A DNA stretch of 32,000 nucleotides, from positions 270,001 to 302,000 of the forward strand of contig NC_009776.1 in assembly GCF_000017945.1 (NCBI RefSeq), written 5' to 3'. Positions 1-32,000 of this stretch are shown here, piece after piece (the first letter of the stretch is position 1; every line of letters starts with the position of its first letter). This DNA is from Ignicoccus hospitalis KIN4/I. GTDB lineage: Archaea; Thermoproteota; Thermoprotei_A; Sulfolobales; Ignicoccaceae. The notes under the pieces were generated by a model. The model saw nothing but the letters and a program-made list of their open reading frames with translations. It did not search any database and had not been told where the DNA came from. A program made the position numbers and the translations under genes.

Positions 1-1210
1 AGGTCGAGAGCAACAGCGCCGCCGCCTCCGCGGACAGTATTACCCTCCACCCCGCCTCGTTGAGGAAGACCAGCGGCATGGCTACTAGCATCACTACGAG
101 CAGCGGGTACAGCACCGGGTGGAAGTAGTTTATCCCGGAGGACTGCTGGGGTATGCTGGCCTCCCTGCCCATTATCACTAGCAACGAAGGCACGAAGAGA
201 GTAGCGTAAACGAATAAGGCAGCTACCAACAGTGAGGAGAACGCCAGCGCGGTGCCGACGTAATAAGGCTCCTTCTGCTCTACGACCCTTTTGACTATTC
301 CTACGAACTCCTTGTAGTTGTCACTTATCTCCTTAACCCACCAAAGGAAGGTGGCTACGGCGGTGAAGAAGAGTACCGCGGACCCCAAGTTGGCTCCGGC
401 GAAGCTGTGCAGGGGGCTGAGGCCGGTCCTAGTGACGAACATCGCTTGGTATACCGAGGAGGTGACCAGCGGCGAGTAGGCCAGCGCCGCCCGGAACGCC
501 AGGGGGAACAAGTGGGGGAGCACGGTGGCCGTCAGCCAGACGGAGAGCTCGCTGGTCTCCACCGGGTCCCAAGCCCAGTAGCCTCCCCACCCGAAGGTCT
601 CGTAGCTCCAATAGGCCCCTAGAGCTATGCCTATGGTCAGCAGCGCCCAGCCGACGTTGTAGGTCACCCTAGCCCTAGAGTGGCCCAAGGCAAGTGCGAC
701 CGCGGAGATGGCCAACAGCGCGTAGCCGGCGAAGGTGGTCAGCGGGTGGGGGTAGAGCCACGGGCTCTTGAGCAAGGGGTTGAGGCCCGCGCCCGTAACG
801 GGGTTCCCGGGGATCAAGGCGAACGCGTCGTTCATGTATGCTGCGAACAAGCCCACTAAGACCAGAGGTATCGCTATGAGTAAGAAGGCCCTCCCGGCCC
901 TCCTGCTCCACCACAAGGCTATGGTCGCTATGAAGGTGTATAGGAACAAGCTGCCCCCGCCGCCGGACCAAGAGGTGGCGACCCTCATCCAGAGGGGCAG
1001 CCCCTCGCTGGAGTTCCAGTAGACCTCGTGTAAGCTGAAGTCCAAGGTGACGAAGGGTATTACGTAAAGCACCCACGCTACGGTCATTACTAAAGTTCCT
1101 AAATTGACGAACTTAATTGCCTTCTCCTCTTGCTTCTTGAGCGCGTAGTACCAAGCGACCGCGAGCAGCGCAGCCGAAACTAAGGGAGGGTATCCGGTCC
1201 AGTGTAACAA
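1..1210 (-). CDS. ccmF: Cytochrome c-type biogenesis protein CcmF/heme lyase family; the 3' end lies beyond the window edge
   Basis: The reverse-strand frame is open from position 1 up to a TTG at 1210, with an in-frame TAA just upstream at 1214-1216. It is absent from the ORF track because it runs off the window. My translation contains the Trp-rich WWD heme-handling motif GWGGYWAWDPVETSE, plus VATSWSGGGGSLFLY and LNPLLKSPWLYPHPLTTFAGYA. These parallel the E. coli CcmF segments VAATWGAHEGSLLLW and LNPLLQDP..HPP. The protein has many hydrophobic helices. Confidence 0.8.
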   Translation of the reverse strand, partial: MLHWTGYPPLVSAALLAVAWYYALKKQEEKAIKFVNLGTLVMTVAWVLYVIPFVTLDFSLHEVYWNSSEGLPLWMRVATSWSGGGGSLFLYTFIATIALWWSRRAGRAFLLIAIPLVLVGLFAAYMNDAFALIPGNPVTGAGLNPLLKSPWLYPHPLTTFAGYALLAISAVALALGHSRARVTYNVGWALLTIGIALGAYWSYETFGWGGYWAWDPVETSELSVWLTATVLPHLFPLAFRAALAYSPLVTSSVYQAMFVTRTGLSPLHSFAGANLGSAVLFFTAVATFLWWVKEISDNYKEFVGIVKRVVEQKEPYYVGTALAFSSLLVAALFVYATLFVPSLLVIMGREASIPQQSSGINYFHPVLYPLLVVMLVAMPLVFLNEAGWRVILSAEAAALLLST

Positions 1211-1267
1211 ACCTTAGAACCCCTGCGGGACTCGAACCGACGGTAATAATTGTCGCATTTCGAGCTA

Positions 1268-2434
1268 CTAGCCCCCGGCTAGGAGCTTCGCCAGCCGCGC
1301 GTAACGCCCCACGAACTCCACGACCTCACTTATCTTTATCTTCTCATTGGGCGTGTGGGACTCTCTGTGGTCGCCGGGCCCCCAAGTGACGACGTCGTAT
1401 CCCCTATAGTACCTCATGTCGGAGGCCGCCTTGTGGACCTTCAGCGGCTCGCCCCACACCTCGTTTATCAGTTTGGCCAGCTCGCTGTTCTCGTTCAATA
1501 TTCCAGGCTCTAGGAGCTTTACCTCTACCTTCGCCCTATCCCCTATTACTTCCTTTACGAACTCCACGACCTCGCGCTCGTCCTCCTCCGGGATCACCCT
1601 CACGTCCACGCTGAAAACGAAAGAACCGGGCACCACGTTCTCCTTGTTTGATGTGGAGTACGCCACTCCACCTATGTTGAATGCGTTAAACTTCGTCAGC
1701 GGATGTTCCGGCGAGTATTCGTACTTGCTGTACCTCTTGGAAAACTTGTCCGTGAGGGCCCTATTGAGCTCCAATACCAAAGCAGAAGCCTTCACAAAGG
1801 CATTTTCCCCCATCCAGGGTGTGGAAGCGTGCACTTGCTTCCCCGGCACTTCCACTCTCAGCCAAACCACCCCCTTGTGGCCTATCCACACGTTGTGGTC
1901 CGTGGGCTCGGCCACTACGACCCTCCTCGGGATCTCGTACTTCTCCTTCAGTTTGCTCACCCTGTACCCGGTCCCGCACCTCCCCCCAACTTCCTCGTCC
2001 GGCACGAAGACCGCTTGCACCTTGTTACCCTTCCAGTTCGAGAGCTCCGCGAGGGAAGCAGCAACTGCCGCCACACCCCCCTTCATGTCCGTGGCCCCCC
2101 GTCCCACCAAGTACTCGCCCACCACCTTGGGCTCGAAGGGGTTCCCCTCCCACCCGTCGCCGGGAGGGACCACGTCGTAATGGCCGTTGAACTCGAGTAA
2201 GGGCTCCCCCTCGCCCACCCAAGCGAAGAGCAAGGGCTTGGGGCCTTGGGGGCAGTGGGAGCTCCTATACTCGTCGTCCACGTACTCAACCTTAGCGCTG
2301 ACTCCCCTCTCCTCCAGCCAGCCCTTGAGGAAGTGGACCAAGTCCTCGTACTGCTTGCCTTCGGGGGAGACGGTGTCGAAGGAGATGAGTTGGGAGAGGA
2401 GGTCCAAGACCTCTTGGGGGGACAAAGAGGGCAC
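1268..2434 (-). CDS. M20 family metallopeptidase (ArgE/DapE/LysK-type deacylase)
   Basis: 388-aa ORF with a GTG start. It carries the motifs GHYDVVPPGDGW, GRGATDMKGG and VFVPDEEVGG, which are typical of acetylornithine deacetylase and succinyl-DAP desuccinylase family enzymes. Confidence 0.8.
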   Translation of the reverse strand: MPSLSPQEVLDLLSQLISFDTVSPEGKQYEDLVHFLKGWLEERGVSAKVEYVDDEYRSSHCPQGPKPLLFAWVGEGEPLLEFNGHYDVVPPGDGWEGNPFEPKVVGEYLVGRGATDMKGGVAAVAASLAELSNWKGNKVQAVFVPDEEVGGRCGTGYRVSKLKEKYEIPRRVVVAEPTDHNVWIGHKGVVWLRVEVPGKQVHASTPWMGENAFVKASALVLELNRALTDKFSKRYSKYEYSPEHPLTKFNAFNIGGVAYSTSNKENVVPGSFVFSVDVRVIPEEDEREVVEFVKEVIGDRAKVEVKLLEPGILNENSELAKLINEVWGEPLKVHKAASDMRYYRGYDVVTWGPGDHRESHTPNEKIKISEVVEFVGRYARLAKLLAGG

Positions 2435-2548
2435 CGGGTCTCTAGTAAGGGCTCGGAGGTGATAAGCTATTTCCGCCTCCGTAAGGAGTTCGAGGGGAGA
2501 GCGTCCACATCATAACCCCTAGTTCCGAACCCTTGGGGGCTTGGAAGC

Positions 2549-4015
2549 TTGAGCATGAGGCTAGGAGGCCCGGGGCGGCTGGACTTCAAGAAGTTTAAAG
2601 AAGAGAAGAGGGCCGGAACCGCGCTCTTGATCTTGGCCCTCGTCGGGAGCGCCGTCGCAGCCGGCTTGGTGTGGTACGAGTCGTACGTGAGTAACAACTA
2701 CGTCTCTACGGAAGCTTACACGATATACAACGTCCCGGCCTTCGAGAAGCTCCTAAAGGAGAACAAGTACGTGGCGGTGATGTTTAGGAGCCTAACTTGT
2801 CCGCACTGTGAGAAGATGTTGCCCTACTGGCTCAAGCTCGAGATGAGCCAAGGGAAAGTAAGGTTCGTCGACGTGGTTTACGGTACCAACACCGCCACCT
2901 TGTTCCAGAGGTACAAGGTAGAGGGGACGCCTACTTTCATACTCTTCAAGGACGGGAAGCCCGTGGCGAGACACGAGGGCGAGTTCATAGCGGAGAACGT
3001 GACGGAGGCGATGCTCAACTGGGCCCTCAGCGCCGTCGGCACCCCCGTCTTGGCGGGCTACCAGACCTACTTGGCCAAGTGCTCCGTGTGCCACGGCGCC
3101 CCGGCCTCGACCTCGAGGGAGGACTTGCTCGAGTGGGCCAAGAGCGAGAGGAACGGCATAGGGAGGCTCTTGTTAGAGGCCTACCGGAAGAGGGTGACCC
3201 TCGAGGAGCTCTTGGGGAGCGAGGACGCCATTAAGGAGAGGATATGGGGCATGGCGAGGAGGAACAACGTCCCCCTGGACCAGAAGACCGTGGACGAGAC
3301 CGCCAAGTTCTTGCAAGCGGTCAGCGAGGTGTTGATAGGGAAGAAAGAGGTAAACGCAGCGTCGATGTCCGCGGGGACTACTGAAATACCGTCTAGCGGC
3401 TCGGCCGCGCCGGCGCTGATGTTCTTGGTCGGCCTGGCCGCCGGGGTCGGGGCGGCCGTCTCCCCTTGTAACTTCCCGCTGTTCGTGACTTACGTGACTA
3501 GGGGCTTGAGGGAGAGGAGGTCCTCCGCCCTCTCGGCCGTAAGCTGCGCGGCGGCCGCTGCCGTGGGTGTGGCCTTCCTCGGGGCACTGTTCTTGGCCTT
3601 CTCCACCGCCGCCTTGGAGCTGCAGAAGTTCTTGATACCCGTTGTAGGGACCGTAATAGTCGCTATAAGCGCGGCGAGCTTGCTGAAGGTGCCTATAAGC
3701 TTCAGCGCAGGCTCGCTGGGCAAGACCGGAGGGAAGGCGTTCTGCTTCATTTACGGCTTCTTGTCGGTACAGTGCAACTTGCCCTTGGTCATAGGGGCGT
3801 TGTTGCTCATAGCCAGCGGCGGGGGCTTCCAGACGCTGGCGGGCTTCGCCTTAGGCGTTGCGGCCCCGCTCTTCGCGGTCAGCTGGGCCGGGCCGAGGGT
3901 CAGGGGGCTGGCGGAGAAGATAGTGAGGAACAGCGAGAGGATAGAGCTGATAACCAACGCCTTCATGCTCGCAGCCGGAATATACTTGCTGTTCTACGGC
4001 GCGACCCTCATGTAG
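2549..4015 (+). CDS. Membrane-anchored thioredoxin domain, monoheme cytochrome c-like domain and CcdA/DsbD-type thiol:disulfide transporter, fused in one protein
   Basis: 488-aa ORF with an N-terminal TM helix (ALLILALVGSAVAAGLVWY). The Trx motif CPHC is at 2798-2809 and a CXXCH heme-attachment motif (CSVCH) is at 3080-3094, with a downstream Met (IWGMARRNNVP). The C-terminal polytopic domain has the two CcdA signature cysteines, SPCNFP (Cys at 3467-3469) and QCNLP (Cys at 3773-3775). Confidence 0.75.
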   Translation: MSMRLGGPGRLDFKKFKEEKRAGTALLILALVGSAVAAGLVWYESYVSNNYVSTEAYTIYNVPAFEKLLKENKYVAVMFRSLTCPHCEKMLPYWLKLEMSQGKVRFVDVVYGTNTATLFQRYKVEGTPTFILFKDGKPVARHEGEFIAENVTEAMLNWALSAVGTPVLAGYQTYLAKCSVCHGAPASTSREDLLEWAKSERNGIGRLLLEAYRKRVTLEELLGSEDAIKERIWGMARRNNVPLDQKTVDETAKFLQAVSEVLIGKKEVNAASMSAGTTEIPSSGSAAPALMFLVGLAAGVGAAVSPCNFPLFVTYVTRGLRERRSSALSAVSCAAAAAVGVAFLGALFLAFSTAALELQKFLIPVVGTVIVAISAASLLKVPISFSAGSLGKTGGKAFCFIYGFLSVQCNLPLVIGALLLIASGGGFQTLAGFALGVAAPLFAVSWAGPRVRGLAEKIVRNSERIELITNAFMLAAGIYLLFYGATLM

Positions 4016-4761
4016 AACGAAGCCGGCGTAAACGCCCTCGCGACCTTGTAGACCTTTTTGACCTCCTCCAAGACCTCGTCTGCGTAAGCTCCCTCCACGA
4101 AGAGTACGCCCGCGGACTTCTTCACGTAACCCCCCATTACCCCCGGCAACTTCAAGAGCCTCGGCTCCACAAACTTCAAGAAGCCGACCCTTGCGGAGAA
4201 GGCCTCCGCGGCCTCCAAGAAGGAGTAGAAGTCGAACCCGTCCAACAAGGCCTTCCAAGCGTCCTCGAAAGCTTCCCTCACGTCCAGTGAGGAGAGCATG
4301 CTCGGGGTGTCCGCGAAGAGGCCCTTCACGGTGAAGCCCACCACGAAGACTTTTCGGGGAACCTCCAAGCTCTCCACCCTCCCCCACCCCGGCCCCCCGG
4401 CCTCTGTCCTGACCGCAACTCCCCTCCCGTAGGCTATCGCCATCACGTCGCCCAGCCCGGTCTTGTTCAAGACCTCCGCCACGTGGGCCCTCGCAGCTGC
4501 CTCCACGAAGCTCTTGTACTTGAATATCGCCGAGGCCAAGGCTATGGCAGCGGAGGTGGCGAACCCCTTCCCCACGGGCACCGGGAGCTTGCACCTAACC
4601 TCCCCCAAGGCCGTGGGCACCGGGGGCCGCGGGCCTCCGGGGGAGCAGACCGCCCCGGGCTTGAGCAGCACCCCGGCCCCCAAGGAGCCCGTGCTTATGG
4701 CTGACCTCCTCCAGACGGGCCTCCAGAGGCCGCTGACGTGGAGGGGCACCTCTACGATCAA
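3994..4761 (-). CDS. GHMP-superfamily kinase, possibly archaeal pantoate kinase (COG1829-like)
   Basis: 255-aa ORF. The N-terminal PLHVSGLW resembles the P.H.TGFF start of pantoate kinases. A GHMP motif II-like PVGKGFATSAAIALA is present. The product assignment is tentative. Confidence 0.45.
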   Translation of the reverse strand: MIVEVPLHVSGLWRPVWRRSAISTGSLGAGVLLKPGAVCSPGGPRPPVPTALGEVRCKLPVPVGKGFATSAAIALASAIFKYKSFVEAAARAHVAEVLNKTGLGDVMAIAYGRGVAVRTEAGGPGWGRVESLEVPRKVFVVGFTVKGLFADTPSMLSSLDVREAFEDAWKALLDGFDFYSFLEAAEAFSARVGFLKFVEPRLLKLPGVMGGYVKKSAGVLFVEGAYADEVLEEVKKVYKVARAFTPASFYMRVAP

Positions 4762-4794
4762 GCCTTCCTCTCCCCGAGGGGTTAGCGGAAAAGC

Positions 4795-5637
4795 TCAGAA
4801 GTACTTCCAGAGGGTCAAGGGGCTGGGCTCCTCGGAGGGGCACACCTCGCCCCTCCTGACCCTCTCGAGGGCCCTTGTGAGGGGGACCGCGTCGAGGGCG
4901 ACGGTAGTTAGCAAGGAGACGAGGCCCTTCCACTTCCCGAACTCGTAGTACCTCTCCAACCCGCCGTAGGCCTCCTCGTAAACAGCCTTCAGCCACCGGT
5001 CGAGTACGGGGGCGGAGTAGTCGCGGCACGCGAACAGCTTGACCAAGCCCAGCGTGTAGTCCCCGACGCCCTTCACCCCCTTCAAGGAGTCCACGTTAGA
5101 GCAAGTGAGCGGCCGCTCCCTCAAGGCCTCTTTGAGGGCCGTCACGAACTTTGCTCTGTAGCCGAAGCCCGCCGCCTTGAGCGCCCGCTCGTCCACCTCC
5201 TCCGGCCGCGGGAACCTCAAGTACTCCTTCCCGAACACGTTAATCCTCTTAGAGGCGATGATGTGAAGCTTGTAGAGGCTCGACCACGCTTGCTTGAAGC
5301 TCGCGTTCTGTTGCGCTATGCCCACCACCGCGGCCTCCCAGATGCCGAGGGCCCGCGGCCTCAGGCCCCAGTACCTCTCCGCCACGCACCCCAGCAGCGG
5401 GTCCCCCTTCAAGGCCTCGTAGAGCTCGTCCAAGTCCTCGTGGAGGCCCAAGGCCTTGGAAGCGACCTCGGGGTCGCCGTGGAGCTCGTCCGGGGGACAG
5501 AACTTGAAGGGCCTCCCGTCGAGCTCCCCGTAGCCGCACCTCCCGTCGAACTGCCAGCTGAAGGCGTAGAGCGCGAGGGACTCCTTGGGGTACCTCAAGC
5601 CTCCCCCCAGCACTCCGGGACCAGCTCTACCCTCCAA
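4795..5637 (-). CDS. HhH-GPD superfamily DNA glycosylase (AlkA/Ogg-like)
   Basis: 280-aa ORF with IAQQNASFKQAW (helix typical of AlkA/Ogg), the helix-hairpin-helix LKGVKGVGDYTLGLV and a downstream Asp (PVLDRW). The start is uncertain because the ORF overlaps the upstream gene end by about 43 nt. Confidence 0.7.
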   Translation of the reverse strand: MEGRAGPGVLGGGLRYPKESLALYAFSWQFDGRCGYGELDGRPFKFCPPDELHGDPEVASKALGLHEDLDELYEALKGDPLLGCVAERYWGLRPRALGIWEAAVVGIAQQNASFKQAWSSLYKLHIIASKRINVFGKEYLRFPRPEEVDERALKAAGFGYRAKFVTALKEALRERPLTCSNVDSLKGVKGVGDYTLGLVKLFACRDYSAPVLDRWLKAVYEEAYGGLERYYEFGKWKGLVSLLTTVALDAVPLTRALERVRRGEVCPSEEPSPLTLWKYF

Positions 5638-6566
5638 ACCCGCTTGCCCGGGGAGTAGTCCAACACGCCCTTCTTCTTACAGCCCGGGTACTTCCTCTCC
5701 ACCTCCTCCTCAGTCCCCACCACGTAAAGCAGTATCGCCCTCTTGGCCAACCTCTTGGCCTCGTTCAAGAACTCCTCAGCCTTGTGGGGCAAGTTCATAA
5801 TCACTACGTCGAAGCTCTTATCTTTGAAGAACTTCGTGACCTCCGAGGCGTCGCCCATGATTGGTATTATAGTTCCCCTCAACTTCTTCTTGTTCAATTT
5901 GATGTTATCTATCATGAGTTTCACAGCGTTCGGGTTAAGGTCTATTGCGACTACCGTCGCTGTCCTCTTGGAGGCTATGTGTATCGGGAAGAAGCCGACG
6001 CCCGCGAACATGTCGAGCACCCTCTCCCCGTCCCTCACCGCCTCGCTCACCTCCCTGTGCTCCTCGCTGAGGGAGGGGTTGACGTAAGCCTTGGCCAAGT
6101 CCACTTTGAAGATTAATCCATACTCCTTGTACAAGGTCTCCGTCCTCTTCTCCCCGCCCAAGTGGACCAGCTTAGCTACTCTGTGCTCCCCTTCAGTGCC
6201 CAGCTTGGCCCAGAGGGACTTGACCCTCTTCTGCGAGGCCTTTATACACTCCCAGAGCTCCTTGGAGTACTTCAACAACTCCTCGTCCTTCAACGAAATC
6301 ACTGCCAGGTCGCCCACCACGCTGAAGGACCGCGGCCAGTCGCCCTTCCCTAACCTCTCCTCCAAACACTCCTTCAAGCTCTTCGGCCTCTCCCTCCTCT
6401 CGAGCTCGATCTCCACGACCTCGTAGCCCTCCACGGGTGCCTTCACCGGTATGAGCACCTTGTCGCCCACTTCCTTTATCTTGTAGTTTTGGTCAACGAC
6501 GTTCTTCCTTCTGAGCTCCTCTAGGACCCTTTGCGCCTCCCCCTTCGGCACCGCCACCGCCAGCAA
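5595..6566 (-). CDS. tRNA (guanine37-N1)-methyltransferase Trm5 / Taw2 family (Met-10+ like)
   Basis: 323-aa ORF. FSVVGDLAVISL, the SAM-binding VLDMFAGVGFFPI, AIDLNPNAV and the catalytic-loop-like MNLPH match Trm5/Taw2 class I methyltransferases. Confidence 0.75.
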   Translation of the reverse strand: MLAVAVPKGEAQRVLEELRRKNVVDQNYKIKEVGDKVLIPVKAPVEGYEVVEIELERRERPKSLKECLEERLGKGDWPRSFSVVGDLAVISLKDEELLKYSKELWECIKASQKRVKSLWAKLGTEGEHRVAKLVHLGGEKRTETLYKEYGLIFKVDLAKAYVNPSLSEEHREVSEAVRDGERVLDMFAGVGFFPIHIASKRTATVVAIDLNPNAVKLMIDNIKLNKKKLRGTIIPIMGDASEVTKFFKDKSFDVVIMNLPHKAEEFLNEAKRLAKRAILLYVVGTEEEVERKYPGCKKKGVLDYSPGKRVWRVELVPECWGEA

Positions 6567-7536
6567 GCCCGCCCCCGGGGAGCTCGAAGGTTGAGAGCAA
6601 TAGCGTTGAGTAGGCTAGGAGGAAGAGCGCGTAGGCCAAGTGCCTCTGGTGGGGCCAGACGGTTGCGGAGAGCAACGCCAGCGGGAGGGGGAGCTTGCAG
6701 TACCTCCTCCTATTAGGCACCTTGAGGATGATAGGAACCATCATAGGGAAGTGAATGAATATGTGGAGCGCGACGAAGCCTAAGAGGGAAGCGTGCAAGG
6801 AGGTCAGCGGTTCCTTCGCTAACAACGGCAAGAAGGAAGAGGGGATTACGAGGGCGTGTCCCCACCAGAAGTACTCTTGGGCCCTCCTCGCCACCCCTTC
6901 GAGCCCCTTCACCTTCTTGTAGTACTTAGGGAGGTTGTAGAACTTGGCAGCCACCAAGTATACCAAAGGGGAGAAGAAGCCCAAGGCGTAGGAGGGGTGG
7001 GGGTAGGCGAGGAGCGCGAGCGAGAGGGCGGAGCTGGCGAAGGCCAAGGGCCAGTTCGCCTCCTCGCCGAAGGTCTTCGGGAAGGACTGGCACGAGACCG
7101 CGTATATCAGAGCGAAGGGGTAGGCCAAGAGCCTTACGGCGTCCGTTACTGGGTCTGCAGAGGTTATTGAATATATTGTCAAAGCGAAGTACGATATCGC
7201 CACCGCTTGGAGGGACCTCCTAAAGGCCCCCTTCCACTTGGAAGAGGAGGAGAGCGCCCAGAGGGCGACGTGGAGCGCGGGCGCTGCTAAGTAGTGCTTC
7301 AGCCCGTCGTACCAGAACGGGAGCGCTAGGAGCGGGGCGTTGAGGGGCAGAAGCTCCCTCCTCTCCCCCTTGCTCAGGCTCGCCACGTAAGCGAGGGCCA
7401 CCCCGTGGGGGAAGGTTACCACCGCAGCCCTCATGAAGTCTATATGCAGCTTGGGGAAGACGGGGGCTAAGGTCAAGGCTACGGTAAAGGTCGCCAGCGA
7501 GTAGGCCACTAAGACCTTGGCGATCAAAGGTTCCAT
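6493..7536 (-). CDS. Polytopic integral membrane protein of unknown function
   Basis: 347-aa ORF that is hydrophobic throughout (roughly 9-10 predicted helices by eye). I recognise no family motif. The Gly-rich C-terminal tail overlaps the Trm5 start by 74 nt. Confidence 0.5.
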   Translation of the reverse strand: MEPLIAKVLVAYSLATFTVALTLAPVFPKLHIDFMRAAVVTFPHGVALAYVASLSKGERRELLPLNAPLLALPFWYDGLKHYLAAPALHVALWALSSSSKWKGAFRRSLQAVAISYFALTIYSITSADPVTDAVRLLAYPFALIYAVSCQSFPKTFGEEANWPLAFASSALSLALLAYPHPSYALGFFSPLVYLVAAKFYNLPKYYKKVKGLEGVARRAQEYFWWGHALVIPSSFLPLLAKEPLTSLHASLLGFVALHIFIHFPMMVPIILKVPNRRRYCKLPLPLALLSATVWPHQRHLAYALFLLAYSTLLLSTFELPGGGLAGGGGAEGGGAKGPRGAQKEERR

Positions 7537-8860
7537 CCGCGAGGGAGGGGAAGGAGCGCTTCAAAACCTTCCCTCCCACGAGCGCCGCGAGAGCTATGAG
7601 GTCGGCCCTAGCTTTAGTGCTCATCGCCTCCTTGGCGTGGGCGCACGCGTTCTCTTTCGAGCTCTTAAGGCCGGAGCTGGCCTTCCCGATAGTAAACTTA
7701 ACGTGGAACAACGAGACCTACACGACTGTGTACTTCTTCCCGAAGTCCATAAAGGGGTTGTTTTAGGGTTCGTCAAGGGGAAAGAAACCTTCTTGATGGC
7801 GTGCGGCTCCTCAGAAGTTCCGACGTACTTCGAAGCGCGCTTCCGCGCGGACGTACAAGTAGGCAGCGACGAGGACTTGTTCTCGATAAGCCTCGGGGCC
7901 TTGCCGGGCAAGAGGTATTGCGTCACCAAGCTGTCCGAACTCAACTTGGTGGTTAAGCTATTCGAAAGCGAGAAGGATAAAAGCGAAGTCGAGATGGTAG
8001 CTTCCTTGGTGAAGTCAATGTTAGCCGCGGCCGGGGGAGGAGGGCTGGGCCCGGCGGGCCTGGTGTTCCACGCGCGCAAGATTCTTGCGCTCTTCAGCGA
8101 GCTCAGGGGAGTATACGTGAACTTGAGGGTTGAAACCGATAAAGGGAGCGTGAATCTCGACCGGTTCATGTACTTCAAGATCTTGGACTCCGAGCCGCGG
8201 TACACAGAGATAAAGGTCCTCTCCAAGTTGCCCTTGGCCCCCGGGGAACCAGTCAAGCTGTTGGTAAAGAACAAGTCTAACGAGACCGTGGTGTTCCAAG
8301 TGTGGGGCGACTACAAGATGGCAGAGGACGACTTGCTCTACGAGGCCTACTTGAGGCCCGGCGAGGTCCGGGACGTCGAGCTGGAGCTCTACGAGGGAAG
8401 CTACTTGTACTTGAGGGACCTCTACTTGAGGGAGTGTCCGTTAGCGGAGTACGAGAAGACGGGGGAGTGCAGCGTTGTGGGCTCCATTCCATACTTCAAC
8501 GCGCTTACACTGTTGGAGTTGGCAAAGGTTAAGTGGTTCGAGGGGGACTCGGAGGTGACGGAGAGCGAGCTGGGGCCCGGGAGGTACAAGGTCTGCGTGG
8601 AGCCGCCGCCCCTCGTCCCGGACCTAGATATGCACGCTACAGTCACCTTGAGGGTAATTTTGGATAGGAAGCTTCTGCCCGATAGAACGCTCGCCGTCGA
8701 ACGGGTCACGCTGACGTCGCTCACGGACTTCAAGGTTTGTATCAACTTCATTATAGACGAGTGGTCTTTCACGGACGAGTGGAGCGCCAGGGGAATCAAG
8801 CTGGAGCTGAAGGGCTACGGACTCAAGCTGAAGCTGGACGAGCTCCCGCGGCGCAGGTGA
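7517..8860 (+). CDS. Hypothetical protein (maximal ORF limits). The true start is probably the ATG at 7796, or the ATG at 7596 joined by a -1 frame change
   Basis: 447-aa ORF. The first ~90 codons are antisense to, or abut, the neighbouring gene and look non-coding. From MACGSSEVPTYFEARF (ATG 7796) onward the sequence looks protein-like. No recognised domain. Confidence 0.55.
   Translation: MAIKGSIREGGEGALQNLPSHERRESYEVGPSFSAHRLLGVGARVLFRALKAGAGLPDSKLNVEQRDLHDCVLLPEVHKGVVLGFVKGKETFLMACGSSEVPTYFEARFRADVQVGSDEDLFSISLGALPGKRYCVTKLSELNLVVKLFESEKDKSEVEMVASLVKSMLAAAGGGGLGPAGLVFHARKILALFSELRGVYVNLRVETDKGSVNLDRFMYFKILDSEPRYTEIKVLSKLPLAPGEPVKLLVKNKSNETVVFQVWGDYKMAEDDLLYEAYLRPGEVRDVELELYEGSYLYLRDLYLRECPLAEYEKTGECSVVGSIPYFNALTLLELAKVKWFEGDSEVTESELGPGRYKVCVEPPPLVPDLDMHATVTLRVILDRKLLPDRTLAVERVTLTSLTDFKVCINFIIDEWSFTDEWSARGIKLELKGYGLKLKLDELPRRR
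7596..7766 (+). other. 56-codon ORF encoding a canonical signal peptide, one frame away from the downstream long ORF
   Basis: ATG at 7596. My translation is MRSALALVLIASLAWAHA/FSFELLRPELAFPIVNLTWNNETYTTVYFFPKSIKGLF, ending at the stop 7764-7766. It is below the ORF-track size cutoff. Confidence 0.35.
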
Positions 8861-9405
8861 CCCCACAAGTTTTCGCGGAACTCCTCCACCCACTTGGGGT
8901 CGGCCTCCTCGTTCTTCCACGAGGAGGGGTCTGACACCCCCTTTACGTACAAGTACAAGGTCCTAACCACCCCGGCCTCGTCTTGGACGCCCCTCTTCGC
9001 GACCGGCATCCAGCCCGGGACCGGTATCTCGAGCGTCACCACTCTCGCCCCGGGCCTGAGCCCCTCGAGCTTTTCCAGCATCAAGTCCCTAATAACGTCG
9101 TAGTAGATGTATAAGTACACCACCGTTGCGTCCTCCAAGCTCACCTCTTTGAAGTCCTTCTTCAAGATCTTTACCTTATCTTCCAGCCCCTCCTCCCTCA
9201 CCTTCATTTGGGAAAGCAAGACCAAGGCGTCGTCCACCTCGACCCCGACCGCCCGGGCGCCGTAGAGCTTCGCCGCCAGCACCACAACCCTCCCGTCCCC
9301 GGAGCCCAAGTCGTAGACCACGTCCCCGGGCCCCACCTTGGCTAGCTCTAGCGCCGCCTTCACCACCTTCAGCGGGCTCGGTATGAAGGGGACTACCTTT
9401 TCCAC
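8815..9405 (-). CDS. Class I SAM-dependent methyltransferase resembling the crenarchaeal protein lysine methyltransferase aKMT
   Basis: 196-aa ORF. FIPSPLKVVKAALELAKVGPGDVVYDLGSGDGRVVVLAAK, followed by AVGVEVD and ATVVYLY, mirrors my recollection of Sulfolobus aKMT (YVPTP..VV..ML..A.V...D.VYDLGCGDGRI). Its 3' end overlaps the convergent upstream ORF by 46 nt. Confidence 0.7.
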   Translation of the reverse strand: MEKVVPFIPSPLKVVKAALELAKVGPGDVVYDLGSGDGRVVVLAAKLYGARAVGVEVDDALVLLSQMKVREEGLEDKVKILKKDFKEVSLEDATVVYLYIYYDVIRDLMLEKLEGLRPGARVVTLEIPVPGWMPVAKRGVQDEAGVVRTLYLYVKGVSDPSSWKNEEADPKWVEEFRENLWGHLRRGSSSSFSLSP

Positions 9406-9552
9406 GATCGGACCCTAGGAACTCAAAACTCTCTCCCTTATCACCCTTAGCCGGCGATGAGGTGGGTAACCCCGTCCGAAAGGTGAGGTAGGAATTTTCG
9501 TCTGAGCCGACCTTCTTAAGGCCTCTCCCGGAAGGCCCACGGGGTTATAGGA

Positions 9553-10800
9553 GTGGAAGAGAGGGAAGTGCAGCCCGAGGTTAACATCGGCGTGGTAGGG
9601 CACGTGGACCACGGAAAGACCACGTTGGTCCAAGCGCTCACTGGCGTGTGGACCGCCAGGCACAGCGAGGAGCTCAAGAGGGGGATGACTATAAAGCTGG
9701 GCTACGCCGACGGGGACATATACAAGTGCACCAACTGCCCCGAACCGGACGCCTACTCCCCCGAGCCTAAATGCCCGAGGTGCCCCAAGGGGAGCGAGCC
9801 GGTCCTCCAGAGGAGGGTCTCCTACGTGGACGCCCCGGGACACGAGGTGTTGATGGCCACCATGCTCTCCGGCTCCTCCTTGGTGGATGGCGCCTTGCTA
9901 GTAATAGCTGCAAACGAGCCTTGTCCCCAGCCGCAGACTAAGGAGCACTTCATGGCTTTGGACATAATAGGCATTAGGAAGTTAGTTGTCGTCCAGAACA
10001 AGATAGACGTGGTGAGCAAGGACCAAGCGATGAAGAACTACCAACAGATCAGGAAGTTCTTGGAGGGCACTTGGGCTGAGGACGCGGTGGTTGTGCCGGT
10101 CAGCGCCTTGCACAAGGCCAACATAGACGCGCTGCTGGAGGCGATCCAAGAGGAGATCCCCACTCCCCCGAGGGACTTGGACTCCCCGCCCCTCATGTGG
10201 ATAGCTAGGAGCTTCGACGTGAACAGGCCGGGCACGCCCCCGGAGAAGCTCGTAGGAGGGGTCGTCGGGGGCTCCTTGATGAGGGGGAAGCTGAGGGTAG
10301 GGGATAAGATAGAGATAAGGCCCGGCTACGCCGTAAGGAGCGGGAACAAGGTCGAGTACGTCCCGCTGGAGAGCGAAGTGGTCAGCTTGAGGTTCGGCAA
10401 CGTGGAGGTAGAAGAGGCCAAGCCCGGCGGGCTGGTGGCGGTGGGCACCCGGCTGGACCCCTCCGTTACCAAGGCTGACGCCCTCGTGGGGAGCGTGTTG
10501 GGGAGGCCCGGGGAGCTGCCGCCGGTTTACGACCAGCTCACCTTGGAGTACCACTTGCTCGACCGCGTGGTGGGCTTCAGAGGGGGCGAGATGAAGATGG
10601 CCCCGCTGAGGAGGGGAGAGGTGTTAATGATGACCATAGGTACGAACATAACCATCGGTATGGTAGTCGACTTGAAGAAGGACGAAATGACCGTGAAGCT
10701 CCAGAGGCCCGCGGTGGCCTGGAAGGGGGCGAGGGTGGCCTTCAGCAGGAGGATACAAGGCCGCTGGAGGCTGGCGGGCTGGGGCGTGGTTAAAAACTAG
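9553..10800 (+). CDS. eif2g: Translation initiation factor aIF2 gamma subunit
   Basis: 415-aa ORF with a GTG start. It has the GTPase P-loop GHVDHGKTT, DAPGH, NKID and SALH motifs, and the aIF2-gamma Zn-knuckle CTNC...CPRC. Confidence 0.95.
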   Translation: MEEREVQPEVNIGVVGHVDHGKTTLVQALTGVWTARHSEELKRGMTIKLGYADGDIYKCTNCPEPDAYSPEPKCPRCPKGSEPVLQRRVSYVDAPGHEVLMATMLSGSSLVDGALLVIAANEPCPQPQTKEHFMALDIIGIRKLVVVQNKIDVVSKDQAMKNYQQIRKFLEGTWAEDAVVVPVSALHKANIDALLEAIQEEIPTPPRDLDSPPLMWIARSFDVNRPGTPPEKLVGGVVGGSLMRGKLRVGDKIEIRPGYAVRSGNKVEYVPLESEVVSLRFGNVEVEEAKPGGLVAVGTRLDPSVTKADALVGSVLGRPGELPPVYDQLTLEYHLLDRVVGFRGGEMKMAPLRRGEVLMMTIGTNITIGMVVDLKKDEMTVKLQRPAVAWKGARVAFSRRIQGRWRLAGWGVVKN

Positions 10801-11825
10801 AACATCTTTAGGTCCAACCCTTCCTTGAGCCACCTCGAGGCCTCCAAGGCGTGGTACGTTATTATTATGTTTGCGCCGGCCCTCTTTATTGAGTGCAGTA
10901 TTTCCAAAGTTATCTTCTTCTCGTCCACCAGCCCCTTCTCGGCCGCCGCCTTAACCATGCTGTACTCTCCGCTGACGTTGTATGCTGCTAAGGGGTAGTG
11001 GGGGAAGGCCTCCCTCACCCTCCTTATAACGTCCAAGTAGGAGAGCGCGGGCTTCACCATCAAGATGTCCGCCCCCTCCTTAACGTCCAACATAACCTCC
11101 TTCAAGGCCTCCTCCCCGTTCCTGGGGTCCATCTGGTAGGTCCTCCTGTCCCCGTGCTGGGGGGCGTTGCTGGCGGCCTCGCGGAAGGGGCCGTAGAAGG
11201 CGGAAGCGTACTTGGCGGCGTAGCTCATTATAGCCACGTCCGTGAAGCCCTCCTTGTCCAAGGCCTCCCTTATGGCCAGCACCATGCCGTCCATCATCGA
11301 GGAGGGGGCCACCACGTCCGCCCCCGCCTTGGCGTGGGAGAGGGCGACCTTAGCTAACAGCTCCAAGGTCTTGTCGTTGTCCACCACGTACTCGCAGAGG
11401 TCGCCGCGACACCTCTTGGCTAGGACCCCGCAGTGGCCGTGGGAGGTGTAGTGGCAGAGGCACACGTCCGTGAAGACCACCACCTCGTCCCCCAGCTCCT
11501 TCTTGAGCAGCCTGACCGCCCTCTGGACCACCCCTTGGTCGTCGTAAGCGGAGGAGCCGAGGTCGTCCTTGTGCTTGGGGACCCCGAAGAGCAGCACCGA
11601 CCTTACCCCTAGGTCCAACGCCTCTTGGACGTGCTTCACTAACTCCTCTCCCACCGGCCACCTCATCTGCCCGGGCATCGCGCTTATCTCTTCAGGCTTG
11701 TCTATGCCTTCTTTGACGAATATGGGGTATATGAAGTCCCTGGGGGAGAGCCTGGTCTCGGCGACCAAGTCCCTGAGGTACAAGTTCTTCCTCAGCCTGC
11801 GCGGCCGGAGCCTGGGGAAGCTCAA
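10797..11825 (-). CDS. hemB: Porphobilinogen synthase (delta-aminolevulinic acid dehydratase)
   Basis: 342-aa ORF. The RLRRLR-type N-terminus, FIYPIFV, the Cys-rich metal site DVCLCHYTSHGHCG, and VAPSSMMDG and MVKPA are all HemB hallmarks. Confidence 0.95.
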   Translation of the reverse strand: MSFPRLRPRRLRKNLYLRDLVAETRLSPRDFIYPIFVKEGIDKPEEISAMPGQMRWPVGEELVKHVQEALDLGVRSVLLFGVPKHKDDLGSSAYDDQGVVQRAVRLLKKELGDEVVVFTDVCLCHYTSHGHCGVLAKRCRGDLCEYVVDNDKTLELLAKVALSHAKAGADVVAPSSMMDGMVLAIREALDKEGFTDVAIMSYAAKYASAFYGPFREAASNAPQHGDRRTYQMDPRNGEEALKEVMLDVKEGADILMVKPALSYLDVIRRVREAFPHYPLAAYNVSGEYSMVKAAAEKGLVDEKKITLEILHSIKRAGANIIITYHALEASRWLKEGLDLKMF

Positions 11826-11890
11826 GGCCCTCTTCCGCTCCGCAGTAAAGCTCCGAGGACTATATCCGGTAACTCCCGGGGGCGAAGGGC

Positions 11891-12595
11891 TTGAGGTGGT
11901 CCCTAGAGGGCGAGGCGTACCCAGTCATAAGGGTAGAGCTCGAAGAGGGGGAGAAGCTCTACGCGGAGGCGGGCGCAATGATGATGATGAAAGGCGACGT
12001 GAAGGTTGATACTGTGTTGATAGACTTAGAGGAGGAGGGCAACGTGCTGAGGGCGCTGGCGGAGGCCCTCGGGAGGAAGCTGTTGGCCGGGGAGACGGTC
12101 TTCCACAACGTCTTCGAGGGCCCGGGGGTGGTTTGGCTGAGCCCCAGCCTCCCCGGAGGGGTGGAGTACATTGAGGTCAAGGGGGAGTGCTGGACCGTTC
12201 AAGACTACTCCTACGTGGCCCACTTCGGGGACTTGAAGCTGGACCTAGCGTGGAAGGGCCCCAAGGGCCTCTTCTTGGGGGACTTGGTCTGGCTGAGGGC
12301 CTGCGGCGAAGGGGGGCTGTGGGTCTCCAGCTACGGCGACATAATGAAGGTAGAGGTGGAGGACGAAATGGTGATAGACAACATGCACTTCGTGGCCCTC
12401 CCGGACGACGCTGAGTGGAGGGTCGAGAAGTTCGGCGGGCTGAAGAGCTTCATCACCGGCGGGGAGGGGTACGTGATAAGGGTGAAGGGGCCGACCACGG
12501 TCTACGTGCAGACTAGGATACTGCCCCCGCTCGCCGCGGCCATAGCTAGGTTCATGCCCTCGAGGTGGGCCGAGCTCTTCAGGGCGAGGCTTTAG
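11891..12595 (+). CDS. AIM24/DUF124 (TIGR00266-like) family protein
   Basis: 234-aa ORF with a TTG start. The pattern VIRVELEEGEKLYAEAGAMMMMKGDVKVDT and a C-terminal region ending GGEGYVIRVKGPTTVYVQT are typical of the DUF124/AIM24 fold family. Confidence 0.6.
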   Translation: MRWSLEGEAYPVIRVELEEGEKLYAEAGAMMMMKGDVKVDTVLIDLEEEGNVLRALAEALGRKLLAGETVFHNVFEGPGVVWLSPSLPGGVEYIEVKGECWTVQDYSYVAHFGDLKLDLAWKGPKGLFLGDLVWLRACGEGGLWVSSYGDIMKVEVEDEMVIDNMHFVALPDDAEWRVEKFGGLKSFITGGEGYVIRVKGPTTVYVQTRILPPLAAAIARFMPSRWAELFRARL

Positions 12596-12653
12596 GACCT
12601 TACGGCAGTATCTTGAAGGCTCCTTCGAAAGGTCGTCCCAAAATATCGTAGTC

Positions 12654-12660
12654 TTATATA
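12654..12660 (+). promoter_or_regulatory. Putative archaeal TATA box for csx1
   Basis: TTATATA lies about 40 nt upstream of the TTG start at 12698, in the AT-rich intergenic region. It has no other support. Confidence 0.3.
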
Positions 12661-12697
12661 GAGAAAGCCTATTTGTGAGGTATGGGGGATGATGTAA

Positions 12698-14269
12698 TTG
12701 AAGGCGCTGGTAATATCTACGTGGGGCAACTCTAGAGCGTGGGAAAGGGTCACCTATCGCCCGGACGACCATTTGAAGGATGCCCTTGAGGACGTCCTGG
12801 AACAAGAAGTCACCTCATGTAATGTGCTGAAGCTCTTCAAAAAAGAGAATACGAGAAAAGTCGTGCTCCTACCGATATCCCTTCTCGACGAAAAAGCGAA
12901 TGATCTCAAAGAGGCAGAGGACAAGATAAAGGAAACTGTAGTTACATCGAACGAGAACGACGACTGCAGAAAAGATCTAAAAGAAATCTTGAACAGCTCC
13001 GAAGTCAAAATCGTTCTTGGGAGTGGAACTTTCCTCTCGAATAAGGTCATAAAAAAGTTTGAGGTTCCGTTCAACACCGTGTTAAGCGACCTATACTTGA
13101 AACTCTACGAGAGCTTGAAGGAAGAGTACAAGCGTGCGGAGGAAGAACTCGAGGTTATTTTAGACATAACTCACGGAGTTAACTACTACCCCGTAAGCTC
13201 CAGAGCTATACTCGAGAAGCTCTTAGCAGTTATGAGTCACAGAGGAAAGAGTAGGCTTTACGTCGCTTCGAGCGACCCCTTCGTGCGCGGCCGAGGGGGC
13301 TCTGTGAAAGAGACCATGAATCTCGAGTACCACTTAATCGAGAAGAAGGCGTTTCCCAAAAACGCGTTCCTAACCTTGGCAATAGATATAGAGTTTAAAA
13401 ACGTGGTAAAGGGAAAAAGCGAGATAAATGACGAGTTGGAAGAATTGAAGAAGATCAAAAAATACATAGGATTGTTAAGCGTACCGAGCCTCCTCGCGTG
13501 GAGCTACCTCAAATACGTACTGGAGAACAACAACGCCATAAAGAAAGCCGAGAACTTGTTACTTAGGATAAGTAAAGAACTTGAGAAATTCTCCATCGAA
13601 GACGACAAGTTCAAATTTAGTGTGGAATTTAATCCAAAAAGCGTGTTTGACTTAATAGCGCTGATCGAAGTAGGCGAAGCCCTCAAGGACTTAAAAGGGG
13701 AGAAGAACTGTGACTTCTTCGCGGTTGAGTTCGATGACTTGAACGCTAGCAACAATAAATATAAGGACCTCATGGAAGATGTATCCAAGCGCTTATGGGA
13801 GAAGGAGTTCAATGACCTAAAATTGACCATTAGATCCTATGAGCGAGTAAAAGAAGAGGCGAGGAGCGCGCTCGAAGAGTTAAAGAACATAGACGACTTG
13901 AGGAACCTCGCCGTGTCCGAGGAGAAGCTGAGGGAAAAGGTAGAAAAAGAAAGCACAGAACGCCTCAAGTGCAAACTGGAGGAACTTCGAAAATACATCA
14001 TGGACGGGTGGCTCCCGTACTCGTTCCTTAGGGTGGGCAGCGAGGTCAGCGGAGGAGGAGAGAGCATACGGAAGAAGCTCCAAGAGGAGGCCCTGTGGTG
14101 GGCCGTGTGGGCCCTCCGTGTCAATAGGGATGACTGTTCGGCTGACGAAGCCACTGTTAGAAACTTCGTAGCTCACGCGGGCTTGGAGATGAACGTAACC
14201 TTCGTGAAAAATGACAAAGTCGCGTACTACCTCCCCTCCCTTGAGTGCATAATAGAGAAATTAACATAA
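12698..14269 (+). CDS. csx1: CRISPR-associated CARF/HEPN ribonuclease Csx1 (DxTHG family)
   Basis: 523-aa ORF with a TTG start. It has the N-terminal ALVISTWGNSRAWERVTY, the DITHG CARF motif at 13163-13177, and the C-terminal HEPN R-x4-H motif RNFVAHAG at 14159-14176. It lies directly upstream of type III effector genes. Confidence 0.85.
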   Translation: MKALVISTWGNSRAWERVTYRPDDHLKDALEDVLEQEVTSCNVLKLFKKENTRKVVLLPISLLDEKANDLKEAEDKIKETVVTSNENDDCRKDLKEILNSSEVKIVLGSGTFLSNKVIKKFEVPFNTVLSDLYLKLYESLKEEYKRAEEELEVILDITHGVNYYPVSSRAILEKLLAVMSHRGKSRLYVASSDPFVRGRGGSVKETMNLEYHLIEKKAFPKNAFLTLAIDIEFKNVVKGKSEINDELEELKKIKKYIGLLSVPSLLAWSYLKYVLENNNAIKKAENLLLRISKELEKFSIEDDKFKFSVEFNPKSVFDLIALIEVGEALKDLKGEKNCDFFAVEFDDLNASNNKYKDLMEDVSKRLWEKEFNDLKLTIRSYERVKEEARSALEELKNIDDLRNLAVSEEKLREKVEKESTERLKCKLEELRKYIMDGWLPYSFLRVGSEVSGGGESIRKKLQEEALWWAVWALRVNRDDCSADEATVRNFVAHAGLEMNVTFVKNDKVAYYLPSLECIIEKLT

Positions 14270-14383
14270 AGAAGTCAACAAGGATTAAACGATCGATTAA
14301 CAGGGGAAAACATAAAAGCCGGCAGCGCTCGGGTTAAGCGTTAAATGCTCTAAAACAGAGCGGCTGACGGGTGTCGACCCTCC

Positions 14384-15220
14384 TTGAAAAAGGACGTCGT
14401 ACCGGCGTTGATGAGCGCCGTCACGCACGTCCACGTCGGCTGGGGGAGGGGACAAGCGGACGTGGACCAACCAATAATTAAGGACCCTATGGGAATACCC
14501 TTCATCCCCGGCTCCTCCGTCAAGGGCGCGCTTAAGACGAAGTTCTTGATAGAGGGCGGGTGCACGTCGAGTTCGAACGGGGGAGAGGGGTACTGCGAGA
14601 AGTGCGCAGAAGTTTGCTGTCTCTTCGGCGGCGAAATGGGAGGAGAGGGGGCGTCCAGAGTGGTCGTAGCGGACTTCTACCCGCTCCTCATCCCAGTGCC
14701 CTCTTTGGACTATGGGTACGTCTACGTAACTTCTGACTCGCTCTTGCAGTACGCAGAATCTTTAGGCATTAAAGTGATTAAGGGAGAGGGTGAGGGCGAG
14801 GAAATATTCGTGGGAACGCAGAAGGTATCTGTTAACGCGGTTCACCTCGATGAACGTGTGGCGCGGCTCCACCCGTTCTTGAAGCGTTTCCTCAGAAGCG
14901 ACAGTGATAAGTATGTAAGGGTATACAAAGTTGACGACGATCATCTGTCCAGATTGGTGGACGCGGCGCTGGTACGGTTAACTAGGGTTAAAGTGGCGAG
15001 GGGCACGAAGACCGTTGAACGCGGCAAGCTCTGGACGGAAGAGTACCTACCCCACGGGACCGTCCTGGCGGGGGCCTTTGTTTACAGGCCTTGGAGGAAC
15101 GTCTACTGCGAGAGGTGTGAGAGGTGTGAGGAAATATGGGAAAGGCTGAAAGACGTTCTGTTGACGATCGGAGGCAAAGAGACTATCGGTAAAGGCTTGG
15201 TTAAGATCACGGCTTTCTGA
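14384..15220 (+). CDS. cmr4: Type III RAMP backbone subunit, Cas7 family, Cmr4-like
   Basis: 278-aa ORF; the start is TTG 14384 or ATG 14411. VTHVHVGWGRGQADVDQPIIKD parallels Pyrococcus Cmr4 THPGSG..VVDQPIQRE, with the Asp at 14465-14467. Also present are IPGSSVKGALK, LFGG...VVVADFYPLLIPVPS and the C-terminal Gly-rich loop GGKETIGKG. Confidence 0.8.
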   Translation: MKKDVVPALMSAVTHVHVGWGRGQADVDQPIIKDPMGIPFIPGSSVKGALKTKFLIEGGCTSSSNGGEGYCEKCAEVCCLFGGEMGGEGASRVVVADFYPLLIPVPSLDYGYVYVTSDSLLQYAESLGIKVIKGEGEGEEIFVGTQKVSVNAVHLDERVARLHPFLKRFLRSDSDKYVRVYKVDDDHLSRLVDAALVRLTRVKVARGTKTVERGKLWTEEYLPHGTVLAGAFVYRPWRNVYCERCERCEEIWERLKDVLLTIGGKETIGKGLVKITAF

Positions 15221-15516
15221 GAAAACGAAAGGACCTCGTCGCAGCTCCTAGAGAAAGTCTTCGCGAGAGCCTCGTTGCCCCGTTCGGTTGAATGAGTACA
15301 TTGAAGAGATAAAACAGCCCTCTAACTCAACGAACGCGAGGGTACAAGGGTTGCCCCACTGGTCCTCGCCGGCCAACGCAACCCATTTCAAATTCCAGAA
15401 AAGGAACTTTAGCGAACCCGTGTTCCAATTAGCTCGCGCGCCTCACGCGGAGTTCCTCGGAACGATTGGGGACCATATGCTTGAAGTAATCGGACGTTCT
15501 CAGAGGGGTAATTAAC

Positions 15517-18500
15517 ATGACGTGTAATAATTTAATAAAGAAAAAGATGGTTGCACTGCTCCACGACACGCCGGAAAAGGCGTGGTTAATGTACGTCAAG
15601 AAGAAACACGAAGAATACGCTAAGGAAAGGATAGGGGACGTCCTTGGAGAGGAATACTTAGACTACTTCAAAGACGTTAAAGCGTACGACGTAATTTCCT
15701 CTACTATAGATAGGTGGGTCGTGCCCTCCCGGATGAACATCGATCGCGTGATTAGGCTGATCAACCCCTTCGACCCCAACTTCTTCTATGAGATCGACTT
15801 GGGGCAAATAAGTAAGGAAAAGATAGAGGATTACTGGAACAAGTTGAAGACGTGTTTGAGCAAGGTAAGTGGTGACAGAGAGAGGTACCACGCCCAGTAC
15901 GTCCTCATGGAGCTGCTGTGGTACAAGACAGTAAAGGTCCCCCTCCCCGCCGACACCAGGTTTCCTACCCACACAGTCTTCGACCACGTATACGCTACCG
16001 CTTCCATGATTAACATCTATAATAACGATAGCAAGAAGTTCTCCGGCTTCATAGTGGGAATAGACATACCGGGCATTCAGAGCTTCATAAGCGGGGGACG
16101 GAGGCCCGGGGACTGGTGGATCAGGAGCTGGTTGATCTCCGCGACCGTGTGGTACTTAATAAAAGAGCTCGTCTGGAACCTCGGGCCGGACGTACTGTTA
16201 AGCCCCAGCGCGCGCTACAACCCCTTCTACTACGCAACGGTAGCGCATAGAGTACAAGCGGTCAGAGAGTGTTTGGACGAGAACCTCACCTCGCCCGAAC
16301 AGCCCTTGATGCCCGCCACAGTTACCTTGCTCCTCCCCGCCTGCAGCATAGAGCTTATGAGGTCTGAACTGGTCGAGAAGGGCTCGCTGAAGGAAGGCGA
16401 AGGAGTTTCCGACCCCTCCGTGATTATAAGCCGGTATTTCAAGGAGAGGTTGAAGGAGGCTTGGAAGAACGTCATTGAAGATATACAGACCCGGTTGCGG
16501 AGCACTGCCGATAATCTAATAAAAACGCTCGAAAAGGTCAGGGTATGTACCGGCACGTGTACCGACGTAGCGTCTGCCGACGATCTTATAGAGAGAATGA
16601 TAGAAATAATAAAGCATGCGGAGAGAGCTCCCTTCGACGTTAAAACTGTAGTTATAAACCTAGAAGAGGCCTTTGAGGAATTCGTCAAAGAGTTCAGAAG
16701 GATAGAAGGGAAAATGAGAGCTGAATTGGAGCAACTTATAAGCTCCGAAGGCTTAGCCGTAGGAAAGGACGTATTCCCCTACTCCAAGGACCTTAGCGAC
16801 GTGATGAGTGACTTAGAGAAGAAGCTGTTCTTCCACTGGCTAGTTACCAAGAAGTATCCCGAAGAGTTCCGCAAAGCGAAGGCCGTCCGCTTAGACCCGC
16901 TGCTCCTGGACGGTTGGACGCTAGAGGTCACTAAAGCTAGGTATGAGAGCTGTAAGGACAAGTCCGCGCCCATGTGTACTTGTGGCAGGCCCGCGGCTGT
17001 TCATAACCCGTCTGAGGCCTCGAGCCCCCTACTTAGGTCGCACGAGGCCCTCTGTCCTTACTGTTTGATCTTACGGTTGTTACAATATTACACCGATGCG
17101 TTGACCTCCATAGTGGAAGCCGACCACGTCAAGGCTCCAAAGGTCGTAATGTCCACGTTGGCAGCCTTGCCGGAGCTGGTCAAGTGGCTTTCCGAGTCTG
17201 GAGGAGCGGTTGAGATAATGGATGAAAATGGAAATAATGTGGGGTTGCCGAAGGACCAGCTCTTAGAGAGCTTGACGAGGAGCCTCAAGGAATATAGCTC
17301 TTTCGACTTCTATCAGAATAAGTATTCCCGTTTTAGCTTGGAGGAGGTCTTGGAAGAGCTGCAGAAAAACGAGACGGTGGAGAGACTCATAAGGGACGAT
17401 TCTAAGAACTTGTACATACGAGTTCTTGTACGTAAGGACAGAGACTCGAGCAAGTTGCTCTCTCTGAACAAGTACATAGCTATGGTAAAAGCTGACGCGG
17501 ACAACATGGGTAACCTCAAAGGGGGCAGGCTCGGTTACGATGCCGAAGCTTACTTTGAAACGATATATAGACAAGCCGGACCTCGGCGAGGGGTCGGTCA
17601 AGAGGAGAAGCTGTATAAACTTGCTGGCTCGTTAGTAAGGAGCGTAATAGAAAGGCTACATGAAATATATCCGAAAGAGGTCTACGGGGAGAACGACTCG
17701 TCCTTGCCCACAGTCTTGGTCACGCCCACATACTTGTTCCAACTCTCTTACTCCTTAATGACGGAAGCGCTAGTAGATAAGGAGATAGTAGAAAAGAATT
17801 ACGGCCTATTAGTGTTTGCCGGAGGGGACGACCTCCTAGCCTTGGTTCCGGCGAGAAGCGTCTCGAGGGGTTCGGGACGCGCGGAACCCCTCGGAGGTCT
17901 AGAGGAATTCCTCTCTCGGGAGTTGCTAGAAATTGTGAAGGAGTTCTACTTCTCCCCCGCGCTCTGGGTTTGGTGGTTGACCCGGCTCAACCACTGGGGA
18001 CTGCTCCGCAGTCCCGTCGGCTTCCGATATACAGACAACTTCTTCGCCCCGGCCTTGTTGGCATACGGGAGGAGCTACGGAATAGCAATAAGGCACTACC
18101 GCGACCCGCTGGCCAAGGTCTTTGAGGACGCGAGCGAACTGGAAGAAAGCGCGAAGAACGTATCTAAAAAGAAGGACGGTGTAGGAGTGAGCTACGGGCG
18201 CTTAGGGGCGAGGGGGGTCGCTCTGTCGAACTCGCTGGGCGTCGAAGACAAGGGGGACCTAAAGGAACCCGCTTCATTGGGTCCCATTATAGCCAAACTC
18301 TCATCCTTCCATCGCCGCGGGCTGAGCAATAATTTCTACTATGATATCGTGAGGGAGTTGCAGAAGTACTTTGGTCACGACGCGAAACACGAGTGGGCTG
18401 CAGCGAAAGGGCTCACCACACCCATCATAATATTGTTGAAATATATAATTAGTAGGAACGTGGCAGACGAGGAGAAGTATTCGCAAAACCTAAAGAAGGA

Positions 18501-18594
18501 GGTCGAGGAAGTCTTAGAGTTCTTGAAGCTCACAAATGAGTATATTTTTGATGTGTTGGAGTTCGGCTTTGCGTGGCACAAGGCCGTGAGGTGA
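15517..18594 (+). CDS. cas10: Cas10 large subunit, Cmr2-type
   Basis: 1025-aa ORF. It carries ALLHDTPEKAW (HD at 15562-15567), ADTRFPTHTVFDH, IPGIQSFISGGRRPGDWWIRSWLIS, the Zn module CTCG...CPYC and KADADNMG (17494-17502). The cyclase motif GGDD is at 17821-17832, followed by SYGIAIRHYRDPL. Confidence 0.9.
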   Translation: MTCNNLIKKKMVALLHDTPEKAWLMYVKKKHEEYAKERIGDVLGEEYLDYFKDVKAYDVISSTIDRWVVPSRMNIDRVIRLINPFDPNFFYEIDLGQISKEKIEDYWNKLKTCLSKVSGDRERYHAQYVLMELLWYKTVKVPLPADTRFPTHTVFDHVYATASMINIYNNDSKKFSGFIVGIDIPGIQSFISGGRRPGDWWIRSWLISATVWYLIKELVWNLGPDVLLSPSARYNPFYYATVAHRVQAVRECLDENLTSPEQPLMPATVTLLLPACSIELMRSELVEKGSLKEGEGVSDPSVIISRYFKERLKEAWKNVIEDIQTRLRSTADNLIKTLEKVRVCTGTCTDVASADDLIERMIEIIKHAERAPFDVKTVVINLEEAFEEFVKEFRRIEGKMRAELEQLISSEGLAVGKDVFPYSKDLSDVMSDLEKKLFFHWLVTKKYPEEFRKAKAVRLDPLLLDGWTLEVTKARYESCKDKSAPMCTCGRPAAVHNPSEASSPLLRSHEALCPYCLILRLLQYYTDALTSIVEADHVKAPKVVMSTLAALPELVKWLSESGGAVEIMDENGNNVGLPKDQLLESLTRSLKEYSSFDFYQNKYSRFSLEEVLEELQKNETVERLIRDDSKNLYIRVLVRKDRDSSKLLSLNKYIAMVKADADNMGNLKGGRLGYDAEAYFETIYRQAGPRRGVGQEEKLYKLAGSLVRSVIERLHEIYPKEVYGENDSSLPTVLVTPTYLFQLSYSLMTEALVDKEIVEKNYGLLVFAGGDDLLALVPARSVSRGSGRAEPLGGLEEFLSRELLEIVKEFYFSPALWVWWLTRLNHWGLLRSPVGFRYTDNFFAPALLAYGRSYGIAIRHYRDPLAKVFEDASELEESAKNVSKKKDGVGVSYGRLGARGVALSNSLGVEDKGDLKEPASLGPIIAKLSSFHRRGLSNNFYYDIVRELQKYFGHDAKHEWAAAKGLTTPIIILLKYIISRNVADEEKYSQNLKKEVEEVLEFLKLTNEYIFDVLEFGFAWHKAVR

Positions 18595-18600
18595 GCGGCG

Positions 18601-19665
18601 GTGATAGCGATAGAGCCCCTCAGCTTCGTGAGCTTCAGGAAGCCCGGCCCTTTCGGACTGACCCAGCGAGGCCCCCTGTCCACGAGCTCTACGTACTTCG
18701 CGAAGACCACCGCGCTGGTGGGGTTGTTGGCTTACTTGGCCTACTCCAAAGGCTTCGAGTGTGAGGCTGAAGGCCTCTTCGAGGCCACTAAGAAGTGCGT
18801 AGGGCAGTGCTTCAAGGGAAGCTTGCGAGGGCCTTACGTCTTGCACCGAGACTCCTCTTGTTTATACTTCGGCGAGGAGAACTTGTTCAACCTAACGGTT
18901 CTCTTCGAAAAGTGGAACGAAATTAAGACGGCAGTGAAGAAGTACTTAGAGGGGGAAGCGGAGTTAGGGAGGAAGAAAAAGGGAATAATCGATTACTTCA
19001 CGACCCCCTCATACAATGAGGCCCTTGCGGGAGGGAGTAGCCCACAAAAGCGCGGGGTGGGTTGGAGAGAGCTCATCTCCCACCAGTTCTCAAACAAGTT
19101 GTCGAGGTCCAAGAAGATGAGTGAGTTCGTTTTCGTAAGGGAAAGGTTCTACGCTAGGAAAGTGGAGATGTTCTTCGAAGTCGGCGAGGTTGAGCCTCGC
19201 TGCCTCGACGACGCGCTATTGCCCCTGGGGGGCGATGGGGGATTAACGAGAGTTGAAGCCAAGGACGTAAATCCCGTAGAAGAGAAATTAAAGGACTTGT
19301 GGGGCGAGTGCTGGGAAGGTTGCGAGGGGGCTCAATCGGTAGTAGTGGTAATATCTCCTCTGATAATGGGTTCCGAGGGCGATTATAGCGACTACAGAAG
19401 GCCCTTCAAAGAGGTCCTCGACTTCGAAGGCGCGTCTAGAGAGTTGTTGCCCCTCTACGATCGCTACACTATCAAGGCGTATCCCTTAGGCTGGGACTTG
19501 ATGAGGGATTGTCCGCGGCCCTTCGTCCCCGCAGTTGCCCCCGGATCGGCCGTCGTGGGGAAGTTGAAGAAACCGCCGAAGGAAATCTACTGGAAAGGGC
19601 TAGGCCTCTTTAGAGACCTCGGTTTCGGGACGGTGCTCCCTCTACCCTTAGACCCGACCACATGA
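18601..19665 (+). CDS. cmr3: Cmr3-like (Cas5 family) type III subunit
   Basis: 354-aa ORF with a GTG start 6 nt after the cas10 stop. The N-terminal IEPLSFVSFRKPGPF......STSSTYFAKTTALVGLL fits the Cmr3 pattern (Dpl.fR...pf...a.s.fP.p.t..Ga). The C-terminal GLGLFRDLGFG is a Gly-rich RAMP loop. Confidence 0.7.
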   Translation: MIAIEPLSFVSFRKPGPFGLTQRGPLSTSSTYFAKTTALVGLLAYLAYSKGFECEAEGLFEATKKCVGQCFKGSLRGPYVLHRDSSCLYFGEENLFNLTVLFEKWNEIKTAVKKYLEGEAELGRKKKGIIDYFTTPSYNEALAGGSSPQKRGVGWRELISHQFSNKLSRSKKMSEFVFVRERFYARKVEMFFEVGEVEPRCLDDALLPLGGDGGLTRVEAKDVNPVEEKLKDLWGECWEGCEGAQSVVVVISPLIMGSEGDYSDYRRPFKEVLDFEGASRELLPLYDRYTIKAYPLGWDLMRDCPRPFVPAVAPGSAVVGKLKKPPKEIYWKGLGLFRDLGFGTVLPLPLDPTT

Positions 19666-19666
19666 C

Positions 19667-19678
19667 TTTTTTGTTGTT
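19667..19678 (+). terminator. Oligo-T tract, a putative archaeal terminator for the csx1-cmr3 gene string
   Basis: TTTTTTGTTGTT begins 2 nt after the cmr3 stop codon (19663-19665). Confidence 0.35.
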
Positions 19679-19753
19679 CATCATAATCAAAAAGCTCAAG
19701 GAACTTCGAATGATTGAAACGTACCGTCCGGAGAACGCTCCCAACCTTTCCAG

Positions 19754-19765
19754 AAAATTTATTAA
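19754..19765 (+). promoter_or_regulatory. Putative BRE/TATA element for tRNA-Gly
   Basis: AAAATTTATTAA is centred about 35 nt upstream of the mature tRNA 5' end at 19795. Confidence 0.4.
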
Positions 19766-19794
19766 CTGACCTAAGGACCCCTTCCCTGGAGGCT

Positions 19795-19873
19795 GCGGCG
19801 GTCGTCTAGCCTGGACTAGGACGCCGGCCTGCCACGCCGGAGATCCCGGGTTCAAATCCCGGCCGCCGCACCA
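19795..19873 (+). tRNA. tRNA-Gly (anticodon GCC) with encoded CCA
   Basis: I folded the cloverleaf by hand. The acceptor is GCGGCGG/CCGCCGC, the D arm GTCT..GGAC, and the anticodon arm CCGGC-CTGCCAC-GCCGG (anticodon GCC). The T arm is CCGGG-TTCAAAT-CCCGG, the discriminator is A, and CCA is at 19871-19873. Confidence 0.95.
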
Positions 19874-19899
19874 ACCCTCCTCTCTTGAAACCCCCTCAA

Positions 19900-20451
19900 G
19901 AGCGCCCGCCCAGGGGCCGCTACAATTTAACTCCTCTCCGTGGGCCCTCGAGGCACTACCTTGCTCGCGCTGGACTACCTCAAGTCCAAGGGCTTTAAGG
20001 TAATCATACCGGAGCTCGGGGTGGGAGACAGGGCTTAGGACCTCCAGCAAGCTAACCTTCCTAACCTCCTCCAAGAGTCCCTTCCACGAGGGGACCCCAC
20101 GAGGCCGTAAACGAAGGCCTTCTCAGCCTTGGTGCGCAAGCTGATAGACGGCACCTCCAACAAGTCCTTGGGCACCCTGTAGCCTAGGGCCTTCAGGGCC
20201 AAGGCTGCCTCGAGCTTGTAGGTTACCCCCAATACCTTGTCTATCAAGTCGTTGGGCTGTTGATCGCTGAGGGCGTGGGGCGGTCCTTCTGGCCCGCGCG
20301 ACGTAAGCCTTTGTATGGCAGGCGCGTCGGTACTCTTACACGACCTTCTTCCAATATTACAAATCACCAAACCTTTGTATTTACTCATTTCCTTTTCATC
20401 TTTGCCCACATGGGAACATCCTATATTCGAAAACGCACCATTACTATTCAC
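19900..20451 (-). pseudogene. Possible decayed, frameshifted ORF between tRNA-Gly and the CRISPR leader; function unknown
   Basis: The GC-rich, coding-like stretch NDLIDKVLGVTYKLEAALALKALGYRVPKDLLEVPSISLRTKAEKAFVYGLVG continues in another frame as PSWKGLLEEVRKVSLLEVLSPVSHPELRYDYLKALGLEVVQ. The switch occurs after a G/C homopolymer patch near 20085-20105. The apparent N-terminus lies in AT-rich, non-coding-looking sequence. Confidence 0.25.
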
Positions 20452-20617
20452 TCTCTCAAACCCCCTTATATCTTTTCATGGGAACGCTGAAGATCGTGGA
20501 GGGAAGGGCAGAGGAAAAATTTCTTGAATAAAGGGAAAAGTTTGGGGAATTGTAAACTCGCAGTAGAACGCAATTCTTTTAAGGGAAAGACCTTGGGGCC
20601 TTATATGGAAGGCTTCG

Positions 20618-20976
20618 GTGGAGTCTCAAGAGAGGATAGAAAGGCTCATCTTCGTGATTTGACAAACTATGGTCAAGTCGAGTAGAGTCTCAAAAGAGGA
20701 TAGAAAGTTCTCTAGCTTTACGATGTTTGAGAAGCTGAGGTAGTTGTCGTGTGGAGTCTCAAAAGAGGATAGAAAGGCATTAATTTCTATGTAATATTCC
20801 TCGTTATTCTCCTTGGTGGAGACTCAAGAGAGGATAGAAAGAACAACATCACCTTAAGCAACTTGTCTATATCATCCTGTGGAGTCTCAAGAGAGGATAG
20901 AAAGTTAGTAATTATTGTGACACTCTTTGTTTCAGGGTCTTTTATGAAGAGTAGAGTCTCAAAAGAGGATAGAAAG
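20618..20976 (+). CRISPR. CRISPR array with 6 repeats of 26 nt and 5 spacers (38, 43, 39, 37 and 46 nt)
   Basis: The repeats lie at 20618-20643, 20682-20707, 20751-20776, 20816-20841, 20879-20904 and 20951-20976. The consensus is GTGGAGTCTCAAGAGAGGATAGAAAG. The + orientation is inferred from the 3'-terminal GAAAG handle and from the AT-rich leader on the left. The right flank is only 39 nt from the pyrG stop. Confidence 0.9.
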
Positions 20977-21015
20977 CCTTCACGGAGGGCCATTCGAGCA
21001 ACGGGAGGAACGGGG

Positions 21016-22734
21016 TCAAGAGGAAGCAGAGAACTTGAGGGTCTTCAAGAAGCGCGTGTAGACCGGCGAGGGCTGCAACGGCCTGCTCTTGAACTCGGGG
21101 TGGTACTGGACCCCCCAGAACTCTTGGCCCTCCAGCTCCACCCCCTCCGGCACTCCCTCGCTCCACGCCGATACCCTTAGTCCCGCCTCCTCTAACTTGT
21201 CCAAGTACTTTGGGTTAACGTCGTACCTATGTCTATGCCTTTCTTTAACCAACGTCTTCTTGTAGGCCTCCCAGAGCTTGGTCCCTTTCATTATTATTAC
21301 TGGCTTCGCTCCCAACCTCATGGTGCCGCCCAAGTACTTCAGCTTCCTCTGTTCGTCCAGCAAGGCCACTACGGGGTGGGGGGTGTTGGGGTCTACCTCC
21401 TCGCTGTTCGCGCCCTCCAGGCCGGCCAAGTGCCTAGCTACCTCAACCACCATCATCTGCATCCCGAAGCATATTCCCAAGGTGGGCACACCCCTCTCCC
21501 TTAGCTCCTTTATGACTGCTATCTTCCCCTCCGCCCCCCTCTTCCCGAAGCCGGGCAAGATTATCGCCCCGTCCGCCTCCGCGGCCTCCTCCGGGCTCAG
21601 CTTGCCCCTCTCCACGTCCGTCACCTCCACCCACTTCAGCTTGGGCATGAACCCCGCCTCTACGGCCGAGTGTTTTAAGGACTCTATGATGCTCAAGTAG
21701 CTGTCCTTCAATTTCGTGTACTTACCGACCATAGCTACCGTGGGCCCCTCCGGTAAGGACTTCAACTTGTTAACGAAATCTACCCAATATTCGAGTTCTA
21801 TCTTCCTCTCTTCCAATCCCAATATCTTGGTGAGGTACTTGGGGTACCCCTGCTCCGCCAGCCTTAGGGGCACCTCGTAGACGAACTCCACGTCCGGGTC
21901 GGAGAACACCGCCTCCTCCGGCAAGTTGGAGTAGAGGGCTATCTTCCTCTTGGTCTCGGGCTCCAAGGGCTTGGTGGAGCGTCCGACCACCACGTGGGGC
22001 TGGATGCCTATCCTCCTCAGCTCTTGTACCGAGTGCTGGAGCGGCTTGGTCTTCTGCTCTCCCGTGGTGCTTAGCACCGGCACCAAGGCCACGTGGACGA
22101 AGGCGACGTCGCCCCTCCTCTCCACCCACATCTGGCGGGCGGCCTCCAGGAAGGGGAGCCCCTCTATGTCGCCCACCGTGCCCCCTATCTCTACCACGGC
22201 TACGTCGAAGTCCTTGGCCACTTCGTCTATCATCCTTTTAATTTCGTCCGTCACGTGGGGAATTATTTGGACGGTCTGCCCTAAGTACTCCCCCTTCCTC
22301 TCCTTCTCAATGACGTTCAAGTAGACTTTCCCGGTAGTTATGTTGTTATTCTTGGTCAAGTTCTGATGTAAGAACCTCTCGTAGTGACCCAAGTCCAAGT
22401 CGGTCTCTCCGCCGTCCTCGGTCACGAAGACCTCCCCGTGGGCGTAGGGGTTCATCGTGCTCGCGTCCACGTTCACGTACGGGTCTATCTTTATCGCGGT
22501 GGTCGTGTATCCCATGGACTTGAAAAACAGAGCTGTGGATGCCGTTAGGATACCCTTCCCTAGGCTGGAGAGCACCCCGCCGGTTATGAAAACGAACTTT
22601 GTCAGCTTCAGCCCGCCGCCCCTTCGACTGAGCCCTTTTTTACGGCACCGCTTCGGTGGAGTCCTCCAAGGGGTCGTAGGAGGCCACTTCCTCGTGCTCC
22701 GCCATCTCGTCCGCCAAGTCTCCCACAACCTCAA
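21016..22734 (-). CDS. pyrG: CTP synthase
   Basis: Contains TKFVFITGGVLSSLGKG, the ALR-type synthase domain and the glutamine amidotransferase domain (GICFGMQ, HRHRYDVN). Coordinates are the maximal ORF. The conserved N-terminus begins near 22605-22611, and the upstream extension overlaps the preceding gene. Confidence 0.95.
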   Translation of the reverse strand: MRLWETWRTRWRSTRKWPPTTPWRTPPKRCRKKGLSRRGGGLKLTKFVFITGGVLSSLGKGILTASTALFFKSMGYTTTAIKIDPYVNVDASTMNPYAHGEVFVTEDGGETDLDLGHYERFLHQNLTKNNNITTGKVYLNVIEKERKGEYLGQTVQIIPHVTDEIKRMIDEVAKDFDVAVVEIGGTVGDIEGLPFLEAARQMWVERRGDVAFVHVALVPVLSTTGEQKTKPLQHSVQELRRIGIQPHVVVGRSTKPLEPETKRKIALYSNLPEEAVFSDPDVEFVYEVPLRLAEQGYPKYLTKILGLEERKIELEYWVDFVNKLKSLPEGPTVAMVGKYTKLKDSYLSIIESLKHSAVEAGFMPKLKWVEVTDVERGKLSPEEAAEADGAIILPGFGKRGAEGKIAVIKELRERGVPTLGICFGMQMMVVEVARHLAGLEGANSEEVDPNTPHPVVALLDEQRKLKYLGGTMRLGAKPVIIMKGTKLWEAYKKTLVKERHRHRYDVNPKYLDKLEEAGLRVSAWSEGVPEGVELEGQEFWGVQYHPEFKSRPLQPSPVYTRFLKTLKFSASS

Positions 22735-23686
22735 AGAAGGTATCTATATACTTCTTCGTTACCCAGCATATCTCCTTCATACCTTCATCTCCCCAAAACC
22801 TCTCGTAAAGCCAGTACAAGCACCTCCCGCCGCAGTAGCCCTTGTACTCGCACCTCTCGCAAGGGACCCCCTCGGGGTAACTCAAGGCCTTGGGAGGGGA
22901 GCGCTCGTAAACGCTCCCGGCCTTGGCCCAACCCTCATAGGGCGCTATGGGACAAGCCACCACGCTGCCGTCCGTGAGCACGGAGTAGGCCTTCCTCCCG
23001 GCCCCGCACGGCACCCAGTCCCAAGGCTCCTTGTGAGCCTTTAAGAGGGCTATGAAGGGGACTATCCCCAAGAGCTCCCCAGTCCTCAAGTAGTGTTCTT
23101 TGAACTCCTCTGCCAACCTCCTTATGCCCGGCAAGTAGCTCCTCTCCGCCCATCCCCTCAAGTCCCACTTGGGCACCCAGTCCACCGACAGCTGCCAGTG
23201 GACGTGGGTGAAGGGGAGGGAGAGCAAGTGCTTTACGTCTCTATATATGTCGCTCTCCAAGTCAACGGCCATCCTGGCTATGACCCTCTTCACCCCCAGC
23301 CTCCTAGCCTTGTAGGCCAGCTCCAAGGCCTTCGCGTAGCTCCCCCTCCCCCTGCGGGAGTCGTTGAACTCCTCCGGGCCGTCTATAGAGATCAAGACGT
23401 TCTTCATCCTCTCCCAGTACCTCGGGGGCAAGAGGTGGTGTAAGGTGGCGTTGGTCTGTATGCCGAAGGTAGCCTCGACGTTGTCCATTACGTCCATTAT
23501 GAACTTCGGGTTCAGCAAGGGCTCCCCTCCGTAGAACACTATCGCCGGCCTAGGGTCCACGGCCTCCAAGTACTCCTTCAAGGTTGAGACGGGGTAGACC
23601 GGCTTAGGGGGGAGGTCCGGCCAAGAGCCCCCGCAGTACTTGCACTTGAGGTTACACTTAGAGGAGCTGTAAACGAGCCAGAGCAT
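22640..23686 (-). CDS. Radical SAM enzyme with a C-terminal SPASM-type auxiliary Fe-S domain (peptide-modifying/maturase-like)
   Basis: 348-aa ORF. The CNLKCKYC (CxxxCxxC) cluster lies at the N-terminus, followed by GGEPLL. The C-terminal cysteine pattern is CGAG...VVACP...CERCEYKGYCGGRC. Confidence 0.8.
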   Translation of the reverse strand: MLWLVYSSSKCNLKCKYCGGSWPDLPPKPVYPVSTLKEYLEAVDPRPAIVFYGGEPLLNPKFIMDVMDNVEATFGIQTNATLHHLLPPRYWERMKNVLISIDGPEEFNDSRRGRGSYAKALELAYKARRLGVKRVIARMAVDLESDIYRDVKHLLSLPFTHVHWQLSVDWVPKWDLRGWAERSYLPGIRRLAEEFKEHYLRTGELLGIVPFIALLKAHKEPWDWVPCGAGRKAYSVLTDGSVVACPIAPYEGWAKAGSVYERSPPKALSYPEGVPCERCEYKGYCGGRCLYWLYERFWGDEGMKEICWVTKKYIDTFFEVVGDLADEMAEHEEVASYDPLEDSTEAVP

Positions 23687-24030
23687 TACCGCCTCTTACA
23701 CGCGCTCTCCAAGACGTTTTTCACCTCTTCCGCCTCCTCCGGGGCGAGCCTCCTCATTACTATAGAGACCGTCACTTCCGAGTCCTCTAACTCCTTCCTT
23801 ATCATTTCCGTGTTAGCCTTGTAAACGAAAGATTTCAACACCACCCTGTAGAAGCCGGTAGATATTATGTGTTGTGTCTGAACCTTCATGAATATCTTGT
23901 TACACTTTGACCTGACGAGCTTGCTGTACTTCACCAAAGTTCTCAACGCTTTGAACTTCATCGGGTTGACGAGCTTGGCGTCCCGGTAGAAGCCGGAGAG
24001 GGCCACCACCAACAAGAACGCCTCTTCCAC
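23686..24030 (-). CDS. Small hypothetical protein, translationally coupled to the radical SAM/SPASM gene
   Basis: 114-aa ORF. Its TAA stop shares one base with the downstream ATG (TAATG at 23684-23688 on the minus strand). No recognised motif. Confidence 0.5.
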   Translation of the reverse strand: MEEAFLLVVALSGFYRDAKLVNPMKFKALRTLVKYSKLVRSKCNKIFMKVQTQHIISTGFYRVVLKSFVYKANTEMIRKELEDSEVTVSIVMRRLAPEEAEEVKNVLESACKRR

Positions 24031-24149
24031 GGTCTAAACCCGTTCGACGTCTCATTCAGAGAAGATATTTAATGAGGGCTTAAAGTTTCGAAGTTGGAAG
24101 GTGCGTTGATAACTTAAATAGAAGCCTCGGAGAGGGCGCGGGAGAGCCC

Positions 24150-24566
24150 TTGCAGAAGCCCCTAGTCTCTATAATAATGGGCTCCAAGAGCGACGAGCAC
24201 GTGGCGAAGAAGGTCATCGAAGTTTTGGAAGAACACTGCGTACCCTACGAACTCAAGGTGATATCCGCCCACCGGCAGCCAGAGGAGCTGGACAAGTACC
24301 TAAAGGAGAGCAAGGAGTACGTCAAGGTCTACATAACCATAGCGGGCCTCTCCGCTGCGCTCCCCGGCGTGGTGGCCTCCAAGGTAGAACAGCCAGTCAT
24401 AGGGGTGCCCGTGGAAGTCAAGCTAATGGGCTTGGACGCCCTCTTCAGCATAGTCCAAATGCCTCCAGGGGTGCCGGTGGCGGCGGTAGGCATAGACAAC
24501 GGCAAGAACGCGGCCTACCTAGCCATAAGGATACTAAAGCTCGCGGGCTTCCGGCCGTGTAAGTGA
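24150..24566 (+). CDS. purE: N5-carboxyaminoimidazole ribonucleotide mutase / AIR carboxylase catalytic subunit
   Basis: 138-aa ORF with a TTG start. [40 protein letters not shown] and [12 protein letters not shown] are PurE signatures. Confidence 0.9.
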
Positions 24567-24579
24567 GGGAAGGGCCTCC

Positions 24580-25182
24580 TTGAACGTAACTAACGTTTTG
24601 AGGAAGGCGGCGAAGCTCGCTTACAAATCAAAAGCGTTCGACCTACTCGCCTACGTGAAGTCCGCCCACATGAACTACGTCGCGTTCGCGCTCACGATAA
24701 TAAACTTGGTAGTTATATTGAACGGCGTAGTGCTGCCTTACTTGCGCGTCCCCGCCCCCCTCCGCTTGGCGACTACGGCCTTAATCCTCCTCGCGGTGGG
24801 CGCGACCTCCTTAATCCTCGGCTGGATAGACGTGAACGCCGGCGTCACGCGGAAGACCGTGGAGAAGCAAGCCTATTGGAGGAGGCCCACGTGGGCGCAA
24901 GCCGCCACCTTGACCTTGAGGGTCGCTGACCTCCCCTCAGTAGTTTCTCTCTGGCTGAGGCTCAAGGGGGAGGGGACAGCCGACGAAGAGCTGAAGAGGT
25001 GCTTTAGGAACGCAGTGCACAACACCGTGGAGTGGGTCTACTTCAGCCACCTCGAGGTGGGGAAGCCCCCGATGAGCCAAGACGTGAGGTGCTTGGAGAG
25101 GTTGGCCTCCATGTTAGGTTTGGACGTCTCAGATATCAAGGATGAGATTTTGGAAATATTGAAGAAGCCGGAGTTCAGGTGA
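24580..25182 (+). CDS. Two-TM membrane protein of unknown function (paralog A)
   Basis: 200-aa ORF. Two hydrophobic helices are followed by the motif AYWRRP and a soluble Cys-containing tail. Confidence 0.55.
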   Translation: MNVTNVLRKAAKLAYKSKAFDLLAYVKSAHMNYVAFALTIINLVVILNGVVLPYLRVPAPLRLATTALILLAVGATSLILGWIDVNAGVTRKTVEKQAYWRRPTWAQAATLTLRVADLPSVVSLWLRLKGEGTADEELKRCFRNAVHNTVEWVYFSHLEVGKPPMSQDVRCLERLASMLGLDVSDIKDEILEILKKPEFR

Positions 25183-25706
25183 GGGGGATGAGCAAGCTCC
25201 ACAGGGCGTTAAAGGTCTACGTCTACGTGAGGCTTGGACTGGGCAACTATTTGTCCTTCACCCTCGCAGTATTCAACACAGCGTCGTTGGTCTGGTACTT
25301 CGCGGGCCTCAAGGAAGTAATAGGCTTCGGCGAGTTCTTGCTCTTGTTCTTTGCGATATACTTCCCCTTGGCAGCTTTTTTGGGATACCACGACCTCAAG
25401 CGCTTGGTCGGAAAGACCATGGCCGAGGTGAGCCCCTACTGGAGGAGGCCCAACTACTTCTTGTCCAATTACTACCTGGGCAGTATGATGTATTTGCACC
25501 ACGCCTTGGCTTTCTGGAAGCTCTCGGGCGACGATAGGGTCAAGGAGTGCTCGAAGGAAGCGGTCATGAACCACCTCAAACGCCTAATATCGGAGGGGGA
25601 GATGAGGCCTCACGGGAGCTGCTTCTGCAAGCTCGCCTTTGAGGAGGGCTTGATGGACGAAGAGCACTACGAGATGTGCGTTAAGGCCTTAAGGGAGCTG
25701 GAGTGA
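25179..25706 (+). CDS. Two-TM membrane protein of unknown function (paralog B)
   Basis: 175-aa ORF whose start overlaps the paralog A stop (GTGA); an alternative ATG is at 25188. It has the same architecture and the motif PYWRRP. Confidence 0.55.
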   Translation: MRGMSKLHRALKVYVYVRLGLGNYLSFTLAVFNTASLVWYFAGLKEVIGFGEFLLLFFAIYFPLAAFLGYHDLKRLVGKTMAEVSPYWRRPNYFLSNYYLGSMMYLHHALAFWKLSGDDRVKECSKEAVMNHLKRLISEGEMRPHGSCFCKLAFEEGLMDEEHYEMCVKALRELE

Positions 25707-26324
25707 GCGGGCCAGCGAACGGGAGATTCGGTCCGCCCACGCTATCGGCTCCGGCAGCCTCCGGACAGTTAACCTCTTCACTATTTGGTAGGCGGTCTCC
25801 AAGCTCACGCAGTGTCCGACGCTGACGTACAGCTTTTGCTTTCCTCTCCTGATGACGTAAGCCACCACCTTACCCTCGTGCACCAAGCACTCCCTCTCCC
25901 CGCACCTCTCCTCCTCCCCCACCAGCCTCCTCTTTGCCACCCCGACCGTGGGGACCCCGCTCGTCACCCCCACGTGGGAGGCTATCCCCAGCCCCCTGGG
26001 GTGGGTCCTCCCGTGGCCGTCCACCAAGAGCAAGTCGTAGCCCTTGACCTTCTTAATTAACGTCAAGTGCAAGGGTGCCTCCCGGAAGGCCAAGAACCCC
26101 GGCACGTAGGGGATGGGGACCCTCGCGACGACGTAGTAGTGCTTGAGAGGCCTTAAGGTTTTATAGTCGATCAGCGAGAGCGCGGAGACGCCGACGTCGC
26201 CCTTGTAGGAGACGTCCAGCCCGCCCACCGCCTCTACCGCCTCCGGATCGAAGCAGTCCTCCTCCTTCACCAGCTCGGAGAGCTTCCTCTGGAGCTCGGA
26301 GGCCCTCCTCCGGTCGAAAGTCAT
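25689..26324 (-). CDS. nfi: Endonuclease V
   Basis: VGGLDVSY, PYVPGFLAFREAP, VDGHGRTHPRGLGIASHVGV and TVGVAKRRL match Nfi signatures. I placed the start at ATG 26324, which overlaps the upstream TGA (ATGA), rather than at the longer ORF-track start 26405. Confidence 0.85.
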   Translation of the reverse strand: MTFDRRRASELQRKLSELVKEEDCFDPEAVEAVGGLDVSYKGDVGVSALSLIDYKTLRPLKHYYVVARVPIPYVPGFLAFREAPLHLTLIKKVKGYDLLLVDGHGRTHPRGLGIASHVGVTSGVPTVGVAKRRLVGEEERCGERECLVHEGKVVAYVIRRGKQKLYVSVGHCVSLETAYQIVKRLTVRRLPEPIAWADRISRSLARSLQLP

Positions 26325-27136
26325 AGTTTCACTCCCATTAGCTCGACCCCCCTCCGGGGGAAGCTCGCCAGCAAGGGGCCGAACTCGGAGCCTATCCTCT
26401 CGCACTCCTCAACTATCTCCTTCAACCTCTTCAATACCCCCTCCTTCCCGGCCTCCTTCAACCACTCCCTAAACAGCTTGGCGGAGAAGCTGGCGTCGCC
26501 CTCCACGTCCTTCAAGTCGTCAGCTATTTGGTAGGCCTTACCCAACAAGAAGCCGTACCTCCAGAGGCCCTCCAGCCTCTCCTCCTCCCCCGCGGCCAAG
26601 CCGCCCAAATAAGCTGAGAGGGCAAACATGGAGGCGGTCTTGGCCTCTATTATAGCTTCGTAAGCTTCCACTCCCTTGCCCTCCGGGGGGCCGTGGACGT
26701 CCCAGACCTCCCCCTTGCTCACCTCCCACCACACTTCCACAACTTTGTCAATTGCCCTCTTCCCGTACCTCTTAACCAACATTATAGCGTGGGGAATTAA
26801 CAAGTTACTCACCATTACGGTATTGGCGACCCCCTTGGCTACCCAAGCGCTGGGCCTCCCGCGCCTAACGAAGTCCAAGTCTATTATGTCGTCTATTGAG
26901 AGGGAGCTCGCGTGGACCAGCTCCAGCGCCAGGGCGGCCGGCAAGGCGTCCTCCGGGTTCCCCCCTAAGGCCTCGTTGACCAGCATGACCAGCGCTCCCC
27001 TGAGCCTCTTCCCCCCGTTCACTATGTACTTCGCTACGTTTATCACCCTCTCCTCGTAAGTATTTTTGATAAGTTCCTCTAACTCTTTGTCAATTATATT
27101 TCTCCACTTTTCGAGCGCTCGCTGTATTTCGTTCAC
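26321..27136 (-). CDS. Short-chain trans-polyprenyl diphosphate synthase (GGPP synthase-like)
   Basis: 271-aa ORF. GGKRLRG, the first Asp-rich motif DDIID (HASSLSIDDIIDLD) and the second Asp-rich motif QIADDLKD are present. Confidence 0.85.
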   Translation of the reverse strand: MNEIQRALEKWRNIIDKELEELIKNTYEERVINVAKYIVNGGKRLRGALVMLVNEALGGNPEDALPAALALELVHASSLSIDDIIDLDFVRRGRPSAWVAKGVANTVMVSNLLIPHAIMLVKRYGKRAIDKVVEVWWEVSKGEVWDVHGPPEGKGVEAYEAIIEAKTASMFALSAYLGGLAAGEEERLEGLWRYGFLLGKAYQIADDLKDVEGDASFSAKLFREWLKEAGKEGVLKRLKEIVEECERIGSEFGPLLASFPRRGVELMGVKL

Positions 27137-27179
27137 TGAAGCCTACCCTCCGAGGGGCTGGGGCGATGGAAATAAGGAG

Positions 27180-27563
27180 TTGGTCGCCGGGCGGTACACA
27201 GAGATATTACTTACCTGCAGGAACCCCTACCCGGGGAAGGCCGTGGACTTCCTCGTCGCGTTCTTCTACAGCGACTACTGCCCCACTTGCGACGACGTGA
27301 GGCCCCACTGGGAGGAGTTCGTGGAGCTCCACAGGGGGGAGGGAACGTTCATCAGGATAAAGAAGAGCCCGGAGACCGCGAAGCTCTTCAAGAGCTTGGG
27401 GGTAAGCTGGGTCCCCACCGTGGTCTTCTATCACGACGACAAGGAAGTCAAGAGGATAGAGGGCTTCTTCACGCTCTCTGACCTCGAGCGGGCAATGAGG
27501 CGCTTCCTCTCGAGGGTTTCGGCGCGTACTTCTCCCAGAGCTTGCTCACCACAGAAAGCCTGA
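27180..27563 (+). CDS. Thioredoxin-fold protein (CPTC active site)
   Basis: FFYSDYCPTCDDVRPHWEEF...WVPTVVFY is thioredoxin-like. I placed the start at the in-frame TTG 27180, because the ORF-track start at 27066 lies inside the divergent gene. The 3' end overlaps the convergent gene by about 95 nt. Confidence 0.6.
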   Translation: MVAGRYTEILLTCRNPYPGKAVDFLVAFFYSDYCPTCDDVRPHWEEFVELHRGEGTFIRIKKSPETAKLFKSLGVSWVPTVVFYHDDKEVKRIEGFFTLSDLERAMRRFLSRVSARTSPRACSPQKA

Positions 27564-28623
27564 ACTCCCCCAAGACGCCGTAGAGCTCCCTCAAGGCCAC
27601 GAGCCCGGAGTACCAGAGCGCCTCGGCCCTCAGCGGAGGGGACGAGTGAAGCGCCATAGCTACCTTAAACGCCAACCCCTCCAGGGGGTTGAGCTTGACC
27701 GAGTGCCAAGGCTCCGACCAACCCCTCTTAAAGTACTCCTCCAAGTCGAATACGTTCAAGTGAGCTGCTCCTCCTACCAAACTGAAAGAGCTCACTCCCA
27801 AGCCCAAGAATTCCTCCGCGCGAGCTACGTACTCGTCGACCATGGCCTCTGTCTTAGAGAAGGTCCAAGCGTTCTGCCTAACGAACCCCCTCTTGGAGGC
27901 CTCCCTCACTATCCTCTGGTAGTTCTGGAAGCACAGCCTCTCTCCCTCCGGCCCTCTCTTGGGGAAGGGCATGAGCGGGTAGAAGGTCACTTGGTCGGCT
28001 CCGCACTCCAAGGCCTTAACCGCGTCGGGGGTGGGGTCCTCCAAGCCCCACACCACGTCCACGTTAAAGGTCTTGAACTTCTTAGATTTTAAAATTTCTA
28101 TTGCGAGCTCGTTAGTTTCGGGGGAGACTGGCCTCCCGAGCTTTTTCAACCCTTCCGGGGAGAAGCTCTGAACCCCCATGCTCACCCTCGTTACCTTCTT
28201 CGGGTCCAAGTGTTCTGCGGCCCCCAAGAAGGCCACGTCCACTGGGTGGACCTCTACGGAGATCTGGGGCCTCCAGAGGGACCATACCAGATCCACCAGC
28301 TCCCCTAAGGCTTCCGGCTTGGAGGATGGCGACCCCCCGCCGACGTAGACCTCCACCGCCTCAACTCCGCTGGAGTGAGCCTCCTCCACGTCCTTAATCA
28401 ACTTCTTGAAGTACTTAGAAGCCAAGTCCTCGGAGTAGGGAAACCGGACGAAGTGGCAGAACTTGCAGAGGGACCTACAAAACGGCACGTGTAAGTATAG
28501 GGAAACCCTCCCTTCCGGCCTCATGGGGGTCCCGGGGGAGGATAGGAGCTTCCTCAACCAAGCCTCGCTCCACCTCCTCGAGAGCTCCGCGAGAGCGCTG
28601 AAGGCTCTCCACAACGCTACCAT
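27469..28623 (-). CDS. Radical SAM protein of the HemN/HemW family (coproporphyrinogen III oxidase-like)
   Basis: 384-aa ORF. LYLHVPFCRSLCKFCHF (CxxxCxxC), YVGGGSPS and RVSMGVQSF are typical of HemN/HemW. Confidence 0.8.
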   Translation of the reverse strand: MVALWRAFSALAELSRRWSEAWLRKLLSSPGTPMRPEGRVSLYLHVPFCRSLCKFCHFVRFPYSEDLASKYFKKLIKDVEEAHSSGVEAVEVYVGGGSPSSKPEALGELVDLVWSLWRPQISVEVHPVDVAFLGAAEHLDPKKVTRVSMGVQSFSPEGLKKLGRPVSPETNELAIEILKSKKFKTFNVDVVWGLEDPTPDAVKALECGADQVTFYPLMPFPKRGPEGERLCFQNYQRIVREASKRGFVRQNAWTFSKTEAMVDEYVARAEEFLGLGVSSFSLVGGAAHLNVFDLEEYFKRGWSEPWHSVKLNPLEGLAFKVAMALHSSPPLRAEALWYSGLVALRELYGVLGEFRLSVVSKLWEKYAPKPSRGSASLPARGQRA

Positions 28624-28679
28624 CGACTCTTTCCCGTCCGGTCGGTTTAGATAACTGTGATTGACCAGAAAGTTAGGGC

Positions 28680-30146
28680 TCAGCCCAAGAAACCCCTCAT
28701 CTCGGCGAGCTCCATTACTATTGCCTTTGCTCTGCTCACTTCCGCCTCGTCCAGAGCGCCCCTAAGCTCCCTCAGCTTCTCGAAGTACCCCTCCGGCGGG
28801 GACTTGGGGGGCTCCACGTTAGCGAAGTACTCCTTGACTACGTCCACATCCTTCTTTATTATTTCGAAAGTTTTCTCGTCCACGTACCTCTTGAATACTT
28901 CCAAGTCTGTGAAGGCGTAGTCGAAGGCGAAGTCTTTGGGGAGCAAGGGCACGAACTTTAACAAGTGTTCCAGCTTCTCAGCCGTGCCGGAGGCGAGCTC
29001 CTCTATCACTCCGGCCCCTATGAGCGTCGGCCCGAGGCCCATGGAGTACAGCGAGGCGCAGAACCTTATCGCCCTGGGCATTTCCTTACCGGTCTTAGCC
29101 CTCCTCTTGTAGCTGTCGAGCCTCGCCCTCGTCCGAGTCACGAACTTCGCCATGAATGATATCATGTCAGCCAGCCTCTCCAGCCTAGACAAGTAGACCT
29201 CGCTGGCCCTCCACGCCACGTTCACCATCTCTTTGGCGTACCCCAGCAGCTCTAGGGGAGGCTGTTTGCCAGAGTTCTTGGTCACTACGGTAATTGTATG
29301 TACGTAGTCCTTCCTGTCCGTGTTGAAACGGAGGGCCGACTGCACGGTGGCAGTATAATAGCCCCTCCAAGCCTCTACCCAGTCCTCTATCACCCACTCC
29401 GCCATGTGTCCCCTCAACGGGGGCTTGCCCATACCGATTATCGGGTAGACCTTGAACATAGTGTCCTTTTGCCAGTTCCAGAGCTTCAGCAAGCCCATCC
29501 TAACCCCTATAGAGCTGGCTATGTGGCCGGAGTGTATTCCAGAGTCGCTCTTGCCCATGAAAATTCTGAACTCATTCTCAAACATACCTATCTCCTTGAT
29601 GAAAGCTATCCTCAAGCCTTCCACTATCTCGTCTATATGCATGTGGGATTCGGCCGTCTCGAAGAGCGGGATCAGCTTGATCCATTCCTCTATACGTAAC
29701 GAGAACTCTTCGGAGACCAGCCTTTCCACCTTCAGTATCCTCCTCTGCACCTCGGCCAGCTCGAGGGTTGAGGTGGACATTGGGAGTATGATGTACTTTA
29801 TCGCGTCTGTGTTGAAGTACATCTGGGAATACATGTTAGCGGTCACGGCGGCGGTTATGGCCAACAGGTGGCGGTCCTTGTCCTCTAATTTGGGGTTGGG
29901 CACTCTAGGAGTTATCAAGAAGTCCTCTCCCGGAACCACGTCGTACTTCCTCACTTCCTCTATTATGTCCCTCATCTGGTTGTAGGGTGTCGCCTTGCCC
30001 TCGTAGTCCACCATCTTCTCGTCGCAGCCCCTCCCGCCTTGGTCCAGCGGGAGGACGTCTTGGATTGCTTCCTCCACCTCGTCTTGCGGCATGAGGACTA
30101 CTGTGCTGTCTGGGTGCTGGGTGGCCATCAGCTTGGGAACCTTCAC
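28680..30146 (-). CDS. ppcA: Archaeal-type phosphoenolpyruvate carboxylase
   Basis: 488-aa ORF with a GTG start. The N-terminal PKLMATQHPDS matches the atPEPC signature (MxTQHPD), and the size of about 490-520 aa is typical of the archaeal enzyme. Confidence 0.85.
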   Translation of the reverse strand: MKVPKLMATQHPDSTVVLMPQDEVEEAIQDVLPLDQGGRGCDEKMVDYEGKATPYNQMRDIIEEVRKYDVVPGEDFLITPRVPNPKLEDKDRHLLAITAAVTANMYSQMYFNTDAIKYIILPMSTSTLELAEVQRRILKVERLVSEEFSLRIEEWIKLIPLFETAESHMHIDEIVEGLRIAFIKEIGMFENEFRIFMGKSDSGIHSGHIASSIGVRMGLLKLWNWQKDTMFKVYPIIGMGKPPLRGHMAEWVIEDWVEAWRGYYTATVQSALRFNTDRKDYVHTITVVTKNSGKQPPLELLGYAKEMVNVAWRASEVYLSRLERLADMISFMAKFVTRTRARLDSYKRRAKTGKEMPRAIRFCASLYSMGLGPTLIGAGVIEELASGTAEKLEHLLKFVPLLPKDFAFDYAFTDLEVFKRYVDEKTFEIIKKDVDVVKEYFANVEPPKSPPEGYFEKLRELRGALDEAEVSRAKAIVMELAEMRGFLG

Positions 30147-30182
30147 CGTCCCTACCTCTAGCGGGCCTTGTGTAAATGTGGG

Positions 30183-30189
30183 TATATAT
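30183..30189. promoter_or_regulatory. TATA-like element in the divergent ppcA/pus10 intergenic region
   Basis: TATATAT lies 37 nt from the ppcA GTG (30146) and 51 nt from the proposed pus10 TTG (30240). I cannot tell which gene it serves. Confidence 0.3.
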
Positions 30190-30239
30190 CCACTGCTTCA
30201 GCGGCTATAACCGCTCCGACGGAGGGCGAGGGGGAGCGC

Positions 30240-31523
30240 TTGAGGATAACGGAAGAGGCCTTGGAGGTGGTGAAACACTACCCCCTATGCGACCACTGCT
30301 TGGGCTCCTTGTTCGCCAGGCTGGGCAAGGGCTTGGGGAACGAGCACAGGGGAGAAGCCATAAGAAGAGTAATTATCATGGAGTTGGATAGAATGGTCAG
30401 AGAAGGGGAAATAAAAAAGGAGGAGGCAGAAAAGATAATGAGTAACTTCGATTCTGACGAGGTGGAGGAGCTGGCTAAGAACATGGGCTACTCCGTCCGG
30501 AGGAGGAGCTGTTACGTCTGCGGGGGCAAGTGGAGGGAGCTGGTGGAGGAGTGGAGTAAGAAGGTAGTAGACGCCTTGAAGGAGTACGAGTTCGACACGT
30601 TCTTGGTGGGCTGTTCGGACTGCGGGGGAATGGTCGAGAGGCAGAGGGAGATAATAAGCGCCTTTAGGCTCCCGTACGCCGAGAGCGTGAAGAACTCGCT
30701 GAAGAGGGAAGTGGGCAAGAGGGTCAAGGAGCTCCTCGGAAAGGAGCCGGACTTCGAGGACCCGCACGTGGTCGCAATAATGAACTTGAGGGAGGACAAG
30801 GTAGACTTACAAATAAAGCCCGTGTTTATATACGGCATATACAAGAAGAAGGCGAGGAACGTCTCCCAGAGCGAGTGGAAGTACCCGTATTCGGTGGAGA
30901 GGGCGGTTAGGAAGGCCCTATCCCCCTTCGGAGGGGAGGTGGTCCTCCACGCCTCCGGGAGGGAGGACGTGGACGTGAGGGCCTTGGGGACGGGCAGACC
31001 CTTCGTGGCGGAGGTGAAGAGGCCTAAGAGGAGGAGGCTCCCGGTAGAGGGCTCGGAGTACGAGGACGAGCTGGTGTGGCTCAGGTTCGAGCGCTACGTG
31101 AACCGCGACTGGGTACAGAGGGTGAAGGGCGACGAGTCCAAGAAGGAGAAGGTCTACTTGGCCTTGGTTTACGTGCCCGAAGGCGTGGACGAGGGGGACT
31201 TGAGGGCCCTAGAGGAGTTCTTCGAGGACGTGACGATAAAGCAGAGGACGCCCAAGAGGGTGCTCCACAGGAGGGCGGACGTGGTGAGGGAGAGGAAGGT
31301 GTACTGGGTCAAGGCAAGGAAGCTCAACGACAAGTCCTTCGAGGCCCTCATAAAGGCCCAAGGGGGCCTCTACATAAAGGAGCTGGTGAGCGGGGACGAG
31401 GGGAGGACCGAACCCTCCTTCAGCTCCTTCTTAGGGAAGGAAGCGACCTGCGCGAGCTTGGACGTTGTCTGGGTCTCCTTGCCACAGGCCGAGCTTCGAG
31501 GCGGAGGAGAGGAGCGCGGATAG
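30240..31523 (+). CDS. pus10: tRNA pseudouridine(54/55) synthase Pus10
   Basis: YPLCDHCLGSLFARLGKGLGNEHRGEAIR (N-terminal Zn/THUMP region) and the C-terminal GGLYIKELVSGDEGRTEPSFSS are Pus10 signatures. I placed the start at TTG 30240, which leaves about 14 aa before the CDHC motif as in known Pus10. The ORF-track start at 30168 would put the TATA element inside the gene. Confidence 0.85.
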   Translation: MRITEEALEVVKHYPLCDHCLGSLFARLGKGLGNEHRGEAIRRVIIMELDRMVREGEIKKEEAEKIMSNFDSDEVEELAKNMGYSVRRRSCYVCGGKWRELVEEWSKKVVDALKEYEFDTFLVGCSDCGGMVERQREIISAFRLPYAESVKNSLKREVGKRVKELLGKEPDFEDPHVVAIMNLREDKVDLQIKPVFIYGIYKKKARNVSQSEWKYPYSVERAVRKALSPFGGEVVLHASGREDVDVRALGTGRPFVAEVKRPKRRRLPVEGSEYEDELVWLRFERYVNRDWVQRVKGDESKKEKVYLALVYVPEGVDEGDLRALEEFFEDVTIKQRTPKRVLHRRADVVRERKVYWVKARKLNDKSFEALIKAQGGLYIKELVSGDEGRTEPSFSSFLGKEATCASLDVVWVSLPQAELRGGGEERG

Positions 31524-32000
31524 CACCCTTTCGTCCCTCCCGAAGAACAGGTTGCCCACCACGCTCACCTCGTCCGTGGGGAAGGACTCGTAAACCTCCG
31601 GCACGGGGACGCCGGCCCTCTTGATAATCAAGTAGGCCCCGGCGACGTCCACGTTCCTTATCTTGTTCCTAACGTCCACGAGCGCCAACAGCTTCCCCCT
31701 CGCGACGTTTACCATGTCGAGCGCTATGGCCCCTGGCACCCTTACCTTGGGCCTTCCCAAGAGCTTCCTCAGCTCTACTAAGTACTTGCTCTGCCTCTCG
31801 TCCTCGGGCTCGCCGTAGAATACCAACACCTTCTCCGGGGCCCCGGGAATAACCTCGCCCTCCCCGGAGTAGGCCTTGTCGGAGGCGGAGTAGCAAGGGT
31901 GCCCGAAGCCCGGGCAGACGGCCGAGGCCACCAAGGTTGAGAAGTCCTCCCCCTCGGCTATGGCCACGCTCACCGCCCAGTGGGGGGAGCCCACGGCGTA
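31431..32000 (-). CDS. Inositol monophosphatase / FBPase (SuhB) family protein; the N-terminus lies beyond the window edge
   Basis: HWAVSVAI, the GAIALDMVNVARGKL pattern and DVAGAYLIIKRAG correspond to the IMPase family motifs (G.aal.l..vA.G and D.aAg.li..eAG). The reading frame continues to the window end. Confidence 0.7.
   Translation of the reverse strand, partial: YAVGSPHWAVSVAIAEGEDFSTLVASAVCPGFGHPCYSASDKAYSGEGEVIPGAPEKVLVFYGEPEDERQSKYLVELRKLLGRPKVRVPGAIALDMVNVARGKLLALVDVRNKIRNVDVAGAYLIIKRAGVPVPEVYESFPTDEVSVVGNLFFGRDERVLSALLSSASKLGLWQGDPDNVQARAGRFLP

Follow-up and report, generated by a model that had tools for sequence, protein, structure and literature searches.

The locus Igni_0326-0329 of Ignicoccus hospitalis KIN4/I, a type III-B (Cmr) CRISPR cassette stripped of three usual structural genes, raises the question of whether, and with what help, such a reduced gene set could still operate. 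The window analysed here is the 32,000-nucleotide stretch of genomic DNA that surrounds it, in which four co-directional ORFs at 12698-19665 encode Csx1, Cmr4, Cas10/Cmr2 and Cmr3. The features of the locus are as follows.

12698..14269, + strand: csx1 (Igni_0326), CARF-HEPN effector, presumed cOA-activated RNase
14384..15220, + strand: cmr4 (Igni_0327), single Cas7 backbone subunit, 278 aa
15221..15516, no strand: non-coding cmr4-cas10 gap of 296 bp, where relatives have cmr5-cmr6 (about 1.5 kb)
15517..18594, + strand: cas10/cmr2 (Igni_0328), with HD motif, Zn cysteine cluster and Palm motifs DADNMG and GGDD
18601..19665, + strand: cmr3 (Igni_0329), Cas5-family subunit pairing with Cas10 and binding the crRNA 5' tag, 354 aa
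19666..19678, + strand: T-rich tract CTTTTTTGTTGTT 3' of the cmr3 stop, read from the sequence
19795..19873, + strand: tRNA-Gly(GCC) (ARAGORN, Rfam), a synteny landmark common to the I. islandicus Cmr locus
20392..20617, + strand: CRISPR leader, overlapping the annotated ORF Igni_0330, which was never detected
20618..20976, + strand: mini CRISPR array of 6 repeats of 26 nt (GTRGAGWCTCAARAGAGGATAGAAAG) and 5 spacers of 37-46 nt

Pfam, NCBIfam and PADLOC profiles confirmed the reduced module of csx1, one Cas7 gene, cas10 and cmr3 that a preliminary description had reported, and profile typing assigned the proteins to III-B models (weakly for Cmr3). Igni_0326 matched Pfam Csx1_CARF at 127 bits (1e-36) together with Csx1_HEPN, as well as TIGR01897 (115.9 bits) and PADLOC Csx1 (269.9 bits), and its nearest solved structure is P. 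furiosus Csx1 (4EOG). Igni_0327 scored 151 bits against TIGR02580 (cutoff 87) and 172 bits against PADLOC Cmr4, while Igni_0328 scored 148 bits against TIGR02577 (cutoff 79), is 100% identical to the NCBI I. hospitalis Cas10/Cmr2, and has S. islandicus Cmr-beta Cmr2 (6S6B) as its nearest solved structure. The match of Igni_0329 was full-length but weak (TIGR01888, 34.7 bits, under the cutoff; PADLOC Cmr3, E=5e-10). The closest relative of the cassette is that of I. islandicus, with identities of 63% for Cmr4, 54% for Cas10 and 58% for Cmr3; Igni_0327 and Igni_0329 are 53% and 46% identical to Igni_0460 and Igni_0464, their paralogs in the same genome. Among the flanking ORFs of the window are only housekeeping genes and ORFs unmatched in Pfam. 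The tract CTTTTTTGTTGTT, which accounts for the oligo-T tract previously noted at the operon end, is likely an archaeal terminator of the operon.

Motif coordinates were checked by translating the window sequence, and every motif cited in the preliminary description was found in place. Csx1 carries DITHG (DxTHG motif) at 13163-13177 and RNFVAH (Rx4H) at 14159-14176, and Cmr4 retains the VDQP aspartate (D28, 14465-14467), a putative slicer residue kept in 52/54 family sequences. In Cas10, LLHD at 15556-15567 supplies the HD residues H16 and D17, a CxC...CxxC cysteine cluster spans residues 487-516, and both DADNMG (17494-17511) and GGDD (17821-17832) are intact; GGDD was found in 59 of 60 family Cas10 proteins, Igni_0328 among them. 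The HD, Zn-cluster, GGDD and Cmr4 Asp motifs, an 8-nt crRNA tag of the form ...GAAAG and the orthology of Cas10/Cmr2, Cmr3 and Cmr4 (TIGR02577, TIGR01888, TIGR02580; PADLOC III-B models) are shared with canonical III-B systems of Thermoproteota, such as I. islandicus DSM 13165 (EYM_01745 region) and S. islandicus Cmr-beta (PDB 6S6B), and with P. furiosus Cmr. In contrast with these systems, the cassette lacks cmr5 (Cas11), cmr6 and cmr1, and the 296-bp gap replaces cmr5-cmr6.

As the earlier report stated, cmr1, cmr5, cmr6, cas6 and cas1/2 are absent from the 32-kb window. Family HMMs for Cmr1, Cmr5 and Cmr6, built in this analysis, found no other match among all window ORFs of at least 60 aa, and the Cmr5 and Cmr6 profiles matched only Cmr4 itself in the six-frame translation of the window. 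The sole ORF in the gap (75 aa, 15288-15515) had no match in Pfam, NCBIfam or PADLOC, in line with the earlier view that the gap holds no credible ORF, and the gap contained no Rfam match and no cmr5 or cmr6 remnant by tblastn, profile HMM, or Smith-Waterman against shuffles. At its 3' end, a Shine-Dalgarno-like GAGGGG lies just before the cas10 ATG. Since window positions 14901-19700, gap included, are identical across four independent assemblies, an assembly artefact is excluded.

In the I. islandicus positional ortholog (L005), the gene order is cmr1...cmr4-cmr5-cmr6-cas10-cmr3, including a cmr1 that the cassette lacks, and tRNA-Gly lies downstream of both loci (window 19795-19824 matches L005 12801-12830, where that contig ends, with 100% identity). 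Both cmr5 and cmr6 lie between cmr4 and cas10 in L002, L003, L004 and L005, and in L007 and L074 cmr5 directly follows cmr4 before the contig ends. A survey of crenarchaeal III-B loci yielded 72 related loci with a Cas10 match, 49 of them with both cmr5 and cmr6 and 21 too short to judge; the window locus, which has >5 kb of flank, was the only one without both genes despite long flanks. Adjacent Csx1 is common among the relatives, with 23 csx1-like matches in the survey. Relative to all assessable relatives, cmr5 and cmr6 have been lost in the I. hospitalis lineage, and the cassette, with one Cmr4, a Cas10-Cmr3 'foot', Csx1 and a small array with its own leader, is what is left after that loss.

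The preliminary description had offered, as one of two readings, a minimal and possibly undescribed type III variant whose Cas10 C-terminal domain might stand in for Cas11. This reading is not supported, as cmr5 and cmr6 lie between or beside cmr4 and cas10 in the I. islandicus ortholog and in all other relatives that can be assessed, and the alignment shows Igni_0328 to be collinear end to end with five relatives, without any extra or swapped domain. A separate cmr5 was seen directly in the L002-L005 loci, and for the fifth relative, the L001 MAG, it is apparently kept on a second contig; collinearity with the Cas10 of these Cmr5-keeping relatives implies that no domain is fused. Cmr4 and Cmr3 are equal in length to their orthologs. 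A new minimal CRISPR subtype is ruled out by the ortholog gene order, the singleton status and the lack of a fused Cas10 domain. The comparison previously made with subtype III-F, in which a single Cas7 gene accompanies Cas10 and Cas5, holds for that likeness. III-F, described by Makarova et al. in 2020, reportedly combines a degenerate cyclase with a Cas11 encoded on its own; the cassette has neither, and its proteins match III-B, not III-F, models. The known subtype with Cas10, Cas5 and a single Cas7 is instead III-H, which Makarova et al. (2025) describe as a subtype in its own right with a distant relationship to III-F, every subtype being a clade of the Cas10 tree (PMC12669027).

III-H bears on whether a Cas10-Cmr3-(Cmr4)n-crRNA complex might, alone and without Cas11 or cap, sense target RNA and make enough cOA to activate Csx1, as a naturally streamlined III-B system. 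We consider this improbable. The cassette is a compact operon with its own array, leader and effector, its catalytic motifs are intact and its proteins are expressed, and III-H shows that natural effectors of Cas10, Cas5 and a single Cas7 exist, likewise lacking an adaptation module (PMC12669027). In III-H, however, a diverged Cas11 has been fused into Cas10 in place of the C-terminal domain, the Palm has no activity, conservation of the Cas7 Asp is lacking, and neither a CARF effector nor a cOA pathway is present (PMC12669027). The cassette, by contrast, has a full-length Cmr2 with GGDD, a kept Cmr4 Asp and an attached Csx1, and it shows none of three III-H traits (Cas11 at the Cas10 C-terminus, inactive Palm, no cOA pathway). 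No compensating change accompanies the loss, the Cas10 D4 region and the remainder being collinear with Cmr5-using orthologs, and the architecture is conserved in no surveyed relative.

Precedents from other systems imply that the missing subunits matter. In P. furiosus, crRNA binding requires every one of Cmr2-5, and target RNA capture requires Cmr1 and Cmr6 (PMC4215187), so that Cmr2-3-4 without Cmr5 cannot bind crRNA and a complex without Cmr6/Cmr1 captures no target. The L. lactis delta-Csm2 complex, engineered by deletion in a III-A system, is a Cas10-Cas5-Cas7-crRNA particle that has neither Cas11 nor the Csm5 cap, which is what the cassette alone would give; it is stable but nearly inactive and gives no immunity (PMC8964682). 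Its stability and retained low cOA synthesis are compatible with an autonomous cassette, but its near inactivity and failure to protect argue that the cassette needs outside help. Also against autonomy, Cmr5 and Cmr6 are readily available from a source that the same cell expresses.

This source is a second module, Igni_0460-0464 (locus L004; cmr4-cmr5-cmr6-cas10-cmr3), whose Igni_0461 (cmr5) and Igni_0462 (cmr6) are the only annotated copies in the I. hospitalis genome. In the published annotation, Cas10 genes number only two, and a Cas6-like RAMP is listed as Igni_1151 and a I-A/adaptation locus as Igni_1132-1141; the annotation table and one sequence search gave no additional, divergent small subunit and no Cmr1 elsewhere in the genome. 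An ordinary split III-B system, for which the preliminary description had allowed, is ruled out by the module having its own cmr4, cas10 and cmr3. The module resembles the cassette in its order (cmr4...cas10-cmr3), in identity (42-53%), and in having an adjacent array and being detected in proteomics. Unlike the cassette, it keeps cmr5 and cmr6 and has no csx1 beside it, its Cas10 is without the cyclase residues, and its GC content is 61% compared to 51%. Igni_0463 has TVD and SGGE where others have DAD and GGDD, and among 60 full-length relatives it is the only Cas10 that has neither GGDD nor the first DxD aspartate; judging from these residues, its cyclase is dead. The one Cas10 with a dead cyclase and the one locus without cmr5/cmr6 therefore co-occur in the same genome.

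The cassette probably depends on this second, complete Cmr gene set. Our preferred reading, held tentatively and at slightly less than an even chance, is reciprocal degeneration, with the cassette as a cyclase and Csx1 signalling arm that borrows Cmr5/Cmr6 and Cas6. The cassette would not be self-sufficient: the genome's Cas6 would cut crRNAs from the mini array and sister arrays, and Cas10-Cmr3-Cmr4 would assemble on AUAGAAAG-tagged crRNA using Igni_0461 and Igni_0462. Target-RNA binding would then turn on the GGDD cyclase of Igni_0328, and cyclic oligoadenylate would activate the Csx1 RNase. The paralogous module would be limited to RNA cleavage and possibly DNA cleavage, because Igni_0463 has lost its cyclase residues and no CARF gene is adjacent. 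Given cyclase loss in one module and cmr5/cmr6 loss in the other, the two resemble a pair that degenerated reciprocally, as in duplication-degeneration-complementation. For the satellite that the preliminary description had proposed as its other reading, the premises stand (Igni_0461/0462, Igni_1151 and the I-A locus lie elsewhere in the genome), while what we infer is that Cmr5/Cmr6 are physically shared, that Cas6 acts in trans, that cOA is made and that Csx1 is activated. The observation in that description is confirmed and its interpretation partly supported. Against reciprocal degeneration, Igni_0461 and Igni_0462 would have to bind Igni_0327-0329, which are just 42-53% identical to their paralogous partners.

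The main rival, which we regard as unlikely, is that the cassette is a decaying remnant: with cmr5, cmr6 and cmr1 deleted, it would no longer be a working effector, the cell would use Igni_0460-0464 and I-A, and the residual genes, though still transcribed and translated, would add little if anything. This fits a singleton architecture among ~50 assessable relatives, the essentiality of the missing subunits in characterised systems, and a module GC content of 51% versus 59% once the cas-array island is excluded from the window, so that the module is compositionally not fully at home. However, all four ORFs are intact with every catalytic motif preserved, and conserved-column retention equals that of orthologs in complete loci: Cmr4 keeps 42/45 family-conserved columns (93%; family median 96%) and Cas10 keeps 85/90 (94%; family median 94%). 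No rate acceleration was found relative to the I. islandicus ortholog. If the deletion is recent, intact ORFs and normal conservation tell little about current function, which weakens reciprocal degeneration. Against a remnant, the gap holds no recognisable trace of the lost genes, and if it is what they decayed into, the flanking genes have stayed intact over a long time. Moreover, a remnant would leave an intact, expressed Csx1 without an activating cyclase, because the other Cas10 lacks GGDD.

Published shotgun proteomics detected all nine Cmr/Csx1 proteins, the four of the cassette and the five of Igni_0460-0464, which answers the earlier concern that the genes might not be expressed and speaks against a remnant. 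Cassette ASpC values were 13/6 for Csx1, 52/22 for Cmr4, 145/106 for Cas10 and 43/42 for Cmr3; the lowest abundance of the four, that of Csx1, counts against our preferred reading. By nSpC, as far as semi-quantitative spectral counts allow, Cmr4:Cas10 is ~1.3:1 in the cassette compared to ~3.9:1 in the paralogous module. The cassette ratio does not resemble that of a canonical 4:1 backbone made with the local Cmr4, which also counts against the preferred reading, and both this atypical ratio and an abundance below that of the paralogous module suit a remnant. The ratio also suits a model in which only Cas10-Cmr3 (Igni_0328/0329) matters, docking on the paralogous Cmr4-Cmr5-Cmr6 body and leaving the local cmr4 redundant: Igni_0460 (Cmr4), Igni_0461 (Cmr5) and Igni_0462 (Cmr6) stand at ~3.9, ~1.8 and ~1.3 per Igni_0463, and ratios pooled over both loci are compatible with sharing. 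We judge this model very unlikely, given that the local Cmr4 retains its conserved columns and catalytic Asp.

The arrays of both Cmr loci have a leader and repeat family in common, in line with a shared RNA supply under the preferred reading. The leader and first repeat of the mini array are ~92.5% identical over 252 bp to L004 18558-18809, in the array of the second Cmr locus, which has ~12 repeats of the same family. The 5 spacers and slightly degenerate repeats of the mini array also suit a decaying remnant, and its predicted crRNA 5' tag is AUAGAAAG. The array with its leader (20392-20976) and the tRNA-Gly gene (19795-19873) lie just downstream of the cassette and had been omitted from the preliminary description.

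The csx1-cmr4-cas10-cmr3 cassette comprises four co-directional ORFs spanning 12698-19665, with a T-rich tract 3' of cmr3 and a CRISPR array downstream. The features discussed here are as follows:

12698-14269, + strand: csx1 (Igni_0326), matched by Pfam Csx1_CARF and Csx1_HEPN, TIGR01897, TIGR02549 and PADLOC Csx1 (270 bits)
14384-15220, + strand: cmr4 (Igni_0327), a Cas7 of 278 aa, matched by TIGR02580 (151 bits)
15517-18594, + strand: cas10/cmr2 (Igni_0328), 1025 aa, matched by TIGR02577 (148 bits; cutoff 79.4), Pfam Cmr2_N and PADLOC Cas10b (III-B)
18601-19665, + strand: cmr3 (Igni_0329), a Cas5 of 354 aa, matched over its full length but below threshold by TIGR01888, and by PADLOC Cmr3 (E=5e-10)
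from 20392: leader of about 225 bp, 5' of the array and conserved with the leader of the second Cmr module of the genome (L004)
20618-20976, same strand as the cas genes: CRISPR array of 6 repeats and 5 spacers

These profile matches, together with motif translation, bear out the four-gene module of the preliminary description, and each motif cited there translates in place. Csx1 carries an N-terminal CARF domain with DxTHG (DITHG) and a C-terminal HEPN domain with Rx4-6H (RNFVAH). The Cas10 matches the NCBI I. hospitalis protein 'type III-B CRISPR-associated protein Cas10/Cmr2' at 100% identity, and its nearest relatives are all III-B Cas10 proteins. The cassette is flanked by housekeeping genes (ALAD, AIM24, CTP synthase, radical-SAM proteins, PEP carboxylase and Pus10), with a tRNA-Gly(GCC) downstream at 19795-19873. 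Because positions 14901-19700 are identical across four independent assemblies, an assembly artefact is excluded as the source of the cassette architecture.

It had also been claimed that the 32 kb holds no cas11 (cmr5), cmr1, cmr6, cas6 or cas1/cas2, and family HMMs run on the window ORFs and on its six-frame translation indeed matched no further cas gene. The Cmr5 (Cas11) HMM was negative in both searches, as was tblastn of the window with four Cmr5 sequences, and the Cmr6 and Cmr1 HMMs matched only Cmr4 in the window, weakly; the Cmr6 proteins of relatives score above the TIGR01898 cutoff. The 296-bp gap between cmr4 and cas10 (15221-15516) occupies the exact position of cmr5-cmr6, which in relatives extend over about 1.5 kb. 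Searches for a remnant of either gene, using tblastn of the gap and the whole window with relatives' proteins, unfiltered profile-HMM searches of the six-frame translation, and Smith-Waterman alignment against shuffled controls, returned nothing significant; a 28-nt colinear stretch immediately 5' of cas10 scored 21, compared to 24 for the 95th percentile of the shuffles. An Rfam scan of the window found the tRNA alone, and no known RNA in the gap. The sole ORF in the gap (75 aa, 15288-15515) was rejected as a cryptic small subunit, as it has no family match (Pfam, NCBIfam, PADLOC), is missing from the published annotation table, and falls short of the 172-217-aa Cmr5 proteins found in relatives.

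A Cas11 or Cas7 domain fused to any of the four proteins was likewise rejected, given that lengths and alignments agree with those of the orthologs. Cas10 is colinear from end to end, C-terminal helical domain included, with five relatives, and a separate cmr5 is directly visible in four of their five loci. Since Cmr4 and Cmr3 are also of ortholog length and the gap ORF has no family match, the earlier suggestion that the Cas10 C-terminal domain substitutes for Cas11 finds no support in the sequence.

The Cmr4 nearest to that of the window comes from a Cmr locus (L005), and another protein encoded on its contig shows 100% identity to EYM_01745 of I. islandicus DSM 13165. The gene order of this locus is cmr1, two gene fragments, cmr4, cmr5, cmr6, cas10, cmr3, three ORFs and the 5' end of a tRNA-Gly, with cmr1 recognized by PADLOC Cmr1 and cmr6 by TIGR01898 (76.5 bits; cutoff 51.1). 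Identity to the window proteins is 54% for Cas10, 58% for Cmr3 and 63% for Cmr4, and the 30 nt of tRNA-Gly are identical to 19795-19824. Based on its gene set, these identities and the adjoining tRNA-Gly, the comparison identifies L005 as the positional ortholog of the cassette and as a canonical six-gene III-B locus. In the second I. hospitalis module and two other relatives (L002, L003), cmr5 and cmr6 also sit between cmr4 and cas10; in two further loci (L007, L074) cmr5 comes straight after cmr4 and the contig then ends, and L001 begins within a Cmr1-like fragment followed by cmr6-cas10-cmr3.

We then added 66 further crenarchaeal III-B Cas10 loci and annotated them by competitive assignment among family HMMs constructed for the purpose. 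Among the 72 loci with a Cas10 match, cmr5 and cmr6 are both present in 49, the contigs of 21 are too short to assess, and one (L019) is missing detectable cmr5 alone; only the window lacks both genes although its flanks exceed 5 kb. Parsimony places this loss in the I. hospitalis lineage. The possible new minimal type III subtype raised by the preliminary description thus gives way, on the comparative data, to single-lineage loss from canonical III-B. A single-protein query of metagenome contigs yielded no relative, and the CRISPR repeat had no match in a genome-contig collection that apparently holds no Ignicoccus genome (none appeared in the Cas10 scan either). The cas module (12698-19665) has a GC content of 51% (csx1, 46%), compared to 59% in the window outside 12698-21000, 61% for the paralogous module and 41% for the I. 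islandicus ortholog. The cassette may not have descended vertically but reached its tRNA-Gly-adjacent site later, by transfer from an Ignicoccus lineage of lower GC.

With respect to known subtypes, the module contains a Cas10 of the Cmr2 type and the Cmr3 (Cas5) and Cmr4 (Cas7) subunits, lacks Cmr5 (Cas11) and the capping RAMPs Cmr6 and Cmr1, and is linked by orthology and synteny to complete III-B loci. As judged from gene content and alignment, it is III-B by descent and short of the III-B gene set by composition, and because this state is confined to a single lineage we do not regard it as a subtype. Subtype III-F has a single Cas7, a separate Cas11 and a degenerate cyclase; compared to that definition, the cassette differs in having no Cas11 gene and intact cyclase motifs. 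Subtype III-H shares the Cas10, Cas5 and Cas7 composition, but Cas11 takes the place of the Cas10 C-terminus, the Palm is inactive, and there is neither a cyclic oligoadenylate (cOA) pathway nor a CARF effector (PMC12669027). In contrast, the C-terminus of the window Cas10 is colinear with its Cmr2 relatives, GGDD and DxD are intact, and csx1 adjoins. Subtype III-C is a Cmr-like module with an inactivated Cas10 cyclase (PMC12669027), whereas the window Cas10 keeps GGDD and DAD; the III-C trait is seen in the paralog, Igni_0463.

This paralog belongs to the second I. hospitalis module, cmr4-cmr5-cmr6-cas10-cmr3, whose Cmr4 is 53% identical to that of the window. The second module and the cassette carry locus tags Igni_0460-0464 and Igni_0326-0329, respectively, and the genome also encodes a I-A/adaptation locus (Igni_1132-1141) and a Cas6-like RAMP (Igni_1151) (Giannone et al. 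2011, PMC3149612). The published annotation table, the source of the genome-wide cmr1 and cas11 content given here, contains no more than two Cas10 genes, one Cmr5 and one Cmr6 (PMC3149612). A search for an I. hospitalis Cmr1 homolog with the I. islandicus Cmr1 as query matched nothing beyond I. islandicus itself and a single protein from a metagenome. An ordinary split III-B system was rejected, as cas10, cmr3 and cmr4 are all present at the second locus too.

GGDD is present in 59 of 60 full-length Cas10 proteins of the family, the sole exception being Igni_0463 (L004 12358-15309), which has SGGE in its place and TVD for DAD, is alone among the 60 in lacking the first Asp of DxD, and retains 85% of conserved columns (57th of 60). 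By these substitutions, Igni_0463 is a III-C-like inactivated cyclase inside a III-B clade. The one cyclase-dead Cas10 and the one cmr5/cmr6-less locus of the sample therefore share a genome, in which the only annotated Csx1 adjoins the cyclase-competent Cas10 (Igni_0328). Such co-occurring reciprocal defects are what duplication-degeneration-complementation would predict, if the modules share parts. The cassette genes have carried a III-B annotation from the time of genome publication, and Giannone et al. (2011) gave the operon the name Iho0326-0329 (PMC3149612). We found no paper on the reduced composition of the cassette or on the inactive cyclase in its paralog, and in a literature search by locus tag Igni_0326-0329 and Igni_0463 were unmentioned under their Igni_ names.

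All four window proteins were detected by proteomics, with spectral counts (ASpC, pure culture/co-culture) of 13/6 for Csx1, 52/22 for Cmr4, 145/106 for Cas10 and 43/42 for Cmr3, and the second module was likewise detected in full, its five proteins at normalised counts about 1.3- to 5-fold higher than those of the cassette (Giannone et al. 2011, PMC3149612). The adaptation proteins Igni_1132-1135, Cas3 (Igni_1137) and Igni_1151 went undetected (PMC3149612, Table S1). Of the columns conserved in at least 80% of the family, the window Cmr4 keeps 93% and Cas10 94% (family medians, 96% and 94%). A relative-rate test with the I. islandicus ortholog indicated no acceleration in the window lineage, a result toward which the outgroup, Igni_0460-0464, biases the test by sharing the base composition of the host. 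That the cassette is a decaying remnant, still expressed, ranks second among the readings, as an unlikely but serious alternative; it would then be an ordinary partial III-B locus and a caution against naming subtypes from single reduced loci.

The stoichiometry of canonical Cmr complexes in structural studies is close to the length-normalised ratios of the Igni_0460-0464 proteins. These ratios are about 3.9:1.8:1.3:1:0.6 for Cmr4:Cmr5:Cmr6:Cas10:Cmr3 (PMC3149612, Table S1). For Cmr4:Cas10, spectral counts from the same study give about 1.3:1 in the cassette versus about 3.9:1 in the paralog, which hints that Cas10 and Cmr3 alone might be used, on the Cmr4/5/6 body of the paralog; we consider this the least probable of the readings weighed here.

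In P. furiosus, each of Cmr2-5 is needed for crRNA binding, and Cmr1 and Cmr6 for target-RNA capture (PMC4215187). When Cas11 is missing, L. lactis Csm is without its cap subunit too; the complex is stable, with severe RNA-cleavage defects, little cOA and no immunity (PMC8964682). By analogy with these requirements, ordinary III-B Cas10, Cmr3 and Cmr4 are unlikely to work well as a particle on their own. An autonomous effector of this kind, a Cas11-less and cap-less III-B RNA sensor driving cOA/Csx1 signalling, would contradict both precedents and appears improbable, only marginally less so than use of Cas10-Cmr3 alone; if real, it would rank as the smallest multi-subunit type III effector in nature that is competent for signalling.

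The reading we tentatively place first, at slightly under even chances, is that the cassette arose by deletion and that its Cas10-Cmr3-Cmr4 would be completed with Cmr5 and Cmr6 from Igni_0461/0462, with Cas6 acting in trans for its crRNAs, so that the cassette would supply the cOA synthesis and Csx1 signalling arm of the cell; what we infer here is that subunits are physically shared, that cOA is made and that Csx1 is activated. If reciprocal degeneration is correct, the two paralogous modules would be mutually dependent, one providing a structural body (Cmr5, Cmr6) with a dead cyclase, and the other a cyclase and Csx1 with its body lost. Sharing is known for crRNAs, Cas6 or adaptation genes; such a pair would be, as far as we know, the first natural example of type III complexes with structural subunits in common. 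It would also imply that one Cmr4/5/6 scaffold can accept different Cas10-Cmr3 'heads', a property that bears on type III sensor engineering. The system is tractable, with a 1.3-Mb genome and nine proteins that have all been detected already and could be co-expressed in defined combinations.

The arrays beside the cassette and the second module (about 12 repeats) have leaders about 92.5% identical over 252 bp and belong to one repeat family; the latter array was missed by Tandem Repeats Finder at a score of at least 50 and recovered by blastn and repeat search. The predicted crRNA 5' tag of the cassette array is AUAGAAAG. The annotated hypothetical gene Igni_0330 (20035-20451, minus strand, 138 aa) is probably spurious, as it overlaps the conserved leader, has no family match and was never detected in proteomics. 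The five spacers (20644-20950) have a GC content of 30-42%, and the surrounding host region about 59%; the genome of N. equitans, the obligate symbiont, is very AT-rich. No IMG/VR match was found for 24-mers from each of the five spacers, and no target with up to 8 mismatches in the window or any retrieved locus.

Several further arrangements were observed in relatives. In the metagenomic L002 (9122-10001), cmr6 is split into two ORFs of 120 and 165 aa, a frameshift or sequencing error that hints at decay in that lineage. Two other loci, L011 1-6500 and L050 2552-5693 (MAG Thermoproteota archaeon L_MaxBin.140), have cmr4 directly 5' of cas10: L011 starts within cmr4 and continues with cas10, cmr3 and a CRISPR array, and L050 has a divergent cmr4-cmr5-cmr1-cmr6 operon beside a second cmr4-cas10. 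A 'cmr4-cas10-cmr3' sub-operon may recur, although these contigs display no loss of cmr5 or cmr6. Finally, two short ORFs separate cmr1 from cmr4 in the I. islandicus locus (L005 1728-3030), one a fragment of a P-loop ATPase and the other the C-terminal portion of an adenosine deaminase. They weakly match the RADAR RdrA and RdrB models and may be what is left of a defence or ancillary gene based on a deaminase.
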